64,000 nt of DNA, from the NCBI GenBank assembly GCA_963677745.1, contig OY782391.1, positions 704,001 to 768,000 of the forward strand. Reading direction: 5' to 3'. Position numbers and translations under genes: made by a program. This DNA comes from Candidatus Altimarinota bacterium (GTDB lineage Bacteria; Patescibacteriota; Gracilibacteria; UBA1369). How positions within the stretch are numbered: position 1 is the first letter of the stretch; every line of letters starts with the position of its first letter. This document shows positions 1 to 64,000 of the stretch, piece after piece. Below the pieces are notes generated by a model, which did no database searches, was not told where the DNA came from, and was given only the letters and a program-made list of their open reading frames with translations.

Positions 1-543
1 GATCATCACCAGCCAGACAGGGCTGATTCGAATATTCAAAAGAGTCACCCCCACCACCGCCACACTGGAAAGTAACTGGGCAATGTCCATCATTCCCCTG
101 ACCATCGGTAAAAAACTCTTGGACTGCCTGGAATTAACGTAGCCGGAAGAAAGGTTTTCCAAAGATGTGTCAAAAGCCGTACTGGAAAAACGTGCCAGCA
201 CCAAAGACAAAAACAAATAGGTGGTAATTGACCATTGCAGATAAAGACAAACCGCCCCGAAAACCATCACTGCCAGCAGAAAAAACAGGGTACTCGTCAA
301 CGCCGAGGTCTTCCTGCTCAAAAGTACGTCCAAGCTGTAATTGACAATGGCAATCAAGCTGACAGCCAACAATAGTGCCGGCAAACGGTCTATCAACCCT
401 GCGTTCAAAAATTCTGCCGTCGCACCGATAAAAGCCATCTCCGTAAAAAAAGTAGCCACAAATGTGGTTATTCCAAACAGCCATTTTTTCAGGGGATAAC
501 TGTTGCTCTTGATCATATGATCCGGTTGGCTTGATATCCCCAT
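1..543 (-). CDS. Multi-pass membrane protein, 5' part only (runs off the window); MFS/Npt1(TLC)-like N-terminus possible
   Basis: Manual translation from ATG at 543 (MGISSQPDHMIKSNSYPLKKWLFGITTF...) is open to position 1, with several hydrophobic helices and YVNSRQSKSFLPMV; not in the ORF track because its stop lies outside the window. Confidence 0.6.
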   Translation of the reverse strand, partial: MGISSQPDHMIKSNSYPLKKWLFGITTFVATFFTEMAFIGATAEFLNAGLIDRLPALLLAVSLIAIVNYSLDVLLSRKTSALTSTLFFLLAVMVFGAVCLYLQWSITTYLFLSLVLARFSSTAFDTSLENLSSGYVNSRQSKSFLPMVRGMMDIAQLLSSVAVVGVTLLNIRISPVWLVMI

Positions 544-553
544 ATTATAGCAC

Positions 554-586
554 AAAAAAGCCGGTTTTTAAACCTTCAAAACCGGC
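554..586 (-). terminator. Rho-independent terminator after efp
   Basis: GCCGGTTTT/AAAACCGGC stem followed by T6 on the minus strand. Confidence 0.7.
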
Positions 587-602
587 CTGATCAATTCCCG
601 TC

Positions 603-1163
603 CTATTGGCTGACCCTCTCTACATATTCTCCGGTATCGGTATTAATCCGGACAACGTCTCCCTCTTTGATAAATAATGGAACATTTGCCTTGGTCCCGG
701 TTTCCAGAGTTACCTGCTTGCTGCCGCCGGTTGCCGTGTCTCCTTTATTTCCCGGGGGGGCGTCAATCACCTTAAAATTCATCTTTGGAGGAAGCTGAAT
801 GGTAAAAGGGTTACCGTCAATAAACATTACAATCAGCTCGCTGCCGTCCAGAATATAGTCTTTCATCTCGCCAATATTTTCCAGCGGCAAGACAAACTGT
901 TCATAGCTGGTATTGTCCATAAAAGTCATATCGGCACCGTCATTGTACAGATATTGGCAATTGCGGTACTCCACATTGGCTTCTTCGATATTTTCACCGC
1001 TTCTGAAACTGACCTCAAATATCTTTCCGGACTTGGCGTTTTTAAGCTTGGTTCGTGTAAAAGCCGAACCCTTGCCGGGATTTACGAACTGATAACTGAG
1101 TATCACGCAGGTTTCACCGTTATATTTGATAGCGGCGCCTTTTTTGAAATCTGATGTATTCAT
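603..1163 (-). CDS. efp: Elongation factor P
   Basis: MNTSDFKKG start, VNPGKGSAF loop (modifiable Lys), ETG..VPLFI..GD...INT.TGEYVER C-terminus. Confidence 0.97.
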   Translation of the reverse strand: MNTSDFKKGAAIKYNGETCVILSYQFVNPGKGSAFTRTKLKNAKSGKIFEVSFRSGENIEEANVEYRNCQYLYNDGADMTFMDNTSYEQFVLPLENIGEMKDYILDGSELIVMFIDGNPFTIQLPPKMNFKVIDAPPGNKGDTATGGSKQVTLETGTKANVPLFIKEGDVVRINTDTGEYVERVSQ

Positions 1164-1267
1164 GCTGATCCAATAAAGTTTTATTCGTCCGGCCTCTGGC
1201 AAGACTGTCGCGGGCATTCTATCCGCCCGCCCCTTTTTGGTCAACCCAAAAGGGGCTTCTGGAAGCC

Positions 1268-2671
1268 TTATAAATCCCGGTGCGGAAAAAACAAAGTATT
1301 CCTGATGTCCTTCTCACCCAGCAGCAGCATAATAACTCTGTCCACGCCCAGGGCATTGCCGCCGGACGGAGGCATTCCGAATTTCAGAGCATTGATAAAA
1401 GTTTGATCAACGTTATAAACCTCTTTCCCCAAGCCCTTTCTCTCCTCTTTTTCCAGATTAAGACGGGACTCCTGTTCCACCGGATCATTCAATTCCGTAA
1501 AACCGTTGCACAGCTCCAAACCTCCAACATAGGCCTCAAAACGCTCGGCAAACTGCTCATCGCCGGCACACTTTTTGGACAAGGCCGCCATGGACACCGG
1601 ATAGTCATAAAGGATTGTCGGAACTTCAAAACCCAGTCTGGGTTCAATCTCATTCAAAAAAATCAGATAAAACATATCGTCAAAACCGGTACTGCCGGTT
1701 ACCGCATAACCGCGTTTGACAATTTCCGCCCTGAACAAATCCATGTTGAAAAAAGTCTCCCTGTTTATACCGGCCATTTCCTGAAAAGCGTCAATTATCC
1801 TGAGTCTCTTCCAGGGGGCCATTATATCGATCTCTTTTTCCTTCCAGTCCAGCTTTTTCAGTTTTCCTGCGGCGTCTCTGGGACCAAACTTCTCCCACAG
1901 AAATTTAACCAGCCTCTCGGTATCGTCCATTATCTCCTCATAGGAAGCAAATGCCCGATACCATTCCAAAATTGTAAACTCCGGATTGTGCCGCTCGCTG
2001 AAAGTCTCCTTGTTCCGGAAGGAGCGGGTAACCTGAAAAATCTTCTCCAGCCCGCCCACCAGCAATTTTTTCATAGCATACTCGGGAGAGGTAATCAGGT
2101 ACATGTCTTCACTGATCTTGCCATCGGCGGAAAAATCGGCTTCAAATCTTGTTTTAAAAACATCCAGATAAGGCTCCATACCGGGTAGCCGCACCAGGCA
2201 GGGAGTGTCGGTCTCCAGAAAAGCCTCTCCTAAAAAAAACTCTCTGACCGCGGCAATAATCCGGGAGCGTTTAATCAGATTTTCCTTGAGACCTTCATCC
2301 AAAATCATCTTTTGATAATTGGGCGAATCAACCGGGGAAATATAAAAATCTTCACAACCGGCCAATAAGCGCGACTCTCCCGACTGTCGCACCGCCAAAG
2401 ATCCAGCCACAGAAGCTTCCGACACCACCTCCGCCTCCACAATAGTCCCCACTTCCGGCAGCTTTTCCGCTAAAACCGTTATTTTTCCTGATCCATCCTG
2501 CAATATATAACCGCGCTCCTGTTGGACCGGCCCCTGCGGCCCGGGCAACAAGCCCTCCCCGTCCAGTATCCCCACTACCCTTCCGCATAAGACAGCGCTT
2601 TGTCCCCCGCCCTCTTTATGTAAAAAAGTTCCAATCGTTTCCGTCCGCCCCACCCGGCCTGGATAAATCAT
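1268..2671 (-). CDS. epmA: EF-P lysine aminoacylase EpmA (GenX/PoxA) with N-terminal OB-fold-like extension
   Basis: LITSPEYAMKKLL, SFRNKE..HNPEFTILEWYR, ERFEAY..ELCNGFTEL, GMPPSGGNALGVDR; directly upstream of efp. Confidence 0.9.
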   Translation of the reverse strand: MIYPGRVGRTETIGTFLHKEGGGQSAVLCGRVVGILDGEGLLPGPQGPVQQERGYILQDGSGKITVLAEKLPEVGTIVEAEVVSEASVAGSLAVRQSGESRLLAGCEDFYISPVDSPNYQKMILDEGLKENLIKRSRIIAAVREFFLGEAFLETDTPCLVRLPGMEPYLDVFKTRFEADFSADGKISEDMYLITSPEYAMKKLLVGGLEKIFQVTRSFRNKETFSERHNPEFTILEWYRAFASYEEIMDDTERLVKFLWEKFGPRDAAGKLKKLDWKEKEIDIMAPWKRLRIIDAFQEMAGINRETFFNMDLFRAEIVKRGYAVTGSTGFDDMFYLIFLNEIEPRLGFEVPTILYDYPVSMAALSKKCAGDEQFAERFEAYVGGLELCNGFTELNDPVEQESRLNLEKEERKGLGKEVYNVDQTFINALKFGMPPSGGNALGVDRVIMLLLGEKDIRNTLFFPHRDL

Positions 2672-2781
2672 CTTTTGTAAAGTTAACAATTCCTTTTGGT
2701 TTTACACCAAAAACCGCCAACATTTAAACATCATCTGAGTAGTTTTGAACGAAAATCCTCACTTTTGCACCAACTTTTGAA

Positions 2782-5700
2782 CTATTCTGCGGACATTTTC
2801 ACCTTTTCCGCAAGCCTTTTAAGACAGGCGTTCAGTTCGTCCACCCATTGAAAACCCAAATCCTCCAGCTTGATCTTCAGTTTATTGCCGGAAATCATCC
2901 ATTTATGATTATATTCGAGCAAATTCATAATGTTCTCGGGTTTGACCAGGTTGCTCATATGCAGAATAATTTCCTTGTCCTTGGTCAGATAAACGCTTTC
3001 CGCCTTCACGCTGACCACGCCGGCCAATTTGGCGCTGATTTTCATCTCGATCACCTTGAAAAAGTTAATCACTTCCGGCGGCAAAGCTCCGTAGTCGCTA
3101 ATCAGGTCCTCTTTCATGTCATGCAGATACTGGGATGAGTCCGCGGCCGACAGCTTCTGATACATAGCCACTTTCTCCTTGGTATTGGTAATATAATGAT
3201 CGGGAATAAAAGCGCTGATCGGAATTTCCACCGACACGTCCTCCGGCTCCTCTTCGCGCAGCACACGGCCGGCTTTGAGGTCCTCCACCGCCTTGTTCAG
3301 CATCCGGATAAAATGGCTTACTCCAACTACGTTAATCACGCCATGCTGTTTGGCGCCAAGGATATCGCCGGCCCCGCGTATCTCCAGATCCTTCATGGCA
3401 ATCTGAAAACCGGAGCCCAGCTCTGAAGCCTCCACAATAGCCTTCAGGCGCTTCTTGGCATCCAGCTTCAGTCTTTGCCCGTGATACATGAAATAAGCGT
3501 AAGCCTGCCGCTTGCTGCGTCCCACGCGCCCTCTCAACTGGTACAGCTGGGCCAGACCGAATTTCTCGGCGTTGTTTACAATCAAAGTGTTGGCATTGGC
3601 CAGATCAATCCCGTTTTCAATAATGGTTGAGGAAACCAGCACATCAAACTGATGGTCTTTAAAAGCCACGATCCTCTCCTCCAGATCGCCAGAACCCAAT
3701 TGGCCGTGCGCCACACCAAACCTGGCCTCGGGTACCAGCACGCGCAATTTTTCGGTCAAACTGTCGATGGTCTGGACACGGTTATGAAGAAAATATACCT
3801 GCCCGTGACGCTTAACTTCATTCAAAATAGCCTCGCGCACCAGTCCAAGTGAAAATCTTCGAACCTCCGTAATCACCGGCAAACGGCCGGGCGGCGGCGT
3901 GGTTATGGTCGAGATATCCCTCAGTTTATTTAGGGCAATATTAAGAGTTCTGGGAATCGGCGTGGCTGTTAAGGTCAGAAAATCCACGTCGGCCTTAGTC
4001 TGCTTGAAAACCTCCTTCTGCTTGACGCCAAAACGCTGCTCCTCATCGACAATCACCAGTCCCAAGTCTTTAAAAACCAGATCCTTCTGCAGCAATCTGT
4101 GCGTCCCGATAATTATATCAATTTCCCCCTTGGCCAGCTTTTCCAGGATCTTTTTTTGTTCGGAAGCGCTGCGGAACCGGGACAGCATCTCCACGCGGAC
4201 CTTAAAAGGCTCCATGCGTTTAACAAAAGAACGGTAATGCTGATCGGCCAAAATCGTAATCGGAGAAACCAAAGCCGTCTGTTTCTTATTCAAAAAAGCC
4301 AGGTAAGCGGCCCTCATAGCCACTTCCGTCTTCCCAAAACCCACATCGCCGCAAACCAGTCTGTCCATGGGAATGTCACGGCACATATCATCCAGTGTGT
4401 CCTTGGTCGACCTCATCTGTCCCGGGGTATCCTCATATTCAAAGCTCTCTTCAAAGAGCTTCATCTGTTTGTCAAAAAACTTGAAGGAAAATCCGGAGGC
4501 GCTCTTTCTTTCGGCATAAATGGCCAACAACTCTTTGGCAATCTGTTCCGTTTCCTTTTTAACTTTTCTGGTAATGGAATTCCATTCGGCAGAGCCAAGT
4601 CTGGTCAGTTTGGGAGGGTTTTCGTCGGCTCCGATAAATTTGTTAACCTTGTCGGCCTGGTCGATCGGCACAAACAGCTTGTCGTTTTCGGCATAACCGA
4701 TTTTCAGATATTCCTTGGTCAGATCGTCAATCTTACGCTGCTCCAGTCCTAAAAAAAGACCGATACCATGGTCGACGTGCACCACATAGTCCCCGCTCTT
4801 CAGGCTGGCCAAAAAGTCCATAAAAACCTTCTGGTTCACGGCCCTTTTTTTCTCTTCCTGTAGCGTAGAAATATCTCTGTCCGAAATCACCGAAAGTTTA
4901 ATTTCCGGGTTCTGGAAGGCGTACGGTAAATTATCGTCCTGATCCCCTTCCACCAGAAAAAGCCTGAAATGACCGTACCCGAACTGACTCAAATCTTCGT
5001 TAAAGGCAAGCTTGTTCTCCGCCAGAATCTCCTGCATTTCGCGCTTATGTTTGGTAAAAATAATCACATGCCAGGACTCTTTGATTTTCTCTTTCAGGTC
5101 ATTCACCAGATCGTACACACCGCGATATTTTAAAACCGACAGATAGTGCAAATGCTGATGGCTGGACTCGTCTTCGTTGAAAGTGACAAAGCTCAGCACC
5201 AGGTTCTTGTTGTATACTTCATTAAAATTGGCGTTCCAGTCCTCATAAAATTCATCATATATTTCCAGGTCGTCCTCCACCACCAGATTGTCCTTGCGAA
5301 AAGTATCCACCAGCAGCTGATCGGTTTCCTCAAACAGCACCGGCCAGATTTCCAGTTTCTTCAGCGTTTTTACCCCCTCCTTTTGCAGGCTGTCACGGTC
5401 AAAAAACTCCATACTTTCAACCTCTTCAAACCCCAGATTAATACGAACCGGAAAGTCGCTGTTCACCGGAAAAATCGTCAGCGTGTCGCCGGTTCTGTGG
5501 TAAGTTCCGCGCAGCAGATAAGCGTCCTCGGACAGTTCATAGCCCATACCTATCAGATTTTCATAAAAACTCATCAGACTGATGGCCTTCCCCTGCTCCA
5601 GCACTAAAGTGGCTTTTTCAACCCATTCCAGGTCGGGAACCCGCTTCAAAAGTTCAAAATAAGGCAGTACCAGAAATCTCCTCTCTGTGTTGCGCAATTC

Positions 5701-6030
5701 AGCCAGCAGCTCCATCACTTTCATTTGTCTTAAGCGGTCAACTTTGCTGGCGGAAACCACGTCCAGTTTTGAGTCAAACCCCCTGGCTTTAAAATCGGAC
5801 CAGATTTTCAGATCTTTTATCACCGCATCCGCTTCCTGACTGTTATTAACGATCCAGACTCCGCCATTAATCTTTTTCATATCCCTCAACGCGTCAACCA
5901 CGGTAAAAACCTTCGAGGAGTGGTTGGCCGATCCGGAAACGCTAAAAGCTTTTTTAGTTTCCAGCATATCCAAAACCCGTGCATTAAGTACGGTCGGCAA
6001 AAAGCGGATCAAATTGGCTATTTTGCTCAT
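2782..6030 (-). CDS. mfd: Transcription-repair coupling factor
   Basis: CarD-like GDYVVHVDHGIG, CGDVGFGKTEVA, DEEQRFGV, QLRGRVGR, TRCF C-terminus. Confidence 0.97.
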   Translation of the reverse strand: MSKIANLIRFLPTVLNARVLDMLETKKAFSVSGSANHSSKVFTVVDALRDMKKINGGVWIVNNSQEADAVIKDLKIWSDFKARGFDSKLDVVSASKVDRLRQMKVMELLAELRNTERRFLVLPYFELLKRVPDLEWVEKATLVLEQGKAISLMSFYENLIGMGYELSEDAYLLRGTYHRTGDTLTIFPVNSDFPVRINLGFEEVESMEFFDRDSLQKEGVKTLKKLEIWPVLFEETDQLLVDTFRKDNLVVEDDLEIYDEFYEDWNANFNEVYNKNLVLSFVTFNEDESSHQHLHYLSVLKYRGVYDLVNDLKEKIKESWHVIIFTKHKREMQEILAENKLAFNEDLSQFGYGHFRLFLVEGDQDDNLPYAFQNPEIKLSVISDRDISTLQEEKKRAVNQKVFMDFLASLKSGDYVVHVDHGIGLFLGLEQRKIDDLTKEYLKIGYAENDKLFVPIDQADKVNKFIGADENPPKLTRLGSAEWNSITRKVKKETEQIAKELLAIYAERKSASGFSFKFFDKQMKLFEESFEYEDTPGQMRSTKDTLDDMCRDIPMDRLVCGDVGFGKTEVAMRAAYLAFLNKKQTALVSPITILADQHYRSFVKRMEPFKVRVEMLSRFRSASEQKKILEKLAKGEIDIIIGTHRLLQKDLVFKDLGLVIVDEEQRFGVKQKEVFKQTKADVDFLTLTATPIPRTLNIALNKLRDISTITTPPPGRLPVITEVRRFSLGLVREAILNEVKRHGQVYFLHNRVQTIDSLTEKLRVLVPEARFGVAHGQLGSGDLEERIVAFKDHQFDVLVSSTIIENGIDLANANTLIVNNAEKFGLAQLYQLRGRVGRSKRQAYAYFMYHGQRLKLDAKKRLKAIVEASELGSGFQIAMKDLEIRGAGDILGAKQHGVINVVGVSHFIRMLNKAVEDLKAGRVLREEEPEDVSVEIPISAFIPDHYITNTKEKVAMYQKLSAADSSQYLHDMKEDLISDYGALPPEVINFFKVIEMKISAKLAGVVSVKAESVYLTKDKEIILHMSNLVKPENIMNLLEYNHKWMISGNKLKIKLEDLGFQWVDELNACLKRLAEKVKMSAE

Positions 6031-6063
6031 TCTAAAACTTCGGTCTTTTCCACTAAGACTCCA

Positions 6064-7176
6064 TTAAATCTTTAGCGGCATTATGATGTACATATAAGTC
6101 TTTTCAGACTCTTTGGTTATCCTAATTACAGCAGGCGACAGCTTGTCGTCAAGCTCAATTGTTATTTCGTCGGCCAGAATAAAATTCAAAACGTCCAGCA
6201 GATATTGGGCGTTGAGAGCTATCTTGTTGTTTTCTCCTTCAACCTTTCCCGTAATTTCCGCCTTTTCTTCGCCCACCTTGGTCTCGTCGGTAGAGATGGT
6301 AAGTTTGCCGTCGTTGGTAACAGAGCATTTGATGTTATTGTTATTTTCCCTGGCAAACAGGGCCACCCTTCTCACCACCAGCGACAATTCATCGGTTTTT
6401 ACGTCCACCTTGGTCTTACTGGTGTGCGGAATGATCTTTTCATAATCGGGAAACTTTCCCTCAATCAGCCTGGAAACCATCCTGGTATCGCCGGCCACAA
6501 ACAGAATCTGGTTTTTGGAAACGGTAATTTCAATATCCTCGGCGGAAGATCTGGCAATAATTTTTCCCAGTTCCGAAACGGTCCTGGCGGGAACAATCGC
6601 CTGTAAATCAAACTCCACCTTCTCTTTTAACATCACTTTTTTCTCCGCCAATCTATAACTGTCTGTTGCCACCAGCTTTAAATGATCCTTTTTTAAATCA
6701 AACAGGATTCCCGATAAAACCGGTCTGGCCGTATTGGTGGCCGCAGCAAAAACAGTCTGACTGATAGCCACGTCAAACTCTTTCCTGGAAACACTGAAAA
6801 ACTGATCTTTACTTACCGAGGGAATTATTGGAAACTCTTCGGCCGAGATGCCTTTAATCTTGGTTTGTGAGCTGGCGGCCTTAATAAACAACGTATTACT
6901 CTCATCCACATAGAGCTCAACCTGGCTGTCTTTCAATAATGATACATAACTCATTAATAGTTTTGCTGGCACGGTAATGGCTCCCTCCGCCTTAATTTCC
7001 GCAGGAATAAAACACTGAATGGCGATTTCCAGGTTGGTTCCGGCAAAGTTAAGTTTTCCCCCTTCCGCCTTCAATAACACATTATTTAACACCGGCAGGG
7101 TGGTGTTTTGACTGATGGCCTTGCCGACAACGTTCAGGGCTGTGTCCAGATCCGATTGAGTGCAGATAAGTTTCAT
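6064..7176 (-). CDS. dnaN: DNA polymerase III beta clamp
   Basis: TLPVLNNVL, ATDSYRLA, SRLIEGKFPDYEKIIP, IIMPLKI; 370 aa. Confidence 0.98.
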   Translation of the reverse strand: MKLICTQSDLDTALNVVGKAISQNTTLPVLNNVLLKAEGGKLNFAGTNLEIAIQCFIPAEIKAEGAITVPAKLLMSYVSLLKDSQVELYVDESNTLFIKAASSQTKIKGISAEEFPIIPSVSKDQFFSVSRKEFDVAISQTVFAAATNTARPVLSGILFDLKKDHLKLVATDSYRLAEKKVMLKEKVEFDLQAIVPARTVSELGKIIARSSAEDIEITVSKNQILFVAGDTRMVSRLIEGKFPDYEKIIPHTSKTKVDVKTDELSLVVRRVALFARENNNNIKCSVTNDGKLTISTDETKVGEEKAEITGKVEGENNKIALNAQYLLDVLNFILADEITIELDDKLSPAVIRITKESEKTYMYIIMPLKI

Positions 7177-7209
7177 TGGAATGTCTTAAGGTTACTGATT
7201 TTCCCGCCC

Positions 7210-7237
7210 ATTATAGACTCCCGTTATTCCCTTTCAA
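7210..7237 (-). promoter_or_regulatory. sigma70-type promoter for dnaN-mfd
   Basis: TTGAAA-N16-TATAAT on the minus strand. Confidence 0.55.
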
Positions 7238-7239
7238 GT

Positions 7240-7518
7240 CCATTACCAGGATTTCCACTTTTCAACATTACCAAACTTCCTGTTAATAGATTATTATTTC
7301 TCTTTAATTTATTTAAATAGTTATAGAGAGCACTTCACAAAATATAAATATTATTGTCTTTTGTGTTTAAAGATCTTTGATTAATCTTCCTTTTTTCCTT
7401 TTGATTCTATAAACAAATTCCAGAGAAACCCCAAACTAATGTTTAACAGTATAAAATTTTAACTTCTGTGCAAAAATAGTTTAAAATCTATTCAAAAGTA
7501 TAGATTTAATAAAATTTT
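7240..7518. other. AT-rich intergenic region with degenerate DnaA-box-like 9-mers (oriC candidate)
   Basis: TTTTGCACA (minus, 7467-7475), TTAAACACA (minus, 7362-7370), TTTTCAACA (7259-7267); upstream of dnaN, between divergent genes. Confidence 0.35.
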
Positions 7519-8205
7519 ATGAACGTCTTTTTGCACCCGTCCCCCCGCTTTAAAAAATATTATATGGGAGCTTTCCTCTTGGCGCTGCTTGCTTTGGGGG
7601 TAACAGTATTGTTAATACAGGCTCACTATCAAACAGCCGAGGTGGGAAGTTACTGTAATATTAACGATTATTGGAACTGCGACCGGGTTAATAAAAGCAG
7701 TTTTGCCGAAATCTTGGGAATACCGGTCTCTATACTGGGATTTCTCTATTATTTGTTTGTCGCCGCTGTCTATTTCCTGGTTTTGAGGGGTTTCAATTTT
7801 TCCAAAAAACTACTGCCGATTACCCCGCGGTTTTTATTAATATCCCTGTCCGCAATCGGGGTAATCAGCTCCGCGGTTTTAGGGGTAATCGAATTTGACA
7901 TTCTTAAAGCCTGGTCCGCCGTAGCGGTGATTAAGGCGTTTGTTTTTATAGTTCTGTTTATCACTATATATAAATATGCGTCCGTAAAAAAGCACCCCGA
8001 ATCGGAGTTTTTGGGCTTTCTAACAGCTCTTTCCCTGTTTGGCGTGAACTTTTCCCTGTATTTAACCGGTATTGAGCTGTTTGTTCTACAGGCCTTCTGT
8101 ATTTTCTGCCTGACCCAGCAGATCATTATTCTGATCATCGCCGTTATTAATTTTATCGTCTTAAAAAAAAGCAACCATGAGCACACCCTCCACGCCGGCT
8201 CCTAA
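7519..8205 (+). CDS. Vitamin K epoxide reductase (VKOR) family disulfide-bond formation protein
   Basis: Loop Cys pair C-NINDYWN-C, SSFAEILGIPVSILG, CIFC active site, multiple TM helices. Confidence 0.9.
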   Translation: MNVFLHPSPRFKKYYMGAFLLALLALGVTVLLIQAHYQTAEVGSYCNINDYWNCDRVNKSSFAEILGIPVSILGFLYYLFVAAVYFLVLRGFNFSKKLLPITPRFLLISLSAIGVISSAVLGVIEFDILKAWSAVAVIKAFVFIVLFITIYKYASVKKHPESEFLGFLTALSLFGVNFSLYLTGIELFVLQAFCIFCLTQQIIILIIAVINFIVLKKSNHEHTLHAGS

Positions 8206-9148
8206 AAAAAGGTCTCCCGAGTCTTTGGAACAAAGACAAAAAGACCGCGCCGCAGAAGAAGAAATTTCCGGTTTGTCAGCGGAAGAAAGGAAAAAGCGGC
8301 AGGAGGAGCAGAGGCTTAAATATGAAAAAGAAAAAGCGGAAATAAAAAAGAGCCTCTACGGAGATCTGGCAACCGAAAAACCGGCCGCTTCGTCTGACCA
8401 AAAACCGGAAAGACCTGAAGAGTCAAAAAAGCCCAAAAGCAATGAACAGAAAGAAAAAGAAGACCGGGAAAACTTCAAAAAGTTGTTTGACGCCGCCGTC
8501 GAAAACATCAAATCAAAAAAAGCCTTTCGTTTTGAAGGCATAGACGCGGATAATCTGGGTAGACCGGCCTCCCATCTGGCCACCATGACAGCCCTTCTGG
8601 ACCATTCCCAAAAAGGAGAAAAGAAACCCGAAGATATCTGGAAAAGAGTGGAAAACAAGCAGGCTAAACTTGGACAGATCGGTCTGCAGGTGGAAATCGA
8701 CATGGGAGAGCAAAAGAACAGTAATCTGGGGTTGACCAATTTGAAAATGGAAATTTCCCTGGAATCCCTGATGAACGGCGGGTTCATTGAAAAAATGACC
8801 CGTTTTACCAATCTGGCTTTTTTTGCAGCCCATCTCCATTCTCGTCAGCAAAAGGAGGCACCACAAGCGTTTGAAGTGCCACAGCCCGCTTCTTCCAAAA
8901 AACAGAAGACGCCGCTGGAACAAGACGTGGAAAAGAATTATAAAAATTACGGAATTACATCCGTCGCGGACAAAGGCGGCCTGGAAAACACGGACGCTCT
9001 GTTTGAACAGGGTCGTACCGACACGGTTGCTTTTTCCTTCAAAAACGGCGCGGTCTGGGGAACTTTGGACACGCAAGGCGCCCCCGCCGATCCGCAGAAA
9101 CTTCAGGAAGCCGTCGATAAGTTACCAAAAGAAAAACATGAAAGATAA
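8177..9148 (+). CDS. Hypothetical protein, charged N-terminus
   Basis: 323-aa ORF overlapping both neighbours in operon fashion. Confidence 0.7.
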   Translation: MSTPSTPAPKKRSPESLEQRQKDRAAEEEISGLSAEERKKRQEEQRLKYEKEKAEIKKSLYGDLATEKPAASSDQKPERPEESKKPKSNEQKEKEDRENFKKLFDAAVENIKSKKAFRFEGIDADNLGRPASHLATMTALLDHSQKGEKKPEDIWKRVENKQAKLGQIGLQVEIDMGEQKNSNLGLTNLKMEISLESLMNGGFIEKMTRFTNLAFFAAHLHSRQQKEAPQAFEVPQPASSKKQKTPLEQDVEKNYKNYGITSVADKGGLENTDALFEQGRTDTVAFSFKNGAVWGTLDTQGAPADPQKLQEAVDKLPKEKHER

Positions 9149-10082
9149 AAACCCCGCCGCGCCCCGCCCCCTTATCAATGGCTCGGCCTATCCGCGAATC
9201 GGTCTGGCCCTGGGGTCTGGAGCGGCCAAAGCCATCTGTCAGTTCGGCATATTAAAAAGGCTGACGGAAAACAATATTCCTATCAGTTATATAACCGGAT
9301 CCAGCATGGGGGCTATTCTGGGAGGGGTTTATGCCCTGGGACTGGATCTTGATCTGGCTATCGAAAAAGCCTTCCGTTACGCCGAAGCGACCAATATCAA
9401 CAACCTGAACAACTTTAACTTTTTCCACGAAAGTCTTTATAAAAATGACTATACGGAAAACCTGCTCACCGAACTTTTTGCCGACTTCAATTTTGAAGAT
9501 TGTAAAATTCCTTTCAGCGTTACCACTGTGGATTTGGAAGCGGGCGGCGTGGTGGTTCTGGACAAAGGACCTCTTGTCCCCGCTATTCGGGCTTCCACGT
9601 CCATCCCCGGGATTTTTGCGCCTGCCTTAATTAACGGAAAATATCTGGTGGACGGCGGGCTGCTGGAAGACTGTCCGGTCACAACCGTCAGAGAGAGGGG
9701 TCAGTGTGATTTACTGATTGGTTCCTATATTAAAGACCTCAAGGACCGGCAGTTCATTTCCGCTTTTATTTATAATAAATTTTATAAAAGAAAGAAAAAA
9801 ACCAACATTATCAGCCAAACAATCAACGAGGCGAAAGAAAATATGAATTTGCTGAGCGGGATTGTCTTAAGGTCACTTGATATCCTTCGCGCGGAACTCT
9901 GGAAATACAAAAAAAGCGAAGCCCGCCCCGACCTGATTATCGAAATAAACGTGGAAAAAGTCAGCCTTTTTGACTTTAAAAAAATTAAAAACCTGGTCAG
10001 AGAGGGCGAAAAGGCTTTTGACTCGCAATTCGTACGGCTGGCGGCCTTGATAGAAGGCAAAAAGAAAGAGTTGAACGGATAG
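9138..10082 (+). CDS. Patatin-like phospholipase
   Basis: ALGSGAAK, GSSMG nucleophile, DGG motif; start re-called at ATG 9138. Confidence 0.92.
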   Translation: MKDKNPAAPRPLINGSAYPRIGLALGSGAAKAICQFGILKRLTENNIPISYITGSSMGAILGGVYALGLDLDLAIEKAFRYAEATNINNLNNFNFFHESLYKNDYTENLLTELFADFNFEDCKIPFSVTTVDLEAGGVVVLDKGPLVPAIRASTSIPGIFAPALINGKYLVDGGLLEDCPVTTVRERGQCDLLIGSYIKDLKDRQFISAFIYNKFYKRKKKTNIISQTINEAKENMNLLSGIVLRSLDILRAELWKYKKSEARPDLIIEINVEKVSLFDFKKIKNLVREGEKAFDSQFVRLAALIEGKKKELNG

Positions 10083-10138
10083 TCCGAAAATGCTAATTTG
10101 TAGAAGCAAAAAGTCAAAATAACACCTAATAACAAACA

Positions 10139-10786
10139 ATGTCAGTCAAACCTCTTTTAGCCCTTCTGGCCGCTTCCTCTGTGCTTTTTCTGTCTGCCTG
10201 CCAGCCGGCCACCGACGGCAATCTGTACGGATATGATTTCAGCGGGGCCAGGATCACTTATAAAATCAGCGGGTCCAGTGAGGGGAAAAGTGATGTCCTG
10301 ATTAAAGGTGAGAAAAAATACATTCATAATCAGAGCGTTCAGAAAAAAGCCAACGGAGAAACTTCGGAAGTGGACAACATAATAATTCTTGACGGCAGCA
10401 AACTATATTCCCTGGACCCGAAAACCAAAACGGGATCGATGATTACCCAGCCTTATTATAGTGATCTGATAAAACTCACTCCTGAAGAAAGAAAACAAAA
10501 AATGCTGACGGACGCCATTAACGACAACCGGACTCCCGAAGAACAACAGAAGAATCCCCTTCTCCCGACCGGAACGGAAGTGGTGGCCGGACAAAAATGC
10601 GATACTTACAAAAGCGGAAACATCGAAACCTGCCTCTGGCAGGCTATCCCCCTGAGAACGGTTGTATCAATGCCTGATTATGGAATAGAGACTACCACGC
10701 TGGCTACCAATATTGATCTTAGCCAAACCATAGCAGACAGTGAATTTGCCGTACCCTCGGATTATAAAATCACTGAACTGAATTAA
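10139..10786 (+). CDS. Lipoprotein (DUF4412-like)
   Basis: Lipobox LSAC; GTEVVAGQKCDTY, terminal FAVPSDY. Confidence 0.7.
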   Translation: MSVKPLLALLAASSVLFLSACQPATDGNLYGYDFSGARITYKISGSSEGKSDVLIKGEKKYIHNQSVQKKANGETSEVDNIIILDGSKLYSLDPKTKTGSMITQPYYSDLIKLTPEERKQKMLTDAINDNRTPEEQQKNPLLPTGTEVVAGQKCDTYKSGNIETCLWQAIPLRTVVSMPDYGIETTTLATNIDLSQTIADSEFAVPSDYKITELN

Positions 10787-10789
10787 TAA

Positions 10790-12349
10790 ATGAGCCTCCC
10801 CACACTTTTACTGTACCTAACCGCGGTCTTTGCCCTGGGCATCGTGCTGGGCTTTTATTTCATCAAAATCAGGCCCCGGCAGGACCTGGCCCAGTCGCGC
10901 AAACAGGCTCAAAAGCTGCTCTTTGAAGCCCAGACCGAAAGCCTGTCTTTCAAAACCCGCAGCCTCCAGCAGGTAGAAAGGTTTAAAGCGTCCTTTACCG
11001 AATATGAGAAAAGGTTCGAGTTTCAGAGCCAGAAAATTGAAAAAAACGTCCAGAATCTGGAAATCCGCAGTACTGCCAGGGAAGACGACAACCGGAAAAT
11101 ACAAACCGTGCTGGAGTCCGAACAAAACGAATTGATCCGGCTGGCCAATGAAGCCCGCGAGATAAAAACACAGATAGCGCCGCTTTTGGCAAAAACCGCC
11201 GGCTGTTCGGAAGACCAGATTAAAACCGACTTGCTGGAAGACCTGGACCGGGATTTGGAATTGGCCAAAGAAACGCGCCTCAGTAAACTGGTCGACTATA
11301 CCACCGAGCACTCCCCTCTGATTGCCAAAAATCTTTTGATTGAAGCTATTCATCGGTACAGCGCTCCCACCTCGGTGGAAAAAAAGAGCCTGGTGGTGCC
11401 GATTAACCGCAATGAAACCAAAGCCAGAATAATCGGCAAGAACTGTGAAATTCTGACTTATTTGGAAGACCGGCTGGGCGTAAATATAGTATTCGACGAT
11501 GCCAAGGAGGGCATCAGCATCTCCCATTATGATCTGGTAAAAAAACATGTTGCCCGGGAAACCATCCTCAAGCTTATCAAAGATCGCGTAGTCGACTTGG
11601 ACAGGGTGAAAAAGAGACTGGAGGAGTCGGTGGCAGAAACCAAAGCCCTGCTCTATGAAGTCGGTGACAAGGTGGTCAAAAAACTGAATCTGGAATACCG
11701 GCACTTTCCCAGGGAATTCAAGGAAATCCTCGGCCGGTTGAAGTTCCGCACCAGTTATGGACAAAATATCCTCAAACACTGTTTTGAGGTGGGATATTTT
11801 ACCCTGCTTTTGGGAAACGAATTGAATTTAAACGAAGAGGTTTGTAAGATCGGCGGTTTCTTCCACGATCTGGGTAAAGCAATTGACCAGGAAGACGGCC
11901 GGCCGCACGACGTTTTAACCAAAGAGATCATGGAAAAATTCCAGATCTTTTCTTTGGAGGAAATTCATGCCGCCTGGACGCACCATGACGCTGTGCCGAT
12001 TGAAACCGCGGAAGCCCTGCTGGTGAAAGCCGGAGATGCCATTTCGGCCGGCCGGCCCGGCGCCCGCCAGGAAACCATCGAAAAATACCTGGCCCGGGTG
12101 ATGGCTCTGGAAAGTATCGCCAACTCTTATGAAGGAATCAACAAGGCCTATGCCATTTCCGGCGGGCGCGAACTGCGCGTCCTGGTTGATCCCAAGCAGC
12201 TGGAAGACGAAAATCTGCCCGAGTTGGCGGCCGAGATTGCCCAGGAAATTGAGGCAAACGTTGCCTATCCGGGACAGATCAAAATAAACGTGATCAGGCG
12301 CGTCCAGCACAATCGCACCATCAAGGATAAATCCAAAAAGAAACAATGA
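10790..12349 (+). CDS. rny: Ribonuclease Y
   Basis: N-terminal TM, coiled coil, KH (RIIGKN), FRTSYGQN, HDLGKA, AISAGRPGAR, YPGQIKINVIR. Confidence 0.93.
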   Translation: MSLPTLLLYLTAVFALGIVLGFYFIKIRPRQDLAQSRKQAQKLLFEAQTESLSFKTRSLQQVERFKASFTEYEKRFEFQSQKIEKNVQNLEIRSTAREDDNRKIQTVLESEQNELIRLANEAREIKTQIAPLLAKTAGCSEDQIKTDLLEDLDRDLELAKETRLSKLVDYTTEHSPLIAKNLLIEAIHRYSAPTSVEKKSLVVPINRNETKARIIGKNCEILTYLEDRLGVNIVFDDAKEGISISHYDLVKKHVARETILKLIKDRVVDLDRVKKRLEESVAETKALLYEVGDKVVKKLNLEYRHFPREFKEILGRLKFRTSYGQNILKHCFEVGYFTLLLGNELNLNEEVCKIGGFFHDLGKAIDQEDGRPHDVLTKEIMEKFQIFSLEEIHAAWTHHDAVPIETAEALLVKAGDAISAGRPGARQETIEKYLARVMALESIANSYEGINKAYAISGGRELRVLVDPKQLEDENLPELAAEIAQEIEANVAYPGQIKINVIRRVQHNRTIKDKSKKKQ

Positions 12350-13278
12350 TCCATGATCTGGCTATTATTGGTACCGGGCCGGCCGGAATTTCGGCGGCTA
12401 TTTATGCGGCACGCGGACAGCTTTCCACAGCTATTTTCGGCGATGAGACCAAAGGCGGGCTGGCCCGTGCTCACGTAATTTCCAATTATTTCGGGGTGGC
12501 GGGAAATCCCGCCGGCCCTGAATTGATCAAGACCGGGTTGGACCAGGCTGTTGCTTTCGGGGCTGAACACCGCCGGGAAGAAATAGTCGACCTGTCGTTG
12601 CAGGAAGACGGTCTTTTTTTACTTAAAAGCGCCAACCATAACTCTTACCGGTCGCGAACGGTTATTATTGCCACCGGACAAAGTCTGCTGCTGGCAGGTA
12701 TTCGCGAAGAGAGGGAGTTCGCCGGAAGAGGGGTTTCCTATTGCGTGACCTGTGACGGTTATTTTTATAAAAACAAGCCAGTGGTGGTGGTGGGCAACGG
12801 CGACTATGCGGCCGAAGAAGCATTACAGCTTTCCGCCTACAGTTCGGATATCACTATTTTAAGCCACGGAAAGCCTTTCCGGATCGGGGATGATTTTCTC
12901 CGTGAATTGCAGAATAAAAAAATCAGCCTGCTGGTAACCCCCAAACTGGCCTCTTTTTCAGGGGAAAACGCTCTCGAAAAAATTACTTTCACCTCTCCCC
13001 TGTCCGACGGCCGGGATTCGTTGACTACGCAGGGTGCTTTTATGGCAATCGGGATGGCGGGGGCCAACGCTTTTGCTAAAAAACTCGGATTGGAGATGAA
13101 TGGGAGCTATATCAAAACTGACCAAGACGGCAAGACCAATATAAAAGGCCTCTTTGCCGCAGGCGACTGCACAGGTGCTCCCGCCCAGGTTGCGGCCAGC
13201 GTCGGTAATGGTTGCAATGCCGCTCTCGCTGCAATAAAATTAATCCGCGGTTTAAACAGCTACATACAGTATAATTAA
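12346..13278 (+). CDS. trxB: Thioredoxin reductase-like FAD oxidoreductase
   Basis: GTGPAG, GVSYCVTCDG, GLFAAGD. Confidence 0.88.
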   Translation: MIHDLAIIGTGPAGISAAIYAARGQLSTAIFGDETKGGLARAHVISNYFGVAGNPAGPELIKTGLDQAVAFGAEHRREEIVDLSLQEDGLFLLKSANHNSYRSRTVIIATGQSLLLAGIREEREFAGRGVSYCVTCDGYFYKNKPVVVVGNGDYAAEEALQLSAYSSDITILSHGKPFRIGDDFLRELQNKKISLLVTPKLASFSGENALEKITFTSPLSDGRDSLTTQGAFMAIGMAGANAFAKKLGLEMNGSYIKTDQDGKTNIKGLFAAGDCTGAPAQVAASVGNGCNAALAAIKLIRGLNSYIQYN

Positions 13279-13282
13279 ATTT

Positions 13283-13579
13283 ATGTTTGGATTTAAAAAG
13301 AAAGAAAAAAAACAGAACCATTTGGACAAAGTATTGATGGGACTGGTTGTGGGAGGTGCTATAGGCTCGGTTTTAGGCGTAGGACTGGCTCCGAAAAAAG
13401 GCAGTGAGACGCGCAAAGAGCTTTCCAAACACACAGGAACGGTCTACAAAAAAGCCCGCAAATCACTTTTTGGAATGATGGGAAAGGTCTTCCGGCCGAA
13501 GGAAAACCATCGTCAGACAAGCTCCCACTCCGCACAGACGGCCACCAATAACGGTAAAAAACCTTCGGGACAGAAATAA
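13283..13579 (+). CDS. YtxH domain protein
   Basis: GGAIGSVLGVGLAPKKGSETRKEL. Confidence 0.85.
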   Translation: MFGFKKKEKKQNHLDKVLMGLVVGGAIGSVLGVGLAPKKGSETRKELSKHTGTVYKKARKSLFGMMGKVFRPKENHRQTSSHSAQTATNNGKKPSGQK

Positions 13580-13588
13580 TTTCAACAC

Positions 13589-15637
13589 ATGGGAAAAAAG
13601 AAAAACAGGAAAATAGCCAAAAGCAAAACGGGAAAAAAGGCCAAAAAACTGCAAAAAAAGCACTTTAATAAAACGGTCTCCCCTGAACTTCACAAAGAAA
13701 AGGAGCAGAAAGCTTTGATTCCCGCTGCCAAGATCACGCCCGCCGCCGCAACAACATTTTCCAAAAAACTGGAGGAGGTAATTGCCGAGAACGAAACTGA
13801 AACCAAAAAAGGTCTATTCGGCGGAAAAATAATTTTTCTCGGTCCCCCCGGTGAATATCTGCAAAAAGACTGGAAGGCTCTCTGGAAAAGGTTCACCAGA
13901 GGACTGGTCAGATTTCTGGTTATTTTTGTTATACTGCTTGTCTGTGCCGGAGCAGCTTTGACGGTCGAGGCGTTTGCCAACGGCCGTGTTTACCCGCGGG
14001 TTGCCTTGTCGCAACAGCAATATGGACTGTTGCCCGCTGCCGAAGCCAATTCCAAGCTTATACAAAATATTAACGATTATCAGAAAACCGGCCTTACGTT
14101 TATTTATGGGAAGGAAAAACAAAATCTGTCGCTGGAAGATTTGAAAATTGTGCTGCTCCCCGATCAGACGGTTGAACAGTTACCCGTCTTCAATCTTAAA
14201 CAAAACGGTTTTTTTGAACTTGTCTATTCCCTCTTCAGTGAAAAAAACATTATACCGATATCGAAAAAAGATGACCGGCTTATTTTCAACACGGTTGAAC
14301 AGAAACTGAAACTCAATGAAAAGAGGGCGCGGCCCGCCTCTTTCTATTTGGATGACAAAAAGAATCTGCAGATCAAGGCTGAACAGTCCGGAATTGTTAT
14401 CAATCAGGCTGCCCTGCTGCAGGACTTGAATAGCCGGTTGATCACCCTTAGCAACGAGCCGATCGAAATTAAAACATTACAGGAACTTCCGGCCGTTACC
14501 TTTGCCGATTTGGACAAAGAAAAGGAAGACCTGCTCTTAAAATTCGAAAATCAAATTTCCATCAAGAGCGGTAAACAGGTCTGGAAATTCAATCCGCTTA
14601 ACCATCTGGACAACCTGACCTTCCGCAAGGAAAATGATCAGATTGTAGTACTGGTCTCCCCTGCCCTGGTCAGCGGTTTTTTCCAGGAAAAGGTCTTTTC
14701 CATGGTTGAAAAACCCGTGTCCCCCCTCAAAATTTTCTATAACGAAAAAGGGGAAGTTGTTTTTGAGGGAAAGGCTTTGGACGGAGAAGAGGTTAACAAA
14801 AAGAAATTTGTGAAGGATTTGGAGATGGCCATCAACTCCCTGGACAATGAACTGGAACTGTTGGTGGAAAAAAAGAAGGCGACACTGGAAATTGACCCCA
14901 AACTTCAGGAGCTTGGCATAAGGGAACTTCTGGGCACCGGTCATACTTCATTTTCCGGCTCTCCCGCCAACCGCCGTCATAATATCAAAAACGGCATGTC
15001 CAAGTTTAACGGCGTGCTGATCAAACCGGGGGAAGAGTTTTCCTTCAATACAATTCTGGGCGAAGTGGACGGTTCAACCGGTTATAAACTGGAACTGGTA
15101 ATCAAGGCGGAAGGAACCGTGCCGGAATACGGAGGCGGCATCTGCCAGGTGTCTTCAACCATGTACAAGGCCGCGCTGTTTGCGGGACTGCCGATTGTGG
15201 AAAGGGCTCCGCATTCCTACGCCGTCAGTTATTATGCGCAGATCGACGGGTACGGACTGGACTCAACCATTTACCCGGGAGTCAGGGACCTCAGATTTAC
15301 CAACGACACATCCTCCTCCATCCTCATTCAGACTTTTGTGGACGGAGATCATGCCTACATCAACTTCTTCGGAACCGGTGACGGGCGCCAGGTCCGCCTC
15401 GAAAACTACTGGCGCGGCAATTACCGCGGTGCCGGCGGAACCCAGTTGATTCCCACCAAAACACTCCCGCCTGGCGCCCGCAAGCAGATTGAATCGGCCC
15501 ACGGCGGATTCGACGCCAGCTGGGACCGCATCATTACCAAAAACGGAGTGGAAACCAGGGAAAAAATCTACAGCGTCTACCGCGCCACCTCCAACCGCAT
15601 TCTGGTCGGCGAAGGCGCTGCCCCGGCTACTCCCTGA
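13589..15637 (+). CDS. VanW family protein with putative peptidoglycan-binding repeats
   Basis: TM anchor; NRRHNI, PGEEFSFN, YGGGICQVSST, ERAPHSY, DLRFTNDT. Confidence 0.9.
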   Translation: MGKKKNRKIAKSKTGKKAKKLQKKHFNKTVSPELHKEKEQKALIPAAKITPAAATTFSKKLEEVIAENETETKKGLFGGKIIFLGPPGEYLQKDWKALWKRFTRGLVRFLVIFVILLVCAGAALTVEAFANGRVYPRVALSQQQYGLLPAAEANSKLIQNINDYQKTGLTFIYGKEKQNLSLEDLKIVLLPDQTVEQLPVFNLKQNGFFELVYSLFSEKNIIPISKKDDRLIFNTVEQKLKLNEKRARPASFYLDDKKNLQIKAEQSGIVINQAALLQDLNSRLITLSNEPIEIKTLQELPAVTFADLDKEKEDLLLKFENQISIKSGKQVWKFNPLNHLDNLTFRKENDQIVVLVSPALVSGFFQEKVFSMVEKPVSPLKIFYNEKGEVVFEGKALDGEEVNKKKFVKDLEMAINSLDNELELLVEKKKATLEIDPKLQELGIRELLGTGHTSFSGSPANRRHNIKNGMSKFNGVLIKPGEEFSFNTILGEVDGSTGYKLELVIKAEGTVPEYGGGICQVSSTMYKAALFAGLPIVERAPHSYAVSYYAQIDGYGLDSTIYPGVRDLRFTNDTSSSILIQTFVDGDHAYINFFGTGDGRQVRLENYWRGNYRGAGGTQLIPTKTLPPGARKQIESAHGGFDASWDRIITKNGVETREKIYSVYRATSNRILVGEGAAPATP

Positions 15638-15666
15638 TCAGCCGCAATTCTCCCGGCTACCCGTCA

Positions 15667-16449
15667 TCACTCGGCGGCCGGTTTTCCCGACACAATTTCC
15701 TGCAACAGTTTTTTGGCCTCAGCGTTGTCCGGCCAGTGTTCTATAATCGACTCCAAAACCTGCCTGGCTTCCGCATACATGTCTTTTTCAATCTGCCAAT
15801 TGGCCAGGGTCAGACCATAATTCAAATTATCCGGATCCAGCGTCAGGGCTTTTTCAATATTCAAAAATGCCTGGTCCATTTCTTCCAGCAGGTGATTGAT
15901 TCTGGCCAGACTGTAAAAGCGGCCGGCCCTCCCGGGATCCAGCTGGATCGCCTTCTCATAAAACTCCTTGGCCTCACCGTATTTTTCCTGATGGAAAAGA
16001 GACAGTCCAAGATTGCTGAAATAAACGGGATCGTCATTCACCGCTACAATCAGTTTCCGGTAAATCAGTTCTGCTTTGCCGTACTGTTCCTGATTCAAAT
16101 AAATAGCCCCCAGTTTGGCATAAGCCTGAAGATGCGACGGGTCCATGGCAATCGCCTTGATATATAGCTTTTCAGCATCGCCGATATGTCCCTTTTTCAG
16201 TTCCAGTTCGGCCTTCTTAAAATGGTTTTCACCTTTCACCCGCAGTTTCGGATTGACCGTTGAAGGGTCGGGGATCATTTCCTTGGCGGTCACTTCCAGA
16301 TCCTGTTTGGACAGCCGCCCGGGCAGCCTCAGCCCCCTCTTCAAAACCATTTTTCCGAAAAGGGTGGCCTTGTCGAGCAGATACCAGCGGCGCACGAATA
16401 TCAGCAGCAGTATCAGGAAACTTGTTATGACTAATATTAAGTCAATCAT
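15667..16449 (-). CDS. Membrane-anchored tetratricopeptide repeat protein
   Basis: N-terminal TM; TPR patterns (KAIAMDP..AYAKLG, YEKAIQLDP). Confidence 0.88.
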   Translation of the reverse strand: MIDLILVITSFLILLLIFVRRWYLLDKATLFGKMVLKRGLRLPGRLSKQDLEVTAKEMIPDPSTVNPKLRVKGENHFKKAELELKKGHIGDAEKLYIKAIAMDPSHLQAYAKLGAIYLNQEQYGKAELIYRKLIVAVNDDPVYFSNLGLSLFHQEKYGEAKEFYEKAIQLDPGRAGRFYSLARINHLLEEMDQAFLNIEKALTLDPDNLNYGLTLANWQIEKDMYAEARQVLESIIEHWPDNAEAKKLLQEIVSGKPAAE

Positions 16450-17375
16450 AGGCTCAAAATAAAATTTTCCAGTAATAAGCGGCTGTTTACGTTGGTTTCA
16501 GACAAACTCTTAACCGCAAAAAGCTTGTCCAGTCTTTGGGCGGCCAGCGTCTGTGCGCCTGGGTCGGAGGCCAAAACGGCTGCCTTCAGCTCGTCCCTCA
16601 GCACTATCGAAACGATTTCCAGAAAAATCTGGATCAGCAATTGGTCATTGTGGATCTGGCTGACAAAATTAAAAGCGGAGGCAACATCGCGTCTTTCCAG
16701 AAAATCTTTGATTTGGACGTAAAACTGTTCATAGGCCTGCAAATGTTCATCGGTCTCCAATAATTTAATAGCCTTGGCCACCCGTCCCAGTGCCAGTTCC
16801 ACCACCCTGGCGATTTTTTTCTCATCCTGCAGCCGGTAGCGGTTTTTGAGTAGACGCAACAGTTCTTCCGCCGGCATCAGCTGAAAATCGATCCGTCTCA
16901 CCCGGGAGAGGATTGTTTCCAGAACGGCTTTGGGATTGGACGTGGTAAAAATATAAAGGACTTTGTCCGGTGGCTCCTCCAGCATTTTCAGCATGGCGTT
17001 AGCCGCTTCGTCGGTCAGCCGGTCAATATTTTCCAACACCAGCACTCTCTTCCAGCTGTCACCGGTCATCTGCAGATTGGCCAGGAGAGACCGGATCTCA
17101 AGCAGCTTCAGATTGTTCTCTTCCGGGATGGCGCCGTAGATCAGCGTGTCCGGATGAATGCCCCGGTCGATCAGCGTGGAAATTTGGAAAGCCTTTTCTT
17201 CAGACAAATTGTAAGTTTGCACGGCCTTGGCAAAATTCTTGGCGATGGTGAACTTTCCCAAGTCCGAGGGGCCGGCCAGCAGATAGGCGTGAGCCAGATT
17301 GCCGCTCTCCAGATCTTGTTGCAATTGAGCCAGCTGTTTCTGGTGACCGATAATGTTTTTGAAATATTGTGACAT
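16446..17375 (-). CDS. holB: DNA polymerase III delta' subunit
   Basis: IIGHQ, HAYLLAGPSDLGK, HPD, AANAMLKMLEEPP, TILSR; start at ATG 17375. Confidence 0.85.
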   Translation of the reverse strand: MSQYFKNIIGHQKQLAQLQQDLESGNLAHAYLLAGPSDLGKFTIAKNFAKAVQTYNLSEEKAFQISTLIDRGIHPDTLIYGAIPEENNLKLLEIRSLLANLQMTGDSWKRVLVLENIDRLTDEAANAMLKMLEEPPDKVLYIFTTSNPKAVLETILSRVRRIDFQLMPAEELLRLLKNRYRLQDEKKIARVVELALGRVAKAIKLLETDEHLQAYEQFYVQIKDFLERRDVASAFNFVSQIHNDQLLIQIFLEIVSIVLRDELKAAVLASDPGAQTLAAQRLDKLFAVKSLSETNVNSRLLLENFILSL

Positions 17376-17534
17376 ATAAAGTTGCTTCTTCCGGATAGAT
17401 AGCACAAAACCAATTTTCTCAATTTTGTCTAATGTTTTTCCGTCGCTAAGTTTATACTCACCGGCGTAAATTGTCACTTGAAAAAAACACCTTCCGGGCG
17501 CAGAATCTTGCCGTAAACATCTAAACCAAACCTT

Positions 17535-18194
17535 ATGAAAAACCGCCTTTTTTTATCACTGACAGTCTTTGCTTTTTTACTGGCCGGCTGCCAGGGAGAA
17601 CCTGCCGCCGACAAGAAGTCCGCCACCCCGGTTCCCGTCGTCACCGAAACCACTTCAAACACTAACCAGACAGAAACTTTTATGCAAACTGCCACCCCCC
17701 AGCCCGGCGATACCATCGCCACTTTGGAAACAGACAAAGGTACCATTCAGTTCAAACTTTTTACCGATCTGGTTCCCGAAACCACCAAAAATTTCATTGA
17801 GCTGGCCAAAGCCGGCAAATACGACGGAGTCCCCTTCCACCGCGTGATCAAGGATTTCATGATTCAGACGGGGGATTTCACCAATAAAAACGGCACCGGA
17901 GGATACAGCTACAAAGGTCCCGGTACACAGATTGATGATGAATTTTCCACCCAGCTCCAGAATCTCCGCGGAACTGTTTCCATGGCCAATGCCGGCGCCA
18001 ACACCAACGGTAGCCAGTTCTTCATCGTGACTGCCAATGGTGGAACCCCCTGGCTCAACAATAAACACACTGTTTTTGGCCAGGTTTTCTCCGGACAGGA
18101 TGTGGTAGACTCGATTTCCGGCGTGCAAACCAACAACATGGACGCTCCCGTCACTCCGATTCTGATCAAGAAAGTAACCATAAGCACAATCTGA
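17535..18194 (+). CDS. Cyclophilin-type peptidyl-prolyl isomerase, lipoprotein
   Basis: Lipobox LAGC; [36 protein letters not shown]. Confidence 0.95.
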
Positions 18195-18442
18195 AATAAA
18201 GGGCCTGTCTGACAAGACGATTTGTTTAGCACGAAGGCCTGTCTATTTCACAAGGCTTTCAAAGGTTGGACTAGTCGAAAACGGAAAATGATTAATTGCC
18301 ATTGGACAGACCTTGATTAATACTGACAGCTGGCGATGCCAAGAAGCTTATTGGAGTTTCGCCATCCGTCAAAACAAAAAATTTTGCCTGGCCGGGCAAA
18401 AAACGGATTTTCCAAAATAAAGGCCGCCCAAAAACAAAACTT

Positions 18443-18468
18443 AAAAACCCCTCTTTACGAGGGGTTTT
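18443..18468. terminator. Bidirectional terminator between the PPIase gene and rplT
   Basis: AAAAACCCCTC-TTTAC-GAGGGGTTTT. Confidence 0.8.
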
Positions 18469-18497
18469 CAAATTGTCTCAACTTCAGGTTTCTGTTT

Positions 18498-18851
18498 CTA
18501 GAGAGCCGATTTAGCCTTCTCCACAACCTGTTTGAAAATTTCCGGATTGTTGGTGGCCAGTTCGGACAGGATTTTCCGGTCTACGGCAATCTTGGCCTTG
18601 AGCATGCCGCTGATCAGTTTGGAGTAGCTGATTCCTTCAGCCCTGCAGCCGGCATTGATTCTGGTGATCCAGAGTGAGCGGAACTGTCTCTTTTTGAGCT
18701 TTCTGCCGCGATAGCTGTTCTGTCCCGCCTTGGCGATAAAGTTCTTGGCCCATTTAACGCGGGATGTGGCTACTTTGGAGTAGCCCTTCACCATCCGTTT
18801 AAATTTATTGTGTCTTTTTTTTGTGGAAATACCTCTCTTTACACGTGTCAT
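18498..18851 (-). CDS. rplT: 50S ribosomal protein L20
   Basis: MTRVKRG, FRSLWITRINA, DRKILSELA. Confidence 0.98.
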   Translation of the reverse strand: MTRVKRGISTKKRHNKFKRMVKGYSKVATSRVKWAKNFIAKAGQNSYRGRKLKKRQFRSLWITRINAGCRAEGISYSKLISGMLKAKIAVDRKILSELATNNPEIFKQVVEKAKSAL

Positions 18852-18874
18852 GATAGTTTGGGATTAAATTCTAA

Positions 18875-19063
18875 CTAAGGGAGCAGCTTTTTGATCCATT
18901 TGGAATCGCTGGCTGAGGCCTGCATTCCGGCCCTGTGTAACTTCTTCTGTCTCTTGGATTTTTTAACCAAAAGATGTTTCTTGGCGGATTTGCTGAACAT
19001 AATCTTACCGGTGCCGGTAATCTTGATGCGCTTTTTCAGTCCGCTGTTGCTTTTCCTTTTCAT
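18875..19063 (-). CDS. rpmI: 50S ribosomal protein L35
   Basis: KKRIKITGTGK, HLLVKKS; between infC and rplT. Confidence 0.95.
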   Translation of the reverse strand: MKRKSNSGLKKRIKITGTGKIMFSKSAKKHLLVKKSKRQKKLHRAGMQASASDSKWIKKLLP

Positions 19064-19066
19064 AAG

Positions 19067-19579
19067 TTAATTGTTTGATGGGATTAATACCATATTGATT
19101 GAATTTCCTTGTCTTTTGGCCGGCGCCTCGATCGTCGCTATGTCCTTGAGTTTTTCATAGAAGCTGACGATTTTCTGCATGCCCAGATCGTTGTGGGCGG
19201 CTTCCCTGCCTTTAAACATCAGTGTCACCTTAACGGTGTTTCTGTCCTCCAGAAAACCTCTGGCCTGTTTGGCTTTTACCTCCAGATCGTGTTCGTCGAT
19301 ACGCAGGCTGAGGCGGATGGTTTTCAGTTCGGTCTTTTTTTGCAACCGCTTGTGCTTGGCTTCGATCTTTCTCTGACGATACTGATACTTGCCGAAATCC
19401 AGAATCTTACAGACCGGCGGTTTGGCCAACGGGGCCACCTCCACCAGATCCAGTTCTCTTTCCTGTGCCATGCGTAGCGCTTCCTCCAGATTTACTTCTC
19501 CCAGTTGTTCGTCGTTTTCATCAATCAGTCTGACCTGTGGAGATTTAATTTGATAGTTAACGCGGGTGTGTTTACTGAT
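19067..19579 (-). CDS. infC: Translation initiation factor IF-3 (ATC start)
   Basis: Frame extends upstream of the tracked ATG as ISKHTRVNYQIKSPQVRLIDENDEQLG; LDLVEVAP.AKPPVCKILDFGKY; in-frame TAA two codons before the ATC. Confidence 0.95.
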   Translation of the reverse strand: MSKHTRVNYQIKSPQVRLIDENDEQLGEVNLEEALRMAQERELDLVEVAPLAKPPVCKILDFGKYQYRQRKIEAKHKRLQKKTELKTIRLSLRIDEHDLEVKAKQARGFLEDRNTVKVTLMFKGREAAHNDLGMQKIVSFYEKLKDIATIEAPAKRQGNSINMVLIPSNN

Positions 19580-19607
19580 AGTTTATTTAGTAATGATGTA
19601 CAAGACG

Positions 19608-19666
19608 GACTTTTCCCCGAAAACCCCAAATCTTCAGGTCCTCCCCCTTTGGCGAGGCTCAAAGTC
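19608..19666 (-). promoter_or_regulatory. Structured 5' leader of infC-rpmI-rplT (possible L20-responsive leader)
   Basis: GACTTT/AAAGTC outer stem with inner CCTC/GAGG stem; downstream of TTGACA-N18-TATATT (19674-19703). Confidence 0.3.
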
Positions 19667-19852
19667 GGGCTAAAATATATATGTGTTTTGGCATTCCTGT
19701 CAACAAAAAACCTTTAATAAGAAGGCCCAACCACCGTTTATACTCGTATAGGTAAATTTAGATAATTTTTATTCCCGCTTCACCTCCCTGCTTTATTCTG
19801 CCCCTGAACTGATAATAAGTTTGACCATTGAGATCGTAAAACCAAGTAAAGT

Positions 19853-20557
19853 ATGAACAAATTGTCACCTAACCGACGGGAGAACGTCATGAGAAAACCG
19901 GTCTTTTGGAACACAACGATTACCGCACTGGTCTGCCTGGCGCTGGTTGGCTGTCAAACTCAGGCGGAAAAAGATTCGCCTGCTTTGACGACCGGACAAT
20001 CCGGCGGACAGCCGTGGGCTGCCACACCATCCGTCTCCGAAAATTACCCCGAAAATCCTACCGGAAACATCTGGAGTCCCGGGCGGAAAGAATGGGTGCC
20101 ATATTATGAGGTCCCGGCGGGTTGGGAGACCAACCCTTCCAGCAGGTGGCATCTCAGAAAGACTGTTTCCGGACAGGAAAACTCCTATCTAACTTTGGAA
20201 TACGTTGAAAACCAGGCGTCCCCCTTGGCTGCCCGCGACACCGCTTATGACAAGACGGTCTGCCTAAACGGGGAAAATCAGAACGCCTTCATTGACTGTC
20301 TGAAAAATCCCGAAAAGTCGGAAACCCAATTGGCCGGACAAAAGGTTTATCAACTGACCTATCAGGGGACCTGGCGGGGAAAGGAAGAGAAGGTTCAATC
20401 ATTTTATTTCCTGAACGGAGAAACGACCTATTCCGCGAGAGTGGAGGGGTCGGCGACAGACGCGGCGGAAGTGGTAGAAAAAATTATGTCCACACTGAAT
20501 TTCAGAGAGGAGGTTTTCAGTCCTCAAAACAACCCGGAAGATCTGGGAGGAATTTGA
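19853..20557 (+). CDS. Lipoprotein, hypothetical (start may be 19889)
   Basis: Lipobox LVGC after a hydrophobic stretch. Confidence 0.7.
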   Translation: MNKLSPNRRENVMRKPVFWNTTITALVCLALVGCQTQAEKDSPALTTGQSGGQPWAATPSVSENYPENPTGNIWSPGRKEWVPYYEVPAGWETNPSSRWHLRKTVSGQENSYLTLEYVENQASPLAARDTAYDKTVCLNGENQNAFIDCLKNPEKSETQLAGQKVYQLTYQGTWRGKEEKVQSFYFLNGETTYSARVEGSATDAAEVVEKIMSTLNFREEVFSPQNNPEDLGGI

Positions 20558-20610
20558 ATATAATCTGAATATTAAAAGTTCCTGCACTGTCAGGAGAAGG
20601 AGCGGTAAAG

Positions 20611-22860
20611 ATGCTTCGATGGACTGTTTTTCAGTTTGCCATTGTTTTTATTTTGATCTCGGGCCCGCTTCAGGCCAAAGAAATCGGCAGCGGGTTTTGC
20701 ACCGAACTGCAGTTGGAAAATATTCCCTTGGTGCGGATCGGCGAAACTCTCCATCTGCCCATGGAAGAAATGAGAATTACCCAGGAATACAACAATTCCT
20801 ATCAGGACGGCTGGTGTGAAAACGGTTCGGCGCAGCCACCGGCGACCAGCGCCGAGTGCCAGGGCAAAAAGATCTTTTACGGGCATGACGGACTGGATCT
20901 GCATCCCCAGGGTGCCGGCTCCGGACAAGAAAACATTCTGGCCGTTCAGAACAGTCTGGTGCTGGCTTCTCACAAAAGCGGGACTTTTGACGGTTGGGGG
21001 GAATCGATGATTCTGGTTACCCGGTCCAATGAGTTTTCCGAAGAACTGATTACTTTCCACTATCATCACCTGCACGGAACACCCTCCCCTTCTTATAGCA
21101 CCACCCGGCTGTTCAACGCCTGTGAACCGGTACTGAAAGGGCAGGTTATTGCCAAGGAAGGCGGAACCCCCGGCTGGCCGACCCATCTGCATTTTTCAGT
21201 CAAACGCTGGAAGAATCTCTCAGAGTTGCAGAATGAAATCAGCCATCATCCTTCGGGCGTCTATGGCTACGGCTATACCTACGGGGACGAAAGCAAGCTG
21301 GCCAGATATCTCGATCCGCAAGCACTGCTTTACGATTTCTTTACGGAATTCCAGGAAGACCAGGCGGAATTTTCCACCTGGCAGTGGAGCCAGACTTATG
21401 TTACGGAAATGCGGCATCAGGGCTGGTATCTGGGTGAATTTAACGGAAACTACGGAGTAGAACGGAATGTCGCGCGCCGCGCAGCGGCGCGCTGGATCAA
21501 ACAAGCCCTGGAGCTGCCGACCGCCAACAGCAGTGCCTCCAGCCTTTACTACGATGTACCGCCTGCCGATCCCGACTTTCCCTACATCAACACTCTGGCA
21601 CGCCAGGATTTGACGGTTCCGGTTTTGAACCCGGATGGCGGCTGCACAACTTTCGGGCATTACTTTTGTCCGGACCAGGATCTGTCCAGGTCCCAGGCGG
21701 TCAAAATGATAGTGGCCGGTTTTTTTCAGGAGGAGTTTCTGGATATCTACAACAACTGGGTCTGGAAGGCGGCGGCACCCTTAGCCAACAACATCCTTTC
21801 CCAGTTTCAGGATGTCTCGGTTTATACCTGGTTTGCCCCCTATGTATATTTTGCCTGGCAAAAAGGACTGACCGGTACCGGAAGTTTTTTCTATCCCGAT
21901 CAGTCGGTGCGCCGGGCTGAACTGGCCAAGTGGCTGGTGATGGCCTGGCAGATCAAACATGGACAGGCTCCCGGTTTTTGCCGGAACGTCAGCTGCGAAG
22001 GCGGATATTTCTGCGAGGAAAGCAGTAAATCCTGCCAGCCTCTGCCGGAGTGTATACCCTGGGAAAATTCTCCCTGCCCCCTGGGGGGAGGATATGAGAT
22101 TCCAGGGAATACGGAAAACGGCACGGGCGGCAATCAGGGCTCCGGTGGAAATTCATCCGGCGGCACCGGCAATTCCGCGGGCAGCGGAGCCATGGGAAAT
22201 ATATACAACTGCACTTCCGATCCTCACTATGCCACACCCTGTTCAATGGGAGTCGGGATCTGTCTGAGAGGTGGAATTCAGGTGTGTAATCAGATCGGAG
22301 ACGGCCTGATTTGTAGCTCCTCCGCCGGCACGCCTAATCCGGCCGGAGAAATTTGCGGCAACCTGATGGACGACAACTGCAACGGCGCTGCGGACGAGCC
22401 GCCCTGCGTTCAGCAGGGCGGAAGCGGCGGAACTTCCGGAGCCGGCGGCAGTGGAGGGAGTATCCCCTGCACCGACGGCTATTATGTCAGCCCCTCCGGC
22501 GCCAGCTGTTACTCCAACCCTTCCGCTTCCGGCTCCCCCACCCTCTGTCTGGAAACCTCCTACTCTTCCGGTGCCCAGCTCAGCTGGCGCCTTTGCAAGC
22601 AGGGCGGAGCCTTCCAGAACAACTTTACTTACGAACTGCTCGATCAAAATCATCTGTCCCACTATCTGGGAGGGACACAGAATGCCGGCGCCGGCTCCGC
22701 CTGCAGCCCCTGGCAGTCCGCTGATTTCAGCTATATTACCCAGAACCAACCGGTCAACGGAGCGGGACTGATCGTCGAAGTCCACTCGCCCAACGGGTGT
22801 ACCCAGCCGTCCTGTACCTACTACACCGGCATCACGACTTTCTATCGCGACTGCCTCTGA
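20611..22860 (+). CDS. Secreted M23 metallopeptidase with SLH-like domains and Cys/Gly-rich C-terminus
   Basis: Signal peptide; HDGLD and HLH zinc motifs; FCPDQDLSRSQAVKM, FQDVSVYTWFAPYV, FYPDQSVRRAELAK; EICGNLMDDNCNGAADE. Confidence 0.8.
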   Translation: MLRWTVFQFAIVFILISGPLQAKEIGSGFCTELQLENIPLVRIGETLHLPMEEMRITQEYNNSYQDGWCENGSAQPPATSAECQGKKIFYGHDGLDLHPQGAGSGQENILAVQNSLVLASHKSGTFDGWGESMILVTRSNEFSEELITFHYHHLHGTPSPSYSTTRLFNACEPVLKGQVIAKEGGTPGWPTHLHFSVKRWKNLSELQNEISHHPSGVYGYGYTYGDESKLARYLDPQALLYDFFTEFQEDQAEFSTWQWSQTYVTEMRHQGWYLGEFNGNYGVERNVARRAAARWIKQALELPTANSSASSLYYDVPPADPDFPYINTLARQDLTVPVLNPDGGCTTFGHYFCPDQDLSRSQAVKMIVAGFFQEEFLDIYNNWVWKAAAPLANNILSQFQDVSVYTWFAPYVYFAWQKGLTGTGSFFYPDQSVRRAELAKWLVMAWQIKHGQAPGFCRNVSCEGGYFCEESSKSCQPLPECIPWENSPCPLGGGYEIPGNTENGTGGNQGSGGNSSGGTGNSAGSGAMGNIYNCTSDPHYATPCSMGVGICLRGGIQVCNQIGDGLICSSSAGTPNPAGEICGNLMDDNCNGAADEPPCVQQGGSGGTSGAGGSGGSIPCTDGYYVSPSGASCYSNPSASGSPTLCLETSYSSGAQLSWRLCKQGGAFQNNFTYELLDQNHLSHYLGGTQNAGAGSACSPWQSADFSYITQNQPVNGAGLIVEVHSPNGCTQPSCTYYTGITTFYRDCL

Positions 22861-22914
22861 TCACGAAAGAAGTACTAAAGAATCTACAAAGAATCGCGAA
22901 AGGAGAACTCGATC

Positions 22915-22950
22915 AAGCCCCCCGGCGGCCTGCGCCGCCGGGGGGCTTTT
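22915..22950. terminator. Strong GC hairpin between convergent genes
   Basis: AAGCCCCCCGGCGG-CCTGCG-CCGCCGGGGGGCTTTT. Confidence 0.85.
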
Positions 22951-22954
22951 AAAA

Positions 22955-23923
22955 TCAAACCAGAATCAGGTTAAATAAGTATCCGGTAAACATAATTCCC
23001 GCCCCCACTATACCGGCGAAGATTAATATCAGCCTGGTTTTCATCACTCTTTTCAGTATCAAAAATTCCGGCAGAGAAAGTCCTGTAACAGCCATCATAA
23101 AGGCCAGGGTCGTGCCGATTGCCACGCCTTTATCAGTCAGCACGCTGACCAGCAGAATGATGCCCGCAGCGTTGGAATAAAGGGGTATGCCGATCAGGGT
23201 AGCCAGCGGCACCGCGTACCACTTGTCGCTCCCGGCGAATTGAGCCAGAAAATCCACGGGAACATAACCGTGTATCCATGCTCCGAGGCCGATTCCGACA
23301 AGCACGTATAGCCAGATTTTTTTAAGAAGTTTCCAGGTGTAATTTTTAGCATATTTGAGCCTGTCTCCGGCGCTCTGGGTTTCTTGTTCTTTCTCTGTTT
23401 TGAGCTTTTTTTTATAAACAAAGTCCTCGACCAGTTTTTCCAGCTTCAGTTTACCAATGATCATTCCGGAAATGATAGCAATAACCAGTCCGCTGAAAAC
23501 GTAAAGCAGTGCGATTTCCCATCCAAACATCCCCAGCAGCATTACCAGGGCAACCTCATTGATCATGGGAGAGGCGACCAGAAAGGAAAAAGTAACGCCC
23601 AAAGGCACCCCGGCTTCGATAAATCCCAAAAACAACGGAATGGCGCTGCAGGTACAGAATGGCGTGATTATTCCCAGCAGGGAGGCTAATACGTTGCCGG
23701 TCCACTCGCGCTTACGCGACAAAAATTTTCTGGTTTGTTCAGGCGGCAGATAAGTCCTGATGACGGAAACCGTGAAGATGATTACCGCCAGTAAAATAAA
23801 AATCTTGATTACATCATAAATAAAAAAGTTCAGAGATTCTCCCAAGGGCGTTCCTTTCGGCAAGACTAACAAGGTTTGGGTAATCCAGTCGGCAAACAAC
23901 TGAACCGGATAAAAAATATCCAT
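22955..23923 (-). CDS. arsP: ArsP/DUF318 family permease
   Basis: TPFCTCSAIP, SPMINEV, GIPLYSNAAG, GLSLPEF; follows an ArsR gene. Confidence 0.85.
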   Translation of the reverse strand: MDIFYPVQLFADWITQTLLVLPKGTPLGESLNFFIYDVIKIFILLAVIIFTVSVIRTYLPPEQTRKFLSRKREWTGNVLASLLGIITPFCTCSAIPLFLGFIEAGVPLGVTFSFLVASPMINEVALVMLLGMFGWEIALLYVFSGLVIAIISGMIIGKLKLEKLVEDFVYKKKLKTEKEQETQSAGDRLKYAKNYTWKLLKKIWLYVLVGIGLGAWIHGYVPVDFLAQFAGSDKWYAVPLATLIGIPLYSNAAGIILLVSVLTDKGVAIGTTLAFMMAVTGLSLPEFLILKRVMKTRLILIFAGIVGAGIMFTGYLFNLILV

Positions 23924-23924
23924 A

Positions 23925-24227
23925 TTATTTTCCGATTAAATTATTAATTTTCTTTAAGTGTTTCCCCAATTTTTTTTCATTCAGGTAATAAATTACATTG
24001 AGGCCCTCTTTCCTCGACTCGATCAGTCCCTGTTTCTTCAGCATTTTTAAGTGGTGCGAAACCAGATTTTGAGGCAGATCCAGGCCCTTCCACAATTCAC
24101 AAACACACTTCTCCCCGTTCTGCAGCAAATAAATAATTTTTAACCGGTTTTCCTCGGCAATCATGCCCAGGAATACCGCGAGCTGTTTAATCTCCGCTGA
24201 TTTTTTCGGACCGCATTTGTCAGTCAT
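23925..24227 (-). CDS. arsR: ArsR/SmtB family transcriptional repressor
   Basis: NRLKII, EKCVCEL, QNLVSHHLKML, SRKEG..VIYYL. Confidence 0.9.
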   Translation of the reverse strand: MTDKCGPKKSAEIKQLAVFLGMIAEENRLKIIYLLQNGEKCVCELWKGLDLPQNLVSHHLKMLKKQGLIESRKEGLNVIYYLNEKKLGKHLKKINNLIGK

Positions 24228-24236
24228 GGTAAAAAC

Positions 24237-24258
24237 TATATCAACGTTCATTGATATA
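24237..24258. promoter_or_regulatory. ArsR-type operator
   Basis: Inverted repeat TATATCAA-cgttca-TTGATATA just upstream of the arsR start. Confidence 0.75.
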
Positions 24259-24445
24259 CTATGTTTCCCCGGTTTTAGTCAATGCCGGTCAACCGTAAAA
24301 AACTCTTTCTGCTGTCACGTGATCACGACAGCCGGGATTTTTGGCACAAAAAAGTCATCTTTTTGGAGTGTCTTTCAAGGGCTGCGCCGGTTGAACAAAT
24401 TCCCGGAGGGTTTATCCTGTAATCTTATCTTTTAACTACATAGAT

Positions 24446-25759
24446 ATGGAAACAGGCAACAGAATCACCACAAAAAACAGGAAAAAACGTCGGGAGCCGA
24501 CTCTGGAAGAGTTGGCGGCCAGACAACGGCAGGAGTTGAAAAGACTGGAGGCCAGACATCAGCGTCAAAGAAAAGATCTGGTGGGAGAAGACAGTGCCGA
24601 GGCCCGAATTGTTTATCAGACAGTCTCTGCTATGCAGGGAGAAAGTCAAAACAGCCTGCTGTCCGCCTCCACCCCGCTCCCGGATGCGGAACCTCAAAAG
24701 CAAAAGCTGGAGTTTAATCTGGTCAGGAAAGGTCTCCATTACGCCGAACAGGACGGGGAATTTTTCTGCCGGGAAATTATGGATATCCAGATAGATTTTG
24801 ACCGGGAAAACGGTCATAGAATTGAGGCAATGATTGCCTCTTTACTGGTTAAAATGAAAGACAAAGTTCGTGGAATCTATGACCGGGGAGATCCCAGAAT
24901 TCAAGTGGGCATTGATGTTATCGATCAGATCGCGGAAAGCGCCAAATCATTGAAACCGCTTAACCGCATCCTGACCTTGTTGGACGACGATATTTATTAT
25001 TATCATCCGGAATTGATGAGGACCAATACTAAAATCTGGATGTGGTCTGAATTCCGCCAGGAATTTGCCAACCGCTGTCTGGCTAACTACCTGCCGTTGC
25101 CGCTTCTGGAGGCCACCAACGGGGGCGCCGATATACATTTTGCCAGCAGCCCCGATAGTTTTGCCCTGATGTTTGACTCGAAATCACCGGATGAGGAGAA
25201 TACCCGGTATATGATCACCAACAAGGAGGCCGTCAAAATCGACAAAGCCTTCGGTTACAAGTACATGGACATTAATCCGGCCACCGGTAAACCATTCCTG
25301 AGATTCCGCTACGCGGATTACGGGCAGAGAGGGTTCTTTGACGGCGAGCGCGTTATGTCTATACCCGAATTCTACACTTGTGCGCCGTCAGTGGACTTCG
25401 CGGGAAACGATTACAAGGTAAACAGCTCCGGTTACTCAATCGTTAACGGGTATCTTTATGATCAGATAGATGAAAAAATCAAGATCGATCCGGAAAAAAA
25501 GAAAGAACCCCTCGGTTTTATTGATGAGTTGTTAGGCAACGATCCCGATCAGAACAGAAACACCAGAAATTCCGCGGTGATGCTGGACTTCTTCCGGCAA
25601 AGCCAGGAAAGCATGAAGAAACTGTCAATCAGTGCGGATCACGCCATCACAATAGAAGGCAAAACTTATCTGCCAAAAGGATTTTTCAAGCCTTCCAAAA
25701 AAACACTGGGTGAAAACGGTTACGTCGACTACCGGCAATCAGAATACGTAAAAATATAA
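24446..25759 (+). CDS. Hypothetical protein
   Basis: 437-aa ORF, no recognised motif. Confidence 0.7.
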   Translation: METGNRITTKNRKKRREPTLEELAARQRQELKRLEARHQRQRKDLVGEDSAEARIVYQTVSAMQGESQNSLLSASTPLPDAEPQKQKLEFNLVRKGLHYAEQDGEFFCREIMDIQIDFDRENGHRIEAMIASLLVKMKDKVRGIYDRGDPRIQVGIDVIDQIAESAKSLKPLNRILTLLDDDIYYYHPELMRTNTKIWMWSEFRQEFANRCLANYLPLPLLEATNGGADIHFASSPDSFALMFDSKSPDEENTRYMITNKEAVKIDKAFGYKYMDINPATGKPFLRFRYADYGQRGFFDGERVMSIPEFYTCAPSVDFAGNDYKVNSSGYSIVNGYLYDQIDEKIKIDPEKKKEPLGFIDELLGNDPDQNRNTRNSAVMLDFFRQSQESMKKLSISADHAITIEGKTYLPKGFFKPSKKTLGENGYVDYRQSEYVKI

Positions 25760-25776
25760 CCGCCCCCCACGGTTAA

Positions 25777-26403
25777 TCAGATATATTCCATCCTTCCCGC
25801 CAGAGCTCTTGTCAGAGTTATCTCATCAGCATAGTCCAGATCGCCTCCAGCCGGGAGGCCTCTGGCTATGCGGGTGACCCTCACTCCCAAAGGTTTTAGT
25901 ATTTTGGTCAGATACATCGCCGTAGTCTCGCCTTCCAGCGAGGGGTTGGTAGCAACGATTACTTCAATTTCTCTCGGTACCACGCCGCTCCCCACCAGGT
26001 CCTCCACTCTTCTGTGCAGTTCATCCGCTTTGATCTGATCCGGGCCGATGCCGTCAACCGGCGAAAGGACCCCGTGCAATACATGATAAAGGCCCCTGAA
26101 CTGGCCGGTCCGCTCCAGGGCAATTACGTCCAGGATTTCCTCCACCACGCAAAACTGCAGTTTGTTGCGCATCGGATTAAGGCAAAACCGGCACTTTTCT
26201 CCTTCCGCAATGTTAAAACAGTCCTGGCAGAACCTTAATCCCCTTTTTACTCCCGAAACCGCACCGGCCAACGAATCCACGCGCATATCCGGTGAGTGCA
26301 ACAGGTGCATTGCCAGTCTCTGCGCGGATTTCGGGCCTATCCCGGGCAGACGGGCAAATTCATCGATTACTTTCTGTATTGATTCGGGCAAAAAAGAACT
26401 CAT
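25777..26403 (-). CDS. recR: Recombination mediator RecR
   Basis: LPGIGPKSAQRLA, CQDC/CRFC zinc finger, YHVLHG..SP.DGIGP, EGETTAMYL, TRIARGLP. Confidence 0.97.
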   Translation of the reverse strand: MSSFLPESIQKVIDEFARLPGIGPKSAQRLAMHLLHSPDMRVDSLAGAVSGVKRGLRFCQDCFNIAEGEKCRFCLNPMRNKLQFCVVEEILDVIALERTGQFRGLYHVLHGVLSPVDGIGPDQIKADELHRRVEDLVGSGVVPREIEVIVATNPSLEGETTAMYLTKILKPLGVRVTRIARGLPAGGDLDYADEITLTRALAGRMEYI

Positions 26404-26472
26404 GGGAGGGTACAAAAAAACTGGGCTGGAAAATCCCCTCCGTCTTATCATAAAAAAAACCTTCTGACCACT

Positions 26473-26973
26473 TCACTCGCTCTTTTTTGGCTTGCGCTCC
26501 TCCGGAGTGTCCGCGAAAATATCCTGCCAGGAAATTTCGGGATCCGCCTGCCTTCCCCGCTCCAGAGCAGCTTCCACTGTTCCCCTGATTCCCTTCACAT
26601 TTTCCAGCAGTTCACCGGGCTGGGGAGTAGCCGGAACGGCCTCTGCGCCTTTTAGTACGACTTCCAGGGAGCCGGTGATCTTCCGTTGCCTGGAAGAGGG
26701 TGGTGTTTTCGGGAACTCGTATTCCTTAAAGCGGCTGATAAAATCATCAATACCCTGAAGCCTGATATGATCAATAATCTCTGTTGTCGTCATCTGGCCG
26801 TTAAGACTGAGCTTGGCGGCAATACTCAGAATCACCGCCCGTCCCAGATAATTGTAATATTTCAGCTCATCCATCAGCTTCTGGAGGGGGTGATACCCGT
26901 CCAGGGACTGCTGTTCCGGAAGTCCCGCATCGCAGAACTCCTCTCCCCCGTTGTTTTTTGCATCGTATGCCAT
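26473..26973 (-). CDS. Hypothetical protein
   Basis: 166-aa ORF from ATG 26973. Confidence 0.6.
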   Translation of the reverse strand: MAYDAKNNGGEEFCDAGLPEQQSLDGYHPLQKLMDELKYYNYLGRAVILSIAAKLSLNGQMTTTEIIDHIRLQGIDDFISRFKEYEFPKTPPSSRQRKITGSLEVVLKGAEAVPATPQPGELLENVKGIRGTVEAALERGRQADPEISWQDIFADTPEERKPKKSE

Positions 26974-27108
26974 TGAATCCGGCCGATAAGTATATAAATA
27001 CAATCCCCAGGCAGAAATAAGATTACATCTTAATTAATTATTTCCAAAATTGCCAGCTGGTATGTATAATATGTCGGCATCTATATCCGTTAAACCCAAT
27101 AAATATTT

Positions 27109-27684
27109 ATGTTGAAGACTGGAACGGTAGCAAAAATTTTGATTATTCTCTCCACACTTCTTTTATTGGCTGGTTGCGGCGAATCAACGACCAACCCCGA
27201 CAATCCGCCGGCAGCCGGAAAATACGCCGAAGTTGCCAAATGTCTAACCGCCAAAGGAGCCATCATGTACGGTGCTTACTGGTGTCCGCATTGCCAGAAT
27301 ATGAAAGCGGCTTTTGGTGATGACTTCCAGTTTATTAAGTACCAGGAATGTGATCCTGCAGGACCCAACGGAAACATGAAGGTCTGTCTGGACGCCGGAA
27401 TCAGTAGTTATCCCACCTGGAGTTTCCCCGGACAGGGTAATCTGGCAGGAGAAGAGCCGATATTTTTATTGGCCAAACTGGCTAATTGCGAAGACAAACT
27501 GCCGGCGGAAGACAAACAGAAATTGGCGGACGCCGAAAAACAGCTGGATCAGGCTTCCGGAAACTCAGCCTCCACCGAACCTGCTAAAACGGAACCCGCT
27601 CCCGGCACAATCGGTCAAGCCGAACCGGTCGGCCGCACACCGGTCGCAAGTGGTGAACAAACAGCCCAACCCGTAACCCCTTAA
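27109..27684 (+). CDS. Thioredoxin-like (CPHC) lipoprotein
   Basis: Lipobox LAGC; AKCL...MYGAYWCPHC...YQEC...YPTW, resembling the Trx-like domain of cyanobacterial/plant VKOR. Confidence 0.85.
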   Translation: MLKTGTVAKILIILSTLLLLAGCGESTTNPDNPPAAGKYAEVAKCLTAKGAIMYGAYWCPHCQNMKAAFGDDFQFIKYQECDPAGPNGNMKVCLDAGISSYPTWSFPGQGNLAGEEPIFLLAKLANCEDKLPAEDKQKLADAEKQLDQASGNSASTEPAKTEPAPGTIGQAEPVGRTPVASGEQTAQPVTP

Positions 27685-27687
27685 AAG

Positions 27688-28089
27688 ATGAGTTTTGGAT
27701 TTATCGGTATCTGGATGATTGTTCTGGGACTCGTGAGCGGGACGGTTATTCATCAGCCCGCGGCTCCCGCTGCAACGATACAGCCGGAAGTCACACAGGC
27801 ATCCGACCTGTCTGCAAATACGCTTGCCTCCTGTTTAAATAAAAGCGGCGCCATACTTTATGGAGCTTATTGGTGCCCCCATTGTGCCGATCAGAAAGAG
27901 TATTTTGGGGCGGCCGTTTCCGGTCTCAATTACGTTGAATGTGACGCCAAAGGCCCGCAGGGCGACCCGGACCTTTGCCAATCAGAAGGCATCGAGGCTT
28001 ATCCCACCTGGAAAATGCCGGGAAAACCCAGTCTGCAGGGCGCTCAAACATTACAACAGTTAGCCGCCTGGAGCGGCTGTGAGAGTTAA
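27688..28089 (+). CDS. Exported thioredoxin-like (CPHC) protein, paralog of the previous gene
   Basis: ASCL...LYGAYWCPHC...YVEC...YPTW; hydrophobic N-terminus. Confidence 0.85.
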   Translation: MSFGFIGIWMIVLGLVSGTVIHQPAAPAATIQPEVTQASDLSANTLASCLNKSGAILYGAYWCPHCADQKEYFGAAVSGLNYVECDAKGPQGDPDLCQSEGIEAYPTWKMPGKPSLQGAQTLQQLAAWSGCES

Positions 28090-28109
28090 TCAAATTAATC
28101 AAAAAATTT

Positions 28110-28577
28110 ATGAAACAAACACACCTTTTGATTATCTGTTTGGGAATAAGCCTTCTCACGGCTTGCCAGAACGTTTCACCCGATAACGCCAGGCAGTCCG
28201 CGGATCAGCTGGAAAAAGAAAAAGCCCAGGCCGTTTCCAAAATAAAAATTGAGGTTACTGATGACGGACGGTCGGAAAAAGCCCCGCTGCCTGTGACCCC
28301 CGCCCTCCAGAAAAAAGAAATTACGGTCTCTTCCACCGGCCTGCAGCCTGCCACTATGGAAGCAAAGGTAGGCCAAAGTCTGACGATAATCAACTCCCTG
28401 GACAAACAGATCAACCTCTACACCACTGCCGACGGAGCAAAGTCCTGCGAAGTTCTTGGTTCCACCATCGAAATCCCCGGAGGCCAGAGCAAACAAATCA
28501 GCCTGGAGAAACCGTTCCGCTGCACCATCATCAACCAGGAGAACACTGATCAGAAAGTCGATATTAAGGTTGAGTAA
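28110..28577 (+). CDS. Lipoprotein with cupredoxin-like fold
   Basis: Lipobox LTAC; ITVSSTGLQPATMEAKVGQSLTIIN pattern; copper ligands not evident. Confidence 0.55.
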   Translation: MKQTHLLIICLGISLLTACQNVSPDNARQSADQLEKEKAQAVSKIKIEVTDDGRSEKAPLPVTPALQKKEITVSSTGLQPATMEAKVGQSLTIINSLDKQINLYTTADGAKSCEVLGSTIEIPGGQSKQISLEKPFRCTIINQENTDQKVDIKVE

Positions 28578-28596
28578 CCGTAGTCAGCAAACTGCC

Positions 28597-29661
28597 ATGG
28601 ACAAAGGAGAGCAAATTAAAAAATATGCGCTGCAACAGCTGGGCATTGATTTAATTGGTTTTTGCCGGGCCGAAAAACTCGAACAGGCGTCCAAAAATCT
28701 GGAGCAGTTTATCGACAAGGGTTATCAGGGCGGAATGAAATATCTGGAAAATTATCAACTGCGTGGTGACCCCCAAGGCTTATTGCCCGGAGCCCGGACG
28801 GTAATTGTAATCGGGATGAACTATTATCGTGAAAAACCGGTTACTCCACCCGGTCATGGAATCATTGCCCGTTATGCCTGGGGCCGGGATTATCACAAAG
28901 TACTCAAAAAAACGCTGAAGGAATTACAGAAATTTCTGGAAATAAACTGGCCCGGAAATCAGCACAAGATTTGCACGGATTCTGCACCGCTGATGGAAAA
29001 AGCCTTCGCCGAAAAGGCCGGAATCGGATTTTATGGGAAAAACACCATGCTCATCAATCCCCGGATCGGCTCCTTTTTCCTGCTGGGGGAACTACTCACT
29101 TCGCTTGAACTGGAACCGGATCAGCCGGGTTCCGGTACCTGTGGCAATTGTACCCGCTGTCTGGATGCCTGCCCGACGCGTGCCCTGGTAGCCCCCGGAC
29201 AGCTTGATGCACGCCGTTGTATCAGTTATCTGACAATTGAGAATAAAGAAAACCCCCTCCCTCCCGATCTTGCTCCGGCCCTGGGTAACCGTATTTTTGG
29301 CTGTGATCTTTGTCAGGAAGTTTGTCCCTACAACCTTCAGCTGGCCAGGCCGATAAAACAGTCCCCCGCCCGTACCGACGCGGCCAATTCGTCCAATTCT
29401 GCCGCCCGTCCCCTGGTTCCCGGCCTAGCCGACCGGCAAATCGCCGGCGACAGTCTGCCGTTAAATGAGATCATGGCGATGGACAACGATCAGCAGTTTC
29501 TGCAAAAATTCGCCGGCTCCCCCCTCATGCGCGCCAAGAGAAAAGGATTGCAGCGAAACGCTGCCAACGCCGTTATCAACGCCCGCACCCCGTCAAAAGT
29601 CAAACAGGGCGCCGTTACAGTAAACAGCGGCAAACAGAAGCTTTCCCGAAAGATTATTTAA
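28597..29661 (+). CDS. queG: tRNA epoxyqueuosine reductase
   Basis: IARYAWGRDYH, GFYGKNT, CGNCTRCLDACPT, RRCISYLTIE, FGCDLCQEVCP. Confidence 0.95.
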   Translation: MDKGEQIKKYALQQLGIDLIGFCRAEKLEQASKNLEQFIDKGYQGGMKYLENYQLRGDPQGLLPGARTVIVIGMNYYREKPVTPPGHGIIARYAWGRDYHKVLKKTLKELQKFLEINWPGNQHKICTDSAPLMEKAFAEKAGIGFYGKNTMLINPRIGSFFLLGELLTSLELEPDQPGSGTCGNCTRCLDACPTRALVAPGQLDARRCISYLTIENKENPLPPDLAPALGNRIFGCDLCQEVCPYNLQLARPIKQSPARTDAANSSNSAARPLVPGLADRQIAGDSLPLNEIMAMDNDQQFLQKFAGSPLMRAKRKGLQRNAANAVINARTPSKVKQGAVTVNSGKQKLSRKII

Positions 29662-31774
29662 GGCTTCTGGCCCGCATCAGCAGATCCAGAGCTTGTACCC
29701 GGGTCACATATTGCTTGGGAAAAAATTCACCGGTCGGTTGAGCTTGTATCAATCCTTTATCCCAGGCTGCCCTCAGATAGGGTCCCTGCCAGGACTGGGT
29801 AATGTCCTTAAACGGATTGTCGGGAAACCCGGCTCCGCAATTAGGTGTATAACAACCCTGATGTGGAGGGATTCCGGACATTTTGATTGTCAGGGCCACC
29901 GTCTCGGCTTTGTTTATTAATCCGACCCCCAGTTTATCAGGCGCAATGCCCTGTACGTAACCCAAATCCCAGGCTGCCCTTACCCAGGGGCCCATCCACA
30001 TATCCATGTCGGTAAAAGGAGCGCCGGCGCCGCAGTCAGCATCATAACAGCCTTTTTTTGCTTCCTTGCCGAAAGCTTTCATAGCCATCTTTATAAACTC
30101 CGGTCTGGTTATATATTGCTGGTGGCGAATCGTAAAATCCGGGTATCCGCTGATTATGCATTCATCATAAGCTTTTTTAATCAGCGACTCGTAAGGGCTG
30201 CCGCTTATATCAATCGGATAATATACGCCCGGACATTTGCTGAGTTCTTTTTGCGGCGCGGCGGGCTCTGTCGCAGCGGCTTCTGTCACGCCAGCTTTTT
30301 CCTCGCCGAAAATTGCCGTACTAACCTGTTCCAGCAGTCCCGGCTTGGGCTCCTCGGGGGCCGCGCCCCGCAGGGTATCAGCTTGGACGTTTTCAGCACT
30401 GGCGGCTGTTGTTTCGGCGGCAGTGGGAGGGTTTTTAATTTCAAAAGACTGTATGGAAACGTCGGGTTTATAGGTACTGTTTAATTTTGCTTCTACCACA
30501 TATTTGTATTTTCCCAGCGGCACAGCCTGGTCATAATCGTCATAACCGTCCCAAGTTATGGTAAACAGACCCTTTTCCTTGGGTGCGTTCAGGAGCAGTG
30601 TTTTTATTAAATTGTCTGAATTGTCTTCCGCCTTGGGGTCATAAGAGTCCTTGTAGATTGAAACTGTCACGGTGGCAGGAGAAATCAGTGTTACTTTCAG
30701 GGGGAGCCTGTCATAAGCCGGCTGATCGTTTTCAAAATAGAGGGTCAGGGCCTGGGCTCTGGACAACATTATATCCGGACTTGGTTTGAGTTCCGGAGCG
30801 GCCGTTTCGGTGGTATTTGACGTTTCACCGTTGGTTGCGGTGGAACCTCCGGTTGTATTCGTACTTCCAGTGTTGGTATCCGTCGAACCGGAAGTCGGGT
30901 TGTTTGTAGTATCATCTCCTGTAGAACCGCTGGAACTGCTTCTTATCGTAAAACTGGACATCGTCAGCGCGGGGCTTTTGTTGCCGGAAGAGTCAGTCAG
31001 AGTGATTGTGCAATTGCTATAGGTACCCGGTGTCAGCGGATTCAAAACGATCACGTTGTTCCCAACCGCTGCGGTGACTTTGTCCGCACTGCAACTGCCA
31101 CCATAAGTGAGCGTACCGGCCTTGTTGCTTGAAAATGAATAAGACGGCGAAGTTTGATTGGTCGGAGTCGGGATGGGAATCGATTCCTGCAATCTCGGAG
31201 ACACAAAACCCCGGACGCCAAGCTGCGTGTAGTCGCTTTCTGCCGGAAGATTTTTATTGGTCAAATCTAATGAACAGGTATTGTTTAAAGAAAAATCAGG
31301 GTCCAGGGCGTCCAATAAAACCTTGAAATTGACAGTCTTACTGGTGTCGGCCAATTTCAAATCGTAATTTACGGGAGGAATCTTGATTGGAAAATAAAGA
31401 GGGTCCATAAAGGCTGAGCCGTCGGTTGGAGGAGCGTTAATCAACAATTTAGTAAACAGATTCGTTCCGGAATATTCCACGGTGAAATAATTGTTGGAAG
31501 AAACATTTGTGGCATTAATTTCCCATTGGACGGTGTATCTATAACCGTTGGCCATCTGATTGTTTTCCGAGAGAATGGATCCTTTGCAGGAGACGGTTCG
31601 GGCAGTCAATGAGTTTAGGGCAGGTGTGATGGTTTTGATGGTATTTAGCTGTTGGGTAGTCATTGTATTGACGGGTGCGAGAGCTTCCACTGTTCCTGCA
31701 CTTCCCAAACAAGTTAAAACAGAAAGAACAGCAGTGGCGACGACCCAAATTTTGGAAGATTTTGTTTTTGTCAT
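29654..31774 (-). CDS. Secreted surface protein: Ig/FlgD-like domains, Ser/Thr linker, C-terminal SLH-like domains
   Basis: Signal peptide; ITWDGYDD...VPLGKYKY; ISGYPDFTIRHQQYITRPEF, FFPKQYVTRVQAL. Confidence 0.75.
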   Translation of the reverse strand: MTKTKSSKIWVVATAVLSVLTCLGSAGTVEALAPVNTMTTQQLNTIKTITPALNSLTARTVSCKGSILSENNQMANGYRYTVQWEINATNVSSNNYFTVEYSGTNLFTKLLINAPPTDGSAFMDPLYFPIKIPPVNYDLKLADTSKTVNFKVLLDALDPDFSLNNTCSLDLTNKNLPAESDYTQLGVRGFVSPRLQESIPIPTPTNQTSPSYSFSSNKAGTLTYGGSCSADKVTAAVGNNVIVLNPLTPGTYSNCTITLTDSSGNKSPALTMSSFTIRSSSSGSTGDDTTNNPTSGSTDTNTGSTNTTGGSTATNGETSNTTETAAPELKPSPDIMLSRAQALTLYFENDQPAYDRLPLKVTLISPATVTVSIYKDSYDPKAEDNSDNLIKTLLLNAPKEKGLFTITWDGYDDYDQAVPLGKYKYVVEAKLNSTYKPDVSIQSFEIKNPPTAAETTAASAENVQADTLRGAAPEEPKPGLLEQVSTAIFGEEKAGVTEAAATEPAAPQKELSKCPGVYYPIDISGSPYESLIKKAYDECIISGYPDFTIRHQQYITRPEFIKMAMKAFGKEAKKGCYDADCGAGAPFTDMDMWMGPWVRAAWDLGYVQGIAPDKLGVGLINKAETVALTIKMSGIPPHQGCYTPNCGAGFPDNPFKDITQSWQGPYLRAAWDKGLIQAQPTGEFFPKQYVTRVQALDLLMRARSLK

Positions 31775-31886
31775 TACTAATTTCTATAAAATCTTTATAT
31801 TATAACATAAAAAACCACCGTAGCAAAGGTGGAGGACGGTTACTAACCTGCCTTAATCGGGATGATTTCCCGCTTTATACAGGCGT

Positions 31887-32630
31887 TTAAAGCTTTTTTC
31901 GGACCTCTGCGGCCAGATCAGGCCGGTCAGTGATCAGTCCGTTCACTTTTCTGGTCAAAAACAACTTGCGCATCATGGTGGGATCATTAACGGTCCAAAC
32001 CATCACCGGTATTTTCCGTTTGAAAGCGGAATCCAGCAGTCCCAGGCGCAGCAAACGGTACTGCACCGCCAAAAAGTCGGCACCGCAGGTTTTCATTCTT
32101 CGCCATGGCAGATATTCACTGATTTTTTGTACCAGTCTGCCCACTCCCCTTCTTCTGAATTCTTCGTTATGCCCTCCCACCCCCAGGATCAGGCCGGTCT
32201 TGATTGTTGGGAAGCGTTTTTTGATGCGAAGCAGTACGCCGTCCAGAAAGCTGGTTACCACGAATTCATCGGGCTGAAAGTGTTTGAGTAACGCCAGCAT
32301 CACTTTCTCCTCATAGCCTGACTCCTTTAATTCCACGATTATTTTCATCCTGTTTTCCAGCTTTTCCAGCGTCTCCTCCAGTACCGGCAGTACCAGTCCT
32401 TCCTGGTTGGCCAGGGCAGCCATGTCTTCATATTGGTTGCCTCTTATCCGGACTCCCTTAATCTCGCGGTCATGAAAAACCACCAGGACATCGTCCCTTG
32501 TTTTGCGGATGTCCATTTCCACCATTTCCGCGCCGACGGCGATCGCTTTCTCAAAAGCCTCCAGTGTATTGTTCTGGTCTACAATTTTGCACCCGCGATG
32601 CCCGACTATGGTGTTGGTTTCAAACAACAT
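31887..32630 (-). CDS. Glycerophosphodiester phosphodiesterase
   Basis: GHRG, NTLEAF, EMDIRKTRD..VVFHD, WTVND, GLITDRPD. Confidence 0.93.
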   Translation of the reverse strand: MLFETNTIVGHRGCKIVDQNNTLEAFEKAIAVGAEMVEMDIRKTRDDVLVVFHDREIKGVRIRGNQYEDMAALANQEGLVLPVLEETLEKLENRMKIIVELKESGYEEKVMLALLKHFQPDEFVVTSFLDGVLLRIKKRFPTIKTGLILGVGGHNEEFRRRGVGRLVQKISEYLPWRRMKTCGADFLAVQYRLLRLGLLDSAFKRKIPVMVWTVNDPTMMRKLFLTRKVNGLITDRPDLAAEVRKKL

Positions 32631-32760
32631 AACCAAAAAGTAAATACAGTTAATAATTAATCCTCCTCAGCCAAAAGCCCAAAACAAAAAGCTTGCAATA
32701 ATAAAACTCTGTTGTAATATACACTCCACTCCGGAATAATGATAATTTACACGCTATATC

Positions 32761-33768
32761 ATGACTAATCCCCCAAAACTGACTACCCCACAGGAAAATC
32801 AAGACGAGCGGCGTCTCGATTTAATTTCCGGCGTACTGGTCGATCTGGTGGATATCTGCAGATTGACTCAAACTCCCGGCATGGCTCCGTTTATCAAAAC
32901 GACCTCAGGCCTGCCCATGGCTTCTTTTCGCCAGAAAATAGCCTGGCTCCTGTCTCCCGTCGAACCCGGACGGTCACATCCGGAAAAAGAAGACGTCTTG
33001 GACGGCGCTGATCTGGAAAATATAGATTCCACCGAGATTAAAGAGTTTATCGAAACTTCAGGAGAAGCCAAATTGCTCGAACACCAGAATAAAATCAGAC
33101 AATTACTGCAGACCGTGCTGGGCCACCCGCAATACCGCCAGGCAGTCCATGATTACCTGAACCAAAGTTATTCGGCCGAAGTCAGGGCCGATCATTATAA
33201 GTTTTTGTCGCATCTGGGTTTTTTGGAAATACCTTTGGTTGGCAAAGATCAAAAGTTCTACCACGGAATTTCTTTGGGAGAATTTGGCGACGATGTCGAC
33301 AATCCGGAAGAAACACAATTAAAAATGGAACAACCCGGCGATTATTTCGACAGGATCGACAAAGTTCTCAAGCAGGGAATAAGAGCCACGGAATACCCTG
33401 AAAACCTGCCCGGACTGGAGTCGATTTCCTGCTCGGAAAACATTAATTATGTTCAGGGCATTGCCGGTGTCTGGTTCCGGCTTACCGATGGGGAAAAACT
33501 TTGGGGACGCACCCTTAGCGAGGTGGAGGGCCGGCACCTGGTTCAGCCGGTTAAAAAACCTCCCTTCCATCTGGTTCTAAGATCCCCCGCCTTCTATGAC
33601 GCCAAAGACCAACTGGAAGTCAGCGACATCTTCAGTGTGGTCAACCGAAAATATTACAAAAGATTTATCAGAAAACTGATTGCCCATCTGCGCACCGCCG
33701 AATTCCCTTTCCAGATGATTGATCCGAATGGGAAAACCCGCAATCCTGGCGCAGAGGACGAGTCCTGA
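32761..33768 (+). CDS. Hypothetical protein
   Basis: 335-aa ORF; FYHG and SIS motifs (see findings). Confidence 0.7.
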   Translation: MTNPPKLTTPQENQDERRLDLISGVLVDLVDICRLTQTPGMAPFIKTTSGLPMASFRQKIAWLLSPVEPGRSHPEKEDVLDGADLENIDSTEIKEFIETSGEAKLLEHQNKIRQLLQTVLGHPQYRQAVHDYLNQSYSAEVRADHYKFLSHLGFLEIPLVGKDQKFYHGISLGEFGDDVDNPEETQLKMEQPGDYFDRIDKVLKQGIRATEYPENLPGLESISCSENINYVQGIAGVWFRLTDGEKLWGRTLSEVEGRHLVQPVKKPPFHLVLRSPAFYDAKDQLEVSDIFSVVNRKYYKRFIRKLIAHLRTAEFPFQMIDPNGKTRNPGAEDES

Positions 33769-33777
33769 TCATCCCGA

Positions 33778-34713
33778 TTATAAATGTTTTTTCAGGAGCG
33801 GCCCGATGTCTATCCCGTCCAGCTCCAGTTCTACCGCCGGCTTCCCGGCCCACCCGGGATCCTGTGCTTCATACGCGGGCCGCTCTGTCCGGTAAAAAAT
33901 TCCCAGCGGTAATCGCCCGTCCTTCTTTTTCCCGCCCGCGGCCGCCTTTCCCTCAGCAGTCTCCATCGCCCTTGCCATAGCCTTCTGCCAGTCGCCGCTG
34001 TCATGACCTGCCTCTTCCAGGCTGTAAGTATTTTCACGGTAATAATCAAAGGTCTGTGCCTTATTATAGGTCACGCAGGGTTGTAAAATATCGATCAGCG
34101 CAAAGCCGGGATGTTGCAGTCCTGTCTGTATCAACTTGACCAGTTGCGGCATATTGCCTGCAAACCCCCTGGCCACAAAAGTACCGCCGGCCGACAGAGC
34201 CACCGCCAAAGGGTTCAAGGGATCGGCAACCACACCATGCGGCGTGGAAGGCGAAACAAAACCCCGGGGTGAAGTTGGCGTCATCTGTCCCTTGGTCAAT
34301 CCATAGACCTGATTATGATGTACCAGACAGGTGATATTTACATTGCGCCTGATTGCCTGCAGCAAATGTCCCAATCCTATCCCATAGGCTCCCCCATCTC
34401 CCACGCTTACCAGCACCGTCAAATCACGATTGGCAAATTTCACGCCGCTGGCACAGGGAATCGCCCGGCCGTGCAGGCTGTGCAGACCGTAAGTATTGAG
34501 CCAGTGGGGAGTTTTTCCGCTGCAGCCGATGTCCGATATATAGGCCACCTGTTCGGGGTCAATCTGCAGCCCTGACAAAGCTTGTTTTACAGCCAGCAGC
34601 ACACCGAAATTTCCGCAGCCCGCACACCAGTCCGGCCGCGCCATGGTATTAAAATCAGACAGTTGGATAAGTTCATTCCTTTTTCCTCCTTTAATTGCCG
34701 GCTGCCCGCCCAT
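33778..34713 (-). CDS. korB: 2-oxoacid:ferredoxin oxidoreductase beta subunit
   Basis: WCAGCG, SDIGCS, LHGRA, GDGG TPP motif, YGLTKGQ, LQPCVTYN; substrate not determinable. Confidence 0.92.
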   Translation of the reverse strand: MGGQPAIKGGKRNELIQLSDFNTMARPDWCAGCGNFGVLLAVKQALSGLQIDPEQVAYISDIGCSGKTPHWLNTYGLHSLHGRAIPCASGVKFANRDLTVLVSVGDGGAYGIGLGHLLQAIRRNVNITCLVHHNQVYGLTKGQMTPTSPRGFVSPSTPHGVVADPLNPLAVALSAGGTFVARGFAGNMPQLVKLIQTGLQHPGFALIDILQPCVTYNKAQTFDYYRENTYSLEEAGHDSGDWQKAMARAMETAEGKAAAGGKKKDGRLPLGIFYRTERPAYEAQDPGWAGKPAVELELDGIDIGPLLKKHL

Positions 34714-34770
34714 GTCGGTTTTATTAATGCCAGCCTAAAATACCATCAATGCCGCCGCATTTCTACAAAA

Positions 34771-35124
34771 CTATTTTTCCAGCGACTTTAAAATATCCTC
34801 CACCGCTTTGGTATCTGCCTGTGTTTCTTTGGCCTCGGCCTCCGCCTGGTCCATCCGGTTGGTAAGGGTTTTGACAGCCATCAGATCTGTACCGATTTTA
34901 TCCATCAGCGGAGCGGTTTGCCCGTTCAGTTTTTGGTCATTCTCTTCAATACTCTGTTTTTCTTTGACCAGAGTGTCATAAAGTTGCCTGGTCAATTCAG
35001 AGTCGGGATTTTTAAGAAGCTCCAGGATCTGTGCTTTCTTATCATCTGGCAAAGCCTGCATGGAGGCCGATTTTTCGATCAAAGCCACCAGTTCCTCGAT
35101 AGTAAATTGATTTTGATTGGGCAT
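34771..35124 (-). CDS. Hypothetical helical protein
   Basis: 117-aa coiled-coil-like ORF. Confidence 0.65.
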   Translation of the reverse strand: MPNQNQFTIEELVALIEKSASMQALPDDKKAQILELLKNPDSELTRQLYDTLVKEKQSIEENDQKLNGQTAPLMDKIGTDLMAVKTLTNRMDQAEAEAKETQADTKAVEDILKSLEK

Positions 35125-35148
35125 GATATGCGGACAAAAATTTGTAGT

Positions 35149-36726
35149 TTAAACAGTCTGGTTTTTTCTTTCCGAAGAATAAACCTGGGCATATTGCATC
35201 GGCTGGTCTTTTTTCTGGTCTTTTGCCGGTAATGGCCTGGAAACGATCACTTCATTATGGGCCAAAGCGACTTGGGTTGGCACGGGAGTATCTGTCTCTA
35301 ACATGTAGTTGGGGAAGTTGTGTTTTTTGGAGAATGTTTTTAGCTCGGCCACCAGATTTTTGAACATATCGGAATTTGTGCCGAAAACGGTCGCTGCAGC
35401 GATGTTACTGGCCAGACTGTCAACCTTTCTGCTCACCTCTTTATCGGTAAATTCCTTATTTTCCATCATTACCGGTGGCTGATCGGCGGTCACAGCTAAG
35501 CGTTCATCGGGACTTATCCTTTCCTGGCGTCCCCACTGGGCGGCCTGTGCGTCATCTTTGGCCTTTTCATATTTCAACAATCTGGGCTGTCCCAACATTC
35601 TGGCCGATGTTTCCCCGGCGCCCTGTATCATGGTTACATATTGCAGCTTTTCGTCGGCATTTTTCTGAATGCAATTGAACTGAGTAACTTCTCTACCGTT
35701 AACCGTCGCCTCTGTCATGGTCATTACCACCATCGTTCCCACCGGACATTTTTCCGACTGCAGATATTCAAGCTGTTTTGAAAGCTCCTGTTGATTTGTC
35801 TCCAAATTCTTTTGAGTTTTCTCGCTCTCGGTAGGAGTGCTGAATTTGGCTCCTTCCACATTGGTGCTGCCGTCCAGTGCCCTGACCACGTCTACAAAAG
35901 CTTTCTTTTCTGAAGGGGCCTGGGTGGCAGTGCGTTCGGCAATATTATGTTCCACTGTGATCTGAAATCTGATGAACTTTCCATCGGTAGAGCGATCCAT
36001 AATCACCGGATCACCATCCATACTTTTTATTTCCACATGGCTTCTGTTTCCCATCAGTTTTTTTAAACCGTCCGCTTCACTTTTGTCCAAAGGTTCATCC
36101 GATACCCGCAGTCTTTCCAGTAACGCCTGATTTAATCTGGCTTCGCCGTTAACCGCCTCGGTTACACCGGGGGCGACGGTAGCTTTTTCAGCTGCTGCCG
36201 GTGCGGCAGTTGCGGCAAATTCAACAGCTCTTCTGGCAGCCAGCGGGTTAAAATCAACGCCCAACGGATCCCCGGGCAGCGGTTGATAATCTGTCTTGTT
36301 TTTATCCAGTGCGGCGAAAATTGTATCAACCTGAGTGAGAGTCCGGCTAATTGCGTCTTTGTTTGCGCTGATATTTGTTCTAACGGCTTCATCCAGTGCT
36401 TTGTAACTTTCTTTTAATTTTGCGTATGCATCGAGCACAGCCTTGTCCTTTGGCTTGTTGGCGTCGAGTGTTGTTTTGTAACCGGTTTGTTCCTTGGTCT
36501 TGCCCTGGTCTTCCTGTTTCAAAACAAACTTAGCCTCCATCTTCTTAATCTGGGTGTCTACGTCCTCACGGGCGGACATCACGATTGCCTTAATTTGATC
36601 GGGAGTCTTGTCTTTGATCGGTTCGGCCACTTCCGGAGCTTTTTGTTCGTTCTCCGCGAAACAAGCCAGTCTCTTCTCTAAAAACAGTCCTCTGTCTGAT
36701 TGTGAAAATGCCTTTAAATTTTTCAT
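35149..36726 (-). CDS. Hypothetical protein
   Basis: 525-aa K/A/T/Q-rich ORF with no classical signal peptide. Confidence 0.75.
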   Translation of the reverse strand: MKNLKAFSQSDRGLFLEKRLACFAENEQKAPEVAEPIKDKTPDQIKAIVMSAREDVDTQIKKMEAKFVLKQEDQGKTKEQTGYKTTLDANKPKDKAVLDAYAKLKESYKALDEAVRTNISANKDAISRTLTQVDTIFAALDKNKTDYQPLPGDPLGVDFNPLAARRAVEFAATAAPAAAEKATVAPGVTEAVNGEARLNQALLERLRVSDEPLDKSEADGLKKLMGNRSHVEIKSMDGDPVIMDRSTDGKFIRFQITVEHNIAERTATQAPSEKKAFVDVVRALDGSTNVEGAKFSTPTESEKTQKNLETNQQELSKQLEYLQSEKCPVGTMVVMTMTEATVNGREVTQFNCIQKNADEKLQYVTMIQGAGETSARMLGQPRLLKYEKAKDDAQAAQWGRQERISPDERLAVTADQPPVMMENKEFTDKEVSRKVDSLASNIAAATVFGTNSDMFKNLVAELKTFSKKHNFPNYMLETDTPVPTQVALAHNEVIVSRPLPAKDQKKDQPMQYAQVYSSERKNQTV

Positions 36727-36821
36727 TTTTTTATTTTTACGTAAATTTATCCTCTTATCTTACCATAAAAAGCCCGTTTTTTCAACAGGTTTACCGCTTC
36801 CCGGTTAGACAATCTCTGGCT

Positions 36822-37526
36822 TTAGGCAGCTCTGTATTCCACCACGTTGGCAAATTGTGCCAGAATCGAAGTCAACTCTTCCAGTTCGGCTTCCCCGAAC
36901 CCCCTCAATCCCTCAAACTCCTCACGCAGCGTTTTGGCGTTGCGGAAGCCCTGCAGCACCCATTTGTCTGCTCCCCGGATGGCTTCTCCCATTGCCCGTA
37001 AAACATGCAGATCATGAAAATCCGGCAAAATTGTGCTGCGAAACTCGTATTCCACTCCCGATCCTTTGATCAGTTCTATGCTCCGTCGAAGTACCTCCTC
37101 CCCTACGTCGACCCCCACCAGCTCCCGGCGATAGGGTAGGGCGTCTTTCAGGTCCATGGCGATGTAATTCACCACCCCGGCCGCCAGGGCACTCTCCAGG
37201 GCCGCCGGATTGGTCCCGTTGGTGTCAAGTTTCACCTGAAAACCCAGATCGCGGACCGCTTTCATTTTATCGAGCAAATCAGGGTGAATGGTCGGTTCAC
37301 CGCCGCAAAAAACCACGCCGTCCAGCATCCCGCGGCGTTCCTTCAGAAAATTCAAAACCGTTTCAAACGGTATCGTCTGTGTCAGCTCTTTCAGTCTCTC
37401 CGGCAGGACGAATTCGGCGTTGTGACAGAAACCGCAACGCAGATTGCATCCCCCGGTGAAGAGAATGCAGGCCAGCCGGCCGGGAAAATCGGTCGCCGTA
37501 AACTTGGTCAGAGCTGTTATGATCAT
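36822..37526 (-). CDS. nrdG: Anaerobic ribonucleotide reductase activating enzyme (radical SAM)
   Basis: DFPGRLA, GCNLRCGFCHN, GGEPT, KLDTNG; start overlaps the upstream stop (TAATG). Confidence 0.93.
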   Translation of the reverse strand: MIITALTKFTATDFPGRLACILFTGGCNLRCGFCHNAEFVLPERLKELTQTIPFETVLNFLKERRGMLDGVVFCGGEPTIHPDLLDKMKAVRDLGFQVKLDTNGTNPAALESALAAGVVNYIAMDLKDALPYRRELVGVDVGEEVLRRSIELIKGSGVEYEFRSTILPDFHDLHVLRAMGEAIRGADKWVLQGFRNAKTLREEFEGLRGFGEAELEELTSILAQFANVVEYRAA

Positions 37527-37975
37527 TATTGGACATGCTTTTGCTGAATTTCCGAAACCTCATTGGCGCGCCAGATCTCTTTGCCGTTCTCATCCACGGC
37601 GATCAGTGTTGGTACGCTGCGGACATTGTATTTGTCGGCGATGTCCCAGAAATTGAGCATAGTGTTATCAATGCCGAAATATTCAATACTGCTGGTCTGC
37701 AGCCAGTTTTTGACGGCCGGACACTTGGGGCAGGTATTGGTGGTGAACAAAAGCAGTTTTGGCTTGGCCGGAACGGCGCTCTCTTCTTTCAGACAGCCTC
37801 CGTATTGATGTACAAACTTGGAATTGGCCTCACAGGTGGCCTTAAAATAAACCCGGGAATAAAACTCCGATTTTTTGCCGAAATTATACTGACTGACCGG
37901 ACGATGATAGCCCATTACTCTGGTCCAAATTTCGCACTTGGTGCGGTCGGCGACTAGCGGTGTGGCGTTTTCCAT
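37526..37975 (-). CDS. Stand-alone NrdD glycyl-radical domain fused to a glutaredoxin/thioredoxin-like domain
   Basis: RTKCEIWTRVMGYHRPVSQYNFGKKSEF, then LLLFTTNTCPKCPAVK...YNVRSVPTLI. Confidence 0.88.
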   Translation of the reverse strand: MENATPLVADRTKCEIWTRVMGYHRPVSQYNFGKKSEFYSRVYFKATCEANSKFVHQYGGCLKEESAVPAKPKLLLFTTNTCPKCPAVKNWLQTSSIEYFGIDNTMLNFWDIADKYNVRSVPTLIAVDENGKEIWRANEVSEIQQKHVQ

Positions 37976-37981
37976 TTTTGT

Positions 37982-39802
37982 TTATTGGTTAATGAGTAAG
38001 GCTTTTTGTTTGGAGATGTGTTTGGCGCGGATTTCCGTATCCAGCTTGGCGTCACCCTGATAACCGATTTCTTCGTCGCATCTTGGACAATAGTCGTGTT
38101 CGCCGGCGATATAACCGTGCTTGGGGCAGATCGAAAAAGTCGGGGAAATGGTGATATAGGGAAGCCTGAAACTGCTCAAAGCCCGTTTTACCAGTTGACG
38201 GCAGCTTTCGGCATCATGCAGCCGTTCACCCAGATAAAGATGCAAAACTGTGCCCCCGGTATATTTGGTTTGGAAACGGTCCTGCATCTGAAGTGCTTCA
38301 AATACATCGTCGGTGTATTCCACCGGAAGCTGGGTGGAGTTGGTATAATAGGGATAATCGGTAGTGCCGGACTGGATAATATCGGGATAGCGTTTTTTAT
38401 CCTCCTTGGCGAAACGGTAGGTGGTGCCTTCGGCCGGACTGGCCTCCAGGTTGTAAAGATTGCCGGTTTCTTCCTGAAAACGGATCAGTTGCTGCCGCAT
38501 AAACAGCAGAATTTCTTCGGCGAAATCGCCGCCGAACTGGGTGGTGATATCTTCTTCCCCGCCGGTGAAGTTCTTGATGGCCTCGTTCACGCCGTTGATG
38601 CCGATGGTGGAGAAATGGTTGTTCAGGTGACCCAGATAGCGCTTGGTGAAGGGGTAAAGACCCAGATCCATCCATTTCTGGATTTCTTTTCTTTTAAGTT
38701 CCAGGGAGGTTTTGGCATATTCCATCAATTGTTCCAGCCGGGCAAAAAAGCCGACCTTGTTGCCGCGGTACAGATATCCGAGCCGGGCGGTGTTGATGGT
38801 CACCACTCCCACGCTGCCGGTCATCTCGGCGGACCCGAACAGGCCGTTTCCCCTCTTCAGCAGCTCATTCAGATCCAGCTGCAGACGGCAGCACATCGAG
38901 CGTACATGGTGGGGTTTCAGGTCGGAATTGAGGAAGTTTTGGAAATAGGGCAAGCCGTATTTGGCAGTCATTTCAAAAAGAGAATCGGTATTGGGTCCGT
39001 ACCAGTCGAATTCCGGGGTGATGTTATAGGTGGGGATGGGGAAGGTGAAAACACGCCCTTTGGCGTCGCCCCGGAGCATCACTTCAATATAAGCCTTGTT
39101 GATCATTTGCATTTCCTTTTCCAGCTCGCTGAAGGTGTATTTGAAAGGTTGTCCTCCCAAAAGCAGCCGGCGGTCTTTCAGGTCGGGGGGGCAAACCCAG
39201 TCCAGGGTAATATTGGTAAAAGGTGTCTGTGTCCCCCAGCGGGAAGGAACATTCAGGTTGAACACAAAAACCTGGATGGAGTCATAGACGTATTTATAGG
39301 TTTTTTTCTCCACATAGTCTTCCAGTGCGGCCGCGTCGGCTACCATGTCCTTGAGCTCATCACGGGTCTCCTCGGCGTACTTGCGCACATAGGGGGCCAG
39401 ATAGGTGTCGAAAGAGGAAAAGGCCTGTGCGCCCGCCCACTCGTTCTGCAGAGTGCCCAGAAAGTTGACCATCTGACCGATGGCGCCGGCCAGGTTGCGG
39501 GGAGGAGTTGAATCTATTTTATTTTCAATACCGTTAAATCCTTCTTCCAGCAGTTGCCGGAGAGACCAGCCGGCGCAGTATCCGGAAAACATGTCCAGAT
39601 CATGTATATGAAAGTCCCCTTCGCGATGGGCCTTGCCGACTTCTTCAGGGTAAATATAGGATAGCCAGTAGTTGGCGGTAACTTTTCCGGATGTGTTTAG
39701 AATCATCCCGCCCAAAGAATATCCCTGGTTGGAATTCGCGTTTACGCGCCAGTCGGATTTCGAGAGATACTCCTCCAGAGTCTCCCTTGCCTCAATCGCC
39801 AT
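37982..39802 (-). CDS. nrdD: Class III ribonucleoside-triphosphate reductase catalytic subunit, lacking ATP cone and glycyl-radical loop
   Basis: DWRVNANSN, HIHDL, YCAGWS, FTFPIPT, SMCCRL, YNLEASPAEG, YYTNST, YTGGTVLH, CPKHG..CPRC; no RVxGY. Confidence 0.93.
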   Translation of the reverse strand: MAIEARETLEEYLSKSDWRVNANSNQGYSLGGMILNTSGKVTANYWLSYIYPEEVGKAHREGDFHIHDLDMFSGYCAGWSLRQLLEEGFNGIENKIDSTPPRNLAGAIGQMVNFLGTLQNEWAGAQAFSSFDTYLAPYVRKYAEETRDELKDMVADAAALEDYVEKKTYKYVYDSIQVFVFNLNVPSRWGTQTPFTNITLDWVCPPDLKDRRLLLGGQPFKYTFSELEKEMQMINKAYIEVMLRGDAKGRVFTFPIPTYNITPEFDWYGPNTDSLFEMTAKYGLPYFQNFLNSDLKPHHVRSMCCRLQLDLNELLKRGNGLFGSAEMTGSVGVVTINTARLGYLYRGNKVGFFARLEQLMEYAKTSLELKRKEIQKWMDLGLYPFTKRYLGHLNNHFSTIGINGVNEAIKNFTGGEEDITTQFGGDFAEEILLFMRQQLIRFQEETGNLYNLEASPAEGTTYRFAKEDKKRYPDIIQSGTTDYPYYTNSTQLPVEYTDDVFEALQMQDRFQTKYTGGTVLHLYLGERLHDAESCRQLVKRALSSFRLPYITISPTFSICPKHGYIAGEHDYCPRCDEEIGYQGDAKLDTEIRAKHISKQKALLINQ

Positions 39803-39822
39803 GCTTAAAATTGTTAAAGTAG

Positions 39823-39870
39823 CCACATTATCTGGTGGAGGCGGCTACGAATCAATACTAGATATAGTAT
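39823..39870. promoter_or_regulatory. Tandem NrdR boxes
   Basis: CCACATTATCTGGTGG (39823-39838) and ATACTAGATATAGTAT (39855-39870), 32 bp start to start, upstream of nrdD. Confidence 0.85.
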
Positions 39871-40001
39871 TTCCTTTTGACCAAAGAGGTGAAATTATTT
39901 CTACCATTAATTGGAGGCAAGGAAAGGGCTTAGGGTAGCGAACAAAAAATTAGAGCAAGGTTTGACGGTTTGGGAAGATTCTTGGGCGGTGGGATTTTTC
40001 T

Positions 40002-40823
40002 TCACAAACAAGAGATTTGTTTTGTGATTGCCGGAAAATTTGGGTAGTCATCCAGCAGTTGCCTTGACCTGATTGCATGTTTTAAAACTTTTGAGGAGAA
40101 GATTTGGGACTCCGTATTTTGATAAGGGGTGGAACCGTCTCCAATGGAAATTAAGGGAGGATAGTTTTCCTGGCAAACTGCAGACACCAAACTTTCAGTG
40201 GTGGGAAATTCAAAACTGCAGGGGTATGGTTCTTCTCCGGCCAGGGCGTTGAAAAGATTGTATCTCTCCACCACGATTAAGTCATAAGCATCTCCCGTAG
40301 AGGTTAGTTCTGCTATCTTTTTGGCCATTTTCCCAAAGGTGTCGACTTTTGTTTTGTCTCCTTGGGTGTCCCAGGACGGTCCATCAATAGCCTCGCCGGA
40401 TGGTGAAATCAGCGTCGCGTCAGCACCGAGAGAAACTAACTGAGCGTGAAGATCATCCTCCGCAGAAACATCCAGAACCCTCATACCTTCTAAAACCCGC
40501 CTTTTTTGCAAAGTGGGAAAAGGCAGCACGATGCGATAACCGTCTCTTGTCTGTGGCGACAAAACCTTTTCCAGTCTCTGCCTAAGTATAAAGCTCATAG
40601 TTGTCAGCAAAAGAGAGTCTTCAAAGGACAACCAAATTTCTTCATCTTCCGGTACAGGTCGGTACAGATTATCCAGAACCGGATAGGAATCATCAAAAAA
40701 GACAAAACGGCACTGTCTGGGGTCATTGGCTTTCTCGGAAGCGGGCAACTCGGTTTCCTGATAGAGACTGCGAATTATCAGGTCCGTTGCTTCATCGTTT
40801 TCTTTTAATAAGCGTTTGGCCAT
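40002..40823 (-). CDS. Hypothetical protein (possible degenerate methyltransferase-like fold)
   Basis: 273-aa ORF; LEGMRVLDVSA and YDLIV segments. Confidence 0.6.
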   Translation of the reverse strand: MAKRLLKENDEATDLIIRSLYQETELPASEKANDPRQCRFVFFDDSYPVLDNLYRPVPEDEEIWLSFEDSLLLTTMSFILRQRLEKVLSPQTRDGYRIVLPFPTLQKRRVLEGMRVLDVSAEDDLHAQLVSLGADATLISPSGEAIDGPSWDTQGDKTKVDTFGKMAKKIAELTSTGDAYDLIVVERYNLFNALAGEEPYPCSFEFPTTESLVSAVCQENYPPLISIGDGSTPYQNTESQIFSSKVLKHAIRSRQLLDDYPNFPAITKQISCL

Positions 40824-40831
40824 TTGAAAAT

Positions 40832-42715
40832 CTATATTACAGCCATATACTTAGAATATATTTCTTCAGCTGTCAATTGACGGCCGGACCATTTTAAAAT
40901 TTTAGCGTCCATAAAGATGCCGGTTTTTGCTGTGATATATTCGCACATTTGCGCTTGTTGATTCATTTCCACGCCGATTTTCCATTTACACCGGCTTAAG
41001 ATCTTCTTTACCTCCCTGCCGTGGAAAGGGACAAAGTAGGTGATTGGCAGCAGATTGGCTTTTACGCCGTCTTTTTTGAGCATCTGCAGCACTTCCAGCA
41101 AAGCATCTTTGGGCGACCCCCAGGTCACAAAAGTCACATCCGCTTTCTCTGCCGGATAGGCGGGACCAGCTGTAAACGATCCGTCCCTGGCCGGACCGAT
41201 CAGCTTGGGGGCCGGCAAGTCTTTCAGACAGGATTCCAGTTTTTTTAGCCGTTTGGCATGCATGGCAATGCGGTTTTCTTCAGTCTCGGTCAAATCTCCG
41301 CTCTCGTCATGTTCATCGCTGGAGGAGCGGTAACGTCCCCCTTTTGTTCCAGGCAGCAGGCGGGGCGAAACTTCGTCGTCGGTAAATTTATAACGCAAAA
41401 ATCCGCCGTCAGGCGATTGGTGTCCCAGTTTTTTAAGTGCTGCCACTCTGGCCGGATCCCGTATCAGTTTTCCCCGGTCGATTTTCAGTTCTTTTGTAAC
41501 GAATGGCCTGATATTTTTAATGCTTTCCGAAAGGTGTTTATCGCCCAGAATTATTGCGGGCATCTGGTATTTTTCCGCCAGATTAAAGGCTTCAAAAGTT
41601 TTGTAAAACAGCTCGTCAAAATCCCCCGGTGCCACTACCAGTCTGGGAAATTCCCCCTGCGAAGCATGAATCACAAATTGCAGATCGCTCTGTTCGGTGC
41701 GGGTCGGGAGTCCGGTGGAAGGTCCTCCGCGCTGTGCCTCATAAATCACCACCGGTGTTTCAGTCATGCCGGCAAAACCCAGGGCTTCGGACATCAGTGA
41801 AAACCCGCCGCCCGAGGTGGCGGCCATGCTTCTGGCGCCGGCCCAGCCGGCGCCGATGGCCATATTTATGGCGGCCAGCTCGTCCTCCGGTTGTTTGACA
41901 ATAATATTATAATCCCTGGCGGCCTTGGCCATAAAATGCAGCACCGAAGAAGCCGGAGTCATCGGATATTCAGCCACCAGTTTCACGCCGGCCCTGATCG
42001 CTCCCAGACAAACGGCATCGTTTCCTGTCAGCAGCAGGCGGCGCGGCTGTCCATTTACCGGGCGCAGGCCAAAACCAAAAGTGGTCACATCAAAATTTTC
42101 AACTACATAATTATAGCCCGCCCGCGCCGCCGCCAGATTCTTCTCCACCGTCTCCGTACCTTTCCTGGCAAAGTTCTCTTTTAAAACTTTTAATAATAGT
42201 TGTACCGGCAGTCCCAGCAATGCCAAGACGGCTCCTAGTCCAACTACGTTTCTGGCTGTGGACAGGCCTGCTTTTTCAGCCAGTCTGCTCAAGGGCACAT
42301 CAAAAATCAGACGGCCGTTACCGGCAGTCCCAATCCCCTTTTTCCACCCGCCCGGGAATTTATAATCGGGTGTTTCTGCGCCGTCATAAATGACGGCGCC
42401 CCCCTGGGCGATTTCCCTCAGATGCAAATCCAAAGTCTCCGCATTAAGAGCCAACAGTAAATCAACCTTATCCTTGTGTATGGAAACTTCAAAATCGGCA
42501 ACTCTGATCACGTTGGAATTATGTCCGCCGCGAATCAGTGAAGGATATTCAGCGTTACCGAATACCGAAAGTCCCGCCCGCGAACAGAGCAGTGCCATCA
42601 GGTGTCCGGCGCTCTGAATTCCGCTTCCGGCCTCCCCGCCGACCATCCAGTTCAAATCATTGATTTTTTTCCGGGCAACCGTTTTTCCACCGGTTCCGGG
42701 GGCCGCTTCTTTCAT
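40832..42715 (-). CDS. korA: 2-oxoacid:ferredoxin oxidoreductase alpha subunit (gamma-alpha fusion)
   Basis: GGEAGSGI, YPSLIRGGH, YPMTPAS, EDELAA, TSGGGFSLM, QRGGPSTGLPT. Confidence 0.93.
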   Translation of the reverse strand: MKEAAPGTGGKTVARKKINDLNWMVGGEAGSGIQSAGHLMALLCSRAGLSVFGNAEYPSLIRGGHNSNVIRVADFEVSIHKDKVDLLLALNAETLDLHLREIAQGGAVIYDGAETPDYKFPGGWKKGIGTAGNGRLIFDVPLSRLAEKAGLSTARNVVGLGAVLALLGLPVQLLLKVLKENFARKGTETVEKNLAAARAGYNYVVENFDVTTFGFGLRPVNGQPRRLLLTGNDAVCLGAIRAGVKLVAEYPMTPASSVLHFMAKAARDYNIIVKQPEDELAAINMAIGAGWAGARSMAATSGGGFSLMSEALGFAGMTETPVVIYEAQRGGPSTGLPTRTEQSDLQFVIHASQGEFPRLVVAPGDFDELFYKTFEAFNLAEKYQMPAIILGDKHLSESIKNIRPFVTKELKIDRGKLIRDPARVAALKKLGHQSPDGGFLRYKFTDDEVSPRLLPGTKGGRYRSSSDEHDESGDLTETEENRIAMHAKRLKKLESCLKDLPAPKLIGPARDGSFTAGPAYPAEKADVTFVTWGSPKDALLEVLQMLKKDGVKANLLPITYFVPFHGREVKKILSRCKWKIGVEMNQQAQMCEYITAKTGIFMDAKILKWSGRQLTAEEIYSKYMAVI

Positions 42716-42741
42716 GTCCGGACTGATTATTCTAAAACTGT

Positions 42742-43188
42742 TTATTTCAAAACTTCTCCGACCAGCCGGTTGATCATCCCGCCATCGGCTTTCCCTTTAA
42801 GCTTGCCCATTACCAGTCCCATGGCTTTTCCCATGTCGGCTTTGCCGGAAATTCCGGCGGCGGCCAAGGTCTCCGTGACCACGGCTCTCACCTCTTCTTC
42901 CGTCATTTGGGCCGGCAGATAGGCCATCAATACTTTCATCTCGGCCTCTTCTTTGGCCGCCATATCTTCCTTTCCACCGCTTCTGAATCCTTCGGCTCCG
43001 TCTTTTCTTTGTTTAACCTCTTTCTGGATCAGAGTTAGCACGGCCTCATCGGTCGCTTCTTTCTTTTCACCGTCCACTTCCCATTTCAGGATTGCCGCCT
43101 TCAACATGGACAAAGTGCTTTTTTTAACCTCATCCCTGGCTTTCATGGCCTCAATAAAATCCTGCTGAATTTTTTCTTTTAATGTCAT
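42742..43188 (-). CDS. GatB/YqeY domain protein
   Basis: AMKARD, KEVKQRKD, YLPAQM, DMGKAMG, GKADG. Confidence 0.93.
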   Translation of the reverse strand: MTLKEKIQQDFIEAMKARDEVKKSTLSMLKAAILKWEVDGEKKEATDEAVLTLIQKEVKQRKDGAEGFRSGGKEDMAAKEEAEMKVLMAYLPAQMTEEEVRAVVTETLAAAGISGKADMGKAMGLVMGKLKGKADGGMINRLVGEVLK

Positions 43189-43271
43189 AGTCGGTTAATA
43201 AAGGAATCTGCAAAATCTCCGCACTGCAGTCTAACCGAATCTTGCCTTACTGTAAAATTATCGGACGGAGC

Positions 43272-45239
43272 TTAGGCGGTCTGTAAAATTTCCTGTTCCA
43301 GAATCCTGTGGAAATTCTTATTCAAAGTCACCTCTTTTTGCCTGCCCTCCCCTTTCATCCCGGCTATGCCGATGAATCCATACCGTTTCATAAGTCCCTC
43401 AATTTTTGCCCGGTCGGCGCCCGGGTAAAGGGCTGCAATCTTATCTGCGGTCATTGGTAGAATGGCGGCATGTTCCTGCTTACTGGTTAGTCCGGCGTCT
43501 AGTTGAAGTTGCAGCGTGCGGGTTTTTCGGAAAAGTTCTTTTTCGGCAATACGCAGGTCCTGATCGGCGATTATTTTATCCCAGCCGGTTTCCAGTTGGC
43601 TGAGTCTGTTGCTATCAGATTCTTTCCGGTCCAGGTTGGAAACACCCAAGGGCAAATCATTCTGCATTTGAGTCTGTCCGGTTTCACCACGGCCTTTGTC
43701 CTGATCCGCGGCCGGAACGGGTTTTTCACGATCCTGTACTTTTTTATCGGTTCCAACATCGGAACTGACCGGCACCCGCTCAGGTGTTTTGTGGGACGAA
43801 TTTTCCGACAGTGCCGCCTGGGCGGACTTGCCTTCCAGAATTCCAAAGACGGCTTCCAGAATTACATGGTAGCTGCCGTTATTTTTTCGGAGTATCAGGG
43901 TATCCCCGGGCCGCTTGGCCTGGAACATATTTCCATTCACATAATCCCTGGACCGGGCATTGGAGCTGTCGCTCTGATCCAGTCCCAGCTCAGCACTGTC
44001 CGCAAAAATCCTCTCCGCCAGCCGGTACTCCTGCGGGAATTTTTCCTTGGTCAGATAAGTAGGCAGTCTGCCGCTTTGTTTCTCAGCCAGGGCTGTCCTG
44101 TACAGATTCTTCAGTTTTGAATCCTTCAGGCTTTCCGCCACTTTGGCGGGAGTTCCGAAATGTTCATTAAAGTAGACGCTGATACCCAGATTGATTGATT
44201 TTTGTAGTTGATTCAGTTCCAAAATTTGTGCATTGGTGGCGAGTCCCCGAAAAGGGGCAATCATGGTGTCGGTTACAGTGTTGCCGTTCAGTCTGGCTTC
44301 CCCTTGATGGATTATTTCCTGTACCAGCGGGCTGCGGGAATTTTCCAGTACGGAAGCGAAATGTCTCGCTTCAAAACTGCTGGGCGCCGGTTTTTCAGCC
44401 TTAATTTCAGGCACAACCGTCTCCGGCACCTGAGGTGTTAAATTCAGGGAAAAAGCGGTCGGGGCGACACTCGCCGACGGCGCAATATTAACAGTAGGTT
44501 TATTTTCGGGAAGCTGTACGCTGCTGGTATTGACGGAATTTAATGTGTCGTCTGTGGATTGGTTAATGATCAGTCCGGCAGTTCCGGCTGCAGCAGTAAC
44601 ACTGGCGGCCACGGCCGCTCCTCTCCAGTGTCTTTTGAAAAATCCGACAGCGGAATCAATTGCCTTCCCGATTTTCTCTTTAGCTTTATCCATCCAGGAC
44701 TTTTCCGGCAGAGACTCATTTATTATTACCCTGGGTATCTCGGGAAGATTTGAAACAGCCTTCCTGAAGTTTTCCGTCACAGGAACTTCCCGGCTGGGCG
44801 GGGCTGACAACTTGACCGGTTTTTCAGGTTCGGATGGTTTGATTGAAGCAGTGGGGACATCCGCCTGCTCATCTTGAGCTCTAATTGAGGCGGACAAATT
44901 GGAAACTTCCTGTCGAACCGGTTTAATTTCCTTGAAAGCCATATCCACAATTTCGTCCGGGTTGTCAAAAAGTTGGCGTAAATCCGGCAGACGGCTTGGT
45001 TTTGCCAAAACGCTCAATTCGCCGGAGATCCTTTCGGCGTTCTGTCTGGCTTCTTCTTCCTGCTGTTTCGAAACAGCAATAATCCCCGGTAACGGCAGGC
45101 CGGGGGGAAGCGTGGCTGGTTGTGAGGGCACCTGTGGGACAGATGTTCTCGGCATCAAAGGTTCAACTACCTGGCCCGGGGTTTTCTTCCCGTAATAGGG
45201 CAGAGTCTTCACATTCCCGGACTTATTGTTATTATCCAT
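43272..45239 (-). CDS. Hypothetical protein with Pro-rich N-terminus and one central hydrophobic helix
   Basis: 655-aa ORF; KRHWRGAAVAASVTAAAGTAGLII segment. Confidence 0.7.
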   Translation of the reverse strand: MDNNNKSGNVKTLPYYGKKTPGQVVEPLMPRTSVPQVPSQPATLPPGLPLPGIIAVSKQQEEEARQNAERISGELSVLAKPSRLPDLRQLFDNPDEIVDMAFKEIKPVRQEVSNLSASIRAQDEQADVPTASIKPSEPEKPVKLSAPPSREVPVTENFRKAVSNLPEIPRVIINESLPEKSWMDKAKEKIGKAIDSAVGFFKRHWRGAAVAASVTAAAGTAGLIINQSTDDTLNSVNTSSVQLPENKPTVNIAPSASVAPTAFSLNLTPQVPETVVPEIKAEKPAPSSFEARHFASVLENSRSPLVQEIIHQGEARLNGNTVTDTMIAPFRGLATNAQILELNQLQKSINLGISVYFNEHFGTPAKVAESLKDSKLKNLYRTALAEKQSGRLPTYLTKEKFPQEYRLAERIFADSAELGLDQSDSSNARSRDYVNGNMFQAKRPGDTLILRKNNGSYHVILEAVFGILEGKSAQAALSENSSHKTPERVPVSSDVGTDKKVQDREKPVPAADQDKGRGETGQTQMQNDLPLGVSNLDRKESDSNRLSQLETGWDKIIADQDLRIAEKELFRKTRTLQLQLDAGLTSKQEHAAILPMTADKIAALYPGADRAKIEGLMKRYGFIGIAGMKGEGRQKEVTLNKNFHRILEQEILQTA

Positions 45240-45414
45240 ACGGTAAAACCAAACAAATTCAAATGGTATTAAACACTAAACTTGCGAAAAAATCAAGTAT
45301 ATTCAATAAAAAGCAAGTTAAACAGCTGAATATTTCAGATTATTTACAAAAACCCTGCCATAACTGGCGAGAGTTTTTGTGTAATCAAAAGAAATCTGCC
45401 GTTTAGCCGGAGGC

Positions 45415-45708
45415 TTACGGGGTTTTTACATCGTCAACTGCCTTTGCGGCTGCATCTGCTGCGGCCGGAGTAGTGGTGTTGGCTTCAGTGACGGTTACGG
45501 CTCCATCCACGCTTCCTGTTGTAGCAGGCATAATGCTGATAGATCCATTTACCTCTTTTTGGTCAGGTTGAACAATCGTGATTTCACTCGGAGTGGTTGC
45601 TGTCTTTGGAGTGGTTGTAGTTACAGGTGTAACTGGTTTTTGGCATCCGGCTACTACTAGGCCAGTGCAGAGTGCTGCCAGAAGCAGACTTGCGTGCGTT
45701 TTATTCAT
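45415..45708 (-). CDS. Small Thr-rich lipoprotein
   Basis: Lipobox VAGC. Confidence 0.7.
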   Translation of the reverse strand: MNKTHASLLLAALCTGLVVAGCQKPVTPVTTTTPKTATTPSEITIVQPDQKEVNGSISIMPATTGSVDGAVTVTEANTTTPAAADAAAKAVDDVKTP

Positions 45709-45851
45709 AGAAAATTTTTGTTTAGGATTTAAACACCATAATTGTATTTATCTTTGACAAAATGGCAAATATTCTTTTTAGCCAGATCAAAAAAGAATGT
45801 TTTAATCAATAATTTCGGCCTATAATAATATAGTTTTAATCCTCAACGATT

Positions 45852-46645
45852 ATGATCAGACATGCTGCGGTGGCCGGCTCTTTTTATCCCAAAAACTCCC
45901 GGCAGCTGGAAAATGCCCTCGATCGTGTTCTGAAAACTGCCGAGCCAAAGTCTCTGACCAATCTCAAGGGCCTGATTGTGCCCCATGCCGGCTATGTCTA
46001 TTCAGCCCTGGTGGCCGCCCAGGCTTATCGTCAGTTGCTTGAACTTCCCCGCCAGCCATACAATGTCTTTTTGATCGGACCCGCGCATCATGTTTCCACC
46101 AGCGTTTCCATCGGCATGTTTGAAGCCTTCGAAACCCCTTTGGGCCGGGTGGAAGTAAATCGGGAAATCTGCCAAAAACTGCTTTCCCAAAACACCTGGC
46201 TGACCTCTGACCCCACACCCCACCTACCCGAGCACAGTCTGGAGGTACAGTTGCCTTTCCTGCAAAAAACCCTCAATAACTTCCGTATTATCCCGATCTT
46301 AGTGGGCGATGCCAGAGCCGGCGACATAGCGGCAATTTTAGCTCCCTATTTCCTGCAGCCAGATTCCCTGTTTGTGTTTTCTTCCGATCTTTCCCATTAT
46401 CATCCCTATCGGAGGCCTGCGACATTGACCGGACAACCCTGGAAGTTATTCGGGCAATGGACTTGAATATGGCCCCCCGGATGGAAGCCTGCGGCGATAC
46501 CGGCCTTACAGTTGCCATGGCCTTGGCCGCCAAATTCGATTATCAGATTGAATTGCTGGATTACCGGAACTCCGGCGATACCGCCGGCGACAAAAATTCC
46601 GTGGTCGGGTACGCGGCGCTTGCCATCGTCAAATCACCAAAATAA
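45852..46645 (+). pseudogene. amrB: AmmeMemoRadiSam protein B (MEMO1 family), frameshifted near 46411
   Basis: AVAGSFYP, PHAGYVYS, EHSLEVQLPF, SSDLSHY; continues in another frame as EACDIDRTTL...EACG...YRNSGD...VVGY. Confidence 0.85.
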
Positions 46646-46647
46646 AC

Positions 46648-47202
46648 ATGTATACCACCAAACAAAAAAATTTCCTGCTCCGGCTCGCCCGCCAGTCCAT
46701 CGCCAACTACCAAACTCACGGCCAGCTGCTGACCTTGTCAGATTCTCCCGTTGACCCCCTCTTGAAAGAAATACGCGCGGTCTTTGTTACCCTTACCATC
46801 GATGGTCAATTACGCGGTTGTGTGGGACACCTGAAAGCTGTTCAACCCCTCTATCAGGATGTCATTGAAAATGCCGCACGTGCCGCCTTCAACGATTCCC
46901 GCTTTTCCCCGCTGGAAGAAAAGGAATTACAGCAAATCAACATCGAAATTTCCGTGCTCACTGTTCCCCAAAAACTTTCTTACTCTAGCCGGGACGACCT
47001 GTTGACTAAACTCCACCCCCCTACAGACGGCGTCATCCTCAAAAAAGGCTGCTACGAAGCCACTTACCTGCCCCAGGTCTGGGAGGAGCTTCCCTCTAAA
47101 GAAGGCTTTCTCTCCAGCCTCTGCCAGAAAGCCGGCCTCCCGCCCGCTGAATGGGAGCAAGGCCAGCTGGAAGTTTTCGTTTATAAGGTAGAAAAGTTAT
47201 AG
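46648..47202 (+). CDS. amrA: AmmeMemoRadiSam protein A (AMMECR1 family)
   Basis: FVTL...LRGCVG, AAFNDSRF, EISVLT, TYLPQVW, LCQKAG. Confidence 0.93.
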   Translation: MYTTKQKNFLLRLARQSIANYQTHGQLLTLSDSPVDPLLKEIRAVFVTLTIDGQLRGCVGHLKAVQPLYQDVIENAARAAFNDSRFSPLEEKELQQINIEISVLTVPQKLSYSSRDDLLTKLHPPTDGVILKKGCYEATYLPQVWEELPSKEGFLSSLCQKAGLPPAEWEQGQLEVFVYKVEKL

Positions 47203-47383
47203 CAATCAGTTTCTTTTCAGGTTTTTTCATTTCTCAATTCTCTCCGCCTTTACACGGCAGTTTATGTAGACCAATAGTGAAGAAGACCTGAGGCCAAAAT
47301 ACCTTCTATAAAGCGGAGATCTGTTGTTTCTATTTGCCCCCAAAAATGCTAAAATAATAAGATTATTATTTTTAACAGCGGTC

Positions 47384-50300
47384 ATGGACGGGCGGAATTT
47401 ACAAAAAGCGCTGGAAGAAAAACTCCTGGCCGGAGAAATCCGGGAAGCTGAAAATCAGGAAACCGGGGTTACGGAACTGGAAACTCAGAGAGCCGAAACG
47501 CCGGAAGTCCAGGCGGAAAACGATCAGTTAAACCAGCTCCTTTCCGACACGACCAACAAAATTAATTTCACCAGAGATCATCTCAAAATATTTGAGCTGC
47601 TTTCCCCCGGGGAAAGGGATCAGCTGTATTTATCGATAGCTGCCACCGACAGCCTGCAGGTCAAAGATATTGATTGGGAGAAGCTTTTTCAGCATCCCGA
47701 CGCCCACGCTCTACTTAAGACTATCCTGGCTATACCCGGAAGATTGAGTCTGCAAAGCGAACAGGACATAAAGATGATCTTGAAACTCCATGATGAAATT
47801 GGTCCGGCCAAACTTAAAGCCACCTGGAAAAAACTTGGCGAACCGCTGCTGGAGCGATCGTTTGTGTCACAGATCGAATCCGACCGGAAGTCCTTTGACT
47901 GGTCCAGATTTTATCTTTATCTGGTAATCGGCAGTTTTGAAAAGTCCACACTTAATCAATTGGAACTGCTTAGTGAAGCTCAGTTGAAAAAAATTGAACT
48001 GGTTTTAAAGGTATACGGCAAAGCCGAGCTGGAAAAACAATGGACCCCGGAAAACCTTGAAGATTTTGAAGAGCTGGAACAAATGAACGGGAATTATCAG
48101 CGGGATAGGGAAGATTTGCTCTCTGCCACCCAATTTACCGAAAATCTTTCCCCGGAAGTTATTAGACATCTTCCCCAGGAAACGGGAGGCGGAAGCGGTA
48201 CCAGCAGTAGAAAGAGACCCGATCACACCATCTGGCATTTCCAGGGAATTCATGGGAAATACGACCAGCTGATTAGATTTCAGAGATGTCTCGGTGTCCT
48301 TCCCACGGAACGGCTTGACCGGATATTGTCTGTCTTGAAACCAAGTAAATATCCGGTGCGTGAACCGGCTGAAAATATTTCTCTGGGACAGGCCGATAAT
48401 TTTTTGCAATTTGTCCAAACGGCCCGGCTGGAAGGCCGGCTGAATCTGGAACAGCTGTTTGATAATGCGGTGTCTTTTTCTCCCGAAAAATATGTTCCCA
48501 TAAAAGGCTTTCTCGCTTTTTTGGAAAATCAACATCTCTCCAATTCAATCACTGAAATTAATTTTCCGTCCTTCCTGAAAATGATCGGCGAGTCCACTGC
48601 GCAGGAAATAGAACAAATCAAAACAGGTACTGTCAAATACTGCGAACTCGGTTTGGCCAAAATGATCAACTGGAAACAGAACTGGGGCGACTTGCTTAAA
48701 AAAGTTAGTTTGCCGGAGTCCGAGACAGCTAATCAACTGCTCAAAGACTGCGTTGAACATCATGAGCAATATGTAGGGAAAAGGTATAGCGGCGAAAGAA
48801 ACTTCTCTCTGCTGAATCGCGATGGGAGCTCAGTTCTTGGTCTTTATGAAGCCATAAGCCAGATTGAAGAATATTTTCGGGACGATCAGGAGTTGATGTT
48901 TAAAATTGGGGAACTGGGTGAAGATAAGATGGAGATTATCCGGCTGGTTTTAAACGGGCAATATAAAAAAAATGGCAGTAAAGAATATGATTTGCCGGTG
49001 TTGGAAGGACTATTGGTCCAAATGCCCGGCCGTCTTCAATATGTAAAACCGATCCTGGACAGGGCCAAGACCTTATCTTCCGAACAGAAAAGGAGTCTGT
49101 TTTTTTTAAGCTCCTATTTTCACTCTTTTTGGGGGCACTTAAATCAACAAAATCTTTCCATTCTGGAAACGTATATAAACAGCGGTAAGGCACGGCAAAT
49201 GGAAGAATTTTTGAAAAATTTCCCAATCAAGGGGTTCGGCCCCGAAACCATTGAGAAAATGGCGGACTCCGGAGGGCCGGCAACGCTTTTTGCCTATATC
49301 GACCCGAGGAAATACAAGCCGGAAATTTTAACAGCGATTATCGACAAACTGATTGCCTTCCATTCCGCGGGTATGGACAAAAGACTCTATGAAAACCCAA
49401 CTCAAAACGGAATAAATCCGGAAAATATTTCACTGGAAAACCTTCTTTCCGTTGATGTCGGGAAATTTGTCCGCATAGCCAATTTTCTGGCCAATTACAA
49501 CTGCACTGATCCTCTTTATTATCTCACTAATTTAAACTTTGACGAAAGTGAGGAAAAACTGATGCGTAGGATCAGACAGGCTTCGGCGACCGATTATTTC
49601 TGGAACTACAGGGAAACCGTGCTTGACGAAGAGGACCTGCTTGTGCTCGAGAAAGAACAACTGAAAAAACAGACGGAAATCAGGGAGAGGATTAGTTTTG
49701 CGGGAAAACTATTTGGGGCAAAACTGACGGGAGAAAAAATTAAAAACTTAGAAAGTTTGGCAGAAGCGGTCTGGCAAAGGCTCAAGTCCAATCAAAAAAT
49801 TCTGGAATTATTCATTGAGACTTCTGGCAGAATAAGTCTGCGCGAGGAGGCCCTGGCTCTTTCTGACGCAATGCTGACTGAACCGCTTGTCTGGCAATAT
49901 CATCTACTTGAACAAATTTTTGACGACGCACTCATGGAAAGTGCGCTTCAAATGATTCTTGAATGTAAAAAACAGGGCGTAGAAGATATTTTCAGGGAAG
50001 AAAACTCTCCCAGTCGTATTGATCTCCGTGGATTGACCGAGGTAGCCAAAGTTTGGGATGAAAACAGGGAATATCTGCAGGAGCCGGGTTTTCTGAAGAT
50101 ATTTGAAGGGCGCGGGGGTCTGCTTCGAGATTTTCTCAACATCAAAGACTCTTCAAAAAACAATTATCTTCCTCCCGCCCTGCGAAATAACGATCTGGAA
50201 CCGGATATGGATGAAAATCAGCAGCGGAAAATCTTGCCCTGGCTGCAGCACTTTGATGTCGAGAACGGCTGGGACTGGAAAGCCTTTATAAAGTGGATAG

Positions 50301-59527: not shown

Positions 59528-59604
59528 TGGCGGAAGGGAGGGGACTCGAACCCCCGACCTCCACAGTGACAGTGTGGCGTTCTAACCAGCTGAACTACCC
59601 CTCC
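59528..59604 (-). tRNA. tRNA-Asp(GTC)
   Basis: GGAGGGGTAGTTCAGCTGGTTAGAACG-CCACA-CTGTCAC-TGTGG-AGGTCGGGGGTTCGAGTCCCCTCCCTTCCGCCA; encoded CCA. Confidence 0.97.
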
Positions 59605-59716
59605 ATGGCCATTGGTCTTGCAGTTCCCATATCAAACCCGCGTCACGAGTGGAATTTCAAGCTAAACTGCGCCGCAAATATAACCAACCATTCCCCTTTT
59701 TGCAAGAAAAAATCCA

Positions 59717-60964
59717 TTATTGTGCTACTGCCACTTTCTTCCTGCCGGCAAAGATGTTGAATATGACTCCCGCCAGGATAATCACAAAACCGGAAATAAT
59801 GATCGAAGATTCCGGCCCGATCGAGGCCGCCACCAGTCCTGACAAAATCGGTGGAATGGCATTGGCCAGCGCAGAAACTGCAGACAGAATGCCCAGTACT
59901 CTCCCCTGCATATCCGCCCCCACCGACCGGCTCACCAGCCCGTTCAGATTGGCCTGCGTCAGTCCATTAAATACAGCGAAAAACGGCACAATCAGATACA
60001 ACTGCCAGGCTGCCACCGGTAAAAAATACATCAACAAAGCCAACCCCGTACCCACCAGGCTCACCCTCAGCACCTGTGCCTCGCGATATTTTCTGCTGAC
60101 CAGCCGGGTTATCACCGCCTGTGTAATTACTATAAAGATGCCCACCACCGCGAAATAATCTCCAATTCCCCCCTGATCAAAACCGAATTTATTGATCAGA
60201 AAAACCCCAAAAAAGGTGGTAAAAAAGGCAAAACCTCCCTGAAATAAAAATCCGCTCAAAAACAGATGCCGGACTTCTTTCATCAGATAGGCCGCCCTGA
60301 TCTGGGACAGGGCTTTGCCCCAGTTGACCTTCAATTCATTACTGGCGTTTTTCAAAGTTTCCGGCAAAAAAAGAAACAGCGCAAAGCAATTGATCAGAGT
60401 AAGTATGGCGGCAAACCAGAACGGAGTGGCCGCGCTGAACCAGGACACCAGCTCCGGATCGGAGAGCTTCCCGCCCAACAGTGGTCCGAAGATAAATCCC
60501 AATCCAAAAGCTGCTCCAATCAATCCAAAGCTCTTGGCCCGGTCCTCCGGCTTGGTAATATCCGCAATGGCGGCCTGCGCTACAGAAATATTGCCTCCGG
60601 TGATACCGTCCAGCGCTCTGGCAAAAAACAGCAACGGCAGGTTTGCGATGAGAATTCCGATGGCAAATAATACATAGCCGACAAACGTGCCGAACAGGCA
60701 GATCAATAAAACTTTCTTTCTACCGAATTTATCGGACATTTGCCCCAGAATCGGCGTGGCAACAAACTGCATCAGCGGATAAATCGCGCTCAAAAATCCC
60801 AATAAAATAAATCCCTGGCTGATGTCCCATCCGGCCGGCAAAAGATAATACGGCGACAGCGGATCACCCAGCAGCAGCGGAATGACCGGTATCAGCATTC
60901 CCACCCCCAGCATATCCAGGAAAATTATTGCGAACACCATCAGCAAAGTTTTGTTCTTAAACAT
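59717..60964 (-). CDS. MFS transporter, TetA/DHA1-like
   Basis: GQMSDKFGRKKVL, RALDGITGGN, GFIFGPLLGG; about 12 TMs. Confidence 0.92.
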   Translation of the reverse strand: MFKNKTLLMVFAIIFLDMLGVGMLIPVIPLLLGDPLSPYYLLPAGWDISQGFILLGFLSAIYPLMQFVATPILGQMSDKFGRKKVLLICLFGTFVGYVLFAIGILIANLPLLFFARALDGITGGNISVAQAAIADITKPEDRAKSFGLIGAAFGLGFIFGPLLGGKLSDPELVSWFSAATPFWFAAILTLINCFALFLFLPETLKNASNELKVNWGKALSQIRAAYLMKEVRHLFLSGFLFQGGFAFFTTFFGVFLINKFGFDQGGIGDYFAVVGIFIVITQAVITRLVSRKYREAQVLRVSLVGTGLALLMYFLPVAAWQLYLIVPFFAVFNGLTQANLNGLVSRSVGADMQGRVLGILSAVSALANAIPPILSGLVAASIGPESSIIISGFVIILAGVIFNIFAGRKKVAVAQ

Positions 60965-61171
60965 CTCTTATCTTTTTCTTATTAACTATGATTCCCAAAT
61001 ATACCCATACGGTTAGCCCGCAGCAAGTCTAAACAATCATCTATTTTACATTTGGCAAATAAAAATCCCCTCTTTTTCGTAATGACTTTTCATCCGGGGA
61101 ATTTTCTTATATGAGGACTTGGCAAAATTCAATTTAAGCGCTATTTTAAGTCCACCTAACCACCAGGCTAC

Positions 61172-62335
61172 ATGCGCATCGGCATCGATTGCAGAATGTA
61201 TTCCTCGCATTTCACCGGCATCGGCCGCTATGTTTTCGAATTGGTGGAAAATCTGCAGAAGATAGACCATCAAAACGAATATTTTCTTTTTTTCAATCAA
61301 CCGGAATTCAACAATTTTCAGACCGAAAATACCAATTTCCACAAGGAGCTGGTCAATGTTAAGCACTACTCCTTTGGCGAACAGACCAGGTTTAAAAAGA
61401 TCCTGGATCTGTACAATCTGGACCTGATGCATTTCACCCATTTCAACGCGCCGATTTTGTATAACCGCCCCCGGATTGTGACTATTCACGATCTGACCCT
61501 GCACTTCTACCCCGGGAAAAAAATGACGTCTTTTTTCCATCGCCTGGCCTACGGTTTGACTATCCGTGCTTCCGTGCGCAAAGCCGCGCGGATCATTGCA
61601 GTCTCCCGTTCCACGGCGCGGGATGTGGAGGAAATTTTGCATGTGCCTCTTTCCAAAATCCAGGTGATCTACGAAGGGGTAAATCCCGATTTCAAACCGG
61701 TCACCAATCAAAGTCAGATTGCCCACACCCTGACCAAATACAACATCCACAAGCCCTTTTTGATTTATACCGGAGTCTGGCGCGACCACAAAAATCTCAA
61801 GGGTCTGCTGGAGGCTTTTCAGTTGATCTACAAAAAACATGATTTGCAACTGGTGATTACCGGACGCAAGGAAAATATTTATGCCGATGAGATTTTCACG
61901 CTGGCCAAAGAGATGGGTCTGATGAACGATAATCAGTCGGCCCGCGAAACCCCCCGGGTGATTTTCCCCGGTCTGGTCAATGAAGACGAATTGATCATGC
62001 TGCTCAATGCCGCGCATCTTTATGTGTTTCCTTCCTTTTATGAAGGATTCGGTCTGCCGCCACTGGAGGCCATGCAATGCGGCACGCCGGTGGTAGCGTC
62101 CAATGCTTCCTGCATTCCGGAAATATGCGGGGACAGCGCGGTCTTTTTCGATCCCAATTCCCCCGAAGACATGGCGGCCGCCATCGAAAAACTTTTAACC
62201 GACCAGAAACTTTACCAGCATCTGGTGACTTCCGGTCTGGAACATGTTAAAAAATTCTCCTGGGCCAAGATGGCCAGGGAAATCCACGATTTATATCTAT
62301 ATGTCATTGCCGACAGCCGACAATCAGCGAAGTAA
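61172..62335 (+). CDS. Glycosyltransferase family 4
   Basis: TGIGRY, VTIHDL, HKNL, FPSFYEGFGLPPLEAM. Confidence 0.93.
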   Translation: MRIGIDCRMYSSHFTGIGRYVFELVENLQKIDHQNEYFLFFNQPEFNNFQTENTNFHKELVNVKHYSFGEQTRFKKILDLYNLDLMHFTHFNAPILYNRPRIVTIHDLTLHFYPGKKMTSFFHRLAYGLTIRASVRKAARIIAVSRSTARDVEEILHVPLSKIQVIYEGVNPDFKPVTNQSQIAHTLTKYNIHKPFLIYTGVWRDHKNLKGLLEAFQLIYKKHDLQLVITGRKENIYADEIFTLAKEMGLMNDNQSARETPRVIFPGLVNEDELIMLLNAAHLYVFPSFYEGFGLPPLEAMQCGTPVVASNASCIPEICGDSAVFFDPNSPEDMAAAIEKLLTDQKLYQHLVTSGLEHVKKFSWAKMAREIHDLYLYVIADSRQSAK

Positions 62336-62678
62336 TCCCTATCAGGACGTATCCCCTCCTCCGCGTTTTGATCCTTCCCGCAGCAGCCAGGGCGATTTTC
62401 AAAGTCTGTTTGAGGTCGCCGCCGCCCGTCTGGGCATGGGCCGCCAGTTCCGCGCCATCAAAATCTGCCATGACGCCGGCCTGATTTTGCAGCGGCTGCT
62501 CCCCGAACACAGCGGGCAGTATCGCATTACCAGCTTCAAGGATGGCGTACTCACCATCACCTCCGGCAACTCCAGTCTTTCCCAGAAAATCCAGATGCAG
62601 GCCCATCTGCTTCAATCTGAATTGAATACAGCTGCGGGCACGCCGGTTATTGACCGCGTAAAGCTGAAAAACGCCTAA
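62301..62678 (+). CDS. DUF721/DciA-like protein
   Basis: SFKDGVLTITSGNSSLSQKIQM...LLQSELN...IDRVKL. Confidence 0.7.
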   Translation: MSLPTADNQRSNPYQDVSPPPRFDPSRSSQGDFQSLFEVAAARLGMGRQFRAIKICHDAGLILQRLLPEHSGQYRITSFKDGVLTITSGNSSLSQKIQMQAHLLQSELNTAAGTPVIDRVKLKNA

Positions 62679-62711
62679 AACTAATGCCCGGCCAGTTTCC
62701 CCAACATTTTC

Positions 62712-62740
62712 TTGACTTTAATTTCGGCCGACCCTACACT
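62712..62740 (+). promoter_or_regulatory. sigma70 promoter for rpsP-khpA
   Basis: TTGACT-N17-TACACT. Confidence 0.7.
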
Positions 62741-62777
62741 TAGGCAGCTTTTAGATATTCCTTTAACCAGAAAACTC

Positions 62778-63185
62778 GTGTTAGTAATCAGACTCACTCG
62801 CACCGGAAAGACTTCCCAGGAAAGTTTCAGGATGGTGGTAGCCGAAGGTTCCAAAGCTGTTAAGAGACAGTATGTTGAACTTGTCGGTCACTATGTCCCG
62901 ACAACCAATCCTAAAGTCTTAAAATTCAATAAGGATCGAATCCTCTATTGGATTTCCAAAGGTGCTCAACCGTCGGAAAGTGTTGCTTCGCTGCTCAAAG
63001 GCGAAGGCGTTCCGGGTATGGAAAAATACATTAAGTTCACGTCCGACAAAAAAGGCAAAAAGAAGAAGGGCGGCGACAAACAGGCAGCTCCCGCTGCAGC
63101 AGCTCCGGCCAAACCGGCCGCTCCTGCTGCCAAGGAAGAGTCTCCTGCTCCGGAAGCTCCGGCAGATGCTCCTGCAGCTTCCTGA
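62778..63185 (+). CDS. rpsP: 30S ribosomal protein S16 with Ala/Pro-rich tail
   Basis: GTG start; LVIRLTRTGK, FRMVVA, YWISKGAQPSESV. Confidence 0.95.
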   Translation: MLVIRLTRTGKTSQESFRMVVAEGSKAVKRQYVELVGHYVPTTNPKVLKFNKDRILYWISKGAQPSESVASLLKGEGVPGMEKYIKFTSDKKGKKKKGGDKQAAPAAAAPAKPAAPAAKEESPAPEAPADAPAAS

Positions 63186-63241
63186 TCAAAGTTTCAAATT
63201 AGCAGTAGTCGTATATCTTTAAAAATCTAACCACTACAATC

Positions 63242-63553
63242 ATGACAACCATGCAAGATCAAGATTTTGTTGAATACATAGTTAAGCAAATTGTCGATAA
63301 CCCTGACCAGGTTTCCGTCGAGAGAAGCGTAGATGAGATGGGAGTTTTAATCACCCTCAAAGTCGCCAAGGAAGATATGGGAAAAGTGATTGGAAAGAGC
63401 GGCCAGACAGCCAAATCAATCAGAATCCTGCTCCGTGTTATCGGTTCCAAGAACAATGCCCGCGTTAACCTGAAGATTGTTGAACCGGATGGTTCCACGG
63501 CTCCCGGCAGCAGCGGTTCCAGCGCCAACATCGACGACAGCCTCGGCATCTAA
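63242..63553 (+). CDS. khpA: KH domain RNA-binding protein KhpA
   Basis: IVDNPDQV, DMGKVIGKSGQTAKSIR; follows rpsP. Confidence 0.92.
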   Translation: MTTMQDQDFVEYIVKQIVDNPDQVSVERSVDEMGVLITLKVAKEDMGKVIGKSGQTAKSIRILLRVIGSKNNARVNLKIVEPDGSTAPGSSGSSANIDDSLGI

Positions 63554-63595
63554 TCCTCTCCTGATTACGACCAGAGGAAAATGAAAAAACACTTT

Positions 63596-63627
63596 AAAAG
63601 GGCGGCCCGCACGGGCCGCCCTTTTTT
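63596..63627 (+). terminator. Rho-independent terminator
   Basis: AAAAGGGCGGCCCG-CA-CGGGCCGCCCTTTTTT. Confidence 0.9.
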
Positions 63628-64000
63628 GTCCCCTTTTTTTAAACCAGACCAACAGGATTGGCAAAGTGGGTCGGGGAAGAGAGATTTCTGAGATGGCTGC
63701 GGTCAACTGAAAATACAATACCTAGTTGGACAGGGGGTGTTGATGAAATAATTACGAAAAAAATTAAGAATTATCCGCAGTTTGAGCGTCAAGAAATTTC
63801 GATTAAGCAATTGAAATTTTAGCGAAAACAAGGAATATAATTCTAATTTTTGAAGTACCTTATTGAAGAGACATCCCCTGTCCTTACATTTAATTTGCCA
63901 ATCTCCTACTTTCCTTGTAACCTATTACCCGTAAAATACTTCTTTAAAGAGCACTTTATGGCAAGCAGTGGCACAATCATCAGCGATGTTTCCAATTACA

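Follow-up and report, generated by a model that had tools for sequence, protein, structure and literature searches.

A class III ribonucleotide reductase (RNR) operon of three genes, for the oxygen-sensitive anaerobic enzyme that supplies DNA precursors, lies on the minus strand of the analysed DNA. We consider it probable that two polypeptides naturally make up the catalytic chain of this enzyme, with a redoxin likely serving as a built-in reductant. The evidence supports a layout in which the glycyl-radical loop sits on a polypeptide of its own, joined to a CxxC domain of thioredoxin fold. There is good support for the radical being delivered in trans, and it is plausible that the redoxin is the reductant and that the small chain is a cheap replaceable part. 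All sequence features named in an initial annotation of the window (the whole analysed stretch of 64,000 nucleotides) are present where that annotation had placed them. The features of the locus are as follows.

39827..39855, minus strand: weak promoter-like site upstream of the ATG of nrdD-large (9/12 matches; frequency no higher than in shuffles)
37982..39802, minus strand: nrdD-large, 606 aa from the ATG at 39802, with PF13597 and NF006126 matches
37982-39826, minus strand: nrdD-large from an alternative start, the GTG at 39826, as called in the ORF list
38882..38899, minus strand: finger-loop motif SMCCRL (double Cys, with Met) in nrdD-large
38078..38128, minus strand: zinc motif C-x2-H ... 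C-x2-C (CPKH...CPRC) in nrdD-large
37976..37984, minus strand: junction, made of the TAA of nrdD-large (37982-37984) and a 6-base spacer
37973-37975, minus strand: ATG of the small ORF, in the same frame as the nrdD-large TAA (TAA ACA AAA ATG)
37526..37975, minus strand: small subunit, 149 aa, with glycyl-radical loop, linker and thioredoxin-fold domain
37838..37942, minus strand: glycyl-radical segment, residues 12-46, RVMGY (PF13597 profile 531-562)
37910-37912, minus strand: Gly22 codon of the small subunit
37766..37837, minus strand: linker, residues 47-70 of the small subunit, modelled as a short helix and then a low-confidence stretch
37529..37765, minus strand: predicted thioredoxin-fold redoxin domain, residues 71-149 (PF00462, structure model, Foldseek)
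37721-37732, minus strand: CPKC of the redoxin domain
37610-37612, minus strand: Pro122 codon (SVPT) of the redoxin domain
36822..37526, minus strand: nrdG activase (radical SAM; TIGR02495)
36773..36789, minus strand: weak terminator-like hairpin 3' of nrdG (frequency no higher than in shuffles)

The large chain carries the catalytic half of NrdD

The Pfam family NRDD (PF13597) matches the large ORF over profile positions 2-529 of 562 with 572.7 bits (cut-off 26.2), and NF006126 matches it over positions 97-651 of 684 with 977.7 bits against a cut-off of 548, the latter alignment beginning at the ATG, residue 9 when counted from the GTG. YCAGWS and YNLEASPAE are also found in this ORF. RVxGY is absent from it, the chain stopping 31 residues past CPRC, and no ATP-cone appeared among its profile matches. 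SMCCR is present in all 120 related large chains of at least 330 aa, and the finger-loop Cys is invariant across an alignment of 23 large chains. In alignment with Prevotella copri NrdD (8p23), the putative metal-binding motif CPKH...CPRC falls on the CxxC...CxxC of that enzyme; the C..H form is kept in 120/120 relatives, and a His ligand is documented for Thermotoga maritima NrdD in PMC4493059.

The small chain joins a glycyl-radical loop to a redoxin domain

A profile search of both halves of the 149-aa protein bore out the assignment made in the initial annotation, each half scoring above its cut-off: residues 12-44 match NRDD profile positions 531-562 with 26.4 bits (cut-off 26.2), and residues 75-125 match Glutaredoxin (PF00462) with 26.8 bits (cut-off 22.9, a marginal pass). 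Such a two-domain protein is not a product of chance, because both Pfam domains occur in 32 of 56 near-length database matches and Gly22, Cys82, Cys85 and Pro122 are invariant in alignments with 24 close and 26 distant relatives. Across 56 related two-domain proteins the radical Gly lies 40-93 residues from the CxxC. NRDD was the sole glycyl-radical family matched in Pfam at E up to 0.1, with no match to a PFL-type family. Among NCBIfam models the redoxin domain scored far under the cut-offs for NrdH (TIGR02194, 16.3 vs 85.75 bits), thioredoxin (TIGR01068, 16.3 bits, cut-off 96.8) and the YruB type (TIGR02196, 28.8 bits, cut-off 88.55), and no curated family covers the small gene.

In the structure model, the linker forms a helix at residues 48-58 and falls below pLDDT 50 at residues 60-69, and the redoxin domain has block pLDDT values of 83-87 at residues 71-140 and 68 at residues 141-149. 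The modelled domain follows the order beta-alpha-beta-alpha-beta-beta-alpha, and Foldseek pairs it best with thioredoxins (E about 2e-4, target TM up to 0.74). By its predicted fold, its CxxC and the conserved Pro before beta-3, the domain belongs to the thioredoxin superfamily. The downstream nrdG product matches TIGR02495 with 179.6 bits (cut-off 131.15) and PF04055 with 73.9 bits, and the TAA of the small ORF shares one base (37526) with the nrdG ATG, supporting the translational coupling of the two genes that had been proposed.

The split is conserved across phyla

Contigs from 4 runs (2 studies) spanning the junction show zero differing letters at the TAA, which disposes of the sequencing error that the initial annotation had allowed for, and of 128 classifiable related loci 119 have the break at the same place, after the zinc motif and before the loop; the split NrdD that it proposed is thereby borne out. 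Since the arrangement is conserved, assembly error is excluded. It is very improbable that the TAA is read through or wrong and that the product is one ordinary NrdD chain with a C-terminal redoxin: although the TAA and the next ATG lie in one frame, two codons apart, and one-chain NrdD-loop-redoxin proteins do exist (L044/L066, L087), the two ORFs are in different frames in 83 of the 119 split loci, including L039, the closest relative of the genome set, which belongs to the same family and has a large chain 80% identical. In addition, TAA also terminates the small ORF and nrdG, the contigs of the 4 runs match the window, and the gene callers of other assemblies start the small protein at the same Met.

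Split NrdD was found in CPR bacteria and in Spirochaetia, including cultured Treponema, as well as in Proteobacteria such as Cupriavidus necator H16, Ralstonia and Paracoccus. The initial annotation, which mentioned short stand-alone NrdD tails in other genomes, had taken too narrow a view of the spread of the split, which extends to cultured Proteobacteria and Treponema. At the pHG1 locus of C. necator H16, nrdG accompanies a large gene of 676 aa and a gene of 66 aa called 'nrdD', and in eight Proteobacterial examples the small chain measures about 45-65 aa from the start codon, compared with 149 aa in the window. In the PLSDB gene table, which is incomplete, many Ralstonia records give the small gene as 'hypothetical protein' or have no listed gene for it.

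The genome holds a further gene for an RNR large subunit (an 808-aa frame that matches PF02867 with 702.5 bits), and NrdD is patchy among close kin, matched in only 2 of 11 same-family genomes, both of which would suit a decaying nrdD pseudogene. We regard decay as scarcely credible, as the three ORFs are intact with invariant catalytic motifs, the same split is conserved in more than 100 loci, and the split form is found in C. necator H16, where PMC2864759 reports that NrdDG is needed for anaerobic growth and essential for complete denitrification. On this evidence split forms work in vivo.

The glycyl-radical loop is predicted to dock on the large chain

Complex prediction for the large and small chains scored 0.74 (runs 0.74, 0.73 and 0.79), with a best control of 0.01. 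Of 80 solved complexes 58 attained this mark, as did 2 of 110 mismatched pairs. At least 82% of contacts are common to the runs, with partner pLDDT of at least 70. Confident contacts to the large chain come from small-chain residues 6, 10-26 and 29-46 only, and the redoxin domain has no confident placement in the complex model, so that of the multimer proposed in the initial annotation the docking of the glycyl-loop part was recovered (0.74) and a position for the redoxin was not. The pass may echo the predictor's memory of solved one-chain NrdD structures, because the two chains together correspond to a single gene that has been divided. Cys14 of the small chain, which is near-invariant, is modelled in contact with two large-chain cysteines, Cys559 and Cys572 (606-aa numbering).

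A split of this kind could also be without exchange function, the break being a neutral, tolerated cut in a flexible hinge and the two chains forming a permanent complex in equal amounts by translational coupling; replacing the small chain after oxygen damage would then be no easier than replacing a whole enzyme. We rate this as a serious contender, if somewhat short of an even chance. The hinge that joins the zinc motif to the loop is where the break falls in every case; each side has an extra tail, and residues 579-603 of the large chain touch the small-chain tail in the model; coupling is tight, with the 6-base spacer here and a 4-base overlap in Ralstonia; and the state flips rather easily, the tree requiring at least 4 changes between split and unsplit. 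Two points may speak against neutrality: the split state is kept in a clade of 94 rows that spans Proteobacteria and CPR, and many carriers of split NrdD are presumably denitrifiers or microaerotolerant bacteria that meet oxygen.

The linked redoxin is a candidate reductant

Fusion of the redoxin to the glycyl loop is rarer than the split itself and is seen repeatedly in two clades that stand far apart on the NrdD tree, the Spirochaetia and the CPR lineage of the window. Such a fusion accounts for 14 split loci and 3 unsplit rows, which represent 2 places; in 16 further loci the redoxin has an ORF to itself, lying after the loop gene and before nrdG. Because 95 of the 128 related loci have no linked redoxin, a split enzyme as such can do without it. 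The possibility raised in the initial annotation that relatives encode one continuous chain proved true of at least two (L044/L066 and L087), yet the split here stands and the nearest relative is split; these single chains therefore make the redoxin link independent of the split.

Within the 1.34-Mb genome, PF13597 matches only the large ORF and the small ORF, which are thus its sole NrdD locus and its sole loop. The genome has two full-length TrxB-like genes and an ordinary thioredoxin; no PFL-like match was found in it, and the one glutathione-synthetase family searched (PF02955) gave no match. The finger loop has an extra Cys but keeps Met (MCCR), which formate-using enzymes need, and the N-L-E Glu lines up with that of N-I-E in T. 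maritima NrdD, T4 and P. copri having no Glu at this position. The NrdD2 type is marked by a third active-site Cys plus a Glu, and the aligned residue may be that diagnostic Glu. As discussed by Burnim et al. (PMC9669993), MCCR with Met is compatible with formate or thioredoxin, and the 'NrdD2' type NrdD of Neisseria bacilliformis (Wei et al. 2014) is described as thioredoxin-dependent in PMC4493059 and PMC9669993.

The enzyme might instead be split with a tethered redoxin that keeps the cysteines on the loop and zinc side reduced, for activation by NrdG or for recovery after oxidation, and formate or free thioredoxin would then drive turnover. The modelled thiol cluster of Cys14, Cys559 and Cys572 by the tether point, the Met kept in the MCCR loop, the separate thioredoxin in the genome and the reported need of E. 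coli NrdD for the thioredoxin system in activation are all consistent with such a role. We find it rather unlikely, however: redoxin-linked spirochaete and archaeal forms have Thr at the Cys14 position and still keep the redoxin, and the genome search revealed no PFL-like formate source.

In the reading that we prefer, the ten-stranded barrel, the zinc motif and the MCCR finger loop are all on the large chain, and the glycyl-radical loop of the 149-aa chain would dock in trans into this barrel, adjoining the zinc motif and occupying the position of the C-terminus of a one-chain NrdD. Gly22 of the small chain would receive its radical from NrdG; the CPKC domain on its flexible linker would most likely reduce the active-site cysteine pair and could be recharged by one of the two thioredoxin-reductase-like enzymes; and the small chain alone might be replaced after oxygen damage. 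The proposal of the initial annotation that one exchangeable subunit gives both radical and electrons is well supported for the radical in trans, the loop being predicted to dock, and for the reductant role and the cheap part it stays at the level of inference.

Comparison with known systems

One-chain NrdD with NrdG (E. coli, T4, T. maritima, P. copri) shares with this system the barrel family, finger loop, zinc motif, RVxGY loop and radical-SAM activase; here, in contrast, the chain ends after the zinc motif, the loop is a separate gene product, the ATP-cone is absent and a thioredoxin-fold domain stands behind the loop. The N. bacilliformis NrdD2 type has in common the extra finger-loop Cys and a Glu at the T. 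maritima position, but Met is kept here (MCCR, not SCCR) and the redoxin is covalent to the radical chain rather than free. GrcA/YfiD, the stand-alone glycyl-radical spare part for pyruvate formate-lyase (PFL), is likewise a small glycyl-loop protein, presumably activated by the cognate activase, that works with a large chain in trans; GrcA, however, is of PFL type and backs up an intact enzyme once it has been damaged, whereas the loop here is of NrdD type and the only one in the genome. Where it treats spare-part proteins, a 2026 review (PMC13450708) gives them for formate lyases only.

Division of an RNR catalytic chain into two consecutive ORFs is also described for the class II enzyme NrdJa/NrdJb of Pseudomonas aeruginosa, with a C-terminal zinc/cysteine module on the second (PMC9669993); class and chemistry differ, and the second chain there bears the reducing cysteine tail rather than the radical. 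Redoxin domains fused to RNR components are likewise on record: in Grx::NrdB of Facklamia ignava, an N-terminal fusion to a class I radical subunit, the fused redoxin was shown to be the reductant, and an uncharacterised grx::nrdD fusion is listed for Lachnospiraceae bacterium TWA4 (PMC6187632). The screen in PMC6187632 required 90% coverage of an RNR profile and would for that reason be blind to small glycyl-loop proteins. Phage nrdD, too, occurs in pieces, split by introns or homing endonucleases, in 6 of 16 phages with split RNR genes (PMC3653736); mobile elements sit at various sites there, in contrast to the 9-base gap here, which holds no element and marks a break that has kept its position across phyla. 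Many bacteria have the two-piece layout, but our literature search found no paper describing a split NrdD, nor biochemistry of one.

Implications

In standard teaching a glycyl-radical enzyme is one chain with a radical loop of its own, and to our knowledge the only stand-alone glycyl loop known is GrcA, a back-up for pyruvate formate-lyase. An obligate stand-alone RNR loop, if true, would mean that a radical cofactor can be delivered in trans as the normal mode. We suggest, tentatively and as the less likely outcome, that in a large cross-phylum clade, which includes denitrifying Proteobacteria (e.g. C. necator H16 and Paracoccus), CPR and Spirochaetia, the oxygen-labile glycyl radical is a separate, cheap and exchangeable subunit which NrdG can charge off the enzyme, that only the small chain is replaced after cleavage by oxygen, and that in at least two lineages this disposable part has also taken in the reductant. 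If this is so, class III RNR would be genuinely two-component, in the manner of class I and its radical subunit. Screens that want near-full profile coverage will either overlook the loop or take the large chain for a truncated one. Split NrdD occurs in cultured, genetically tractable bacteria and gives a handle on the activation and oxygen survival of glycyl-radical enzymes, and the loop-redoxin fusion hints at an electron route to the enzyme in small-genome CPR bacteria and Treponema.

Organization of the nrd locus

Three consecutive ORFs lie on the minus strand in the order nrdD-large, a 149-aa ORF and nrdG.

37982-39826 (GTG start) or 37982-39802 (ATG start, favoured by the family alignment), minus strand, nrdD-large (ORF listing)
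37526-37975, minus strand, small-chain ORF, 149 aa (ORF listing)
36822-37526, minus strand, nrdG, 234 aa (TIGR02495, 179.6 bits; cut-off 131.15)

The nrdD-large product is the catalytic chain of a class III ribonucleotide reductase (RNR), matching Pfam NRDD with 572.7 bits over profile positions 2-529 of 562 and NCBIfam NF006126 with 977.7 bits (cut-off 548) over positions 97-651 of 684, a span from which the ATP-cone part and the final 33 positions are therefore absent. The finger loop (SMCCRL) is present, as is a zinc motif (C-x2-H...C-x2-C), after which 31 residues remain before the stop. Exactly the missing end is found in the small chain, whose residues 12-44 correspond to NRDD profile positions 531-562, including RVMGY, while residues 75-125 gave a Glutaredoxin match of 26.8 bits (cut-off 22.9) with the CPKC and SVPT motifs. 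The initial annotation had described this protein as a glycyl-radical loop joined to a glutaredoxin-like domain; the profile search recovered both halves, and ORF and profile checks bore out all its coordinates at the locus. A point absent from it is that the TAA of nrdD-large stands in frame with the ATG of the small ORF, with two codons between them. Promoter-like and terminator-like matches were not commoner than in shuffled sequence.

The nrd operon, with four ORFs lacking Pfam hits (40002-40823, 35149-36726, 34771-35124 and 32761-33768), lies between or beside the genes for the beta (33778-34713, minus strand) and alpha/gamma (40832-42715, minus strand) subunits of a 2-oxoacid:ferredoxin oxidoreductase, which are about 6 kb apart. 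A genome scan matched the small protein in only 2 of 11 same-family genomes, and the nrd block may thus be an insertion. The window also holds an ORF of 2413 aa at 47324-54565 (plus strand).

The loop is encoded by a separate gene

An erroneous TAA would turn the two ORFs into one, but this found no support: over 37400-38600 the window agrees at every letter with contigs from four public runs, which belong to two studies. Since the source sample may be among these runs, their support is weak, and the comparative evidence is stronger. The small protein has 56 database relatives of near its length, 32 of them with both Pfam domains and several named Candidatus Peregrinibacteria; in an alignment of 24 relatives, Gly22 of the loop, Cys82 and Cys85 of CPKC and Pro122 of SVPT are invariant. 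We further fetched 137 related nrdD loci (L-numbers; L003 is the window), and classified 128 by tblastn and frame analysis, including the window and one duplicate place (L044 = L066); nine without a large-chain C-terminal hit were left out (L014, L041, L086, L088, L132, L135, L137, L139 and L143). The alternative that relatives encode one continuous protein mostly failed, yet held for a minority: in 119 of the 128 loci the break falls between zinc motif and loop, and 9 are unsplit, a ratio that is not a prevalence because the loci were picked by likeness to the window's small protein. The two ORFs are in different frames in 83 of the 119. These include L039, a member of the same family with 80% identity in the large chain and the window's nearest relative in the genome set, which argues that readthrough of the in-frame TAA is not a conserved feature. 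In an evenly drawn sample of the phylum, 123 of 401 genomes had a match, and an eye count of the printed rows put the loop in a frame of <200 aa in about 61 genomes and of ≥600 aa in 37; a further genome scan gave about 49 genomes with two matches, again counted by eye. The split locus is thereby confirmed, and its structural interpretation as a separate loop protein with a redoxin was right and understated.

Split NrdDs beyond the window's lineage

The split extends far beyond the lineage of the window. A scan of one genome per species found it in cultured Proteobacteria, namely Castellaniella hirudinis, Achromobacter sp. M1, Duganella sp., Aquabacterium commune, Marichromatium bheemlicum, Thiocapsa imhoffii and Alloalcanivorax xenomutans, and among plasmids the loop-coding stretch turned up in 161 records, including Ralstonia (132), Bradyrhizobium (7), Cupriavidus (5) and Paracoccus (4). 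Three annotated records have the window's order of large reductase gene, small gene and nrdG.

Table. Annotated records with a split nrdD.
Record; large product; small product
Ralstonia solanacearum CP047139.1; 685 aa, 'ribonucleoside triphosphate reductase'; 58 aa, 'hypothetical protein'
Sulfuricystis multivorans pSTJ2; 712 aa; 57 aa, 'nrdD'
Cupriavidus necator H16 pHG1; 676 aa; 66 aa, 'nrdD'

The gene layout of H16 may already be described by Siedow et al. 1999. NrdDG of C. necator H16 was described as essential for complete denitrification (PMC2864759), so the split form works in a living cell. NCBIfam has no dedicated model for the small proteins, whose only hits were to the tail ends of models for full-length NrdD and fell far short of the cut-offs. 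In many Ralstonia plasmid records (e.g. H8-H10 and H12-H21), the loop stretch has no listed gene or is called 'hypothetical protein', an annotation gap that may be overstated as the gene table is incomplete.

Two further groups of loci were observed. In eleven (L053, L056, L059, L063, L070, L073, L074, L084, L089, L101 and L103), nrdD and nrdG are interrupted in frame by many TGA codons but by no other stop, which fits a reading of TGA as an amino acid; these loci have the same split, terminated by TAA or TAG. A separate CPR clade of 12 tree rows (L016-L022, L024, L025, L028, L029 and L032; support 100) has no linked redoxin; most of its loci encode a small loop protein with a Cys-rich C-terminal tail (e.g. 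CGCGE, GCATC), and the loop gene mostly stops a few bases from the nrdG start.

Predicted structure of the small chain and its complex

In the AlphaFold model of the small protein (mean pLDDT 72.8), the Gly loop sits on a beta hairpin and a helix comes next; confidence is low at residues 60-69, and residues 71-140 form a confidently modelled thioredoxin fold. Foldseek returned thioredoxins as its best matches (E about 2e-4). When the complex was predicted from the large-chain alignment, zinc and the small-chain alignment, the loop part was modelled as docking onto the large chain with a score of 0.74 (runs 0.74, 0.73 and 0.79) against 0.01 for the best control; of 80 solved complexes 58 attained that mark, as did 2 of 110 mismatched pairs. 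At least 82% of contacts were common to the runs, with partner pLDDT of at least 70. However, this pass may reflect the predictor's memory of solved one-chain NrdDs, which the split-gene halves resemble; the model thus shows likeness, not binding. Confident contacts of the small chain are limited to residues 6, 10-26 and 29-46, which meet the large chain around the zinc motif (555-561 and 568-576) and at its extra tail (579-603), and the redoxin domain was left unplaced.

We do not claim an early idea, that the zinc site is shared between the chains with small-chain Cys14 as fourth ligand, as the evidence points both ways. Alignment with 8p23, the Prevotella copri NrdD structure, puts His562 at the second-Cys position and gives the large chain a full C-H-C-C set; His is described as a zinc ligand in T. 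maritima NrdD (PMC4493059); the Cys14 position is Thr in Spirochaete and archaeal relatives; and the complex model places Cys14 against Cys559 and Cys572. In the Spirochaete split forms (L067, L081, L094, L096, L117 and others), the C-terminus of the large chain is a charged, heptad-like helix (EKE...LE...E-rich), and the small chain opens, ahead of the loop, with an amphipathic helix of some 25 residues that matches it; these may form a coiled-coil clasp in place of the strand pairing of the CPR model.

Linkage and fusion of the redoxin

Searching 1.84 billion cluster representatives exhaustively yielded 1533 hits at E ≤ 0.001, of which the best 150 were sorted by motif.

Table. Motif classes among the best 150 of 1533 hits.
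Class; hits; length
Loop + CxxC redoxin; 56; 125-202 aa
Loop only; 77; 55-109 aa
Redoxin only; 12
Other; 5

Besides the window's CPR group, a second large two-domain group has the motif CPNCPP and is placed in Spirochaetia by source names, including Rarispira pelagica; Gly22, Cys82, Cys85 and Pro122 are invariant across both. Spirochaetia loci, such as those of Treponema lecithinolyticum ATCC 700332 and Treponema sp. OMZ 840, consist of a split nrdD with an ATP-cone, a loop-linker-redoxin gene and nrdG. Of the 128 loci, 95 lack the redoxin, 16 encode it as an ORF of its own between the loop gene and nrdG, and 14 split loci have it fused to the loop. An unbroken NrdD-loop-redoxin chain occurs at two places, a Candidatus Peribacteria contig (L044 = L066) and an archaeal contig (L087); both came from genome scans, not from a search for longer proteins, which returned only ordinary NrdDs of 710-776 aa (8 hits) and one 400-aa partial.

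In a midpoint-rooted FastTree tree of 120 large chains (leaving out L066 and chains whose match starts after residue 300 or covers <250 aa), CPR loci with a linked redoxin form one 18-row clade (support 95), in which L039 and L040 group with the window. Elsewhere on the tree lies the Spirochaete clade (support 100), adjoining the unsplit archaeal fusion (support 89). From these positions, the loop-redoxin fusion arose at least twice; the split/unsplit state needs at least four changes on the tree. No conserved reductase gene was found between the loop gene and a separate redoxin gene in 11 loci, the gaps holding unrelated variable ORFs or nothing. Two loci of the Gracilibacteria class (L046 and L050) have there ORFs of about 243 aa starting M..(I/F)IDESG-like, unrelated to the inserts of other loci.

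Comparison with known systems and the putative reductant

The window's enzyme resembles one-chain class III RNRs in every catalytic feature but is not one chain. With GrcA, the small chain shares only a free-standing loop; unlike GrcA, it is NrdD-type and the sole loop in its own genome. Split RNRs are known from class II NrdJa/b (PMC9669993), a phage class I gene and phage nrdD cut by mobile elements (PMC3653736); among redoxin fusions, NrdB is known and one grx::nrdD is listed, uncharacterised (PMC6187632). A June 2026 review places small spare-part proteins only in formate lyases among glycyl-radical enzymes (PMC13450708). A full-text literature search, with most subscription journals outside its reach and prior mention therefore possible, returned neither a conserved bacterial NrdD with the loop as a separate gene nor a loop-redoxin small subunit.

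SMCCR and the C..H zinc form are present in all 120 related large chains of at least 330 aa, and NLE, by pattern, in 96. An MCCR motif with Met is described as holding the requirements for either formate or thioredoxin (Burnim et al., PMC9669993). The Glu of NLE aligns with NIE of T. maritima NrdD, and T4 and P. copri have no Glu there. The window's own genome encodes two full-length TrxB-like proteins, one thioredoxin and a second glutaredoxin-family ORF, and searches of it for PFL-like and glutathione-synthetase genes gave no match for either. One TrxB-like gene lies in the window (12355-13242, plus strand), with Pyr_redox_2 at 129 bits and a TIGR01292 match that spans positions 2-299 of 300 and, at 255.8 bits, falls short of the cut-off of 343; the copy elsewhere scored 291.5 bits. 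About 10 kb separate the second glutaredoxin-family ORF (63 bits) from the genome's other gene for an RNR large subunit (PF02867, 702.5 bits; own-genome positions G000:C1 565931-566110 and 576592-578157, respectively), and this ORF may be the redoxin of that RNR.

Together, the motifs, the genome content and the repeated linkage and fusion favour, short of proof, the redoxin as a putative built-in reductant recharged by TrxB. A fair rival is that the redoxin keeps thiols near the loop reduced for activation. The role proposed in the initial annotation, in which one small exchangeable subunit would deliver both the radical and the reducing equivalents in trans, is a reasonable putative function for the small chain.
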